A stretch of 64,000 nt of DNA from Argopecten irradians (Eukaryota): assembly GCF_041381155.1 (NCBI RefSeq), contig NC_091144.1, positions 38,796,437 to 38,860,436 on the forward strand. The letters run 5' to 3'. Shown piece by piece: positions 1 to 64,000 of the stretch. Under the pieces are notes generated by a model. The model was not told the DNA's origin, did no database searches, and saw only the letters and a list, made by a program, of their open reading frames with translations. Every line of letters starts with the position of its first letter. Position 1 is the stretch's first letter. A program made the position numbers and the translations under genes.

Positions 1-129
1 ACAAGCAATGTCATTGGACCTTTTAAACTATCGTTTGAAGAATGACCTTTTATGTTTTAATTTTGAGCTAAAACGTGTACATAAAAATAGGTAGGTTGTC
101 ATGATGTAAGCAGTAATATCAAAAATGTT

Positions 130-760
130 TTTTTTTTATTTTGAATGTACAATTGTACAATTTTCATCATCTTTATATAAAAAGTGGTTATGCATTAAGT
201 ATTAAATGTATGATATTCATCATTATTTATGTAAAAAGTAGTTATTCATTAATTATCAAATGTACAATATTCATCATTTTCATGTAAATATTAGTTATGT
301 ATTAATTATCACATGTACAATATTCATCATTTTTATCTAAAAAGTAGTTATGCATTAATTACAAATGTACAATATTCATCATTTTTATGTAAATTTAGTT
401 ATGTATTAATTATTCAATGTACAATTTTCATCGTCTCTATATAAAAAGTAGTTATGTATTAATTACAAATGTACATTATTCATCATTTTTATGTAAAAAT
501 TAGTTATGTATTAATCATTCAATGTACAATATTCATCACTTTTATAAAAAAAATAGTTATGTATTAATCATTCAATGTACAATTTTCATCGTCTCTATAT
601 CAAAAGTAGTTATGCATTAATTATCAAATGTACAAAATTCATAATCTCTATGTAAAAAGTAGTTATGCATTAATTATCAAATGTACAAAATTCATAATTT
701 TAATGTAAAAAGTAGTTACGTATTATTTATCAAAATGTACAATATCCATAATATATACAT
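130..760. repeat. Minisatellite array, ~53-58-bp AT-rich unit (consensus like aaaagtagttatgcattaattatcaaatgtacaatattcatcatttttatgtaaa), ~11 copies
   Basis: Direct reading: the unit recurs head-to-tail at 181, 234, 292, 343, 400, 455 and onward, with point variants. Confidence 0.85.
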
Positions 761-839
761 TATTAGAAAGGCTATTACTTTTAATAAGGTCATAATATAC
801 ATTCAATTTGATGTGTTATTAAAGTATTTATGATACAAA

Positions 840-3165
840 AAACATACAAGTATCCACACTAACGTGAGTTACATACAAGTATTCATACCAACCTTCTGTG
901 TTACATACAAGTATCCACACCAACCTTCTGTCTGTGTTACATACAAGTATCCACACCAACCTTCTGTGTTACATACAAGTATCCACACCAACCTTCCTCT
1001 GTGTTACATACAAGTATCCACACCAACCTTCTGTGTTACATACAAGTATCCACATCAACCTTCTGTGTTACATACAAGTATCCACACCAACCTTCTGTGT
1101 TACATACAAGTATCCACACCAACCTTCTGATAATGAGTTACATACAAGTATCCGCACCAACCTTATTTCTGTGTTACATACAAGTATCCATAACAATCTT
1201 CTACAAGTATCCATACAAACCTTCTGTGTTACAAACAAGTATCCACATCAACCTTCTGTGTTACATACAAGTATCCACACCAACCTTCTGTGTTACATAC
1301 AAGTATCCACACCAACCTTCCTTCTGTGTTACATACAAGTATCCACAATAACCCTCTGTGTTACATGCAAGTATCCACACCAAACTTCCTTCTGTGTTAC
1401 ATACAAGTATCCACACCAACCCTCTGTGTTACATACAAGTATCCACATCAACCTTCTGTGTTACATACAAGTATCCACACCAACCTTCTGTGTTACATAC
1501 AAGTATCCACACCAACCTTCTGTGTTACATACAAGTATCCACACCAACCTTCTGTGTTACATACAAGTATCCACACCAACCTTCTGTGTTACATACAAGT
1601 ATCCACACCAACCTTCTGTGTTACATACAAGTATCCACACCAACCTTTCTTCTGTGTTACATACAAGTATCCACACCAACCTTCCTTCTGTGTTACATAC
1701 AAGTATCCACACCAACCTTCCTTCTGTGTTACATACAAGTATCCACACCAACCCTTCTGTGTTACATACAAGTATCCACACCAACCTTCTGTGTTATATA
1801 CAAGCACCACACCAACCCTCTGTGTTACATACAAGTATCCACACCAACCTTCCTTCTGTGTTACATACAAGTATCCACACCAACCTTCCTTCTGTGTTAC
1901 ATACAAGTATCCACACCAACCTTCCTTCTGTGTTACATACAAGTATCCACACCAACCTTCTGTGTTACATACAAGTATCCACACCAACCTTCCTTCTGTG
2001 TTACATACAAGTATCCACACCAACCTTCTGTGTTACATACAAGTATCCACACCAACCTTCTGTGTTATATACAAGCACCACACCAACCCTCTGTGTTACA
2101 TACAAGTATCCACATCAACCTTTTTTCTGTTACATACAAGTATCCACACCAACCTTCCTTCTGTGTTACATGCAAGTATCCACACCAACCTTCTGTGTAC
2201 ATACAAGTATCCACACCAACCTTCTGTGTTACATACAAGTATCCACACCAACCTTCCTTCTGTGTTACATGCAAGTATCCACACCAACCTTCTGTGTTAT
2301 ATACAAGTATCCACACCAACCTTCCTTCTGTGTTACATACAAGTATCCACACCAACCTTCTGTGTTACATACAAGTATCCACACCAACCTTCCTTCTGTG
2401 TTACATACAAGTATCCACACCAACCTTCTGTGTTATATACAAGCACCACACCAACCCTCTGTGTTACATACAAGTATCTACACCAACCTTCCTTCTGTGT
2501 ACATACAAGTATCCACACCAACCTTCCTTCTGTGTTACATACAAGTATCCACACCAACCTTCCTTCTGTGTTACATACAAGTATCCACACCAACCTTCTG
2601 TGTTACATACAAGTATCCACATCAACCTTCTGTGTTACATACAAGTATCCACACCAACCTTCTGTGTTACATACAAGTATCCACACCAACCTTTCTGTGT
2701 TACATACAAGTATCCACACAACCTTCTGTGTTACATACAAGTATCCACACCAACCTTCTGTGTTACATACAAGTATCCACACCAACCTTCTGTGTTACAT
2801 ACAAGTATCCACACCAACCTTCTGTGTTACATACAAGTATCCACACAACCTTCTGTGTTACATACAAGTATCCACACCAACCTTTTGTGTACATACAAGC
2901 ATCCACATCAACCTCTCATCTGTGTTACATAAAAGTATCCACACCAACCTTCTGTGTTACATACAAGTATCCACACCAACCTTCTGTGTTACATACAAGT
3001 ATCCACACCAACCTTCTGTGTTACATACAAGTATCCACACCAACCTTCTGTGTTACATACAAGTATCCACACCAACCTTCCTTCTGTGTTACATACAAGT
3101 ATCCACACCAAACTTCTGAGTTACATACAAGTATCCACACCAACCTTCTTTCTGTAATTGTGTAA
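840..3165. repeat. Satellite array with a 32-bp unit (gtgttacatacaagtatccacaccaaccttct), ~68 copies; variants of 34-38 bp carry a ccttccttct insertion
   Basis: The period is 32 bp (acaccaacct at 1541 and again at 1573). The ORF track shows the same peptide cycling through all three frames, which is the signature of a repeat unit whose length is not a multiple of 3. Confidence 0.95.
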
Positions 3166-3544
3166 ACATCACTCAGGGCATGCTTACATGAAATATGTAT
3201 ATATTATACTTCCTGAATATAGATTTAATATTCAGTTTCTTTTCACATGAATATTTTATCTTCATTATATTTTATTTACCTCTAAGAACAATCAACTACT
3301 ACAAACACAGGTCCTTGACCACTTCTACCTTGTTTTTGTATACAATAATATTATAGCTCGGAATTGGTAGATGAAACAAATGCCTGTGCATGAATGATAG
3401 AAAATTGTGCTGTGATAGTGTGCAAGGGTATGTACGAACGAGAATGGTTATTTATGTGTGGAAGGAGAGAGGGAATGTATGAATGAAAAGGAGAAATAAG
3501 ATTATTGCTAGATGGAAAGAATGATGACCCAGACGTAGAAAGAA

Positions 3545-4335
3545 GGATGTAAGTTGATGGACGGATGAGTGTAATGTGAGGTGAGGACGTAGGACGGATG
3601 AGTGTGACGTAATGTGAGGTCGATGGACGGATGAGTGACGGTATGTGAGGTCGATGGACGGATGAGTGACGGTATGTGAGGTCGATGGACGGATGAGTGA
3701 CGTAATGTGAGGTCGATGGACGGATGAGTGACGTAATGTGAGGTCGATGGACGGATGAGTGACGTATGTGAGGTCGATGGACGGATGAGTGACGTAATGT
3801 GAGGTCGATGGACGGATGAGTGACGTAATGTGAGGTCGATGGACGGATGAGTGACGGTATGTGAGGTCGATGGACGGATGAGTGACGGTATGTGAGGTCG
3901 ATGGACGGATGAGTGACGGTATGTGAGGTCGATGGACGGATGAGTGACGGTATGTGAGGTCGATGGACGGATGAGTGACGTAATGTGAGGTCGATGGACG
4001 GATGAGTGACGGTATGTGAGGTCGATGGACGGATGAGTGACGTAATGTGAGGTCGATGGACGGATGAGTGACGTAATGTGAGGTCGATGGACGGATGAGT
4101 GACGTAATGTGAGGTCGATGGACGGATGAGTGACGTAATGTGAGGTCGATGGACGGATGAGTGACGTAATGTGAGGTCGATGGACGGATGAGTGACGTAA
4201 TGTGAGGTCGATGGACGGATGAGTGACGTAATGTGAGGTCGATGGACGGATGAGTGACGGTATGTGAGGTCGATGGACGGATGAGTGACGGTATGTGAGG
4301 TCGATGGACGGATGAGTGACGGTATGTTAGGTTGT
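3545..4335. repeat. Satellite array with a 31-bp unit (gaggtcgatggacggatgagtgacgtaatgt), ~25 copies; the + strand is G-rich
   Basis: The period is 31 bp (gtcgatggac at 3681 and 3712). Units alternate between cgtaatgt and cggtatgt variants. Confidence 0.95.
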
Positions 4336-5089
4336 TGACCGAGTCTGTCTAACATGTTATACTAGCAATCCTTCACAGAGAAGGCCAAATGGATGACATG
4401 TTAGGATTATTTTGTACTTTATTGACACAAATTTATTTGTTGAAATAAAGATTTCTATGTCTTAACACATTTGCCATCTTTGTCTTTTCCCAAGCCTCTT
4501 CCATTCTACTCGCCATTTGTCTGTCGTCATCCGACCATAAATATTTTACATTTTCGACTTCTTCTTCCCAAACCACTGAACCAAATAAATTGATTTTTTA
4601 CAGAACTATTTTATAACCAAAGAACTATAAAAATAGTTAGTTATATTGTCTTCAACCCCCAGGAGCCTGTTGGATGGGGCCAAAAAGGGTCAAAATGACA
4701 AAAAACCCACAAATGGTAGAATCAAATACTTTTATATATGTAAGGCTCATAACAACCTTCACATCAATTTGGCTATTTCCATAAAAACTACATAATTCTA
4801 CGACGAAATTAAGCATTAGATATCACTCAAATTGCATTGGTAGCATCATTATGGATGGGGTCTGAGGGGGGCAACTTTGCTATTTCCAATTGTAAGAGTT
4901 TTTGTGATAATTACCACATCACCCAGATGGGCGATACAGGCCCTCTTGGTGGGCCTCTTGTTTAACTTCATTGGGGTATGAAAGAAATTTTGTTTGCAAA
5001 CTACGTGGACTCGCACAAAAGTTTGCAAAACAGAAATTCAACTAAACCAATTCAAATCTATATTCACTAAACCATTTAAAGTGAACAGT

Positions 5090-5418
5090 CGGGCAAGGAT
5101 GGCTAAAGTCGGTAAAAATGGTGTGAATGTATCCAGTATAATTTCTTATGAAATGGAAAAATAAAAATCTCTCGTCAAAATCTGTCTGCGTACGAAGAAA
5201 TTAATTTAAAGTATGGGATTTCTAAAACGTCCTCCCGGCTCACTATGTCCGTGGTTACATTTCCACACAGCCTCGCTTTCAATGCTTTCAACTTTTCTTT
5301 ACTTTAATGGTCAGAAATGGGAAACTAAGCAGAACTTGACCGTCGTATTAATATGTGAGAACTTTTGGAAGACCAATGAACGCATTTAGACTGGTTTTTC
5401 TTTGTCCGACTATTCACT
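5090..5418 (+). mobile_element. MITE family B copy 1 (~330 bp). TIR AGTGAACAGTCGGGCAAGG ... CTTTGTCCGACTATTCACT, flanked by TTAA on both sides
   Basis: The terminal inverted repeats were read directly. TTAA sits at 5086-5089 and at 5419-5422. Near-identical copies lie at 19280-19617 and 60471-60818. Confidence 0.8.
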
Positions 5419-5439
5419 TTAATAGTGAGCTTCCAGAAA

Positions 5440-6180
5440 CAAGATTTACAGCAGAATCCAACATATCAATTAGAATCTCCCAGAAAGGTCTTAGGAAACT
5501 ACCTCAAAAATAAATCACAAAATTATCAGGTCCAGACAGTATACCAAATCGTCTTCTAAAAGGATGTGCACAACAACTTGCGCCGATATTAACAACTATA
5601 ATGCAAAAAAACCTTAGACACAGGGGAACTATACCAAAAGTCTGGGGATATGACGAAATATCAATCATCTTTGAAAGGGAGATAAACACCAGCCAGAGGA
5701 CTACCGACCGGTATCGCTTACATCTGTAACCTGCAAAATTCTGGACCACATCATCTGTAGCCATATGGCATATCTCAATCATGGACCACTTTCTACGAGA
5801 TTACGACAAAGAACACCATGTGGACGGTGGCCATCTTTGACTTCTCCAAAGCCTTTGACACTGTCCGTCGTGGCAAACTACTCCACAAACAAGATCGAGA
5901 TGGAATCAAAGGTAAATTACACAAATGGCTCACTAACTTCCTAACAACTTGGAAGATGATGAGAACAATAGTATAAGGAGCCAAGCCAGAAGAAACATCA
6001 GTAGACTCCGGGGTACCCCAAGGCACCGTTCTCGGACCAATACTATTCCTTTGCCATGTTAATAACTTACCGGATAGTGTCCGTATCTTTGTGTACAAAT
6101 CGGCACTGGTCACCGTCCGGCTGCTGCGTTTTCTCTGGTATATAGATATCTGCCTGTATTGAGGCATCAAATTGCTCAGT
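5440..6180 (+). pseudogene. Degraded non-LTR (LINE) reverse-transcriptase fragment
   Basis: The + strand translates to ...GPDSIPNRLLKGCAQQLAPILTTIMQKNLRHRGTIPKVWGYDEISIIFEREINTSQRTTDRYRLHL*PAKFWTTS...HHVDGGHL*LLQSL*HCPSWQTT...SRLRGTPRHRSRTNTIPLPC. Each piece matches a canonical LINE RT motif: GPDGIP...LK, then P..WK.A.V.PI.KKG, then NYRPISL, then LDFSKAFD.V.H..L, then SGVPQGSVLGP.LF. Several stops and frameshifts interrupt it. Confidence 0.75.
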
Positions 6181-7039
6181 TTCTGTAGGGACCGAACTAC
6201 AAAGCTTCTACCGACAGCGGAACTATGTTGATTTGATCTTTAGGCGCCTTTCTCTCTGTTTATCCTGTCAGGAAATGGAGGTAAGGTCCTCAGATGAAGA
6301 ACCCTCAGATACAACAAGCGAATTGTCCCAAGGTCCTGCTCCTTCCAGCTCTCTAGATATGTCTGTCGACAATGCTTTACTGACCGGACATGAGGTAGAA
6401 GTTTGGGCCTTTACTGACTGGACATTTCGAATCCCCTCCAAAGAAACTTGTTCCGGAATAGTTCAAACAATCCAGGAAACTGGATCAATTTCTATGACTC
6501 AGTTTTTGATGTATTTTATACTGAGGCAGTCTAAAATCAAATACATACCGAACTGAAAACAGGATTCCTGTCCATGCATTTTCTGAATACACCTGCAATA
6601 CTAATTGTCCACTTAGCATTGTAGGTGTATTCAGAATACACATGTAGTTTAATTCGTGTCTTAGCATAACCATTTCTAAAGAAATCATTAAATGTTTATA
6701 ATAAAAGTATTGTACATTATCCAGCAACTGTGATGATAAAAAGAGTGATGTTTTCAAAATTGTCTATACAACTGTACATTTCATATCGTACGACTGCATT
6801 TTTCTACCCACTTACCTTCTCCCTCCATTTTGACTCTCACCGTATCAAACAGCCTCTTTCTGGCTCATTTCACACTATTACTTCCCTCTCCCCAGCTCAC
6901 GTACCGATTCAGCGTACCTATCATATTTCAAGCTCACTCTTCAAGCTGACCACCGACTAGTCGCTCAGACCATAAGAAAAACGGGACTCCCAAAGAAACA
7001 ATTGCTGGTAGATGTATTCTGTGAGAAGTCACCTAGTCA

Positions 7040-7800
7040 TGCCATATTAGGGACCTCCGATCCACCCACCTTCGCAAACAAGAGGGAAGGCCAATCAGGG
7101 TTAATAGTGGAACTTTGATTATGCTTTGGTACGTAATGCACCTGTGTTGGAAAGAAGAAGAAAAACATACCTCTAAAATTAAACTTCATTATATATAGCA
7201 TCTAAAATCGATCTTTCTAAATATTAATATTTTAATGCATATATCTTTGTATCTCTGTTCAAAATTAACGTTAACTACTTAAAGATGCTCCACCGCTGAC
7301 TAATGGTAAATTTTCACTATCAAAAACAGGAGCAGACGATTTAGTAGTTTTCTTCAGTTCTAAAAGTTACTAACTTAACATCATTACCACCATTGAAAAG
7401 TTTGAGTTTCTAAAATAAATAATTGCATCCCGAAAAAATTCCGTCGCACTATATCCTATATGGAATGAAGTAATGATTGCGCATGCACCAAAGGCGAAAT
7501 AAATTATCTTATGTTATTTTTTGTGTTAATTAGGCATATATATACACGATTAAACACAAATTATTGTTCAAATGATGAATATCACTTATGCTCTGTCGGC
7601 GGTGGAGCATCTTTAACAGAACCCTTGAAGTAAGTTTAGAACATTCATAAATAAACTTGGATTTACATCGTCAATTTCAAAGTAGAGTTAGGATTTTTTT
7701 CGTTTTTGATATTATTTCTCTGTTAAGGCAATCCCGGTAACTCTGTATGATTTCTTTTTATTATACCTGTATACCCTTGTATACCCTTGTGATACTAGTG
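7040..7800. repeat. Local segmental duplication, copy 1 (paralogue of 9330-9700). This copy is interrupted by MITE A1
   Basis: 7040-7282 and 7617-7800 align with 9335-9545 and 9546-9700 (aagggaaggccaatcagggtt... and ...gtaagtttagaa.attcataaat.aacttggattta...). Confidence 0.75.
7283..7612 (+). mobile_element. MITE family A copy 1 (~330 bp), piggyBac-like. TIR AGATGCTCCACCGCYGAC, TTAA target-site duplication
   Basis: The element starts agatgctccaccgctgac and ends gtcggcggtggagcatct. TTAA lies at 7279-7282 and 7613-7616. The empty paralogous site at ~9541 reads ctatTTAAcag. Confidence 0.85.
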
Positions 7801-7924
7801 ATTACAACAAGTATTTGGTTGGAAAGAATATGGAAATTAAACAATGATATGATAATATTGCTTAGCAATTTCAAATGTTGGAAATGAAACCACGATTCAA
7901 GGGGGACCTTAATGGTACAAAACA

Positions 7925-8565
7925 CACGTTCTTTGTAGTAAAACGTAGTAAAACAAGTCACGTGCTTATACAATGTACCTCATTCATGCCATTGGCCGGG
8001 ATTTTGGGTGACTATTGATCACACGATTGTGTGTTTACTTTGACTTCGATTTCTCTGGCCTGGTATAAAGTATATATAATTTGGCCTTTTGACAGAGAAC
8101 TTATTTTCTTTGTGTTATAATTATCTGTTCTGAAAACTAAAGCAGGTAATTACAAATTTATAATTTCACGAATTAAGCCGGGAGTAGCCGATCTTCGCTG
8201 ATCCTAGATTAGATGGTTAGACCGATTGAGTTTGTCATTTCGCTTTATATCATTTATAGATAAAACGTAGAAATGGCGGTTTTATAACTCATTTCAGTCC
8301 ATTATTTATAGTAAAACAGAACATATTGCAAGTCAAAATGATATGCATGCAATATTAATAGCATTGTGACGTCTAAATATTTCCAAATAAATCAATTTTC
8401 ACGAAAAATGGCAAGCAAACTATCACTATATTTGGAAGTAACACACAATCACGTGATCAGTAGTTACCCATAATACAACTCTATATTTCGGCCAATGGCA
8501 TAAATGAGGTATAATCACGTGACTTGTTTCACTACGTTGTTACTACAAAAAATGGATGCAAAAAT
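7925..8565. mobile_element. Element of ~640 bp with long (~70-80 bp) terminal inverted repeats; foldback or MITE-like
   Basis: 7935-8010 (gtagtaaaacaagtcacgtgcttatacaatgtacctcattcatgccattggccg) is the reverse complement of 8480-8555 (cggccaatggcataaatgaggta..cacgtgacttgtttcactacg). Confidence 0.6.
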
Positions 8566-9329
8566 ATATTATGAATTACAATGTGCTTACCGACTTTGGA
8601 GGTAAAACCACGTCCCGGGAGGATTTTCAACCCTAATGTTGAACCTGTCCATTAAGACCGTTATGAATATTCTTAATGCATTTATATAAGTGTATCAGGG
8701 TATGTAAATATGTATATATGGACAGGGCAAGCTAACAAGTTAAACTGGCTTCCCAAAGTCTATTGTGTACGGTACCTGTACTGTGACCTTGGTATATGGC
8801 TCTTATAGATATTTTATTCCTCGTGAGTCCTTCACAGCATCACAAAAATAGTTATTTACAGTTGAAAATATTGTTAATAATTAGATGAAGTTATCAAGTC
8901 CTGTAACTATTACAAATATTGACAGATTTTGACCAGTAACGAACCCTCTAAGGTTTCATTGATATAAAACAATATACCAAATCTGGTTGAAATCGGACGA
9001 TAAATATTTAAGTTGTTGCACGGAAACCATTTCCCGGACGCCGACACCGACGTAGTGATACCCTACCCCTAGCATTGCAAAAATAACCGGTTTTGCAGCA
9101 ATATTTCCCATGTGACTTTTTCTGTTGTATTTTTTTAAACTTTTGTTTGAAAATATCTTCAAGTTTCGCTTATTCGTTGTCATTTACGTATGCGTAACGC
9201 TTCAAATTTTATATGCAAAAATGATTCGTGAAACGCGAATAAAAACCTTCAATATATCGCAAATTATGTAAACTGAGGCATGCGAAATCTGACCTAAATC
9301 ACCGTCACTATTTTTGTAGAGCGTAACTA

Positions 9330-9700
9330 CAATTACCCACGGGAAGGCCAATCAGGGTTTAAGGGAGCTTTAATTACATCTTGGAACATAATGCTCCTGT
9401 GTTTGAAAGAATAAAGAAACATACCAGTAGAACTAATCTTCTTATACATATAGCAACTAAAATAGACCTTTCTAAAAACAATATTTCTAAAACATATCTC
9501 TTTGCAGCTATGTCCAAAATTAACGCTGAACTATTTAACAGAAAACATTAGAGTAAGTTTAGAATATTCATAAATGAACTTGGATTTATATCTTCACTTA
9601 CAAAGTTGAGTAAGGGTTTTTTTCGTCCCGGTAACTCTGATTTCTTTCTATTATATCTGTATACCCTTGTGGTAATACTACTATTAACCCTGTAATTATC
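9330..9700. repeat. Local segmental duplication, copy 2. Holds the empty site for MITE A
   Basis: It aligns with 7040-7282 plus 7617-7800, and nothing is inserted at the TTAA near 9541. Confidence 0.75.
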
Positions 9701-10469
9701 GCCACCGATGGCGGAGACCATGGATTAAACGAATTTTAATTACGGTGATACTATCATTTGCGATGCAGGTGAAAAGATTGTTTCTCAAAGAGTTTGTGTA
9801 CATGAAAATGATAAGTGGGTGTACTTGAGTCTATGGTAGTTGCGTGCCTAACAAAATAAGGAGATACCAGAGATACAAAGTGTTTGACAATTTTGGTACC
9901 TGAGTTTTATGATAACATATTAAATTTATGTATCCAATTTGATTTGTAATATGTAACTTATCCACATTGGATTTCTTAATTTCCAAACTAGTATGGTTCT
10001 GGCGATAGAGGGGAAATAACTCTGGCATACCTGGGATATAGCAAGCCTTCAGTATTGTATTGATATCAAATAAATAGATATTTTATGAATTAATTTCGAA
10101 ATTAATTAATTAATATATATTTCTCCTTCATTTGATTTGATTCAGAGTTTGAAAGTTTGATCGCCTAGTGTTTTCTAAACAACCGTATGGCCCGTCTAAA
10201 CAAAATCCACTTGGTTGTGACCATGATCATAAAATGGGATCGTGATTATAATTGGACGTCATACTACAATTATTTGTTATTGAAAACAATTGGAATAGAA
10301 TATATATTATAATTCCCACTCTGTTTTAGACCTCTATGGAACTATCAAGAATCACAGGAATTTGGCTCTATAGATATACGAACACCTCTATATATACGTG
10401 TGCGTAATACTGTGACACAGTATGACATATATAATTTATAGAATTAAAAGCCTGTGGTGAGAACAACGA

Positions 10470-10700
10470 GCTTTAATCGGATTGCATTCATTACCGCATC
10501 GACTGTTGGTGTTATATAAAAACCAGTATCCGTTAGAAAAATCATCGACCTTTGTGGAGTATTCACATGGAAACCGGAGTATCCGAAAAGAAAAATCGTC
10601 AACCTTTGTCGAGTACCCAATGTAGAATTCACATGAAAACAGGAGTATCCGAAAGAAAAATCGTCGACCGTTGTCGAGTACCCAATGTAGAATTTAACAT
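10470..10700. repeat. Tandem repeat with a ~65-bp unit, ~3 copies (ggagtatccgaaagaaaaatcgtcgacc.ttgtcgagtacccaatgtagaattcacatgaaaac)
   Basis: Read directly from the sequence. Confidence 0.7.
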
Positions 10701-11097
10701 CATTATCCAATAGCGGAGGACTAGAGATGGCCTAACCGTAATATTTTCCCGCTCGACCTGAGCAGACGGTCTAAGAGAGAAACATTTACATAAGTAGTGG
10801 ATTGTGTCTTTGTGTATTTTGGAAGTGTAGCATGACTCATGATCACTAGGACTTGTTTAAGTACAGTATTGTATGGGTGTGATTATTTGTGCAGTTGGCT
10901 CTCTCAACAAGTGCCTTTGCACGTGCATTGCTCACGTGATACGTATAATACATATGGAATATCAGCTCATGCATGCAACGGACGACCTATGATGCAGGAA
11001 TTACAATGCAATGTGTGTTTCACTTTGGGTTTGTTTTTGTTTTGTTTACAGATTTGTAAACAATGGTTTTATCAGTACATAACTTATATAAAATACA

Positions 11098-11456
11098 AGA
11101 TGCTCCACCGCTGACACACGGTATTTTTTCACTATCAAAAACATGAGCAGACGATTTAGTATTATCTTTAGTTAAAAAAGTTACTTACTTTACACCATTA
11201 CCACCATTGAAAAGTTTGAGCTTATAATTTTACTTTAAGTTAAAAATATGAAAAATAATTGATTGCATCCCGAAAAAATCCCGTGTCACTATATCCTATA
11301 TGGAATGAAGTACTGATTCCGCATGCACCAAATTAAGGCAAAATAAATTATTTCATTACATTTTTTGTTCTAATTAGACATATATATACACAATTAAACA
11401 CCAATTATTGTTCAAATGATGAATATCATTGATGCTCTGTCGGCGGTGGAGCATTT
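11098..11456 (+). mobile_element. MITE family A copy 2
   Basis: It runs agatgctccaccgctgacacacgg ... ctctgtcggcggtggagcattt and is collinear with A1. TTAA is preserved only on the right side. Confidence 0.8.
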
Positions 11457-13004
11457 TTAAACAGCACTCGATTCGATAGATGCAGCTCTGCTAAATGTTA
11501 AGTATGAGACCTTTTCTAATCTGAAAGTTTATATAAATATCTACATCAAAAAAATTGTAATGTCGAAAGGGGTGCAAAATTAGGAAAAATTAAAATTTGT
11601 CTGTTGGTATTTTTCATTGGAACTTTGTAATAGCAATTTTTGTCTGAATAGAGAAAGGAAAACAAATAATACGACTCTCTATTTTGAACTGTCTGGGAAT
11701 GGAATACTTTAACATTAAGCCTTGAGTTGACTATTACATGTCACTGATATTTGTGATTGAAGAGGCCAAAATATTTTAAGTAGTTTTGTAAGTTTCCTAC
11801 TTCAATACTAGTGCATATAACTTAGGAACATTTCACCTAAAACAGATACTGCTGGTATAATACCTGACTTACCGTTGGAAAAAAATATCTGTAAATGGTC
11901 AGAATCATCTACTTATTATCAAAAAAACTGAAACTACTCTTACAAAATAAAATCAAAATATTTTTTCTTCACTTAGTAAATAAAAGTTGGTTTGTCATAT
12001 CCCTATAGTTTTAGTCGCTACCTGTCGAAGTGAAAACCAATTGCGTAAACCATTCCTCGCCGTGTCTGTTCCGTGGATTAGCGTCACGATTAAATATTGT
12101 TACGTGTGTAATCCGTCTGGTAATATAGCGCGCGCATTGCGCGTGATGAATACAGCGGCCCTAGCACCTCTGCCAACAGCTCCTGTCCGTAAAATATCCT
12201 CCGCCGTCGGTTCGCATTATTGGTATCTCCCATTGTACATGTGCCAGGTTCGCCGAACGTCCTTGATGTTAAGGTCACAGAAAAATCTTCACTTTCAAGG
12301 TTGAACTCATAAAGAGAAAGTCGAAAGTATTAAAATAACCAAAATCACATGATGAAAGCTATCATTTTCAGACATATATATATGTTGAGTAAACATACCT
12401 GTGCATTTCCATGACGATTTAAATTATCGCCTGTAGTTATAATCTTTTCTTACATGTTTCTACATTAAATTGCAATATATGGCACTTAAAGTGAGCTGAT
12501 TTAAAGCACAGACATTCATAACTCATGAGTTTAAGATATAATTTCTCTGGTAGTTTCAATGATGTAGCACATATTCTTTCAACCTTTCTCAATAATTTAC
12601 ACTGAGTTGTCTCTTCGATTAAAATTTATTATCGCATAAATTGATTTGTTTTTATTTGAAACTTAAATTTCATACAGTTTATATGAATATTGGAAGATTT
12701 TGTTAACAAAAGAATCGGCAACATAAAACTAACAATGAAAAATATGCATTGTTAGCTTAAGATACAATTGTATGATAATGCTACCAAAGATAATGAAGTT
12801 ATATGTTCCATTAAACAGCATTTCCCAGTTAAATAACAATGTAAAACGCATTGTAAAGTTAAATTGGACGGGTAATTCGGGGTAAGTAACAGACAAGTGA
12901 CAACAAGGAAACGATGTAATTAAATTATTCAAAATGACTTGCCCGAAATTATAGTAAGTTATTAAAACCTAAACAAACCCAAACGATACTCCATGGGTTA
13001 CTGG

Positions 13005-13275
13005 CACTATCGTCATATCCACCCCTGGAATATGTCAAAGCAAATACCAAAAATGTGAAGTCTCTTTATGCGACAACGGATGCGCAGGTAGTTTGGCCCC
13101 TTCATGTACACCAAAAGTATATAATGATTGTGCATTGTGTGGCTTTGAAGCGTCGTTGTCTCTGTAATCTTCAAAGAAAGTCTCTGCAGGTCTGTCATTG
13201 GTCAGGTTTACTATGATAAAGACCAGTGATGGATATAATGACACTGAAAGTAACCCCTGGAATATCGAGGATGGT
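13005..13275. mobile_element. MITE family C, partial or diverged copy
   Basis: The termini read catatccacccctggaatatgtcaaagc ... gtaacccctggaatatcgaggatgg, which match family-C TIR subsegments. Confidence 0.5.
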
Positions 13276-13599
13276 AGAATGCGACGATGTTGGGTATAAG
13301 CTGTTTTGTATCTTTTGTCAGAATTCTTTAACGAGACAGCACTATACAATAGGTAAGAAATCCACTATCACAATGAGACACAACACAAACATACCGCAGC
13401 CTCTCATAATTACACAAACATTCGCCATATACGCAACCCATAGCATACAATGGAGATGCCGTCATAAATACATCATCAATTTTCAAACGTAACTATTACT
13501 GTCGTAAAATTAACGTCTGGAATATATGTCATAGCAATATTGAAGGCAAATCAACAGAAAAAATATTATGGCCACTAACGTGCCTACACGAATTTCTTT

Positions 13600-13760
13600 T
13601 GAATATTGCCAATGTAGTGTACTGCTGCTGCGTAATTGTTAAACTTCGCGGATGTAAAATTCCGTGATTTACCATATGGAATTTATTCATATTGGCGGGG
13701 GTTAATTTTCGCGAGTTATCTTTGTTACTTTTGGAAGCGTCATTCATACGGCAGACAGTA
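13600..13760. repeat. Dispersed repeat family E (cgcgaaat-rich), copy 1. Homologous to 44225-44370, with partial matches at 50185-50265 and 52170-52350
   Basis: Both 13680-13750 and 44290-44360 carry the shared string ttttcgcgagttatc..ttg.a..ttt.gaa.gc.tcattcatacg.cag. Confidence 0.55.
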
Positions 13761-14174
13761 ATTTGTAATAAACTATAATTTTAATGAATTTAGCGAGGTA
13801 TTAAAATCCGTGAATATGGATGAATCCGTGAATTTAGCGAAATTAAAACCCCACAAATATTATCAGTTATAGAGTATCCCGATCAACTGATTTCTGTACG
13901 TATAAATGAAAGGACAACGCTACCCAGTCTCATCTTGTACAATCCATTACAAGCCTTATTAGCATCACAATTTCATGACATGCTGGTCTCTATCAAAATA
14001 TTTACAAGTTGTCTCACACAGAGCCTTCAGTATTGTTATTGATGATAGATATCATAATAAAGTTCATGTATTCATCGCAAATATGTTGTAGATAACGAAA
14101 GCGCAAAATATTGCATACGCGAAAATTTAGTGGTTTACAGTAAGCCTAATGTAGGCAAGAGTTTCCGCTATCGC

Positions 14175-14530
14175 AAGGAGATCATTCTCGATACTTCTGG
14201 TGTTACTGTCATTATCATAACTAGTAAAACTAAAGACAGTTCAAGAGAAAACCAATCTGACTAATCACAGAATTACGCCACAGAACCTTCCTTTGAAGAT
14301 GAGACTTCAGGCGTTACTATCACTGTAATATCCAGTAAAACTGAAAACAGTTCAAAAGAAAAAACATGACCAATCACAAAGCTACGTTACAAAGACTTCC
14401 TCTGAAGATGATATTTCAGGCGTTACTTTGACTGTCGTTATGTATCCAGTATAATGAAGACAGCTCAGGAGAATACCACCCTGACCAATCACAATGCTAC
14501 AAAGACTTCTTTTGAAGACAACATGCAGAG
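14175..14530. repeat. Tandem array of ~3 copies of a ~115-120-bp unit that matches the internal or left-arm segment of MITE family C
   Basis: Each unit reads gttactgtcattatcataactagtaaaactaaagacagttcaagagaaaaccaatctgactaatcacag...ccttcctttgaagatga. That matches the MITE-C interior actgaaggcagctcagg.gaaaa.actgaccaatcacaggc...gacttcctttgaa. Confidence 0.7.
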
Positions 14531-16189
14531 GAAACGACGCCCAAATTCAAAGCAATACCATGCATTATTCGATTGACTGAATTGTCTCATTTACAAATTA
14601 TCGCATACATAGCCTCCTGTTAACTGCGACATAGTCCGAAGATGGACATACCATTATCTGTTGGCAACACTTGGGTCATTGAGGATGCACGGAGATAAAC
14701 GTATGACTGTAGCTTTCATAGTATTATGCAGATTAAGCAAAGAAGTGCTTTGTGAAAAGATTATCCAAGTTGAAAATTCAAACATTTTCATAACGATTAT
14801 TTAATTTTCTGCTGCAAGTGTGAAACTTAGACACAAATATTGTAGACTACTTACATATGCTGCACACTCATATGATAATATATAATACCTACATTATGAA
14901 AACTAAATACTGGCTATATCACCTTAGAGAATCCTCACATCACACAGAGGGCGTGGTCAGCTTAACGCGTTTTTATGCATCAGCAAAAGAAGGATTCGAC
15001 ATTCATTTATTTGTGTTTTAAGCATTTCCCTCGTTTTATGACTTGGACCATCTCTGTTTGGGCGTTTTGTTGTGCGGAACATCTGTCGTGGGGAGAATAA
15101 CTTGTCTTTGATGATACAGGTTCTCGCAGTTAAAGTTAAAGAGAAAAACATTTCTGATAGCAACTGTATGAAGATCATCTTGTAATTAGCACAATTAGGT
15201 AGACAACATGGGTTATAAAGTATGGGTATGTCTAGGTTTACGCGTGACACATTTATTTGAACTCTTAGCATAATTGTGAATAATTAATCTAGATTGTTTA
15301 GTGTAATTATTCTAAATCCTTATAAAATATTTCCTTCTACATGAAGATTTGTTTCAGTAGCAAGTATTTTGTCTTTGCATATTACAGAAATAGCTCCCTT
15401 GTTGGTAGGTTTCCATGGTAACGTCATTAGTTTTGTGTGCGAGATTTACGTCATTTTCTCTGCAAAATATGACGTAACCCTCGCAAACAAATTACGTCAC
15501 AATCAATTCCTACTCGCAAGAGAAGACAACTCTGTAATATCCAAATGTAGAATACGTCATGTACGGCGAGTCTTTGTCCGAAAAACATTCTAATGTGTGA
15601 ACAATAATTCTATGTTGTGTTCAAAATTGCGTGAAGAACACCGATCGCGAAATTCACGCTCCACGAGTAATCTTCTACAATATGAATTCCCCGAGAAAAA
15701 TACCACTATGACAGTACCAATAGATATCTACAAACTAGTATAAGGTTCTTCCAATCTACAACTGAAATATTTTGCTAAATTAAACTAACATTTCCATTTT
15801 TTTAAAATAAGCCACGTCTTCCTGGGAGCTAAAACAGATGTTTGGCTTATTTGCCTTTTTGGATCTTAGAATAGTTGAATTCCATTCACTCAAATAATGG
15901 AATTCAGAATATCCACAATTACCATATTGTTGTTTAAAATTAAGATTTGTTTGTTTTTATCAAAGGGACATGAACCTTAAATAATTTGTTCTGTATGCTT
16001 AGATATGGTTTTCAGATGTTTATTGAATGTTTTATTACAATGATTGGTTATCTAAAACGACAGGAATACATAGCGAGATTGACGATTCACTAAAACGAAT
16101 CTTCATGGGTTTCTTGGACGATGGTTGAAGATTTTCGTTGGATTTGAAGTAAACATTAATGTTATAATCTCAAAACGTAAACTATGACA

Positions 16190-16260
16190 TCATCGTTTGT
16201 ATCATCGCCTCTCATTGGCTGATTCAACGGCGTAATGATTTCTTTGAAAATAGAGTCCCT
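16190..16260. repeat. Dispersed short repeat with CCAAT-like and CRE-like motifs (gattggctga / tgacgtc), copy. Related copies at 17090-17210, 42880-42990 and 51010-51070
   Basis: All four locations share ..cattggctgat.caacggcg.. or acgtcgccgtttgtaacggtg..gattggctga. Confidence 0.45.
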
Positions 16261-17384
16261 CAAAACTTTTGGAATTTCAGGAAAGAGGATTGAATAATAA
16301 GGGTTGATTTGGAAATGATTTTTATGTTAATGGGCTCATACAACACAACAAAAACCATTTAGATTGGCATTTGCCCATTATTAAATGGCATGCATTTGTC
16401 AAATGAAATTTTTTTCCAGTTTTCTCTTGTTCATCTTTTATTTTTACTGCAACTGTAAAAACGGAAAACTGCATATTATATTTTGCGCTATCTCCAAGGT
16501 TTAAAAATCAAATAAAATTTATTCTTAGAATAAAACATTGTACAAATGTCGCATTGAAGAGATAATTTGGGAAGGTTATATTTTGATAAGATTTTATTTT
16601 TAAAGAGCAAACTGATGTGTACCTATCATCATGTGTAGCGCTAGCTGGAATCGGGATTTGACCAGACAAATCATTCCTGTAGAAATGTTTCGATAAGTAA
16701 AGAAAGATAAGCAAAGGTTCCGGAAGAAAGCAAACCTTCTCTGCTACATATACGTCAATCTTTCTATCAGCTAGCTAAATTTATGATGAAGAAATGAACA
16801 TTTAAGGACTTGTTTGTAGTAAATTTTCTTTTGTTACATCACGATGCTTACTATTTACCAAATACAGTCTCAGGTTTATTCTTAGTTGAAACCTCTCACC
16901 CTTTTCCACGAGTAAAAGTTTATGTCAACTGATATGAACCCAAGCGATAGGATATAACGGTTTAGGAAATTACATTTTTCAAAGTTAACGTTTTATACAG
17001 ATGGAGCCTGATTGGTTTATCAAGTTGGTGTTAGTTACAACTATTGTATCATTAACAATAGTGACCATTTAATAATCAATCTTGCTTGTAACGAGCATGT
17101 CCATTGGCTTAAAAATGTAACAAATGACGTCGCCGTTTGTAACGGTGCATCTGATTGGCTGATACGACGGTGTAGGAATATCTTAGAGGAAAAAGTCCAT
17201 TAGACATTTGAAATTTCCCTCAATTATATCAAATTAAAACTTTAAAAGGATGAGTTTGAATGGATTTTTATGTTATGAAACTATAACATAACAACCATAT
17301 GGTACTCTAAGCTCCTTGGCGGGTTATGTTAAGAGTACACTTGTGATATCACTCCATAATACAAACTATCTATTCAAATTAATC

Positions 17385-17470
17385 CAATCACACCTGGAAT
17401 TTCATAATGGACTAGTCAAGTCTTTGATTCAGAAGGGCCTTAATGTGTCTTCAGGGGTGAAATTGTCCTA
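17385..17470. mobile_element. Small MITE family D (~85 bp), copy 1
   Basis: The sequence cacctggaatttcataatggactagtcaagtctttgattcaga...tgtgtcttcaggggtgaaa has inverted termini and is homologous to 20200-20295. Confidence 0.55.
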
Positions 17471-18104
17471 ACCATAGAAGAAGACAAATGAATACAACGT
17501 AAGTGTTTCAATAGTTGTTATTATTTGAATATCGTGTTATAAGTATATAATATGTTTTACAGATGTATAAACCTATAATGTACATTATATGTTTACTTCT
17601 CAATGAACAATAAAATATAAATCATCTATAATATTTCACCCGTTTCAAGACAAGGAAATATCGTGACAGTACACCAACCATGATTCCGTACACAATCTCA
17701 CAGAACAAATGTCATCGATCCGTATGTCGTCATGTAAACATTCTGTAAAAAATGGAACTTTTCGTGGGATAGACATTTTTTCATATTTCGCTTTCATTTG
17801 ATCTCCGTGAATATGTAAACTCGCAAATATATCAACAAGTGTTAATCTTCATATTTGACTAGGAAATTAGACTTTGTAGATCAAGATCCATCGCGTACAA
17901 TTTGAAAGCTGACTTTGCGAAAATATCTACCCGCTGAAATGTCCAAGTTTACAGTACCATATATAAATGACGTTTTCTCCTAAATGAATACATTTAGAAA
18001 TAGAACACATTGCATGATTGTGTAAAACATATTTCACACCAACATTTCTATTGTACAAATAGGCTTATGACATGCTGACTTGTATAGGAAATATCATCCT
18101 TGAT

Positions 18105-18398
18105 AATCCAGGGGTTACTATCACTGTCGCTATATCCACCCCTGGAATATGTCATAGCAAAGCTGAAAGCAATTCAGGCCTGCAGAGACTTCCTTTGAAA
18201 ATTACAGAGAGAGCGACGCCCGACTTCAAAGCAACAGTCAACCACAGTGTACCGTTATTCGATTCTTTTAATGTACATCAAAGAACTAAAGTACTTTCTT
18301 ATCTGTTGTCGCACACAGAGCCTTCAGTTCTGTTATGAAATATTCCAGGGTGAATATTACAACAGTGATAGTAACCCCTGCCTGGAATGTCGAGGATG
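18105..18398. mobile_element. MITE family C copy (~295 bp). TIR ~55 bp, of the form CATCCTYGATA.TCCAGGGGTT.C.ATCAC ... GTGATAGTAACCCCTGG.ATRTCGAGGATG
   Basis: The termini were read directly. The internal core carries tacagagagagcgacgcccgacttcaaagcaacagtcaaccacagtgtaccgttat, which is shared with the other C copies. Confidence 0.8.
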
Positions 18399-19086
18399 AT
18401 AGCATATAAACTTAGAAGTGATCATGAAGATCCATATAAATGGTCTGAAGTAGGTCGAAGCATACAACAGGTTCGACAAGAATAGCACCTTATAATTGAA
18501 AATAAAAAAACCAGATCTGCATGAAAATGAATACAGTATATGAAATGTTTAAGATGGAAGAAGGCCATTTTTTAACACAATATCCTGTTGGCTTGTAGCA
18601 TGGTAATGTATCTTATCTGTGAATAAACTTCGTGTTATATTACACCATGTAAAATAATATTATCTGAAATTGATTAGGATTCCTATATCAAAGCACTTCC
18701 TTCGGACTCTGACGTAATAAAATAGCTACTGATTGTGTTTGAAAATCATGTGTTGTGTTGAAAAATTTGAATATGAAATCTGAATCCTTTGCGGATTTCT
18801 GTTATGAAAAGTTATGTAATTTTAGGAGATTTTACATAAAAATATTAACAAAATTATAATTAGATTTAGGCGAAATTGTAAACATTAAAACACGCGTACA
18901 AAATAATAGAGAAAAATCTCCATCTCCATATTCAAACAGTCATGTGTTTAGTATTTTGCAAACAAATGATCTTAATTATGATAACATATACTGTTGTAAC
19001 GAAAACTTACTTTAAGCAAGTATTTTTTGTTTGTGTCATTGGCTAAAAATATCTTTCATATCATTTTTGTCATTTTGGTTTTTTAA

Positions 19087-19782
19087 AGATGCTCCACCGC
19101 CGACATAGCATAAATGATATTCATTATTTGAATAATAATTGGTGTATTATCGTATATATATGTCTAATTAACACAAAAAAATAATATGAAATAATTTATT
19201 TTGCCTTTGGTGCATGCGCAATCAGTACTTCATTCCATATAGGATATAGTGTCATGGAAGTTTTTCGGGATGCAATGAAAGTGAACAGTCGGGCAAGGAT
19301 GGCTAAAGTCGGTAAAAATGGTGTGGATGTATCCAGTATAATTTCTTATGAAATGGAAAAATAAAATCTCTCGTCAGAATGTATCTGCGCACGAAGAAAT
19401 TAATTTAAAGTATAGGAATCCTAAAACGTCCTCCCGGCTGACTATGTCCGTGGTTACATTTCCACGCAGCCTCGCTTACAATGCTTTCAACTTTTCTTTC
19501 TTTTAATGGTCAGAACTGGGAAACGTAAGCAGAACTTGACCGTCGTATTAATATATGAGAACTTTTGGAAGGCCAGTGAACGCATTTAGACTCGTATTCT
19601 TTGCCCGACTATTCACTTCAATAATTTTTCATATTTTTAACTTGAAGTAAAATTAGAAGCTCATACTTTTCAATGTTGGTAATGGTGTAAAGTAAGTAAC
19701 ATTTGTAACTGAAGAAAAATACTAAATCGTCTTCTCCTGTTTTTGATAGTGAAAAATACCATTTGTCGGCGGTGGAGCATCT
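19087..19782 (-). mobile_element. MITE family A copy 3 (reverse orientation) carrying a nested MITE B insertion. TTAA on both flanks
   Basis: TTAA lies at 19083-19086 and 19783-19786. The termini are agatgctccaccgccgac ... gtcggcggtggagcatct. The interior is collinear with the reverse complement of A1, except for a 338-bp insert at 19280-19617. Confidence 0.85.
19280..19617 (+). mobile_element. MITE family B copy 2, inserted inside MITE A3
   Basis: It is about 95% identical to 5090-5418. It breaks the A-family sequence between gggatgcaat and caataatttttcat. The uninterrupted A2 reads gcaatcaattatttttcat at the same place. Confidence 0.85.
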
Positions 19783-20199
19783 TTAAGTGTAATGAAAAAT
19801 CATAAAATGAACAACATTAGATAATGTTTTAGTTCTGGGAACAATTTTGATTCATGGAGAACCTTAAGATCATGATATAATGCCATGTGCCAGTGAATTT
19901 CAAAAAGGGAGAGTTATTTCATGATATCTGAACATTAACACTGTCTAAATTTATCATTTACACATGTAAATGTATATATAAGTATAGATCTGTGACATCA
20001 GGTCTTCAAGATCATATAACAGCCGTAGTCTAAAACAATCTCAGGTTTAATTTAGCCAATCACAAATAACGTTTCAGAAAGTTACATGATTTTACATGTT
20101 TTAAATAGCCAAACACAAATAACGTTACAGAAAGTTATGTCATTTTTTATAGACTAAGCAAAAATAAGAATAAGACTGTCACATGATCCTGGAACCAGA

Positions 20200-20295
20200 T
20201 ATTTAACTCATTCACCCCTGAAAATTCATAATGAACTGTTCCAGTCTTTGAAACAGACGAATTCATATGTGTCTTCAGGGTGAATGAGTTAATTT
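20200..20295. mobile_element. Small MITE family D copy 2 (~90 bp, 20-bp TIR ttaactcattcacccctgaa / ttcagggtgaatgagttaa)
   Basis: A perfect 20-bp inverted repeat was read directly. The interior is homologous to 17385-17470. Confidence 0.65.
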
Positions 20296-21289
20296 CTTAT
20301 CTAACCTTTACTCGAATATGCTTTAGATTTACCGATAATAAATACATCCAAGATGACTATACTTAAACATCCTTCTCAAAATGTCTTAACTTAAACATTA
20401 TGATCAAGATGACAATACTTTTAACACCATACTCTGGGGGTACGCCAACTATTTACGATTGTTTTCTCAAGGTTTTGCCATGTATAACATCCATATTTCT
20501 GTGGACAACATACCAACTCAGTAGCTGAAATCCTTCTCATTTTACAGAACAGCGGTATCGTTGTCATATCTAAGTAAAATTGCAGCTAGGAAATCCGTTT
20601 TAATGACTTATTTCAAAGACTTTGAGACATTGCACATTATTGTAAGTCCTTAAAGTGCTGTTTTCCACACCTAAGGATATTTTCAAAACTTCCTCATTTT
20701 TTTCTTTATAATTTTGGAATTAAAGACGCATATTATATAACTATTAAACTTTAAATAGGGGCAGATTAAACGGTCGACCACCATGAGTTAGATCAACTTA
20801 GAGATTTAGCGAATGTGTATGCAATATCGTCATAAATATGTAGACATGGCATGGATTAAACGTAATATAATGACCATATTGCATCAGAAAAGAATAAGTA
20901 AGCAACTTTAAGACTTTGCAACTTAAACCGAAATCTCATTAGCATATATAATAAGTTGTAACACCAGAAAAAAGTTTGAGATAAAAACTTGTTGGAATTA
21001 TCAGCAACATAATAAAATCACTGGAGGGTGTCTAGACATGCTTAATACGCATGCCTTAAATAAACAAATCACAGTTTTCTATTTTGACGAATCTTACAAA
21101 ATGAACTCGAATTAAAAAGAAATATCTTTTAAAATAATCGTATATATGTATGAGGGAACACTGAAATTGGAATGTTGATGAAACTGAGGATAGGTGATCA
21201 TTTTCATCAAATATTAGAATCGGAAGAAGGAAAAATTAAAACTAAAAATCGTTAAAATATTTTTATCATAAATTGTTCATACACATTTT

Positions 21290-21900
21290 CCCTCTTTCTA
21301 CTAATTATGACACCAGACATATTGACGTATCTATATCTGGTTTCCTTCAGAATACAATCTGAGTACACCACATATCGACAGTCATGATATCAGCTGTGCA
21401 CCAGATATCTAAGTGCATACCTAGTGTCCTTTCGAATACACTCTAAGTACACCACATATCGACTGTCAGAATATCTAGTATGCACCAGATATCTACTGCA
21501 TATCTGGTAACCTTTAGAACGCATTCTGAGTACACCACATATCGACTGTCATAATATCTAGTATGCACCAGATATCTACTGCATATCTGGTAACCTTTAG
21601 AACGCATTCTGAGTACACCAAATATCGACTGTCATGATATCAGTTGTGCACCAGATATGTACTGCATACCTGGTGTCCTTCAGAATATACAGAAGTACAC
21701 CACATATCGACTACCAGAATATATGATGTGATGTGATATCTACTTTATTCATGGTGTCCTTCAGAATACATTTTGAGCTAACCAGGTATCGACCGCCATA
21801 ACATCTGTTGTGCACAAGATAACTTTGTATACCTTGTGTCGTGTAGAACACATTATGAGTACACTAGATATCCACTGCCAGAATATTATGTACTCTATTA
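21290..21900. repeat. Tandem repeat with an ~83-bp unit, ~7 copies, degenerating toward the 3' end (gcaccagatatctactgcatatctggtaacctttagaacgcattctgagtacaccacatatcgactgtcataatatctagtat)
   Basis: gcaccagatatc falls at 21482 and 21565, giving an 83-bp period. Two central copies are near-identical and the outer copies have diverged. Confidence 0.85.
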
Positions 21901-23314
21901 TGATACATGATATATCATATTTGGATGTTTGAAGATTATAATTAATTTGAACGATATAGTCTTCATGAAACCTTTGAAATCTCACAGCAAAAAATGGTTT
22001 ATCATTCTGAATATGCACTGGTCAAAACATTTTGATTTTGTACATACCTTTGAAAATGAAGGATCTCTGCAAAAGAAATACGATATCTACTTTAAGGAAT
22101 TAATTATATGTTTATCGGTGTGAATATAAGGCCATTAAATTACGAATTGGTGAGCTTATTTGCAGAACTATCTCTGTTTTATACAAAAACCCTATACGTA
22201 TGTTTCAGGTACCCCTACCTACCTTAGATTTTACCTCCCATCCTGGCTATTTGATCACACTCTCTCAAAAAATGTTTTCAAAGAAGTTTTTATTGAAGGT
22301 TTCAACTTTGATTATTTACGCTTGTTTAGTATGAAGATATTACGTTAAATTTAAAATTGAGGAATAAAGACTTCTGGACACACTGAAGCCTTAACTAAAG
22401 TAACATAATATCATACCTTCACCAAAACTAATAATAAATAATAATGAAAAAAAATTCTTAACCGACCTTCTCTATTTTTCATTTATGTTACCAGAAACAT
22501 ACATATGATTTGTATGGCCATACAGAGAAACATGGAACAGAAAGAAACAATGAAATACTTGCTTTCTGCATGATTGGATCTGTACTGATTGATATTTTAT
22601 GGGAAAATGGAAAATGGATTAAAACATTCAACATTCAATTAGAATAACATATATACTTTCTTGGATGTTTTTGTATCAGATGGCGTTATGAAAATGTAAC
22701 AGCAGTGACATGGTTTTAAAAGGAAATTGATAAGGGAACACACATACCACTCTTATCTCAATGGGAAACAATCAGACCCCGTTATCTCAAAGTCGTTGGC
22801 AACACGGAAATCTTTAAAATGATTTAACAATTGTTCCAAATGAGCAAGTTTTTTTCCGCTTTACAAAATTGTACTACACTACAGCTTTGATTTCATTGAG
22901 AATTATGTACATAAAACATTTAATTTCAGTTTTCAATTTATATGAATGGAATTAGACACTAGGCATAACCTATCTTAGTCCTCGCCTCGGTGATTTTCTT
23001 ACTCAATAATTTCATAGGCCTGTAACTTTTGAAAAACTACATTTCGTCTTTATTTGGAATACTATTTATATAAAATTAGGAAGATGCTGCAATTTTTTTT
23101 TGTTTTATGGGAAGGGCCCTTAATTCGGCTCCAAATGTACAGAAAAATCCCTGCGCCTGCACATAGACCCATTATGCCTTTTACCTCGAGTTAAGCATAC
23201 TTTTCGAGTTATAAAGATATTAACATAACGAAGTCTGACTGTGTATCTATATATGGATATGACGACATACGGATGATGTTAAATCTCATTGCACCTCACT
23301 ACTGTAAACGTTTA

Positions 23315-24067
23315 TCACAGTAGCGAATCCCCCGATAGAACACCACGATAATGGTATTTTTTACTCGAGCCTTTCAAACTCGAAGACTTATCTGGACTTA
23401 TAGTAGACTGGAGAGATCTTGGAATATGTTTAGTTTGTATAGTTGTCCGCTCATCATCAGAGCTAGATGTACTACTGTTGTATTTTTGTCGAACTACATC
23501 CGGGTCATCGTCATACCACACAGTATCATCCGGAACCTCCACGTCGACTTGACTATCACAACCTTCCGAAAGAGCGTCAAACCCGGAAGTAGTTACCACA
23601 GTTTCCGGTGGGCCACACGCCTCAAGACTGTCAAGCCAGTTTTGACATTTTCTTGTTGTCTCTTGCATGTAAACACTATCATCATACAATTGTTTTCGGA
23701 GACCTATATCCTTGGGATTGGTTTCCGAAAGGTTCATTGTCATATCAACGTCGTCCGGAAGATCCTCGGATTCTATACAATACTGACTTCGTGTCCGATG
23801 TATTTTAGCACGCATGCGCTTCCCTGGTTTGGAAGACCGAGGAAGGAGGTTGATTTGCTGTTGCTGTGACACAGGTGAACTTTTTGACCCACCTTCGTCC
23901 GAAGACGCCCTCTGGTGTTGAACTTTGAGATCAAGCCAGCACGGTGGTTTTGGCGGTTTAGCTGTCAGGAACGCGTGTACGGAAGTACAGTTGCCCGGTC
24001 GTACAGAGCTTTTGTACATTCTACGATCCTGGTTTATAATATAGAAACACAAATTTAATGTATCCAT
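23315..24067 (-). CDS. Hypothetical protein (250-aa ORF; acidic, Ser-rich, low-complexity); possibly one exon of a larger gene
   Basis: It is a 753-nt ORF whose GC content is clearly above the AT-rich surroundings. I recognise no domain. An acceptor-like tttctatattataaaccag|G lies just inside the 5' end (minus strand), so the true exon may begin near MYKSS. Confidence 0.35.
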   Translation of the reverse strand: MDTLNLCFYIINQDRRMYKSSVRPGNCTSVHAFLTAKPPKPPCWLDLKVQHQRASSDEGGSKSSPVSQQQQINLLPRSSKPGKRMRAKIHRTRSQYCIESEDLPDDVDMTMNLSETNPKDIGLRKQLYDDSVYMQETTRKCQNWLDSLEACGPPETVVTTSGFDALSEGCDSQVDVEVPDDTVWYDDDPDVVRQKYNSSTSSSDDERTTIQTKHIPRSLQSTISPDKSSSLKGSSKKYHYRGVLSGDSLL

Positions 24068-24235
24068 CCGAAGTATTGTTGTGATAATTACATCCGTTTC
24101 TGTAAGCCATATTTTACAGCAAGCTTTCTTCTTGTAGTTTTTTTCCGCTTTAGATTATTATGGGGTGTTTTTCACCGATGCTGATAACTTTACAATACTT
24201 CACAGTACCGCGGTAAACAAATTGCCTCCGTTACA

Positions 24236-24275
24236 CACACACACACACATATATATATATGATATATATACACAC
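24236..24275. repeat. Microsatellite (CA)n(TA)n
   Basis: Read directly: cacacacacacacatatatatatatgatatatatacacacac. Confidence 0.9.
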
Positions 24276-26414
24276 ACGTCCAGAGTTGTCGGTATACCCA
24301 CGACAGTGATGAGAGTAACATGTAAACGTTATTGTATATCTATATATACTATAGAAACAACAGGGCCACGAAGCTTCGGTGTTTTGTGCGAACACAACAC
24401 ATATATATACTCCCACAACGGTATAATCCCTCCTTGCGATGATCTGCTCGATTCACTAAACCATATTTCTAAAAATAACTTCTCCGCACTGACGCATTAC
24501 ACTGGTTTCAGCATCACGCCATGTATACTACACGGATATTTGCTCGCCTTATTTCATTATTATAATTTGACTTTATCATACTTCACAAATTAATGGTAGC
24601 TATAGCGTTGATGTTTCATCACATACACACCGCAGCACCATAATCCGTCATGTTGTGGAACTTTCCCATCGGTAGTCCATGGCGTCTGAAGATAATCCGT
24701 TGACTGCAAGTATAATAAAATATCAATTGTTTATACAGTTTACAAGCTTATATACTCACATTTTGTTATTTATAAACAATATACATACAGTTCACATGTT
24801 CACATCTCCCGTTCCTGTATAGCCTTCTTTACACAAGACAAACTGTGCCTAAAATATAGCCCAATATTTCTAAATACGACCTCTAGATGATCCAGCCAAA
24901 ACTTCTGTCAAGTTTTTTTTCAATGCCGGAAGAACAGAAATACACAAATGTAGAATATAGACCCACCATTCTCATCCCATCGCAGCAGTGTGAAACAAAG
25001 GCACAGGCTACAACGAAGTATACAGTGCTGTAATTGCTAGCAGACGACTCTTTAAAAATCCTTACTATTTAATACCAGATCATCTTGTCAGCCCACAGTT
25101 CGGTTTCTGCGTCAAAATATTCACTAATAGTTGTGTATGAAACTATAATTAAAGCCTCGACTGTAAAATTTTCGAAGTTCTAAGCGACTGTACTAAAGCC
25201 TTATCCTGGCACGATTTAGGTCACATACCCCTCCTCATCCTTTGGCTACAGTCACAACTAATCAAACAGACTGAAGCTTCATCCGGCATTGTCTAACACT
25301 ATGGGGCCATCCATGGGAGATCCAACCAGGCAAAACTTAACTTACAAACTCCATAAATGTTATTCACGTGTAGTTATACCGACGTTATCCCCCACTTGAT
25401 CTGCCTTGGTAAGTTGTGAAGCTTCAATGGAACAGACAGAGGTGTTTTGAGAGCAGCGAAGCCATAGAGAGTGCTGTTTCAAACCCAATGCGCCAATTCC
25501 CCTATAGCAAACAATGCAGACGTATCGGATTTCTCTGTCTGAGGGGAAAAGCAGATTCTGCGTACCGGTCCCTCCTCAAGCAGATGATTAGTGTACATCT
25601 ATAATGCACTATATCAAAAACAAGCCACACGGTTTTGTTGTCAGACTCGTCAGCACAAAATACTGGTTAATCCTTGAACTTCAATATCTCGAGTCCAGAT
25701 TCAATATATAAGGAAAATGCACTACCCAAGAATCTGATATGAAATATTTTGACAATACGTTAATCGATCTAATAGGGTCATCCCCAAACTTCGATATCTC
25801 GAGTGCAGGCTATATTACAAAGTCTCGTTATCTCGATCAATAATTTAATAATACGTCAACTGCTAAACTTCGATAACTCTCATTATCTCGATCTAAGAAG
25901 GTCATCACTAAAACATTACAACATATCTCGTTGTTTAACTCATTATTTCTATATTATATTCTTTCGATATAGTAGATTCTTTACGATAATGTTTTCTTGA
26001 TGCCTCGACTTTTAAATGTATGAAAGGTTTGCTCATTTAAGAACAATAGTATTATTACAATAAATAGAACAACTTTAGCAGTGAAAGTTTCAGCTTTTCT
26101 TTTATAGTTTCTAGATACAAAACATAAATGATAACAAAAAATCTCATGTTGATTGACTTACTTTTCATTTGTTTCTTTAAACGTATATCATAATCTCAAA
26201 ATCACACTTAAAACACCAGTCTGATTAAAATTTAAAATAATGATCCTTATTTTCACTCAATTTGACAGATGATATATCAGAGAATCTGACAACATTAAAG
26301 TAGGAGTTACGTTTAGATGACCGTTATTTTCTCCATATGGCAAAATCAACTGAAAATGACATTTCGTCCTGCATGGATATACATAGACTGACCACCAGTC
26401 TGTATAATATATAT

Positions 26415-26460
26415 AAACCCCCCCCCCCCCCCCAAAAAAAAAAAAAAAAAAAAAAAAAAA
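26415..26460. repeat. Homopolymer junction, a run of C (~15) followed by a run of A (~27)
   Basis: Read directly. Confidence 0.9.
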
Positions 26461-26869
26461 ACAATAACTAAGATTTGGCTTGACGTAATTCCTCTTTATC
26501 TCTGCTACATGTCTGTTTCTAAGTTGCAAACAAAGGGGAGATGATCTAGTAAAAAATTCTGTTGAAAAAGTCTGATCAATAACTTAAGAGTCAGTCTGGT
26601 ATAGACATAAATATATTGTTGTTGTTGTAATAAGACATGGCAACATAAAAAGATTCTGAAATCTCTGTACACTAGTTTGTCCCAGTCGAAAAAATTAGAG
26701 GCGGTAATTTGATTGACCAATCCGAAAGTTCATCGGAACATGACCCCTTATGAGATGTTTTCAGATCCTCTTTGAAACGCAGTGAGAATAAGGGTATGTT
26801 TTTAATCAGATTGGCGAAAACACGTTTACATATAAGTGTGTGTTGTGGGTGCTATACTGTTATACCTTT

Positions 26870-26990
26870 TTACAAAAAAAAACAAGAACAAAAAACATAC
26901 AAACAAACAAACAAAAACAAAAAAACAACAACAAACAAAAAAACCAACAAATAAAAAATAAAATAAATAAATAAACAAAAAAATGGGTTA
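26870..26990. repeat. A-rich low-complexity microsatellite, (CAAA)n and (AAAT)n
   Basis: Read directly. Confidence 0.85.
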
Positions 26991-28229
26991 ATGATGTACG
27001 CTGCAAGTGTTTTAAAAACTATTGAATCATCCGAGAACAATGATAATCTACGATGCCAAGAGAGAATTAGACAATCCTAACCGCACCGCGATGACTAATG
27101 CAAATTAAAGAGATGTTCCGAGATGTTAGTCATAACATTGTTCGAGGTAAGTCAGAAGCAAGATATTTTCTAGTTCACGGAAAGTGCCGAAGAGAAACGA
27201 CTTTTTAGTAACATTACTTCGGCCTGGCTTTGACACTAGAATTTCATAATCATAACAAATATATAATTTATTTTAGATGTTTTGGCATAAACAGCATTTT
27301 ATTTTTGGATAAAATGTGATGATTTGAAAAAGTGAAAGCAAAACATGTTACTTATAAACTGTATTTACAAATACACATATTTTTAAGTAAATTATGGTTT
27401 TACAGTATCAAGATATAAAATATAGTTTAGTTTTCTTCTATTTCAATACGTTATTGAATATCGTGTTGTGTAATCTACACTGGAACACACATACAGAAGT
27501 CCATCAAGCAATACAAGATCATCACCAATCCTTACTCAAATTCCATTACATCAGATACCACCAGACTTCATGACCTGTTGATTTTTAATTGACCAATCAT
27601 ACAACAGATTCAAGAATCTTGAAAAGGATTTTTGGAGTCCAAAATGTTTTTAGAATTGTATATATTTTTAAGTTTGAAGTCATTTTCTACAGTAGCCTAA
27701 CATTGACAGTGATTTACTGACGAAGTAGGTGTTGGTGTTGGGTGTATAACAAATTCAATAGTGTGAGGATAAGTGTAAGAGATATCAGAATAATAATTTA
27801 TTGGAATGGACATGAAAGATACACGGTATAATAACCTTTAACAAAAAGTGTAGGAGATGAAAAATGTAGTGTCGATGTTGCAAAATTTCGTTGTTATGGT
27901 CATGAGATAATTATTTTAAGATATGAGTATGATTTAACACCCGAAAAAAATACAAAACATAATCTGGGAATTAAAAAGCATCTCTTGCTTGAATAACATT
28001 TTTGTTGATACTGTATTTCCAATATTGATTACCGATTATGATACTATCGTTTGTATATTGCCTTTACGTCGTTTGGTTATGTTTACATATAACTGTCGAT
28101 AAGTGTGGATAGTGCGTGTGTTGGGAGGCTGGGGTATGTTCGTGTTATAAAAATCTTCTCTTTTTGATAGAAGACATCGAACAACACACTCAACTCAAAA
28201 TAAAGTTGTGATCTGCAGTTTCATTCCAC

Positions 28230-28515
28230 ATTTTTAGAGTGTTATTGTAATTGTTAAGTATAATTTCTGCGGGTGTTTAATTTATTAAAACATACATAAG
28301 GCATTAAAAACGAGAATCTTACACTGCATAAATTCTATGTTGTAACTTATGTTTATAAGGAATTTTACATGTTTATCTATTTGAATGATTTCCATAGCTT
28401 TATTCATTAAACTTTTTGGTTTTTCAGAGGTTACTAAAAACAATAATTACATGTAGAAATCTTTGATCAGATATGGCACATATGATAAGTTCATATTACG
28501 TCACGGTTGGGTGTT
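28230..28515. repeat. Local segmental duplication copy 1 (paralogue of 30460-30721). Holds the empty site for a MITE C insertion
   Basis: It is about 80% identical to 30460-30721 and ends ...cacggttgggtgttaggttg with no insertion. Confidence 0.7.
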
Positions 28516-30289
28516 AGGTTGATATATATGGTTACCTTATATACTCTATCAGTTTGAATTTATTTGACCTTATGACACTATATATTGCGCTATCAAGATA
28601 TTATTAGAATGTATAGTGCTATTGTGATACAGTATTATTATTATAATATATAGAACCGGTTTAAGTGATACAGGAGATAATCTGTATTGTAATGATAATA
28701 AAAGAACATCTCGTTTGGACCCGAGGATGATCCTGTTTCAGTTAGATGAAAATTCTAATCCTTCTGCCTTTGAAAACAAAGTATGACCTGTGGGGGCGAT
28801 TAAAACATTTAAATCGGACCTCTAACTTATCTTATCATGCGTTATAAGTAAATATTTTTGATGAAAATATCATACTAAGGTTTCCCATGTATGAACATTG
28901 TTAAAATCGTTTAACCTATGGCGAGTATAACATAGGATAGAGGTAACATTTTAAGTAACTATATAGGTCAAAGAAGTACTATCAAAGGAATGTTCCGGGT
29001 AACACGGGGTCCTTACAAACGTACATTTGTAGGATACGAATTACATTTGTGTACTTCAAATGATAAATATGGACAAGGAAGCAATCATATGCGTTTGGAC
29101 AAAATAGACTATTATCAAGGCAGTCTGTCTCTTTATCAAGATACAATAACACAAACTGGGTCAGATAATATAGAATTTACAATAGAAAATACAAAAAAAG
29201 ACAAAGGAAAAAATATTACAATTTACTTATAATGCAAGGCGAAATCTAACGAGAGTTAGGCATGAAAGTCTATCTAAAGAACATTGTAGTTATATCAATA
29301 GACAAAATTTTTTTGGTCTGGTGTTTTACTCTTTGAAATAATTATATTCATCTACTCTTTTTCGTCTTGTTTTATAATCTATAAAAGCCACAGTAAATTC
29401 GAAGAAAAGTTGAAGTACCAGAGGAAGACCATCGACCTACGATCAATATCACACCTCATCGCGTGTGATATCACGACCCTCAGGAGAATTGTTAGCGTGA
29501 ATAAAAATGTTGGACACTTGAACCACTTCCTAACCACGTTCACTACCAAATAAAAATCCCAGTTATATTTTGCACACATGCTTTGCTATTCTTTTGATAC
29601 GCTAGCTTTAGATCTAACTACAAAATCTAGTTATTGAAGCCATATCCATCCCTTAAATGTTGTTGAAATGCAAAATCGAATTAAAAATAAAATAAAAATT
29701 CCATCATAATGACATTAAATTTGTACTGAAGATTATCATCCAGCCTTATGCATATTCATGTCATGTGTATCTTGATAGAGAAATTCATATCGTGTATACT
29801 TGAATAAAAAAATTACCCTTGCACGTATCTAATGTGTTTAAAGATTCCTTAGCATGGGGTTACCTTCTTGTACTGCAGTACAACATGCAAATGGGTTCAT
29901 TTCCCCTTAACTTTAATGTTGATTTTTTTTCTGAAGAATGTCGATATCTTTCTTAAGTGGTATTTAAGGTACGATAAATATTTTGATAATAACGATCAAA
30001 AATTTGAAGTATTTGACACCTAGCGTGTTGATTGGTGACAAGGTGCACTGAAATCATTTATAATATAGTGGAATTTTAAAGTTATATGTTCCATAATTTT
30101 CATACACACGAATCAAGAAGTGCTATTGATATGTTATTCACAACCAAAAGTTACCAACATTTTGAAAATTACTATATTTACAATGCATCGGTTTCAATTT
30201 CACAAGTAAAAATAAGAACTGAAAATGATTTTTGACAGTACTGCCAAAAATAAATATGATCACATTTACATTGCAATGGAATGGGTACA

Positions 30290-30430
30290 TATGGTCAGAC
30301 CCATCGTCGGAGACCCACGGGTGATCGCACTACACTACGCTACACTTATCACCCGTGGGCAGGCAAACTCATCGTAAAATCCTCGTAGTGCGATCACCCG
30401 TGGGTCTCCGACGATGGGTCAGACCATGAA
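30290..30430. repeat. GC-rich perfect hairpin with 41-bp inverted-repeat arms (ggtcagacccatcgtcggagacccacgggtgatcgcactac ... gtagtgcgatcacccgtgggtctccgacgatgggtcagacc) and a ~60-nt loop
   Basis: The arms were read directly and are perfectly complementary. Confidence 0.8.
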
Positions 30431-30459
30431 GCTTAGTAGTAATCTAGTTGTAATTGCGA

Positions 30460-30721
30460 AGTTATTTCTGTAGGTATTTTTTCATGTATACATACATACA
30501 TAAGGAAAAAACCCCAAGAATTTTACACTGCATAAACTCTGTGTTGTAACTATTAGTAATGTTTATGGGGCATCTGAATGTTTGTATATCTATTTGAATG
30601 ATTTTCATTGCTTTATTCATAAAACTTTTTTTGTGTATGTTACTGAAGAAAAAATAACATGTTGAAATTTTCTTACCAGATATGGCACAAGTGATATGTT
30701 CATATTAAGTTACGGTTGGGT
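30460..30721. repeat. Local segmental duplication copy 2. It abuts the filled MITE C site
   Basis: It aligns with 28230-28515. Confidence 0.7.
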
Positions 30722-31038
30722 CATCCTCGATACTCCAGGGCTTCCGATCACTTACGATCTCTACACCCCTGGACTATCTCACAGTGAAATTGAAGGCAGC
30801 TCAGCGGAAAACATTTGACCAATCACGGGCTAGCAAATATTTCATTTGAAGACTACAGAGAGAGCGACGCCTAACATCAAAGCCACAGAGTCAACCACAG
30901 TGTACCGTTATACGGCTCTTTTGATGTACATCAAATGACTAAGTTACCTGTTCTATTCTGTTGCCTCCAGTTTTACTATGAGATAGTCCAGGGGTGTAGA
31001 GATCGTAAGTGATCGGAACCCCTGGAATATCGAGGATG
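30722..31038. mobile_element. MITE family C copy (317 bp) with a 9-bp target-site duplication CGGTTGGGT
   Basis: The left flank is acggttgggt|CATCCTCGATACTCC... and the right flank is ...TATCGAGGATG|cggttgggta. The paralogous empty site at 28505 reads acggttgggtgttagg. Confidence 0.9.
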
Positions 31039-33229
31039 CGGTTGGGTATTTGGTTCACTGTATCTTTTAACTCTATCACCATGCACTTTCATCATCACTT
31101 CATTTGTCTTACAAACAGCTAATAATCGTAGGAAATGCGATTTAGTCGGTTATATTCATGGGTCAAAATTCTCATGATTTTTTTTTAATAGAAAAAAATA
31201 TCCGGGTACTCCGGTTTCTTCCTACTCAAAGACCCCATCGTGCTCTTACAACCGGGTCATCGAAAGTTTTTTTTGTATACGTTATGTACCTTGTTTTCGC
31301 GATCGATGTAAAATCTTTAAAGCTTATATCTTGAAAATGGAATTAAAAGTTACCGCAAAAATGATTTCCATATTACAGGTAAAGAAACTAGTATATCGAT
31401 TAAACTCTTACTATTGAAAGACAATGCTCTTAACAAATATGATATTTAATTATCCAAAGGCAATGGCAGTGTTAATTAAATCATCTCTTATATTAAATCT
31501 TACTGTTAAAATTCAAAGCTCTTAACAAATATTATATTTAATTACCCCCAAGGTCATGGCAATGTCACATTTAAACCATCTCTAAGAATAGTTTTTTTTT
31601 ATATATGGTGTGTCGTTTGATCTAAATACCTAATTAACGTAGGTTTCTATCATACCTGTATGTGGGTAACAAAAAAGTTTGTGCTAGATATAAATTTGAT
31701 TGATAAATTGTGGAGAAAATCTTATTAGAAATCTGATATATTAATTGTGATTTATTATATTATATTTTTATCTGGAAATCTGCAATACAATTGAATGGAT
31801 CTTATTATCTAAATTGAAAACTTTACAATATTATTGAGTATAAGTTAAGGAGAGAAATATTAATATAGATATTCATTCACGAAGTTTGAAATGTGATATC
31901 AACATGTCCATTCATATTGTCAAGTTAGAAATTAAGATCTAAAACGAACTGTGTATGAGAGGGGGCCTTTAGGCTATAGGTAGGAATATAGAGGACATTT
32001 AAATATATACTATCTATCTACGAACGTCGTTCACGCTATTGTAAGTCTTTAACGTGATCGAAACTGATAGCTTATCATCCACCTGGAGATATGTATATGA
32101 TACTACCATTCACATACCTGTATATCCAAAAACTTAACTATTACTTCTAATAAAGCGACGTGTCTTCACAGTTGCATGAAATTGATAAATTGATATCGGA
32201 ATATCTTACAGGGGTTATGTAAGTAAATTGGTATATTGTATAGGTAAATTATTGTTGACATGAACTATGCAAAGTATATATATTGTGGAAAAAATATCAA
32301 TAAAACACAATATAAAAAGGTTTTAAAACATGAGTGCTACATATATAACACGCATTCATAATAATATTAGTATCGTATAATATATAATTATCATCATAGC
32401 CAAATTCAATGTTAAACGATTGAATATTTTTATTATCCTCGATTTTGAACACTTAGATTGTGTGTAATAGGCAGTGAAACAATGTCATGAGACAAAGAAT
32501 GTGTCATGTTACATTGTACTCTGTTTTTTGGGTTTTTTTTTTTTTGACTTTGAAATAAAATCACGTGTTTTGTCGGTTGACAAATCTTTTCAAATCTGCT
32601 TGTAATGTTATTATGTGTATATATCAAATTATCGTCCCTTGTAACTGACAATAATACCAATTCACGATTGATGATAACATATTATTAATTGTAATTTAAT
32701 TAAATCTAGATCTATCGCGATATGAGCATTATGAAAACCTTCATAAGGTCAGAAGGATGTTTACATTAAAATGCTTAGGTATGTATTAAAATATCAAAAT
32801 GACTTCCCACCGTCGTAATATGACATCAACTGTCAATATTATTCAATGTAATAACATTCGTGTACATGTCATGAACGTCGTATTGTAAAGGGGTACACTA
32901 GGGACATCAAACAATGCAATAAATGCAAAGTATGTGTGACGAATAGAAAAAGGGATGCCGTAGGCACAAATAGAAATACTTATAACGGAAATTTTCAATC
33001 GCGTTTTTTTACGTCGAAGTATTATAACAATATAATGAAATCGATATGTAATTGTAGCACATTTAATAATAAGACAGCTGCTATCATGTTGTGTTATACT
33101 TTCCATATAGAGAAGAGTTATTACTCATAATTGTATATATAACGTTTGAAATTTGTTAAAGAATATAGCATTCGCGTTCTGGTTTAAATTATCAATAAAT
33201 TATCAACAATAAAGCGTAATGACACACAC

Positions 33230-33510
33230 ACGTATGTAGAATCTATCACTCTCGCATTTACACTTAATTTATTGAAATTTATTAACTTACACATATACAG
33301 ATATATAAAAGTTCTTTATATTCAGAAACACCTACACTAGAAGATATATATTATTGACTTATACACACACAGATAAATACAATTTCTTTATAATCAAAAA
33401 CATTTACGCTGTCTAAAAGACGTATTGACATCTATTGACAGACACACATACATACTAATATATGCAATTTCATTATAATAAAGAAACGTTTACTATAAAT
33501 CAACAACTAA
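33230..33510. repeat. Degenerate tandem repeat with a ~70-bp unit, ~4 copies (acacacac...atacaatttctttata.tcaaaaaca..tac)
   Basis: Read directly. Confidence 0.6.
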
Positions 33511-35567
33511 ATAACAACAATAAAATATAAAAAATAACTTACCTTCAGGATGTAAACATATTAAACGTGCGGCGTGACGCCAGATATGTAAACACAAACA
33601 CAAATCTACATTTCAATCCCGATTACTCGCTACCGGTCGTGGAGTACTACTAAGATATGTAGAGCAAGTTTGAACAATACTTTAGCAAAACATATATGTC
33701 CTAGCTTTGACAGTCAGCGAGTGAGTGTAGGTAAATAGCGTAGTATTGTTCACAAAGCTATTGTCAGATCTAGGTCTGAACAAGCACACACCTGCCCAGC
33801 CATCTACTTATAAACTGTTTGAGATGAATGCTTTACTTTACGCAACGAACTCCCGAGCTTTAAATCAAACGCACCCAAATGGAGTCTGACGCCTTGTATG
33901 TAGAACTTTAAATCAAGATCGCCTAAATAAAGTCGGACGCCCATAAATGGCAGTCATTGAGTGAGAAAAAATATTTATCACATAAAAACTGCATCGGTTT
34001 ATGCTTGAGTTTGTAATTTGAATGGTGTCTGATTTTCTTTATGAGGTCGGCTGTTTCATTGGTCTAATAAGTTGTCGACATAATAAACAATTAATTAATC
34101 TGACACCTCATTCTGGCGGTAAGATAAAAATCAAACAAAAGAGATACAAATATTTTAAAAGTAGGACTAAGTAGGAACTACCGGAAGAGTTAAACAATAA
34201 ATACAGGAATCAAAATCATCAACACACAGTCCAGTGTTTTAAACCATATTGCAATTACTTGTATCTCTCTTCTGAGGCATTTAACGTCAACAGGAACGAT
34301 GATTGTCTGAGGATAGTAAAGTTAACGCCCGCTTAAATAAAAGCTTCAACCCCTCCAATAAAAAGACTAAAGTATAGTCATTGTCTCAAACCGATGGACT
34401 GCAAATTGAATGTTAAAGAGGACCAGAATATCAGTGGGTTTTTTCTTCCCTTAACTACCAAACTCCAAAGTTTCCTATGGGATATAGATAATACCGTATA
34501 GCCTGTTATTTTCGCGGAGATGATATTTTCGCGAGTTCGCGAGTCATTGCTATTAATTTAACTTACTCAATTTTTATATGTTAACATAGAAATATTTAGT
34601 CTTGCTATTCTTACTGACATAATGATACTGAAAACCATCTAATTTTTTGCGTGCGATAGCGTTCGCGAGTGAAAAGAAACCTCGAACATAAATCATCGCG
34701 AAAATACAGTTTGAGAAGAACATTATTGCCCTGAATCATGAAAAAGTTGTTACACATGAAAACGCGAAATAAAGTAGTCGTGAAAAGCAGTTGGTTTACA
34801 TTTTATATACATCGATACAATATTTGATATTATATCTCTTTAAACTAACATCTATTAAGACAAAATTATAGATAATTTTTAAAGTTACAATTTCAAATTA
34901 AATTGTAAAGGTAAAAATGTGATGAATTATCAAGAGAAATAAAAAAAGAAATATGCGATTTTAGAAGGTGACCGTAATTAAATTATTATAGGTATCAGTT
35001 TAACCTGTCAAATCTGCCGATAATTAATTTTATTTTCTCTCAAGTATGTGATAAAAATTTACTTTTGCTGCCATAATTAAAAAAGCTATGGAGGTCGTGA
35101 AGATTTATGACAATATATGTACGGCGTCCCTAAATGTCATATATCTAGCATCCTCGATAACGTCCTTCCCTGGAATATGTCATAGCAAATGAAAGCTTGT
35201 GTGACATATTATGTCTATCAGAAGGTAGGGTAGTATCATAGCTTTTATGTGCATCAAAAAAATTGGTTGATCTAATTTTCTCCGAAAATGCTTTCAACTG
35301 ACACCAGACGAAGAAGGGGTGACACTTACAAATATGTGCTAGCCAGTAATCAGCAGTTATCGAAAGCGTCGTTACTGTTTTCAAGTTTATCTACAAGAGA
35401 CCAGAAAGTCTTACTAGCAGGTTCAATCCTCAACTACATTAAAAAGGTAAGACGATAGAAGACCACATCAAGTAATAGTTACAATGGCAAAAGGAGGGAT
35501 ACAAGTCACACCCATTTTACCTTACGTATTATTATATGCAAGGTATTTGTAGATAAACTCGAGATAT

Positions 35568-35887
35568 TCCAGGGGATGCTACAACTGTCGCTATATCCAC
35601 CCTTGGACTATTTTCCTAGTCAAAATGAAGGCAGTTCAGGAGGAAAAACTGATCAATCATAGGCTTGCAGAGACTACTTTTGAAGTCTACAGAGATAGTG
35701 ACACCCAACTTCAAAGCGACGCAGTCAACCACAGTGTACCGTTATTAAATTCAATTCTTTTGATGTTCTTCAAAGAACCAAACTGCCTTCTCATCTGTGG
35801 TCGCACGCAGAACCTTCCGTTCTCCTATGAAATATCCCATGGGTTGATATAACGACAGTGATACTAACCCCCAGAATAACGAGAATG
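35568..35887. mobile_element. MITE family C copy (diverged)
   Basis: It runs cgagatattccaggggatgctacaactgtcgctatatccacccttggact ... gtgatactaacccccagaataacgagaatg and carries the shared core tacagagatagtgacacccaacttcaaagcgacgcagtcaaccacagtgtaccgttat. Confidence 0.75.
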
Positions 35888-37743
35888 CGGTATATAAATG
35901 AGACGTAGAACCAAATTTTGAATTAATCCTACCAAATACTTATATTGTATATCCTAACATCAAACTAAGCCAACATCTATTAGCATTTACGTGTTAAACT
36001 ATCTAGAATAATTATCCATCTGTATCATGCTAGAAATTGTTATCTTAAAGAAGTGCCTATATACTAACACTGGCATGAATTATTATTGTACTGACGTGAT
36101 AATATTTGTACTATATCTTAATTTACTTATCTAAACGAAGTATATGTATATATCAATATTATCCTAAAGCAGCCACCCCTTCTTAAGACATTATGAATTG
36201 TAAGATAAATACAGACTGCATAGTATTTTGTCCGTCAAAATAGTTCTAATTAATCCGATATATTACATTTTTTGTACACACAATTCTTCATAAATGGGCG
36301 ACCAGTGTAACTTTGGTTGAAAGAAAAACAACTCTTGAAATGTTTGAACAACTGATGTTTTTAAAATGTCTTTCGTGAGCCACTTGTAATATAATCTTAT
36401 TTTATTAGCCACACGAGTTTCATATTCTATTTATCACATAATTCACATTTTTTATCATCTATTTAGCTATTTAGCTGTTTTCCTTCTTAAGGCAATCGTA
36501 ATATAATCTTACAACGACAATTTCACGAATTTCAGATTCCTTTGGTTACATTTAGATAGAGCAATCGTTTCTCCATTAATGTGCAAAATGTCTAAAAACT
36601 GTGCATTTTTACCTAAAAATTAAGGGGTAGAGTAGCGTATTAAAAGAAAAACAATAATATTAAATATAACTTCTACATTCATATGCAAAATATGTTAAAA
36701 AAGGGGTTAAATCTGACAAATATGGCTAAAATTTGTGCATTTTTCACTTAAAAACTAAGGGGTATTATGGCATAAGCCAAGAAAAACAATATTATTAAAT
36801 ATAACTTCTATATTTTAAAAACAGACAAGCAACCATGAAATAACTTCTGCAAAAATATATACATATCAAACATTCCGTAAGGAAACTATGGTTTGTTTGT
36901 ATCTTGGATAAGGCCAAAACGGCAAAATTGACATAAAATCCAACATTTTCTCGAATTGGTATCTTTAAATGGCAATAGCTCAAAAACGTGCACTCGGACA
37001 TATCGTATGAACTCCTATTTCCAAAAATCTATACGAGAAAAAAAATACAGGAAAAGTTTGACTTCTCATAGGTGTACTTTTTTTAAGTACATTTATATCT
37101 TATTCAAAAAGTAGTTGATTGTAAGACAGGCTTGGCTTCATCATTGATTACATTAAAATCACGAATAATGACCTCATTCTCTACTTAAAACAATACACTG
37201 CAGATCACAATATTAAAAACGAAATATTATCACTACGACTATGTTTTCAAAGAATTTTTATTGACTTTTTTTGTCTTTTTTGTTTTGTCTTGTGTTTTTT
37301 TGGCCTCCCAAAACATACAGACATCCAAAGACTGCAACACATTGTACACCTGGGAATCTGTCCTTAATGACCCTGTCTGTTACTATAAATAAACCAAACC
37401 AATCTAATATGATAATAAAGCCAAATAAGGAATCCCTTAAGACATTGAGAATTACACACGTTGTCAATTAGTAGAACTTATTTGATAATGTGAAGAGATT
37501 GATTTTCTAATGTTTATGAGCAATAGCAAAACATGTTCTATATACTCTGTTTTCTAAACCTTTGATAATGAACTTTCTTCTCGAAAACGTACTTTTTCAA
37601 AACTTATGGCCATTTAAAAGATCTTAACATAAAACATATTTATGCGGAGGTAATACCAGAATTCTACTTCACCATTGTTTTTGAAAGAATGGTGAAGCTA
37701 TCTATTATAAATCTTCAGTTAAATTATCTTCTTATCATTTTAA

Positions 37744-38064
37744 GATGCTACACCGCTGAAAATTAAAAAAAAAAAATTCTGAGATTTTCTGCAGTTACAT
37801 TAGTTACTTACTTTACACAATTATCACCATTGAAAAATTTGAGCTTCTAATTCTTCTTCAAGATAAAGCTATTAAAAACAGATAATTACCTCACGAAAAA
37901 TTTCCATGGCACTGTGCCCTAAATGAAATTAAGTACTGATTGTACATGCACCAAAAGCTAAATAAATTATTGAATATGATTTTTTGTGTTAATTAGACAC
38001 ATGTAAATACTGTAAATATATATAAAATATGTATCGTTTATGCTCTGTCGGCGGTGGAGCTTAT
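37744..38064 (+). mobile_element. MITE family A copy 4 (diverged)
   Basis: TTAA at 37740-37743 is followed by gatgctacaccgctga, and the element ends gtcggcggtggagcttatTTAA. The interior is collinear with A1. Confidence 0.75.
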
Positions 38065-38129
38065 TTAATCTATTCTAGTGGGTTTATATTATGCCTGTCC
38101 TAATAGTCCTTACAACTACTGTAAACCAG

Positions 38130-38350
38130 CTTAGTTTCGCATGCGAGTAAATTTCGTGTGATTCGAGCAGTTACTTAAAAAAAATAGGTAAGCATACACA
38201 CACGAAATTAAGTAACCTCGAAAAAATAGGTAGGCATATAACGCGAAATTAAGTTAGCGCGAAAACGTAGGAAGGCATAAACACGTGAAATTAAGTTAAA
38301 TCGAAAAAGAAGGTAGGAACAAATACGCGAAATATAGTTACCGCGAGAAT
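38130..38350. repeat. Tandem repeat with a ~42-bp unit, ~5 copies (cgaaattaagtaacctcgaaaaaataggtaggcatataacg). It lies ~0.75 kb upstream of the mucin-like gene
   Basis: Read directly. Confidence 0.8.
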
Positions 38351-38644
38351 AGTATGCAGAAGATGACTCTCTGATTAGTCAAGTTGAAATAAAATACAAG
38401 TAAACACTTATCCATAACATCAAAGTATTAAATAATTATTGTAAGTAGTTGAAATTTAATTTGTTTGAGAAACATTACCAGCTTAATTTTTTGTATTATA
38501 TATTGTATTGATTTTACTATAATCCGAAGTTTTAATGCATTTGATTTCATAAATATGTGACAAAAGATCGAACTTTTCAAGAATACAATTTATTGTTTGG
38601 TTAACTAAAACCTTTCAAACAATGTCAATGTTATTGCGATAATC

Positions 38645-38720
38645 AGCATTTATATAAATAGAATAAAACAACCCGCAGTATTTTGTTCTATCAAATGTAG
38701 ATGGTTATAAATAAAATCTA
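38645..38720 (+). promoter_or_regulatory. Candidate TATA-like elements upstream of the 39075 ORF (tatataaata at 38651; ggttataaataaaat at 38703)
   Basis: Only the motifs are present. They sit 360-420 bp upstream of the ATG, and nothing supports a transcription start. Confidence 0.15.
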
Positions 38721-39074
38721 ATTAAGTTTACCTACGTATGACCTTATTTGTCACTTAACAGTAATTGTCATACATTATAGTTGAACTAAATTATCATAAA
38801 ATGTCTATTGATAATCAAAATGTCCATAACATCCTTAGAGATAAATATAAATTACCCGGGGCGCTACTTCATTCCATTATAATTTCTATAAGCTACTGTA
38901 ATGGATCTCGCGCATTGCTTTGTCCGTTTCTTTTGTCATGTTCCGATACCGACAAATTAACCGTATTTTACAATGCAGTCGTGACACTACCGGAGAAGAA
39001 CAAGACGTTTCAAATTTTGAAGTTTAAAAATCGAAAAGAACATTATTTCCAGGAACCTGCAAATAACAATAACC

Positions 39075-41798
39075 ATGAAACCAACGTTTATTGCATTCAT
39101 ATTTCGACTTTTAATCTCTACCTTTGACCTGATCACCGATTGGTTGTTGTTTTACGAACTCAGTGGTTTAGAACAAGGTCTCGTGTATGGCTCGTGCTCT
39201 GAAGCCATATTAGGATTTTTCTGTTTCTTCTGCTTCATCGGGAGTGTGATGTATATCGCCGAGCTGGTCTTAAATGTCTTCGATGCATTTTCATCAAAAG
39301 AAGATTTGCTTCCCAATGGTTTCCTTGACAACGTCAACATGGCGTCCCTGTGGATGGAGGACATCCCTATTGTCCTGATCTGTGTGTACATCGCGGGTTG
39401 TAGAGATAAAGCGGTCACTGTTTTACTACTGGTCAAGGCTCTGTCCACTCTGGTGGAAGTTTGCGTGAATGTGGGCATAATGATTGCCAACCATATCCAT
39501 AGTAGACAACATACAGAAGTCGTTAAATTTGACAAAAAAGAGCCGTCAAAATGGCTGAAGGTTCCTCTAGTACTCAGCTTATTTATTATGATGCTCGGGT
39601 CAATGTTGGTGTTTGGATTGGGGACCTATTTCACGGATTCAAAAAATGTCGTCAACCTTGCTAGTTCCTTGAATTTTAATTTCCAAACATACAGTGATTT
39701 GGACTACTTAGAAAAGTCAGGGATATACATGAACTTTGACCCTGAGCAATCAGACGTGGTAACTATGGATACCTCGGAATGGATCTTACTTCTTGATTTA
39801 GAGAATATGACATCTGCTGCGTCGAGTTCTTTTATTGTCCGTGTAACGTACGATTCTAACCCAAATACGAGATTATGGATTCAGTCGACAGTTAATGATG
39901 ATATCGAGACTCCAGAATCATCTACTAATAAATGTTACTCCACACAAACATCGCCTCTATCACTGATTACAACGTGTGCTTCCGACCTTCAAATGAACCC
40001 TAACGCCAAATCTATTGTGCTAAAATTTGTCTACGAGAGTCCAAGTAACTCCAAACCACTTGGTGACGTATACTACAATTACGGCATGGCGGCTGTTGAA
40101 GCTGCCGAACCTTGTTTTTTACCTGGGGTAAAACCTGGGTTCTCACTTAGCTATTTCAAAGCTACTTCGACCGAACACAATCTGGACCCTCTGATGTCAC
40201 TCACAAACAGTAGCGGAGCGTATTATAAGACTGGAAGTGATCTTCAGGATGTTTCGGATGCGTGGAGGACTGGCAAGTTCTGGTGCGGTCATACCGGTAG
40301 GTCCAGACCTAAACTAGAATCTTCGATCAGCGTTCCTTGTCTTCTTCGGGATTTGAGGGTAGCTGAATCAAATTCGACTTTACCATCAACTTATAGTGTC
40401 GAATCCACAACTTCACTTTCAACCCTTCATACGGATCCTGGTATCAGTACGTCAACTCAGACGTCTTTTGGAAATGCAAGTACCTTCACAGCAACCAACA
40501 TTCGAACAACGCCTTCTTCAAAAACAACTCCTTCTCAAGCATCTACAACAACAAAAGCTAAAATTTCAATTTCTGACAATGTCACAAACTCTAAATCTCC
40601 AACTCGTTCAACAACAAAAACAGCAAAATCAACAACAGCAACAACAGGAAAATCCACAACAACAACAACAGCATCATCAACAACAACACCAAAGACAATT
40701 ACACCAACGACAACAACAACCACCACACCACCTTCAAATCCTTCATCAACATCATCGACAACAACACCAACGACAATAACACCAACGACAACAACAACCA
40801 CCACACCACCTTCAAATCCTTCATCAACATCATCAACAACAACACCAACGACAACAACAACCACCACACCACCTTCAAATCCTTCATCAACATCATCAAC
40901 AACAACACCAACGACAACAACAACCACCACACCACCTCCAAATCCTTCATCAACATCATCAACAACAACACCAACGACAACAACAACCACCACACCACCT
41001 TCAAATCCTTCATCAACATCATCAACAACATCAACAACAACCACCACACCACCTCCAAATCCTTCATCAACATCATCAACAACATCAACAACAACCACCA
41101 CACCACCTCCAAATCCTTCATCAACATCATCAACAACAACACCAACGTCAATAACACCAACGACAACAACAACCACCACACCACCTTCAAATCCTTCATC
41201 AACATCATCAACAACAACACCAACGTCAATAACACCAACGACAACAACAACCACCACACCACCTCCAAATCCTTCATCAACATCATCAACAACAACACCA
41301 ACGTCAATAACACCAACGACAACAACAACCACCACACCACCTTCAAATCCTTCATCAACATCATCAACATCATCAACAACAACACCAACGTCAATAACAC
41401 CAACGACAACAACAACCACCACACCACCTTCAAATCCTTCATCAACATCATCAACAACAACACCAACGTCAATAACACCAACGACAACAACAACCACCAC
41501 ACCACCTTCAAATCCTTCATCAACATCATCAACATCATCAACAACAACACCAACGTCAATAACACCAACGACAACAACAACCACCACACCACCTTCAAAT
41601 CCTTCATCAACATCATCAACAACAACACCAACGTCAATAACACCAACGACAACAACAACCACCACACCACCTTCAAATCCTTCATCAACATCATCAACAT
41701 CATCAACAACATCAATAATAACATTTACACCAACGACGACAACAACAACCCCATCGCAGTCTACTTCGCCAACAACTTCATTACTCCCATTCAGTTAA
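39075..41798 (+). CDS. Multi-pass membrane protein with a C-terminal Thr/Pro/Ser-rich mucin-like tandem-repeat domain (907 aa, single exon)
   Basis: The ORF is uninterrupted for 2724 nt, and the start aaccATGa has A at -3. The N-terminal 190 aa hold about five hydrophobic helices: PTFIAFIFRLLISTFDLITDWLLFY, AILGFFCFFCFIGSVMYIAELVL, IPIVLICVYIAGC, VTVLLLVKALSTLVEVCVNVGIMIA and VPLVLSLFIMMLGSMLVFGLG. A ~330-aa middle region carries N-glycosylation sequons (NMTS, NSTL, NSSG, NAST, NVTN) and scattered Cys. The last ~370 aa are near-perfect repeats of TTTPT(SITP)TTTTTTTPPSNPSSTSS. Confidence 0.7.
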   Translation: MKPTFIAFIFRLLISTFDLITDWLLFYELSGLEQGLVYGSCSEAILGFFCFFCFIGSVMYIAELVLNVFDAFSSKEDLLPNGFLDNVNMASLWMEDIPIVLICVYIAGCRDKAVTVLLLVKALSTLVEVCVNVGIMIANHIHSRQHTEVVKFDKKEPSKWLKVPLVLSLFIMMLGSMLVFGLGTYFTDSKNVVNLASSLNFNFQTYSDLDYLEKSGIYMNFDPEQSDVVTMDTSEWILLLDLENMTSAASSSFIVRVTYDSNPNTRLWIQSTVNDDIETPESSTNKCYSTQTSPLSLITTCASDLQMNPNAKSIVLKFVYESPSNSKPLGDVYYNYGMAAVEAAEPCFLPGVKPGFSLSYFKATSTEHNLDPLMSLTNSSGAYYKTGSDLQDVSDAWRTGKFWCGHTGRSRPKLESSISVPCLLRDLRVAESNSTLPSTYSVESTTSLSTLHTDPGISTSTQTSFGNASTFTATNIRTTPSSKTTPSQASTTTKAKISISDNVTNSKSPTRSTTKTAKSTTATTGKSTTTTTASSTTTPKTITPTTTTTTTPPSNPSSTSSTTTPTTITPTTTTTTTPPSNPSSTSSTTTPTTTTTTTPPSNPSSTSSTTTPTTTTTTTPPPNPSSTSSTTTPTTTTTTTPPSNPSSTSSTTSTTTTTPPPNPSSTSSTTSTTTTTPPPNPSSTSSTTTPTSITPTTTTTTTPPSNPSSTSSTTTPTSITPTTTTTTTPPPNPSSTSSTTTPTSITPTTTTTTTPPSNPSSTSSTSSTTTPTSITPTTTTTTTPPSNPSSTSSTTTPTSITPTTTTTTTPPSNPSSTSSTSSTTTPTSITPTTTTTTTPPSNPSSTSSTTTPTSITPTTTTTTTPPSNPSSTSSTSSTTSIITFTPTTTTTTPSQSTSPTTSLLPFS
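40690..41700 (+). repeat. In-frame coding tandem array, ~15 units of 57, 66 or 81 nt, encoding a mucin-like PTS repeat
   Basis: The units are near-identical at nucleotide level (ccaacgacaacaacaaccaccacaccaccttcaaatccttcatcaacatcatcaacaacaaca), with pct/ccc and tca-ata indel variants. The antisense ORFs that overlap this region come from the repeat, not from genes. Confidence 0.9.
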
Positions 41799-41991
41799 TC
41801 AATGTGTGAGTTTCCCAGGTATGTAATCTACTGTTTGCAGCGCATTCGCGTTGGTCTATTTTCTCGAATCACATTTGTATTCTTTCAAAACACCATGTGC
41901 GTGATATGATATTTTAAACGGAGATTTTTGAAAATTTTTGCGAGGCTTGAAATCTTGCGTATTTCACTGGCGATAGCGGGAAATCCTGAAA

Positions 41992-42245
41992 GAACGGTTA
42001 TGCATAAAAATCAGTCTGCGCTAAAATAATTTGTTTTACAGTATACAGTTGTTGACTGGAGTTGAGGGCAACAGACGATTTGTTGGACGCAAAGACAGAC
42101 TTTTGCCCGAAGTCGAATGCATAAAAATCAGTCTGCGCTAAAATAATTTGTTTTACAGTATACAGTTGTTGACTGGAGTTGAGGGCAACAGACGATTTGT
42201 TGCACGCAAAGACAGACTGTTGCCCGAAGTCGAAGGCAACAGCTT
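41992..42245. repeat. Tandem duplication, 2 copies of ~122 bp, containing short hairpins (gggcaacagacgatttgttg...cagact.ttgcccgaagtcgaa)
   Basis: 41992-42113 and 42114-42235 are near-identical. The half-sites GGGCAACAG and CTGTTGCCC are inverted, and a third partial half-site follows at 42270-42285 (ttgttgcccgaaaacc). Confidence 0.8.
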
Positions 42246-43034
42246 GTGTGAGGGTCCAACAAACCATTTGTTGCCCGAAAACCCAGTCGATAACTGTAGT
42301 GTTATACCCATTATTATTATCATATCTTACATTAACGTCACGAATTGTAGCTGTAACGTCACTCCCCGTCCAACATTTTTAAATCAGTCGATTTGAACAG
42401 TTCTTTGGACAGCTCGACTGAATAGTACAGTTATTGTCATTTTGTAAATGGAGTTTATAAAGAAACTAGATTATATGTTATAGGGAGTATAACAATAGTT
42501 TTTAGTGAAATTGTATCTTTCAAAATTTATCAATTTTACCGTCAGTTGATAATAAAGATGATTATAAGACGTCACAAGTCTCAGCGTCGTTTTGTGATTA
42601 CGTCATATGAATATTTTCGGTTGTCGGTTTTATTGCGAAGTCAACTTTCAAACTGTCTATAGATGTGCATCTTTAATTAAGGATAACTTAAATAGATTTT
42701 TATTTAGATAAAACACAAAATCTGAGTGTACTCTAAATAAACCGGAAGTGGTTTATGATGAGGGTACACTAAGATTGTTGTGTTATATCTTCATAACATC
42801 AAACAATTATTCAAATAAGTCCTTATCAATGAATTAACTACAGATAAACATTGATAAAAGAAATTCATTTTGGGACTCTCTTGTCTACGAAATCATTACG
42901 CCGTTATCTCAGCCAATCCGAAGCGACGTTACAAACGGTGACGTCATTCATTTTTTCCTTTATTGGTTGATGAAGTAATTTTTAAAGTCAATGAAAATTC
43001 TCGTTACAAACATTCCTAGAGGAATTCATCTTGA

Positions 43035-43095
43035 GTTCTCCGGTCATTTTTTTTTTTGTTTTTGTTTTTTTGTTTTTTGTTTTTTGTTTTTTTTA
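43035..43095. repeat. T-rich microsatellite, (TTTTTG)n
   Basis: Read directly. Confidence 0.85.
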
Positions 43096-43169
43096 TTATT
43101 GATATTTTCCGAGGTTCATGTAAAATGATTCGTTGCAGCAATGAAATCAATCTTGATTTATTTGATGTA

Positions 43170-43250
43170 CTCAATTTTATTTTGAGATAGTCCAGAGGTG
43201 TAGAGATCGTTAATGTAGAGATCGGAAACCCTGCAGTATTGAGGATAACA
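43170..43250. mobile_element. Solo TIR fragment of MITE family C
   Basis: gagatagtccagaggtgtagagatcgttaatgtagagatcggaaaccctgcagtattgaggata matches the right TIR of family C. Confidence 0.55.
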
Positions 43251-43660
43251 TGAGCTTTGATAATAAAAAAATAAGAACTGTTAATAGGAAATTTTAGTTT
43301 ATTTTGATTTCTTTGAATACGCGCGATTGTGCATCTACGCGTAAACCTATACACAGATGTGAGTTTTACATACGAATAATTCAATTGTATATGCACAGCG
43401 CTAAAATGGCAATCTGGAGCTTGATTAAGCGAAAAAATCACACTTTTACAGAAATTATTCTTTGTCTAAAATATATTTCACAGATAAGGGAGTTAACTCT
43501 AGCAACCTTAAGCGGACTGTAGGTACACGGTTTACACTTCATGAAAAAAGAATTCACATAAAAATCTGATTCATTTTATTACTTATTTAAGGATCTGCTC
43601 TGGTGGGGAAAAAAAACATTTTTTTTCTGAGGGCTAGCTTTTTCCTAATATCGACTTTAC

Positions 43661-44049
43661 AGATGTTCCACCGCCGACAGGACATAAATGATATTCATCA
43701 TTTGAACAATAATTGGCGTTTAATCGTGTCTGTTTATGTCTAATTAACACAAAAATATTTCTTCAGTTACAAAAGTTACTTACTTTACACCATTACCACC
43801 ATTGAAAAGTTTGAGCTTTTAATTTTACTTAAAGTTTAATATATGAAAAGTAATAAATTGCATCCCGAAAAAATTCCGTGGCACTATATCCTATATGGAA
43901 TGTACTACTGATTGCGCATGTACCAAAGGCGAAATAAGTTATTACATAATATTTTTTTGTGTTAATTAGGCATATATATACACGATTGAACACCAATTAT
44001 TGTTCAAATGATGAATATCATTTATGCTTTGTCACCGGTGGAGCATCTT
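43661..44049 (+). mobile_element. MITE family A copy 5, a variant with extended (~95-bp) subterminal inverted repeats; TTAA on the right flank
   Basis: The start agatgttccaccgccgacaggacataaatgatattcatcatttgaacaataattggcg... is the reverse complement of the end ...caccaattattgttcaaatgatgaatatcatttatgctttgtcaccggtggagcatct. TTAA lies at 44050-44053. Confidence 0.8.
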
Positions 44050-44224
44050 TAAGAGATAAATTGCGTTACTGCGATGTGCTTGTTATTCAAACCTTCGCTT
44101 TTTTCACAGACTGAAAACGTTCTGCTTTATTTATTAACCTAAAACATCATTTAAACGTCAATGTCATTCTCGCGGCTTTGATAATTTATTTTACGAGATA
44201 TTTCATTTCCAACGTACGAGTTAA

Positions 44225-44370
44225 TATCAGAAACCACTGTATAGTAGTTAAATTTCGTGAGTGTAAAATTTCGCGACTTAATGTTTGAAACTTATTCGCG
44301 GTGGGGCTATTTTCACGAATTATCATTGTAGCATTTGAAAGCATCATTCATACGACAGGATAAACATGAA
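44225..44370. repeat. Dispersed repeat family E copy 2
   Basis: It aligns with 13600-13760. Confidence 0.55.
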
Positions 44371-46982
44371 TTTGATAAATTTTGAGAAATATCAACTTTG
44401 GATTAGGATAGATTCGCAAAATTGACACCACCCCCCACCGAACGAATATTAGAAACTAAATATATTGTAAAGTTGTCTCCTTTTTCATTACGTATTTGAT
44501 AATATGGTATTATCATTTTAAAATCATTGTTGTGAAGTCGATACACAGAATATATAAATGCATTTTATGTTGATTACTGTTGGTGCTAAATGAAAAAAAT
44601 ATTTTTTTATAAAATGCAACATTATGCCATATTTGTGTGTTTTTGTCTGCTTTATGAGCTGGTAGTAAAAAACAAACATTTTTGTAGGAAAATTGCACTA
44701 AAAAGCAAGCATAACAGGAAAGTAAATGCTTCCTACAATATTCGAAGATGTCAAATGTATAAAAGTATTTTATATATCAATTGCGATGAAATAATTAATT
44801 TTTGATAGCAATATGCATATCCTGTATCTCGCATTTTATCCTTACTTTCGTTCTATTTGAGAACTTTTCGTTTTCTGTTCTGGCTAGTTTGTTTAAGAAA
44901 ATCAAAAGGACGAAAAACTGGAAAAACATAACCATGATCTCATTCCTATTAATTCTTAACTAGTCAAACCTGTTCAGCAATATCAAACAATCCCTACCCG
45001 ATAGATGGAAATAAATAAAACATTGGCATTATCTTCCTCGATATCAGCATGCATAATTCATCCTTACTGATATGCCTTTTTAAGTTTGCTTTATTCAACA
45101 ATTATCAATTAATGTCCTTGCAGTAAATAGCCCTGACATTATTACCATGTCTATCAACTTCTATAGTTCGTTTACAGGTACACATGATATGGTGGATTGT
45201 GCAATACACAACATGCACATTTTGTTCTTTTGTGTTTTGGGTCCATTCCACAGCTTTTGTCATGGTAGATGTAAAACAAAAGCAAAATAGAAATACCCAT
45301 TTACACATTATTTTATCGCAAATGGATTTTTTTCCATTGTAGCTTTCTGCATTTTATATTATTTTAAAGTTAAAATGATCGACTTCAAGTCTCTGGTTTG
45401 ATTTGCTTTATTTATAACGTCCTGTTAACAACCAGGCTCATTAACTGCCTCCCATGTATGTGGTGTCTTGTGCGAGTTAAGTGCGAGGTACATGTCTTGT
45501 ATTTGGGAGCTATTGTCATTTTTTATGCTGTTTCACTCAAAAATGTCGCTGAAGACACCAAACAACACATCTTACCTGGTCACATTATACTGACAACGGG
45601 CGAACCAGTCGTCACACTCCCTTGATGCTGAACACTAAGCAAGAGCTGCAACAACCATTTTTATAAACTTGGTGTGTCTTGGCCAGGGGACAGAACACAG
45701 AAGCTTTCTCACATGGGCGAGAGCTTAACCGTAGACAAAAGTGAGCCGGTGTCAAGGGAGACGTTAGGAAAAAGAAAAGATAAAATCTTAAATTAAATCG
45801 TCTTTTACGATCATGAAATAGGGACAGCAGGTACAATTCTTACGCCCTACTTCCGTAACTTTGATTCGGTCCATTTGATGTTATACCACCCTGGTAAGAT
45901 TAAAAGATAAAGACGTAGGGCTACACCCTCGATCATTATTTAATGCTACAACACCGATGCAACATCATATCGACCCCAAGAAACGCCCGTAATAGATAAT
46001 TATTAAAATTTTAATAATTTAATCCATATCTGATGACAACAGAAATAGTATTCTAGTTGTATACAAACTCATAAAAATATGCGAATATAGAAATGATAAA
46101 ACATTAAATCAATATCATTGAATGAATCATATATCATGTGGTAGTGACGGGTTCTGCATTTTATGACAGGTTAGTATCTAGGACGTTCCGGCTGGGTATA
46201 AATGAAACAGGCGATAGTCCAGGGGTAGATATCACGTCAGCTACATAGTAACACCTGCAGTATCGAAGATGGGTATGATATGATGCTACTGTGCATAACC
46301 TGGGCTCAAAAGTCTATGTTTTTTTATGGATTTCCAATTATTTCATGCTTATAGATCAATATATATATATAATTTTACTTAAAACCAACATAACAACCAC
46401 TTATGCTATCTATCTTACCGCTCACAGGGCGTAATTTCACAATCTGTAGAATCATTGTACACTTGTCGTTTGTAAAGGTCATATTTATGTGAAGCGCAAA
46501 TAATAAATGTAACTTGAATCTTTTGTACGGTGTCTAGTAGGTAAGAGATATAGATTCACTCATAGGTGTAAATAACATTTTTCTGAAATTTTACTTTACT
46601 AGCAATGATGGGCACCAATTGTAGCTCTAAAGTCGACACCTTATCTGTCTAGAAGTCTTTCAACCTACACCATTGTAGCTACACGTGATTCTTCGATCGT
46701 TACCTAGTTACCTTGGCAACGCGGCTTGTTTGTGTTTTGCTTTTGTTTAACATTAAAATCCGGAATTATTTAAGAATGTGGTATTATTGGAGATAAAGGG
46801 CATCCGAGAATCCGGAAACAACCACACCAGTACCTGGTAGTTGATCCACATGGGTTCAAACTTGGGACCGGAGGTGGAAGACTAGTTGTGTGTCACTGCA
46901 GTCTGTACAATCATAATTGTACTAGTACCTTGGGCAAAAACTTTGCGCGACTGTAGCGTGTTCATCTTATGTGTGATAGGGG

Positions 46983-47224
46983 CATCATCGATACTTCAGG
47001 GGTTATTATCACTGGCGTTATATCCACCACTGGATGATCCCAGTAAAATTGGAGAATTCATGAAAATAAAACTGATCAATGATATGCTCGCAAAAACTTT
47101 AAAACCACATAGATACACATCAAAGGACATATTACTGTAATATATTACTTCTGATGTTTTAAAGCTTGCTATATCAGATGTGGTTTTAACGTCAGTGATA
47201 GTAAACTTATCAGTTTTGAGGATG
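46983..47224. mobile_element. MITE family C copy (diverged; the internal core differs)
   Basis: It runs catcatcgatacttcaggggttattatcactggcgttatatccaccactggat ... gtcagtgatagtaaacttatcagttttgaggatg. Confidence 0.6.
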
Positions 47225-48404
47225 AGATTGAAGAAAGCGTTGATATACAGGGTGTCCCAAAAAGCATGTCCCGAGTTTGACGCTAGAATTTGATCTATAT
47301 ACCATCAGAAAGGTAGTGAACTGCTCTGTACAACACAGACAAATATCTTTTTGTTCTTACTTATATGGAAAATCGAGTGAAAGTCATATTTCGTTAGTTT
47401 TGCGATTTGATCAGAAAATTAATAACTTTCAGTTAAAGATTGGGCGCGAGGTGTCCGCTCTTCTTTTCGATGACATTATGAATTCTGCCCCTGAAATTCC
47501 TAACCACCTCACAATTCTGTAAATCTGCTTCCTGGAGATGGACTGCACACCTGGGTGACATTTTTATAATATTTCATTTGCTAAAGTAGGGGATATTCCG
47601 AATGCAATCTAGAGTTCAATAACTTCAGTCTGAATCTTCATGGTTCTGGAAAGTCACCAAAATGTGTCATTATCGATAATGTCATCATTTCTACTATGAC
47701 GTCATCACACATAATGATGATGTAATCTGTACAATAGTACTCAATTAAGTTAAATTTAGATACTCCTGCATTCCTAATCATTTTGAATTTTCAAGAAAAG
47801 TATTGCAAAAGTTATTACCTGTCAAAGTCGGGACATTTTCGGGACACCCTGTAAAATGTAATGTCTGTAGTCTTTTTAACAGTAAATATGTCAATCACAT
47901 ATCAAGTAGGTAATACAAACAGGTTGAATTTAAATGTTTTTTGCTATATATAGGCCTACATGTACACACGAGGTAAGATTTTTAGTTGTTGATAACGATT
48001 ATCTAGTATTGACGCTTTGGTGCTTTATTAATGGAATTAAATTCTTTGCTGATTTTATGAGGCGTGAATAACTTTTTCTTTCATACCTACACGTGTAATA
48101 TTGGCTGGTCTAGGGCAATACACTCATGTCGCCTGAGGCTGTATTTCATGGCTGCCCATGCAATAAAGCCTCGTGCCGTCACGGCGTCAACAAAAATTCG
48201 ATTTTCTCGGTAAAATTTTAACATTTTTTTCACAAAATTGACTGGTTTTACTATAAAAGATTCAAGTAACGGAATTTGTGTTGAAAATATCACGTAATTT
48301 TTCATGTATGGAAAATTGACTTCCAGTCGTGGATTTCTTCGAATTTATTTCAAGTGGCGGGATATTATTGTTGTAAAATTGCAATAAAACGTCGAGATAT
48401 GAAA

Positions 48405-48565
48405 GAAAAATACTCTTTCATAAGTGGATATGAAGGATAGGGATATTCTACCCTTGGGATCACAACATGTTACAAAACCCTCGGCAAGCCTCGGGTTTTA
48501 CAACATTTTGTGACCCTCGGGTAGAATATCCCTATCCTCTATCATTCACATCCACATATGAAAGA
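48405..48565. repeat. Near-perfect hairpin with ~70-bp arms and a ~14-nt loop (ctctttcataagtggatatgaaggatagggatattctaccc..gggatcacaa...aaaccc | gggtttt...ttgtgaccctcgggtagaatatccctatcctctatcattcacatccacatatgaaagag)
   Basis: I compared the reverse complement of the right arm to the left arm by eye. There are only a few mismatches. Confidence 0.75.
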
Positions 48566-50303
48566 GTCTTATATTATTTGATAATGGTTATTACTAACGG
48601 CATCAGTTTATATATTTTGTTATTAGATATTTACATAACATATACGTGAAACATTAAATGTGAAGGAATCGCGATACGACTCAAGTTACCTGGGAAACGT
48701 AGCAACGTTACCTGTAACAGCTGAAATTGATTTTTACATTTATACATTACAATTGCTGTGATGGATATTGACAATTATTTTAAGGTAATAAAGCTGTTTG
48801 AGAACAGGAAAGCTCGCCTCCGGCAACCTAGAAGACCCAAGAGCTCATTCATTCGAGTACATTTCTTCCCATTGGGCATCTCATATTTCTTAAAATATTG
48901 CATTTCACCCTTAAAATGATTGTCCATGGTGTTTTATTAATATAAGATTATAAGCGTTGTGATGGGTATGAAAAATGATTTTAATGTAGAAAATACAGAA
49001 TTCTGATGCTTTCAAGAGGCCCAAAGGGTTCAAAATTACCAATTTATAGTCTTGTTTCATGTTGTGAAATACTAATGTCCATAAAAATTGACACAGATTT
49101 CTACATTAAATTACATTTACATTTTGTTGAAGGGAGAAGCACAGTATTTTGACAATTTCAAGAGGTCCAATGGGCCATAATTGTAAAATGCTTGGTATCA
49201 TGTCTTACACATGATAAAGAGTTATGCATAAATACTGGATTATAAGTCTTGATGTATGGACAAATATTTCAAGGACGTAAATTTTTCATTTTGAGAATTT
49301 AAAAATACCCAAGCAATTTTTTCTGTACTCTTTCCCTACAACTGGCTTTGGTTTTTTGACTTGATAAAAATTGGCTTAGGATTACAAAAGTGTGATGGAT
49401 ATGGGCAACCATTTTCGGGATAACACATAGAATTTTGTTAATTTGTGACCAAAATATACTCTCATGATTAAGCTCTTCTTAGGTCTTTAAAATTTGCTAG
49501 GGACAGGCTTTGCTTTCCTCAAATAGCTCTTTTGGTAGAGTTATCAGATATCACACTCTTCTGTTTATTCACACCGTCTACTCGGTTGCTCTACAATAGA
49601 ATGTCTTCAGGTAAAGGCTTGTCAAATTTTGGTCAATTTACATGAAAAGTCAATTCATATCAGAACATTTGTCAATAACGTCATGGTGAAATTCACATGG
49701 AAAATATACGAGAATTTTTTTTATAAAATTCAACATTCCATGTCAGTTTCAAGCGAAATTCACCTAAAGGTGATTTAAAATTGACATGAATTTCAGTGGG
49801 AAAAATTGACCAAAAGTGATCTTAATTTACGCGAAGACTTTTTCCCAGCTCAATTTGACATGAAATTGACATATTTTGTAGTTGTTTTTTTGTGTGTGTG
49901 GAATTTTTACCATATTTGTCTGAAATACAACTCAAACTCTTCTCAGACGTGTATGATCGACACGAATAATGTTTTGCCTGTGTAGTATGCGTTGATTTGT
50001 CTTCCTAATATCCTCCATGAAATTCTAGCCGACTTAGATTCATTATGTAGTCTTTACCAATCTGATTAAAATACAGATCCTCATATCATGCCATAAAACC
50101 GAATTTAATTAGATTTAATCTGAAGTTAAGTTAACCTGCATGTACATGTATACAGCAAATGTAGTCTTAACTGAAGTCGCATTTGACCAATATTTTTTTC
50201 GTGGGTGTAAAATTTCGAGATTTATTGTTGGACTTTATTGGAGGGTGTTTATTTTTGAGAAGTATCTGTATAGACTTTGAAAAGTGTCATTTATAAAACA
50301 GGT

Positions 50304-50605
50304 CATCCTCAATACTCCAGGGGTTCCGATCACTAACGATCTCTACACCCCTGGACTGTTCAATATAAAACTGGAGGCAGTAGAACAGGTAATTAAGTCC
50401 TTTGGTGTACATCAAAAGAGCCATATAACAGTACACTGTGTGGCTTTGAAGTTAGGAGCCGCTCTTTCTGTAGTGTCTTCAAAGATAGTTATTACAGGCC
50501 TGTGATCGTTTCAGATTTGTCCCCCGAGTTGCCTTCAATTTTACTATGAGATTGTCCAGGGGTGTAGAGATCATTGTGATCGGAACCCCTGGAGTATCGA
50601 GGATG
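50304..50605. mobile_element. MITE family C copy (302 bp) with an 8-9-bp TSD AAAACAGG(T/C)
   Basis: The left flank is taaaacaggt|CATCCTCAATACTCCAGGGGTTCCGATCACTAACGATCTCTACACCCCTGGACT and the right flank is ...AGTCCAGGGGTGTAGAGATCATTGTGATCGGAACCCCTGGAGTATCGAGGATG|aaaacaggct. Confidence 0.9.
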
Positions 50606-53227
50606 AAAACAGGCTAAAATATGTATAAATATATGACTTTGATCAATTACGTGAGGTATTTAATTTCGCGTATTTGGGTGGATCCAAATATGGCAGAGGC
50701 CATCGTCCTTCTTTTCACCAAAATATTTTCATTTATTAATATAAAATAAATACAAACAAAATTTAGAAAAGTTGTGTTTTATTGTGCATTAGGGTCGCTT
50801 TCACATGACTGGAGATCATTTATTCAAGTTTACACCAAGAAAAATATACTGACACTTATAAAAAATAATCTAGCAAAAGATTATGACTATAAGCAATATA
50901 AAGTATTAGGTTGTGTATCATAGCTAAACCAAAATAATTTGATATTCAAACAAATATATCATATATATTTATTTATTCCCAAAGTTCATGAATCATTCAT
51001 AAGTCTAAGGCAGTTTAAAATTTTTACTTAGCCAATCAGAGAAGACGTTACAAAGTGTTATGCTATTTTTTATTGGTTATGCTAAGACTGAAGTCTATGA
51101 ATATGTTATGAGCATAGTCATTGTCATTATACATATATGTCATTATAATTTTAATTTTCATGGTTTTCGACTTGAACAGAAGATAGTAGGATCTGACATA
51201 TTGCATCGCCTACGTCTTGTAATGTTAATATCAGTGAAAAATAACACAATAATATGCGTGCACAGTAGAGTTAGTTGACATTGTTTCATAAAATCAAATG
51301 TGTGTATATGTAATTGCAAATAAATAATGACACCAATGGCTGATTCCGTATGGCGAAATTCTAACAGAAAGTAAAGTCTGTAGAATTTATCATCATATCT
51401 ACGTCCATACCGTGCGTGCACGTAGTTTTTTTTTATTCTTACAATTAAAAAGTTTATATGTGGATATATTACGATAGTGATAGAAACCCCTAGAGATAGA
51501 GTATGGTATTTTTACAAAAATACACCTACGTCAACATTTAAATACGACAGGGTGATAATATAAGCACATGATAAAATTAGTACCTTTTATGACTCGATTT
51601 GAAAAACAACCAAATAATTGTTTTGCATATTTGAAGGCATGGTAGTAACTAACAAGAAATTGTGTATTGTTTTCATCTAAACAATGATTATCATTAAGTA
51701 GTAATTATGCACAAAAACAGTATCAAAATTGATGTACATGTATATGTATAATTATAACATAAGTAAAGAATTGAAAGAACACAGGATATCTATTTTGCAT
51801 GAAAATATATAAGAACAGAAAATATATTCATAGAAAATAAACGAATTTCTGAACAACATTTTTGACAATGGTTGATTGTAATGTAAACGAATATGAACTA
51901 GCTGTTTCATATGCATAAATGATGAATAATAAAAACACATTTATGAATGAGCAATCAATTTCAGATCCATTATTTAGAAAATAAAATAAAGATACATAAA
52001 TAAATACAATCATAAAGAGAAACGTTGACCTAGTAAAAATAACATTACTTGCAAAATATTTTTTTAGGTCAAAAAAAACACTTTGGTTTTACGACACATT
52101 GTACGGACAAAGTTGCATGCCAACAAAAATCATGCAAATAGTATTCACGAATTATGGGCGCGCTTGTTTATAACTTTTGTATAAAGTCGAATTTGCGTGC
52201 GAGTAATTTTTGCGTCTTCACGGGAGAGATGAAATCGCCGCGAAATTGTTTCAAACAGAAGAAAAATAGAATCATAAATCTAGATCGCGAAATTAAATCG
52301 ACATGAATAAGTTTTTTTGGTAGATAAACCGCGAAATCATGTCGCTGCAAAAATTGCTGGATTGCAGTATACATAGGTCAAAGTGTGTTTAATTTGTCAT
52401 TTTGGACCACAGATGGTCTTAACACAGATGTGGTCTTTTAGGCAGCTTTGAACAAATAGGTACGTGAAAATATTTACCCAACAACACTATCTAGTGTACA
52501 TTGTATTTCTACGGTTTTCTCTGCACTTCTCCGAATATCAATTTTGGAAAATGCCCACAACTCACAATGTTTTGAAAAGATTGCTTTGTTTTTGTATCTC
52601 TGACAACTATTTCTGAATTCTGTTCAAAATTGTGGTAAAAACCATTTTGAAGTCTCCGAGCACCTTACACACAAAAACTGATTGTCTGCCTTGCTTTGTA
52701 AAAACGTTTACAATGGATTAGGGATAAGAGACAAAACGACGTATTTTATAACAACGCTTCTCGTGATTTAGATCGCAAAGTCGACATCACCGTGAATAGG
52801 AACATCTAATGTCCAAATGTAGTATTTGTGTTGTTTCTTTATAAAAAATAAATAAATACAACAACAACAAAAGAAAAAAAACACTTATCTTAACGCAAAT
52901 ATCAAACACATTATTTTTTTCAGTTTGTTGAAAATGATTGAATAAAACTCAATTATTTATATTTGGCTTCGGTTAACATTCGAAACTACCAGGTTGAAAA
53001 AATCTCGCCTTTACCTTCCTTGAAGTCCATAATTATATAACTGTAGACTATTTTGCAACGACTATTGCAATGTTAATCGGTCGTCTCAAAACAATACATA
53101 TTACATTATGCTGTTGTAGATATACCGAATGTCTTACATTTCTACAAAATATAAGTTAAGACTCAAAAAAGGACAATCTAGCTGAGAATCAAAAAAAAAA
53201 TATTAATAGTGGTTTTATACAAGTTAA

Positions 53228-54274
53228 TCATTCCTCCTTCTTCATGGCCACGTGACCATTGCTATGTCCGTTCATATGTCGGTCATTTTTCAGGTAGCCT
53301 ACACTTCTCGCCTGTGGCCCTGACCTTTTGTCGAAGATAAAGTCCCAAACGACCTTGACCCATGACGTATGGTAGGGGTAATCGTAATATTCGGGTGCGA
53401 TCTTTTTCAGTTCCGGAAGTTTGTGATAGGGGATATAAGGAAAGTCATGGTGCTCTATATGGTATCCAACATTGAACAATACGAAGTTCAGTGGACCGTA
53501 ATAAGATGTCGTTCCCTGGGTCTCGTTATTGTTGAAAAGGTAATGCTCCGAGATAAAATGTCCGGCAAGAGGATGAAAGCCAAGCGCCATCAGGGTTCCC
53601 AATAGAAGATACACAAGAGATTTGACCCCAAAAGTCGCCACGATGATGGCGTTGAAGGTCATCTGCACCGCGGTGTTAATGATTTCCCAGCCAGTGATTG
53701 GCTTAGGGCTCTTGTAGAATGGACGGATAGCGTGAATGATTGGATGAACCATAAGCCATATAATCTTTGTAATTGGATGCCGGAATAAATAACTTTCAAG
53801 CCGAGTAGGTATGTCTACGTCTTTGTTTTCTTCGCCGAGGTATCTATGATGGTCCGCGTGGTACTTCCGGTAGCTGATCGCCATTGGAGCTACTATAGGA
53901 AGATTACACCATAAACTCAAAGCTCTGTTTAATTTAGGGTGGCTATGTCCAAAAGCTAAATTATGTCCTATTTCGTGTATGGCGCTCCCTAGGGAGTGGT
54001 TAAGAACACCGCCAAAACAGTAGGCGAGGATCGCAATCGTTGTCCATGACGCGTCTTGGACCATCCATGCGGCAAAGATCTGCACAAACACTTCCGCTGT
54101 GACGATGTAAGCAATTTTAGGGTCATAACCCATCAGTTTCTTTATTTGGGGATATTTCTTCAGGATTTCTTGCCTCCGAGGAGAGTGTGGTTCCTCTTTG
54201 TAAATCCATTCTTCTTCGTCTGTTGTCATGCGCAGTCCTAGACTTCCGAACTTTGTCAGCCACTTTAACGCCAT
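53228..54274 (-). CDS. DEGS1: Sphingolipid delta(4)-desaturase / dihydroceramide desaturase (DEGS1/DES1, ifc family), 348 aa, single exon
   Basis: The translation carries the three His boxes HEIGHNLAFGH, HADHHRYLG and HIEHHDFPYIPYHKLPELKKIAPEYYD. Also present are KYPQIKKLMGYDP, NLPIVAPMAISYRKYH, NKDVDIPT, KPITGWEIINT, GKSLVYLL, HPLAGHFISEHY and SYYGPLNFVLFNVGYH. These are collinear with animal DEGS1. The start acaaaATGGcg has a good Kozak context. Confidence 0.9.
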   Translation of the reverse strand: MALKWLTKFGSLGLRMTTDEEEWIYKEEPHSPRRQEILKKYPQIKKLMGYDPKIAYIVTAEVFVQIFAAWMVQDASWTTIAILAYCFGGVLNHSLGSAIHEIGHNLAFGHSHPKLNRALSLWCNLPIVAPMAISYRKYHADHHRYLGEENKDVDIPTRLESYLFRHPITKIIWLMVHPIIHAIRPFYKSPKPITGWEIINTAVQMTFNAIIVATFGVKSLVYLLLGTLMALGFHPLAGHFISEHYLFNNNETQGTTSYYGPLNFVLFNVGYHIEHHDFPYIPYHKLPELKKIAPEYYDYPYHTSWVKVVWDFIFDKRSGPQARSVGYLKNDRHMNGHSNGHVAMKKEE

Positions 54275-54435
54275 TTTGTGTCTACAAAAAAAGTAAGCAC
54301 AACATTGGGATTAATACATTATGGGATATAACGTCTGATCCAATATGACATTCAAACTTTTCTAAAAATTCTCAGTCTAATTTAAATACACACCCTTGCA
54401 CTTACTCCGTTTCAAAGAGGATCTGAAAAATCCTA

Positions 54436-54480
54436 TTAGGGGTCACGTTCCGATGACCTTTCGAACTGACCAATCATATA
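54436..54480 (-). promoter_or_regulatory. Candidate proximal promoter motifs for the desaturase gene: the palindrome GGGTCAcgttccgaTGACCT (an inverted AGGTCA-like pair with an 8-bp spacer) and a CCAAT box (gaccaatca)
   Basis: The motifs sit 165-205 bp upstream of the ATG on the gene's own strand. This is motif-level evidence only. Confidence 0.2.
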
Positions 54481-55454
54481 ACTACCTCGAAATGTCATAG
54501 ATTGGTCTATTTCTTAAATATTCAGGTAGGTGTTACCTTTGGAGTGTTTCACACTTCGTGCATGAAGGGATGGACCCTTATTAGCTGCAAAAACAGAAAG
54601 AGTGTGTGTATGCATTTCAAATATCTTCGATCGGATTAAAACCATTTTGCATAGCTAATTGCTATATTCATTGGATTGTTTAATTGACTTTTAACTTTAC
54701 TATGCCGCCATGTCACCCAATGCAATTTAACACTTCAAACCGATACTTACTCGGTTTTTCGGTTTAATTATTTCAATGTCCTAGTAACAGCCAGATTTAT
54801 TCAAAGACTTGCCAACTTTATATGATGGAGGAAAGCCAGAGTACCAGGAGAAAAAAACACCGATCTACGGTCAGTACATGGCAATTTCTCCCACAGCGAA
54901 TTCAAACCCGCAATCCTGAGATGGAGGTCTTGAGGTAATATATCGCTAAATTTCGTGGTAAATTTCCGGAAATCTTCGGAAATATGTTTCCGAAGATTAC
55001 CGAAATTTTCTCCGAGGTGATTAGATTGATGTCGGGCAATCTAAACCACTCGGTCAACGCGGCCCAAGCTCGCAAGAGAGGTAATTATGTAATATCCAAA
55101 AATGGAATAACAACGTGTTTTTGTGAAATAAAAAAAACTTGTGTTTGGATGTTTTTGTTTTGTAACAAGATGACTTAATTACGTATTGACGCTTGAGGTT
55201 AATTAGCGGTCCAGCTGTTGTCGCGTGTCCATAGTTATCAGTGCAAAACACGAAAGCGAAATCAATACAAAACATTGAGAAACGTGCAGCTTAAAACAGC
55301 TATCCTATTAGCATAATGGACTACATCCTCGTATCTTTCTTGTATTGATAGATATGTATATATATGTGTAACGTGTGTATGTTAGAATGTTTCTTTCTTT
55401 ATTTATGTATTGTTTTCTGTAAACTCTTCAATATTGGAGGAAATAAAGGAAATA

Positions 55455-55707
55455 ATAATAGTTAAACTGAAGGCAACTCAGGGGAACAAATCTAAACCAA
55501 TCACAGGCCTGCATTTTTTTCTTTGAAAACTACAGAGAGAGCGATGCCCTCCTTCAAAGCCACTCACACAGTGTACCGTTATACGACTCTTTTGATGTAC
55601 ATCAAAGGATTAAATTACCTGTTCTGTTCTGTTGCCTTAGTTTTACTATGAGATAGTCCAGGGTTGTAAAGATTGTATGTGATCGGAACTCCTGGAGTAT
55701 CGAGGAT
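55455..55707. mobile_element. MITE family C copy, 5'-truncated (core plus right TIR)
   Basis: It runs aaactgaaggcaactcagg...tacagagagagcgatgccctccttcaaagccactcacacagtgtaccgttatacgactcttttgatgtacatcaaagg...gagatagtccagggttgtaaagattgtatgtgatcggaactcctggagtatcgaggat. Confidence 0.75.
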
Positions 55708-55835
55708 AACTGAACTCATAGGTTGCAAGTTCGAATTCCGTGAGGGGCAGTTGCTAGGAGGGTGGTCGGTGGTTTTCCTACTTGTATTCCGACTTTCCTT
55801 CACAAACAAACTATAGGACATAATCATGGATGTCT
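55708..55835 (+). mobile_element. tRNA-derived SINE, 5'-truncated copy, lying right next to MITE C
   Basis: ggttgcaagttcgaattccgtgaggggcagttgctagg...ggtggttttcct...ccgactttccttcacaaacaaact is homologous to 59840-59930 of the full SINE. Confidence 0.6.
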
Positions 55836-56325
55836 AACTAATAGAAACCAAACTATCATTGACCTTACGTATACATGCATTACACGGGAACTTGGCACGA
55901 GGTTCGTGTGATCCAACATACAATTACGGTGATAGAAAAGTTGATTAGGTCATGTACCTATATTCGTTTTACCCCTGTGATATCGAGGGGCATGCGACAA
56001 TTTGCATAGTGAATTGTGTTACTGCTATCAATACATTAACAGGACAATTCTATACCATGAATATTTTTCAGTTCTATTTTTCAAAAACTCAAACCAAACT
56101 GCTAGCGTTATTTCAATAAAAATAAAAAATATATGGCAGGTATTTAATGTTTTAAACAAAACCGCACAGCATATAAGCAGAAACATAATATATATATATA
56201 TATGTATACGCAATACATTTAATATGTGTTTCTGGTAGAAGTCATTGTGTCAACAGGCTTTTGTCTCTATATATACGGACACCACTATATACGTGTAATA
56301 TTGACACAACCAAAACCCTGTGGTG

Positions 56326-56641
56326 CATCCTCGATATGCCAGGGGTTACTATCTCTGACGTTATATTCACCTCTGGACTATCTCATATAGTAAAACTGAA
56401 GGCAGCTCAGGTGAAAAACACTGACCAATCACTGGCCCGGAAAGACTTTGTTTGAAGATCACAGAGAGAGCGACGCCCAACTTCAAAGCCACACTGTCAA
56501 CTACAATATACTGTTATCCAATTCCTTTGATGCACATCAAAGTATCAAATTAACTTTCTTCTTCTGTCTTCGGTTTTGCTATGAGAATAGTCCAGGGATG
56601 GACAAAACGTCAGTGATAGTAACCCCTGGAGTATCGAGGAT
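56326..56641. mobile_element. MITE family C copy (~316 bp)
   Basis: It runs catcctcgatatgccaggggttactatctctgacgttatattcacctctggactatctca ... gagaatagtccagggatggacaaaacgtcagtgatagtaacccctggagtatcgaggat. The shared core tcacagagagagcgacgcccaacttcaaagccacactgtcaactaca is present. Confidence 0.85.
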
Positions 56642-57654
56642 TACACACTACATTGATAGATTTAGTAAAGGTCATAACACTTAGTACGCACATTATACAT
56701 ATTACGCTTGAACAGTGAAGTGAAGAGATACCAATAGAATTAAACATCCAAACCATTGTTTCTCAGAATTTGAGATGATATAGAAATTGTAAAGCAAAAA
56801 CGGACGCTTTTTTGAAAGTCAAATGTGTTGTATATATACATGTACATACATTAAATGATAGCTAGAAAAAAAAATCACGTTCGTTAATGTTAATTTTAAT
56901 GAACACGAATGTTATGATTTACATGGTTTTAAAAAATACTTTAAAATGTCCTTCACTTTTCAGTCTAATGTTCATTTACAAAAAAAATATATATGTATAT
57001 ATATATATGTAATGATTTTCCGGCGCGCACACATATTTGTTTTGTCGAGTATAGCGATTACGTACCCTTTTACTAAACAAGCGTGTGGCCTTAGAACTAC
57101 ATTTGATATGTGAACACGCAGGGCGCCGTACGATGTATATTTCGCAATCGTTGCATGGTACATATCAAAAACAAATAAGGTGTGTCAGAAGCATTGAAAT
57201 CCTACACAAAATACGTTACATTGAAGTTCGTAAAATATTCAAAATATTTTCAACATGATATACACAACGATATCAACAGTAAATGTGATACCTACATCGC
57301 ATTTATGGGTCTATCGAATTCCACCGGTTAAATGTTTGTTAACATCAGTCGTTAAGACTCGATATTGTTCTTATGTAAGTTTCCACCCCTGTCCTACTTC
57401 GTGACTTTTCCACGGTTACGCTCGATTGACCGCGAAAAGGGACTTACATAATTTAAAATTGAACATACCAAGGACGTATCCTTGAACATACATAAATATC
57501 ATCCTACATGTATATATGTGGGTTTTTTTTTTAATCATTAGGACATCTGAAATGTTTAATGAAAATATAACAAGTTCATCTCATTTATCCAATATCCACT
57601 ATATAGAAAAATGATCTCCACACATAAATACGTAAGGCTAATTTCCCGTTGATT

Positions 57655-57835
57655 CTACCACAGGGCGATGTATAGTTTCTATATGAAAAAAAGCCAGAAA
57701 TACATATAAAATAACACAAGGGATTCATCGATCGCTTGCCAGAAATCTGACCTATTTTTTTTGTAACTTGTGTTATTTTATATGTATTTCTGGCCTTTTG
57801 TCATATAGAAGCTATACATGGCCCTGTGATTCTAC
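57655..57835. mobile_element. Foldback MITE of ~180 bp, with ~65-bp inverted arms and a 9-bp TSD GATTCTACC
   Basis: Left: gattctacc|acagggcgatgtatagtttctatatgaaaaaaagccagaaatacatataaaataacacaag. Right: cttgtgttattttatatgtatttctggccttttgtcatatagaagctatacatggccctgt|gattctacc. Confidence 0.75.
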
Positions 57836-58659
57836 CATGTAAAAAACACACGCTAATGATGTCCGACCGATTTTCATATTATTATACATTTAATTACTCA
57901 CCCTTTCAGTTCTCGAACATTCGTGCAAGCTAGAGACCTAAAAATATTTCCCTTTTATCCCGCAGAATGGTCAGAAAATTCGATAAATCACAGAAAACAC
58001 TTACCTCGTTGAAGATATACCCGGCTTGATATTCTATTTACCCTGGATCAGTGCACACACGTACTGTACACGTCTCCACGCTCCACGTGTTTATTTTGGT
58101 TACCTGGCTCAAGTGAAAGGTGAGGCGGGCGTGGACACGCTATACTCGGGTGGACACATATATAACTGGCTAATCTACTGTCCATACAACAGTTTATAAC
58201 TGTCCGATACCTGGCTTTACACTGTACCGTTCGGCCGAGATTGATTTCTGAACAACGTAGTCGCGTTAAGTGGAGATCGCAATTCTCCGCATTTATGGAG
58301 AGAATTCTGTTTTTGTGTGCGCGAAAACGAATGAGTGTTCATCTATTAATTAATCTAGCTGACTGGTCTGTGTGATGGAGTGATATACCATAAATGCATT
58401 TATGAATATGGATTCGGATACAGTACATGTATACACATGGATAGATTATATCGAATGCCATGCCAATAATGCATGTATACGTGCATGCAGATTGTTAAGA
58501 TACATACATGTATATAAAACTGTTCATTAATTTGAATTAAGCTGTCATTAATACTGTGTATTTTGTAGTTGTATATGATTTGAATGATATTTAGTCAATT
58601 TCACAATTTCTTTTTTTTTTCATTTTTTTTTCTTCTCTACTCGCTGCACTGGCGTGCCA

Positions 58660-58736
58660 TTCTCTATACTCCAGGGATTACAATCACTGACGTTATATCC
58701 ATGGCAGTGATAGTAACCCTTGGAATATCGAGGATG
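58660..58736. mobile_element. Internally deleted MITE family C copy (TIRs only, ~77 bp hairpin)
   Basis: ctctatactccagggattacaatcactgacgttatatccatgg is joined directly to cagtgatagtaacccttggaatatcgaggatg. Confidence 0.65.
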
Positions 58737-59149
58737 CTGCCAGGCGGTGTCCGCTTCGTAATTAAAGGTGTGTCCATTGCTAGTTTGTAACTCGGGTGGA
58801 ACACATTCCAATAAGATTGACCTTAGTTCGATGGGCTTCCTCATGATACTCAGGTATGAAGTACTGACCGTAGTTTCTGCGGATACTCCGAGTTCAGGTA
58901 CTAACAGCAGGTCGATAGTCTTTCTCCGGATACTCCGGTTCCACGTACTGACCGTAAGGGCTTCTCCTAAGTCTGGCAAGTCTATCAACATATTAAACCC
59001 AAGTCCTTTATTACGACCACAACTCACAGGTTGAGCTCACCTTTGTAATTCATAGATGGTGATGTTATTTCGCAATTATTTGTTTGGTTTTGTTGTTCAG
59101 GTAAGTTCCACAGGCTTGGATACAGTTCGAGGTCACCATCTGAGTATTT

Positions 59150-59350
59150 TATACACACTGTGATATGACCCTGTGACCACAGGAGTTTGACGTTCTGTCA
59201 ATAATATATAGTAAAAATATATAAAAAAAATACCCCTATTAACTATATAAAAACATATATATACATGTTTTTATGAAGTATATAGGGGTATTTTTATATA
59301 TATATTTTTACTATTATTATTGACAGAACGTCAAACTCCTGTGCTGTGAC
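59150..59350. mobile_element. AT-rich foldback element of ~200 bp, with ~70-bp near-perfect inverted arms and a 7-bp TSD CTGTGAC
   Basis: Left: ctgtgac|cacaggagtttgacgttctgtcaataatatatagtaaaaatatataaaaaaaatacccctat. Right: ataggggtatttttatatatatatttttactattattattgacagaacgtcaaactcctgtg|ctgtgac. Confidence 0.7.
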
Positions 59351-59762
59351 AAAATTGTTGAGACCACTGTTTGGCTAACAGCTGATCTCTAAACAATTTT
59401 ACTGTCAGGACGATGTCATTCCTAACTGTTGATATTGGATTCAGGAATAGCATTCACACTAAAACATATATATTGCATAACTAGCGATAAACAATGACAT
59501 AATCTATTGTTTGGGTGCCACTGTGTTGCGGTTATAATCGATAGGACAAAACGATTGTCTTGTGTAATCCTCATTCAGGCATATACACATATTGTTCCGT
59601 TAAAAAATTGTTCAAAACAGGACGTGTCAGCGAGGCTGGATGGTTATGCTAAGAAGATATGGCAGTGTGCAATAAACTGTTAGGCATATCAATTCATGAC
59701 GTATATTCATATTTATATGCTATATCGTTCATATAAGGTGTACATTTTTTTATTGTCCGGGA

Positions 59763-59984
59763 GGGGCCGCGGTGGCCGAGAGGTTAAGATGTCACGACAT
59801 ATTACCACAAGCCCTCCACCTCTGGGATGCAGGTTCGAATCCCATGTGGGGCAGTTGCCAGGTACTGACCGCTGACCGGTGGTTTTTCTCCGGGAACTCC
59901 GGCTTTCCTCCACCAACAAACCTGGCACGTCCTTACATGACCCTGGCTGTTAATAGGATGTAAAACTAAACAAAACAAAACAAT
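59763..59984 (+). mobile_element. tRNA-derived SINE (~220 bp) with an A-rich tail and a 13-bp TSD TTATTGTC(C/T)GGGA
   Basis: The head ggggccgcggtggccgagaggttaag (box-A-like) ... gggatgcaggttcgaatccca (box B, GGTTCGAATCC) is tRNA-like. The body is ggcagttgccaggtactgaccg... and the tail is aaaactaaacaaaacaaaacaa. The flanking direct repeats are ttattgtccggga at 59750-59762 and ttattgtctggga at 59985-59997. Confidence 0.8.
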
Positions 59985-60417
59985 TATTGTCTGGGAATTT
60001 GACCCTGGACTTGGGTCGTGTTGAAAGGAGACCAAATTAGAAATGGATTAGGAATGCTAATTATAATATACTCATTAGGTTAATTCAACTGTACGCTCAC
60101 GACAATATACAATAAGCTACAACACCAAGAAACTTTTACGGAGCTTTGAATGATCTACATACACTCCTATGTTAACTTTTATAAGCCTTCAACTATATCG
60201 AAGCCTTCAACTATATCGAAGCGGTGATTTACAATCGTGTTTCACTTGACCGACACTTATACACCTGCTACGCGGCCATGAATGAAATGTGTTAAAAGTC
60301 TTTTTCATATGTGAAGATATGAAGATCAACAGTATTTTATATTAACCTACAACACGGCTTTTGATCCTCCAGATCGTGTGAACCCAATTAATCATATGCA
60401 TACAAAGACCTCTCAAA

Positions 60418-60466
60418 AAAAAAAGAAAGAAAAAAAAGAAAAGAAAAAAAAAAGAAAGAAAAAACA
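60418..60466. repeat. (GAAA)n / A-rich microsatellite
   Basis: Read directly. Confidence 0.85.
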
Positions 60467-60470
60467 TTAA

Positions 60471-60818
60471 AGTGAATAGTCGGGCAAAGAAAACCAGTCT
60501 AAATGCGTTCATTGGCCTTCCAAAAGTTCTCACATATTAATACGACGGCCAAGTTCTGCTTACGTTTCCCAGTTCTGACCATTGAAATAAAGAAAAGTTG
60601 AAAGCATTGAAAGCGAGGCTGCGTGGAAATGTAACCACGGACATAGTCAGCCGGGAGGACGTTTTAGGATTCCTATACTTTAAATTAATTTCTACTTACG
60701 CATACAGATTTTGGCGAGAAAGTTTATTTTTCTATTCCGTAAGAAATTATACTGGATACATTCACACCATTTTTACCGACTTTAGTCATCCTTGTCCGAC
60801 TGTTCACTTTAAAAAAGA
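60471..60818 (-). mobile_element. MITE family B copy 3 (reverse orientation), TTAA on both flanks
   Basis: It runs TTAA|agtgaatagtcgggcaaag...cttgtccgactgttcact|TTAA at 60467-60470 and 60819-60822. It is collinear with the reverse complement of 5090-5418. Confidence 0.85.
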
Positions 60819-61487
60819 CTTTATCATAATGGACTTTGCCAAACTCTCACACACAAGATTACATCACAAACTAAAATACTACAGGATCACAGGGATGAAA
60901 ACTTCACAACAAAATAAATGATACACCTTTTTATCCTATTTTATCTTATAGCTGCACAAAAATTAACACACAAAAAATCCTTCACTTTCAGTCACTGTAT
61001 AGAATACTCACACGCCACCGCGCCAACCCCACAGACCACAAAATGGCAACATTGACGGCCTGGTCTTCAATGAAGAAGAACAAGAATAGGGATACCCGAA
61101 GGTCACGAAATGTAGTAAAAGCCGAGGCTTCCCGGGAGATTACACCACTGCGCTCCCCCAAACGACCTCAAATCGTCACTATTGGCGTCCTTGATGATCT
61201 CAAAGGAAGAATGAAGACGATCTCGAGTGTAGAATAATCCCTCCCTATCCATCATAAACACATATGGAATATTTTTCTCTCATACACCAAAGTCATTATT
61301 TCAGGTATTCCGCCATTTTGATTTTTCCGGTAAGATCGATTCTCCAAAAATAAAATTGCTCAACAATTTTAATGTAAATCCTATGGTTATTATCATAATT
61401 GTTGATATCCACATTTGAACTATGTCATAGAAGAAAAAAAAAACCTGAAGGTAACAGAAGATACATGTAATTTGATCAGTTGGGCTT

Positions 61488-61640
61488 CGCACTTATCACT
61501 CTCTCTGTAATCTTCAAAAGACGTTAATGCAGGCCTGTGATTGGTGAGTATTTTTCTCCAGAACTACCTCCAGTTTTACTTTGAGATAGTCCAGGGGTGG
61601 ATATAATATCAGTGATAGTAACCCCGATAATGCATCGCTT
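61488..61640. mobile_element. MITE family C fragment (core plus one TIR, reverse orientation)
   Basis: It reads cacttatcactctctctgtaatcttcaaaagacgttaatgcaggcctgtgattggtgag...gagatagtccaggggtggatataatatcagtgatagtaaccccg. Confidence 0.6.
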
Positions 61641-61679
61641 GCGTCTTTATGGAAGCCTATACGTGTTATGTAGTATTTG

Positions 61680-61800
61680 TTCTATCTCGTTATAATTCGA
61701 TAATACCTTGTTATTACGGAATAAGTTATCTCGTTATAACGAGTACATACTATCTCGATCTCGTTAAAAATAGTAACTATCTCGTTATAAGAATATACGA
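61680..61800. repeat. Short tandem repeat with a ~28-30-bp unit, ~4 copies (taactatctcgttataa...)
   Basis: Read directly. Confidence 0.6.
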
Positions 61801-64000
61801 AATAACTATCTTGTTATGACGAAATAGGCAACAACAAATAAACTACATGACCCGTATAGGCGTCCGTGCGTCTTTTACAATGTATGCGACTTGTTTGCTG
61901 AAAATGACGTGAATATTTTAACCAAGCAAACAACTATGAAATAAACCAATACTAAACTCGTAGATAGGGTCAACACACCGTAAATTATCGATTTAAATGG
62001 AACAAATTCCACCACAGGGATAATGTTTAATTTAAATATTCTCGGATGATTGGAGATCTTTAAGTTGGCACAGTCATTGAAATGGAATATTATGAAAGGA
62101 ACAACACATTCAGGCTAATTCTGTTACATAACCACGAAGCAAAATATGGCATAAGCGTATTGTTCGATATTCTTTATGAAACAAATAACAACAAATATTG
62201 ACAAATTCCACGACATTGTTAAGTATTTTTATCAATACCGTTGAAATTCCACTTCGTATAGCAATAAATACATTTAAGCAGGTACAATATGTGCGCTGTA
62301 CCCATATCAATTGGAGAGCCATTGTCACGTACGTTAAAAAAATGCAATACATAACAACTGGAGAGTTGATGATTTTTTTAGATAAGAACATGCACCTGAT
62401 AAGGTAAACACACTACTGTATAAGCGATTTGAGTAGTTCTAGACAAAAAAATCTATAATCCACTGGCAATTACGGGCCAAGGTTCGGCATACAAGACATC
62501 CGACCACAATGCGTAATGGCGGACAGCGAGCGAGAGTAAACTTTTCACACACATTTAACCTTTGGGCTTTTCTATCATATCAAAGTAAAACTAACTATTC
62601 TAACACCCATTAAAACGGGATTGATTTCGATATATGTCCAAATTTAATATACTATTAGACAGAATTGTCCCTTTAAAAGTTTATGCTTGATCGGAGATCT
62701 TCCAGTTGACATAGTCATTTAACTGGAATAGATTAAAAGAACATTTTACGACGATTTTAGAGATAGTTCGGCTGTGTCGTACTTTTAACCCTTAAATAAA
62801 ACTGAAAATATAACGTGGCTAAATGGAAGTTTTGCGACCTCTGAATGCCGTGTTTTCATAACGATTTTTTTTTTTCAAAGAATCGTCCCATGTGGGAGAA
62901 AATATCTTATTTAAGCAATACAAATGTATCTTTTACAAATTTTCGTCCTTATGTCCATTCTCATAACTGTTTTTTCCCATGTACCTGAGGATAGCCAAAA
63001 GGCCGAGTATTTGTGAAAGAAAAGACGTTTGTTCCATCTTTATTAATTTTTTATTTACATTTAAAATATCTCGAGCAGCCATGTTCATTGTTTGAATTGA
63101 ATATTAATATGTCATATTTAAAAAAAGATCATATCGTTCTTTGTAACGCAACTTTGGATTGGCTGAAATAACGGCGCAATAATACTGTCTATTTTTAAAA
63201 CGTAGTCACTGAAAATAAAGATTCACAATACACGCATTGAAATTAATCCCGAAATAGTACACGTATGTCACATGAATAGAACTGACAGAGGGCCATATTG
63301 TTTGTATAAGGTGACAGGTAGTACTTATATGCATGAAATACAACTTTCTTGGTTTTGAGTTTTACGGCCCATCGACAACTAAGGTCACTTTCCTGGGTGA
63401 CTTGTCCCCTTTATGTATGGTTCACGTTCTATCTTGGTGTTTGGTTTCCGTACAGTACGTTAAACAACTGTCCGCATTGATGACGGCATTCTTCCCAACG
63501 CTTAACGACACACTATCATCGTAAGGGAAATAGATGTTTCAGGAATAAGAATGACAGTACCGTAGGTTTCACGACGGCATCCATGCATATTGAATGGGAA
63601 CTTCGAGTCCCGGACTCCTCTCTGATATCGATGTAAACATATTTCCATTCATTAAGGTTCGACTGGAATGGGACACAAGTTATACAAGTTATATGAAGCC
63701 CATTCTGGTGAAATGAAACACAATAATTACACGCATAATTATATACATTAACAACGATTGCTGGGAAAGGACACGCGAAATAAAATAATTAGCGCATGCG
63801 AAAACAATTCTATTGCGTGTGAAGGTATTACTCAGTGACCACAGGTATATTTGAGTAGTCCTCTGACATGAATGCCTGCCCAGATTATCCAGGGCTGCCC
63901 TGAACTAATTTGTGTGGCTGAATCATGGGGCGGTTATGTCTAAGTTTTGCAGGTTGTTTACATTTTATGTTTAAGTTTCCGCTTGTTGACATTTTGAGTC

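What the first reader, a model, noticed from the sequence alone, without database searches (positions are those of the whole stretch)
39075..41798. Single-exon gene fusing a ~5-helix membrane domain to a long mucin-like PTS repeat tail
This 907-aa uninterrupted ORF is the largest non-repeat-artifact coding feature in the window. Its architecture is unusual. The first ~190 aa form a compact multi-pass hydrophobic domain that begins at residue 3, so it is a signal-anchor rather than a cleaved signal peptide. It contains conserved-looking charged residues inside helices, for example D in LITDWLLFY and E/K in KALSTLVEVCVNV. A Cys- and N-glycan-sequon-bearing globular region of ~330 aa follows. The final ~370 aa are an almost perfectly repetitive Thr/Pro/Ser array, which is the hallmark of dense O-glycosylation. 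I do not recognise the membrane domain as any named family. A membrane-anchored mucin whose anchor is polytopic, rather than a single TM, is not a standard architecture, so it may be a lineage-specific surface glycoprotein. There are no in-frame stops in 2.7 kb of an AT-rich genome, and the region upstream is GC-poor. The 120-aa ORF just upstream (38765-39127) is in a different frame and looks like 5' leader.
Basis: partly seen in the sequence, partly recalled or inferred. Interest (0 to 1): 0.72.

Follow-up and report, generated by a model that had tools for sequence, protein, structure and literature searches.

The report
Scallop DUF8357 membrane protein with mucin tail
This is a real, intact scallop gene for a five-helix membrane glycoprotein of an uncharacterised invertebrate family (Pfam DUF8357) that gained a long sugar-coated "mucin-like" tail in a few scallop species; the gene is sound, its architecture is already in public databases under misleading "mucin-5AC-like" names, and it shows a weak, unproven resemblance to XKR lipid scramblases.

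Summary
Window 39075-41798 (+) is an uninterrupted 907-codon ORF with four parts:
- a 5-helix membrane domain (aa 3-187);
- a Cys- and sequon-bearing beta-rich ectodomain (aa 188-425);
- a Ser/Thr-rich linker;
- about 14 in-frame Thr/Pro/Ser repeats.

It is a genuine gene. The locus is collinear with Pecten maximus, and the core has dN/dS of about 0.15. The annotated orthologue CDSs are also single-exon.

Residues 1-425 are the full-length module of Pfam DUF8357 (PF27623). About 184 cluster representatives were found, in molluscs, annelids, nemerteans and flatworms, and none is characterised. Nearly all members stop right after the last conserved Cys. Only this protein and its two closest scallop relatives carry PTS tails, and the tails do not align with each other. 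The mucin tail is therefore a recent, fast-evolving, lineage-specific addition.

Topology signals indicate N-in/C-out, so the tail is a free extracellular end and not a stalk.

A confident AF2 model (pLDDT 88) matches no solved fold significantly. TM3-TM4 shows a reproducible but sub-threshold resemblance to the ExxPQL helix pair of XKR scramblases. The tail-bearing clade has lost two conserved glutamines in that region.

Verdict: a new member of a known but uncharacterised family, of moderate interest.

The parts
39075..41798 (+). Complete single-exon CDS, 907 codons plus TAA stop at 41796-41798
   Evidence: ORF list. The upstream in-frame stop is at 39018. Nucleotide similarity to the P. maximus orthologue starts 9 nt before the ATG and runs to 40342. 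dN/dS for the core is 0.15.
39075..39635 (+). Five-helix transmembrane domain (aa 1-187), the N-terminal half of the DUF8357 module. Conserved intramembrane polar residues are D18, D22-W23, E63, E95-D96-x-P98, C109-R110-D/E111 and K121.
   Evidence: Hydropathy. AF2 helices 3-30, 43-72, 81-109, 116-147 and 159-184 at pLDDT mostly above 90. Conservation across 63 members.
39315..39515 (+). TM3-TM4 helix pair (aa 81-147) carrying the E-D-x-P-(Q) motif, the region with sub-threshold similarity to XKR alpha4-alpha5 (ExxPQL). In this protein the family's Q99 and Q118 are replaced by I and L.
   Evidence: hhalign matches query 82-129 to XKR8 128-174 with P=0.0014, against 0.1-0.16 for reversed controls. 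The family TM consensus hits PF09815 at E=0.0064. In the XKR HMM versus decoy test, every top hit maps to this region.
39636..40349 (+). Beta-rich ectodomain (aa 188-425), the C-terminal half of the DUF8357 module. It has five conserved Cys (287, 301, 347, 404, 422), the motif W397-x-T-G...C404..T-G...P412...C422, and sequons at N244 and N378.
40350..40651 (+). Non-repetitive Ser/Thr-rich linker (about aa 426-525) with sequons at N433, N467 and N502. It is not alignable to orthologues.
   Evidence: Translation. The protein alignment loses homology after C422. blastn similarity to P. maximus ends at 40342.
40652..41750 (+). Coding minisatellite of about 14 in-frame units of 18-29 aa (consensus TTTPTSITPTTTTTTTPPSNPSSTSS), forming the mucin-like PTS tail. 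A short degenerate C-terminus ends ...SLLPFS, with no hydrophobic GPI or TM signal.
   Evidence: TRF periods of 78, 63, 165 and 243 nt are all multiples of 3, with up to 92% identity. Composition is T49/S24/P19 %.

Best explanation
The ORF is a functional single-exon-CDS gene of a pectinid scallop. It encodes a polytopic surface glycoprotein of the spiralian DUF8357 family.

**Shown**
- The conserved unit is aa 1-425. It comprises a 5-helix membrane bundle with a set of conserved charged or polar residues inside the helices, followed directly by a disulfide-type, N-glycosylated beta-rich domain.
- This unit is under purifying selection and is found from flatworms to cephalopods.
- The C-terminal ~480 aa Ser/Thr/Pro-rich extension exists only in this protein and its two nearest scallop relatives. 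It is built from an in-frame, recently homogenised minisatellite and does not align between species.

**Inferred**
- Topology is N-terminus in, C-terminus out. The ectodomain would sit on the bundle, possibly tied to it by C109 in the outer TM3-TM4 loop pairing with the odd fifth ectodomain Cys.
- The PTS region would be densely O-glycosylated and would project as a free, extended, brush-like tail from the cell surface or a lumenal face. This would turn an ancestral membrane module into a membrane-tethered mucin-like glycocalyx or mucus-interface component.
- The conserved buried D/E/K network suggests that the core does work within the membrane (lipid or ion handling, or partner binding) and is not a passive anchor.
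- TM3-TM4 resembles the XKR scramblase ExxPQL helix pair. The tail-bearing clade has lost two conserved glutamines there, which hints at a shift in function when the tail was gained.
For: **Gene is real and intact**
- ORF and start context.
- Homologues have E-values of 1e-195 to 5e-97, and the start (MKPTF versus MRPTF) is conserved.
- The locus is collinear with P. maximus.
- dN/dS is 0.15 for the core, 0.20 for the TM part and 0.12 for the ectodomain.
- Orthologue CDSs are single-exon.

**Family**
- The PF27623:DUF8357 tag is on the four homologues and is named.
- 184 representatives have E<1e-3. Most are 400-490 aa and cover profile positions 1-420.
- Taxa include Pectinidae, Haliotis, Sepia, Paralvinella, Lineus, Paragonimus and Schistosoma.

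**Tail is lineage-specific**
- Only P0001 and P0002 have PTS-rich C-termini among the long members.
- The tail-less M. yessoensis locus has no PTS remnant downstream.
- Repeat periods are multiples of 3 and the units stay in frame.

**Topology**
- Sequons are confined to the ectodomain.
- K/R is enriched at the TM4 end and in loop 4-5, and the outer loops are acidic.
- Six Cys are conserved.

**Structure**
- The AF2 model has pLDDT 88.4 and pTM 0.86.

**XKR hint**
- hhalign with controls.
- Pfam scan of the consensus.
- HMM versus decoys.
- Functional importance of the matching XKR8 residues: PMC8500837.
Against: - There is no transcript, protein or glycosylation evidence for this locus. Openness of the repeat frame is weak evidence on its own, because AC-rich repeats lack stops in several frames.
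- The disulfide pattern and the C109-ectodomain link are inferred only, because model coordinates could not be inspected.
- The window protein was not scored directly against the PF27623 model, which is absent from the local Pfam copy. Membership rests on full-length homology to tagged proteins.
- The biochemical function of the core is unknown for every member.
- The XKR similarity is below every curated threshold. It covers only TM3-TM5, and TM1 and TM2 do not align to XKR alpha1 and alpha2.
- Whether the tail-less Argopecten and Mizuhopecten proteins are orthologues that lack a tail or are paralogues was not resolved.
Confidence: 0.8

Rival explanations
1. The DUF8357 membrane domain is a true, distant, single-repeat relative of the XK-related (XKR) lipid scramblases. 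On this reading the protein, or at least its tail-less relatives, moves or senses phospholipids through a buried acidic/basic path. The fused beta-rich ectodomain would play the role that the separate Ig-protein basigin plays for XKR8.
- hhalign places family E95, P98, Q99 and Q118 on XKR8 E141, P144, Q145 and Q163 with P=0.0014, against 0.1-0.16 for reversed controls.
- The family consensus hits PF09815 at E=0.0064 in the same region.
- 22 of 152 members beat every reversed decoy against an XKR HMM, and all map to XKR positions about 125-220.
- Individual matches are striking, for example 'EDIPQLILGLVVLLCRGEAISQW' against the XKR consensus 'EgtPqLvLvLaivlesgqaelsqy'.
- XKR8 E137, E141, D26 and D30 are essential for scrambling (PMC8500837). 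DUF8357 also has a conserved DxxxD in TM1.
Against: - All scores are below curated or accepted thresholds: 16 bits against a gathering score of 24.8, and an hhalign probability of 18%.
- Only 2 of 63 members hit PF09815 individually, amid similar noise hits to other TM families.
- In the consensus scan an unrelated transporter family, CitMHS, scores better.
- TM1 and TM2 do not align to XKR alpha1 and alpha2, and the one weak N-terminal match is topologically inconsistent.
- Foldseek finds no XKR match.
- Family members are related to each other, so the decoy test overstates independence.
- The window protein itself lacks Q99 and Q118.
Confidence: 0.3
2. The PTS tail is not part of the mature protein. 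On this reading the repeat is a non-coding or 3'-UTR minisatellite that happens to be open in frame, or it is removed by splicing or by proteolysis after the ectodomain. The functional product would then be only the ~425-aa DUF8357 module, as in most family members.
For: - Nearly all family members end within a few residues of C422.
- AC-rich repeats are open in several frames on both strands.
- An R-D-L-R (minimal RxxR) motif follows C422 in the window protein.
- There is no transcript evidence.
Against: - No stop codon occurs for 482 codons after C422. These include about 100 codons of non-repetitive linker in an AT-rich genome.
- Two independent orthologues also continue in frame into PTS-rich sequence of different repeat type.
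- All repeat periods and unit-length variants are multiples of 3.
- The other forward frames are interrupted: the only other forward-frame ORF of 80 aa or more here is 127 aa.
- The RxxR motif is not conserved in P. maximus or Y. balloti.
Confidence: 0.1
3. It is a conventional mucin: a gel-forming MUC5AC-like mucin or a MUC1/MUC3-type membrane mucin, as the database names of its orthologues suggest.
For: Orthologues are named 'mucin-5AC-like' and 'mucin-3A-like' by NCBI. The PTS tandem repeat domain is real.
Against: - There are no VWD, C8, TIL, CK, SEA, EGF or any other Pfam domains at E<=1.
- The PTS region is C-terminal to a 5-TM bundle, not N-terminal to a single C-terminal TM helix.
- Homology to the named proteins lies entirely in the DUF8357 core and not in the PTS region.
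- The names are low-complexity artefacts.
Confidence: 0.02

Closest known systems
Pfam PF27623 (DUF8357), uncharacterised spiralian membrane proteins; closest members P. maximus 'mucin-5AC-like' (836 aa, 68% identity over the core) and Ylistrum balloti 'mucin-3A-like' (503 aa, 56-58%)
   Same: - The alignment over aa 1-425 is end to end and collinear.
- It has the same 5 helices and the same conserved D22-W23, G35-L-V-x-G39, P98, C109 and K121.
- It shares the five ectodomain Cys and the W-x-T-G...C...T-G...P...C C-terminal motif.
- The CDS is single-exon, and the locus is collinear with P. maximus.
- The two closest members also have PTS tails.
   Different: - Typical members (about 400-490 aa) have no tail at all.
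- The window protein's tail (26-aa TTTPTSITPTTTTTTTPPSNPSSTSS units) is unrelated in sequence to the P. maximus tail (10-aa TTSTTPVTVN units) and much longer than the Y. balloti tail.
- The tail-bearing clade has replaced the family's conserved Q99 and Q118 with hydrophobic residues.
XK-related (XKR) phospholipid scramblases (Pfam PF09815; XKR8-basigin 7DCE/8XEJ, XKR9 7P14/7P16, XKR4 9BOJ)
   Same: - Both have a helical membrane bundle with conserved acidic and basic residues inside the bilayer.
- The E-x-x-P-Q-[LI] motif, followed one helix later by a conserved Q, aligns to XKR8 E141, P144, Q145 and Q163.
- There is a DxxxD in the first helix.
- XKR8 works with a beta-sandwich ectodomain protein (basigin), whereas here a beta-rich ectodomain is fused.
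   Different: - This protein has 5 TM helices and no re-entrant hairpins, against 8 TM plus 2 half-helices in two repeats.
- It has no C-terminal cytosolic regulatory tail or caspase site.
- The Pfam score is below threshold.
- TM1 and TM2 are not alignable.
- The large covalently attached ectodomain and the mucin tail have no XKR counterpart.
Membrane-tethered mucins (vertebrate MUC1, MUC3, MUC4, MUC12, MUC13, MUC17 type)
   Same: It has a long tandem-repeat Pro/Thr/Ser domain predicted to be densely O-glycosylated and displayed on the extracellular side of a membrane-anchored protein. Repeat sequence and copy number also evolve quickly.
   Different: - It has no SEA or NIDO-AMOP-VWD module and no signal peptide.
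- The anchor is an N-terminal 5-TM bundle, not a single C-terminal TM helix.
- The PTS domain is the free distal C-terminus beyond a globular domain, not a stalk between the membrane and the N-terminus.

Membership tests
Pfam DUF8357 (PF27623) | Full-length sequence homology to proteins carrying the PF27623 annotation | tested here: met
   phmmer E-values are 1.4e-195 to 5.4e-97 against four proteins tagged PF27623. The tag is resolved as DUF8357. The alignment is collinear over aa 1-425 with 119 invariant columns among 5 sequences. A profile of these finds 184 representatives, most of them matching positions 1-420.
Pfam DUF8357 (PF27623) | Score above the gathering threshold of the PF27623 HMM itself | not testable with these tools
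   The local Pfam-A copy lacks this model. hmmscan returns 0 families for the window protein and for P0001, and no DUF8357 hit for any of the four tagged homologues.
XK-related protein family (PF09815) | Score above the PF09815 gathering threshold (24.8 bits) | tested here: not met
   The window protein has no hit at E<=1. Only 2 of 63 members hit, with a best E-value of 0.0072. The family consensus scores 16 bits, E=0.0064.
XK-related protein family (PF09815) | ExxPQL signature helix (XKR8 E141, P144, Q145) followed by the alpha5 Gln (Q163) | tested here: inconclusive
   The family consensus W-x-E-D-x-P-Q-x-x-I-N ... F-Q-L-x-K aligns to it with hhalign P=0.0014, against 0.1-0.16 for controls. 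22 of 152 members beat all decoys at this position. The window protein keeps E95, D96 and P98 but has I99 and L118.
XK-related protein family (PF09815) | Two-repeat architecture with 8 TM helices plus 2 re-entrant helices | tested here: not met
   The model has only 5 helices, followed by a beta-rich domain. TM1 and TM2 do not align to XKR alpha1 and alpha2.
Gel-forming mucins (MUC2/MUC5AC type) | VWD-C8-TIL assemblies and a C-terminal cystine-knot flanking the PTS domain | tested here: not met
   There are no Pfam families at E<=1 in the window protein and none of these domains at E<=10 in the four orthologues.
Membrane-tethered mucins (MUC1/MUC3/MUC4 type) | SEA (or NIDO-AMOP-VWD) module and a single C-terminal TM helix, with the PTS domain N-terminal to it | tested here: not met
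   There is no SEA or other domain. The hydrophobic segments are all within aa 3-187, and the C-terminus ...TSPTTSLLPFS is not hydrophobic.
Mucin-like domain (generic) | Tandem repeats rich in Pro, Thr and Ser | tested here: met
   Residues 526-907 are 92% P+T+S. There are about 14 units of 18-29 aa, and TRF reports an array at 40652-41750. O-glycosylation itself is not testable with these tools.

The most novel reading that the evidence does not exclude
DUF8357 may be a previously unrecognised, Spiralia-specific, single-repeat offshoot of the XKR scramblase fold. It would carry its own covalently fused beta-rich ectodomain, a one-chain analogue of the XKR8-basigin pair. In one scallop lineage a copy lost two glutamines of the polar intramembrane path (Q99 and Q118) and gained a rapidly evolving O-glycosylated tail. 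A lipid-handling membrane module would thus have been converted into the polytopic anchor of a new kind of membrane-tethered mucin.
Probability: 0.15. Interest if true: 0.7.

Novelty: new member of a known kind. Interest (0 to 1): 0.38.

Why it matters
**Annotation.** RefSeq names such as 'mucin-5AC-like' and 'mucin-3A-like' for these scallop genes are low-complexity artefacts. The informative part is a DUF8357 core.

**Biology.**
- The locus is a clean example of a conserved polytopic membrane module acquiring a mucin domain by in-frame minisatellite expansion within a single family of bivalves. This bears on how surface glycocalyx and mucus components arise in molluscs.
- The reproducible but sub-threshold similarity of TM3-TM4 to the XKR ExxPQL helix pair gives a first testable functional lead, lipid scrambling or lipid sensing. 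DUF8357 is present in molluscs, annelids, nemerteans and parasitic flatworms (Schistosoma, Paragonimus) and currently has no assigned function.

Tried and rejected
**Searches that found nothing**
- Pfam scans of the full protein and of aa 1-520 found nothing, because the model is newer than the local copy.
- A phmmer search of aa 1-520 against PDB sequences found nothing at E<=1. A family profile against PDB sequences gave only noise (pilus protein, TTYH2, E>0.6).
- Foldseek against PDB (best E 0.098) and BFVD viral structures (best E 0.15) gave nothing significant. The AFDB libraries were unavailable.
- Literature searches for 'PF27623' and 'DUF8357' returned no papers, and a search on 'scallop', 'mucin-5AC-like' and 'transcriptome' returned three papers, none judged from title or abstract to concern this gene.

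**Attempts that were uninformative**
- The first AF2 run, with 5 sequences, was unusable (pLDDT 38).
- The word-indexed profile search added no new members.
- An hhalign of the TM1-TM2 region against XKR alpha1-alpha2 gave no collinear match, and a global hhalign failed.

**Negative results that bear on the finding**
- A tblastn with 168 family sequences found no paralogous copies in the window.
- There is no PTS remnant downstream of the tail-less M. yessoensis gene.
- blastn found no similarity between the window and the M. yessoensis locus.
- The splice-acceptor-like ttccag upstream of the ATG is not conserved in P. maximus or M. yessoensis, so it is left open.

**Readings rejected**
- Conventional mucin: no mucin domains were found.
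- Pseudogene: the ORF is intact and dN/dS is 0.15.
Full report
**1. The observation**

The ORF finder lists 39075..41798 (+), ATG start, 907 aa. It is the longest ORF in the window. The other long ORFs are reading frames through a tandem-repeat block at 898-3165 or antisense frames of this gene's own repeat. The nearest upstream in-frame stop is at 39018.

Hydropathy shows five hydrophobic segments within aa 3-187. The middle region has Cys at 287, 301, 347, 404 and 422 and sequons at 244, 378, 433, 467 and 502. Residues 526-907 are 49% Thr, 24% Ser and 19% Pro.

Tandem Repeats Finder reports an array at about 40650-41750 with periods of 78, 63, 165 and 243 nt. All are multiples of three, and the 3' copies reach 92% identity. 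Split at the PSSTSS motif, the tail gives units of 18, 21, 26, 27 and 29 aa, so all length variation keeps the frame. The description is therefore correct, except that the conserved globular region is about 240 aa and not about 330 aa.

**2. It is a real gene**

A search of the non-repeat part against 5.8 billion proteins found four homologues, all from scallops:
- Pecten maximus 'mucin-5AC-like': 836 aa, 68% identity, E=1e-195.
- Ylistrum balloti 'mucin-3A-like': 503 aa.
- Uncharacterised proteins of 417-419 aa from Argopecten irradians and Mizuhopecten yessoensis: 42-43% identity.

The alignment is collinear from the initiator Met (MKPTFIAF against MRPTFIAF) to Cys422. In both annotated genomes the CDS is uninterrupted: 2511 nt for 836 codons plus stop, and 1254 nt for 417 codons plus stop.

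The window is collinear with the P. maximus locus. Flanking matches lie at 31.9-34.2 kb and 45.5 kb. The coding match is 74% identical, begins 9 nt before the ATG and ends at 40342, which is the end of the conserved core. Nei-Gojobori dN/dS against P. maximus is 0.15 for the core, 0.20 for the TM part and 0.12 for the ectodomain, with dS near saturation. The window holds no paralogue.

**3. What family it belongs to**

The homologues carry the precomputed Pfam tag PF27623, resolved as DUF8357. My local Pfam copy lacks this model, which explains the empty scans.

An exhaustive HMM search with a five-sequence profile of aa 1-425 found 184 cluster representatives at E<1e-3, 39 of them below 1e-30. 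Most are 400-490 aa and match profile positions about 4-420. The TM bundle plus ectodomain is therefore a single conserved module.

Named members come from several phyla:
- Pectinidae, Haliotis and the cuttlefish Acanthosepion (molluscs);
- the annelid Paralvinella;
- the nemertean Lineus;
- the trematodes Paragonimus and Schistosoma.

All are labelled uncharacterised or hypothetical. No paper in the library mentions PF27623 or DUF8357.

**4. The tail is a lineage-specific addition**

Among members of 470 aa or more, only the P. maximus and Y. balloti proteins have PTS-rich C-termini. All the others end a few residues after the conserved ...W-x-T-G...C...T-G...P...C motif, and their extra length is N-terminal.

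The three tails do not align. P. maximus uses 10-aa TTSTTPVTVN units and the window uses 26-aa TTTPTSITPTTTTTTTPPSNPSSTSS units. Nucleotide similarity stops at the end of the core. The tail-less M. yessoensis gene has no PTS-like frame in the 2 kb after its stop.

The window's C-terminus (...TSPTTSLLPFS) has no hydrophobic stretch, so there is no second anchor or GPI signal.

**5. Anatomy and topology**

With 63 full-length members as the alignment, AlphaFold gives a confident model, pLDDT 88.4 and pTM 0.86. It has five long helices (3-30, 43-72, 81-109, 116-147, 159-184) followed by a beta-rich domain of about a dozen strands (185-425).

The following residues are conserved across the 63 members:

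| Location | Residue(s) | Conservation |
|---|---|---|
| TM1 | D18 | 68% |
| TM1 | D22 / W23 | 95% / 94% |
| First loop | G35-L-V-x-G39 | 88-100% |
| TM2 | E63 | 76% |
| TM3 | E95 / D96 / P98 / Q99 | 63% / 73% / 97% / 71% |
| TM3-TM4 turn | C109-R-E | C109 98% |
| TM4 | Q118 / K121 | 76% / 90% |
| Ectodomain | C287, C301, C347, C404, C422 | 84-98% |

E128 is conserved only among close relatives.

Across the family, sequons average 4.2 in the ectodomain and about 0 elsewhere. K+R is concentrated at the end of TM4 and in loop 4-5, while loops 1-2 and 3-4 are net acidic. This fits N-in/C-out, with the ectodomain and tail outside. On this inferred topology C109 lies at the outer face. Six conserved Cys would allow three disulfides, one of them tying the ectodomain to the bundle. 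This last point is inference, because I could not inspect the coordinates.

**6. Comparison with known folds**

Foldseek finds nothing significant in the PDB (best E 0.098) or among viral models. The AFDB libraries were unavailable.

I tested this lead by sequence in six ways:
- **Individual members against Pfam.** Only 2 of 63 hit PF09815, with a best E of 0.007, amid similar noise from other TM families.
- **Profile against profile.** I built an XKR8/9/4 profile from PDB chains and 112 database homologues. hhalign's best match pairs family 82-129 with XKR8 128-174 at P=0.0014 and probability 18%. One-side-reversed controls give P of 0.10-0.16.
- **Residue equivalences.** That alignment places E95 on E141, P98 on P144, consensus Q99 on Q145 and consensus Q118 on Q163.
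- **Family consensus against Pfam.** It hits PF09815 at E=0.0064 (16 bits against a cutoff of 24.8) over the same helices. CitMHS ranks above it.
- **XKR HMM against decoys.** Scored against 152 family sequences and their reversals, 22 real sequences beat the best decoy (17.5 against 5.8 bits). All top hits map to XKR positions about 125-220 and to family TM3-TM5. One example is 'EDIPQLILGLVVLLCRGEAISQW' against the consensus 'EgtPqLvLvLaivlesgqaelsqy'.
- **TM1 and TM2.** They do not align to XKR alpha1 and alpha2.

In XKR8, the residues D26, D30, R134, E137, E141 and R183 line the putative lipid path and are required for scrambling (PMC8500837).

My reading is that the signal is reproducible and positionally consistent. 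It is confined to one helix pair and lies below every accepted threshold. Homology to XKR is possible, at roughly 30%, but not established.

The window protein and its two tail-bearing relatives have replaced Q99 with I or L and Q118 with L or M. The tail-less scallop proteins keep both glutamines.

**7. Most likely mechanism**

*Shown:*
- The 5-TM plus ectodomain module is conserved and under purifying selection.
- A recent, in-frame, rapidly diverging PTS minisatellite is appended to its extracellular C-terminus.

*Inferred:*
- The protein is inserted N-in/C-out.
- The ectodomain is disulfide-bonded and N-glycosylated.
- The tail is heavily O-glycosylated and extends as a free brush from the surface, beyond the globular domain and not beneath it.
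- The protein would thus act as a membrane-tethered mucin-like component of an epithelial glycocalyx or mucus interface.
- The conserved buried charges argue that the ancestral core does more than anchor. Lipid handling like that of XKR is the only specific lead.
- The loss of two conserved glutamines in the tail-bearing clade hints at a change of function.

Expression, glycosylation and activity were not testable here.

**8. Rivals**

- **The tail is not part of the protein (about 10%).** Against this, 482 codons are open after C422, including a non-repetitive linker of about 100 codons in an AT-rich genome. Two orthologues also continue in frame into PTS sequence of a different repeat type. 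All repeat periods are multiples of 3.
- **Conventional mucin (about 2%).** No VWD, CK or SEA domains were found, and the topology is reversed relative to membrane mucins.
- **True XKR relative (about 30%).** This is compatible with the main explanation and is treated as an added hypothesis.

**9. Novelty and score**

The gene is a new member of a known but uncharacterised family. The tail-bearing architecture is already present in RefSeq under misleading mucin names. The polytopic-anchor mucin architecture is unusual, but it turns out to be a local elaboration of a widespread DUF. The XKR lead and the Q99/Q118 loss are the only elements a specialist might find new, and both are tentative. Interest: 0.38.

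Noticed in passing
window 53228-54274 (-): An intact 348-aa ORF, uninterrupted from ATG to stop, encodes a sphingolipid delta4-desaturase (DEGS-like). It hits Pfam FA_desaturase at E=7e-27 and Lipid_DES at E=1e-16. A complete single-exon CDS could reflect the normal molluscan gene structure or a retrocopy.
   Followed up: partly
window 898-3165 (+) and 3351-4355 (-): Long tandem-repeat blocks open in several frames ('VLHTSIHTNLLCYIQVSTPTF...' and 'HRPHIxSLIRPSTSHxVTHPSIDLT...') give artefactual ORFs of 334-755 aa. GC skew is strongly negative at 1-2000.
   Followed up: no
window 42000-42238: Two 97%-identical copies of a 117-nt unit lie about 200 nt downstream of the gene's stop codon. They create small mirrored ORFs on both strands. 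The first AATAAA or ATTAAA signal after the stop is at 42551.
   Followed up: no
window 59759-59983 and 54758-54945; L001 6135-6352, 18777-19038, 19556-19675, 21562-21749: A dispersed repeat of about 200 nt is shared, at 73-85% identity and in both orientations, between this window and several places in the P. maximus locus. It is probably a pectinid SINE or MITE-like element.
   Followed up: no
window 31883-34173 versus L001 610-2478: Collinear blocks 67-81% identical to the P. maximus locus lie 5-7 kb upstream of the gene. They could be a conserved regulatory region, a 5'-UTR exon or a neighbouring gene's exons.
   Followed up: no
window 23315-24067 (-): A 250-aa Ser- and Asp-rich ORF has no Pfam match. 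It is possibly an exon-sized piece of a neighbouring gene or a chance ORF.
   Followed up: partly
window 39040-39052: A polypyrimidine-ttccag/g sequence resembling a 3' splice acceptor lies 23 nt upstream of the ATG. It is absent at the same place in P. maximus and M. yessoensis. The gene may or may not have a 5'-UTR intron.
   Followed up: partly
window 38179-38346: A 42/83-nt tandem repeat (about 4 copies, 79% identity) lies about 750 nt upstream of the start codon.
   Followed up: no
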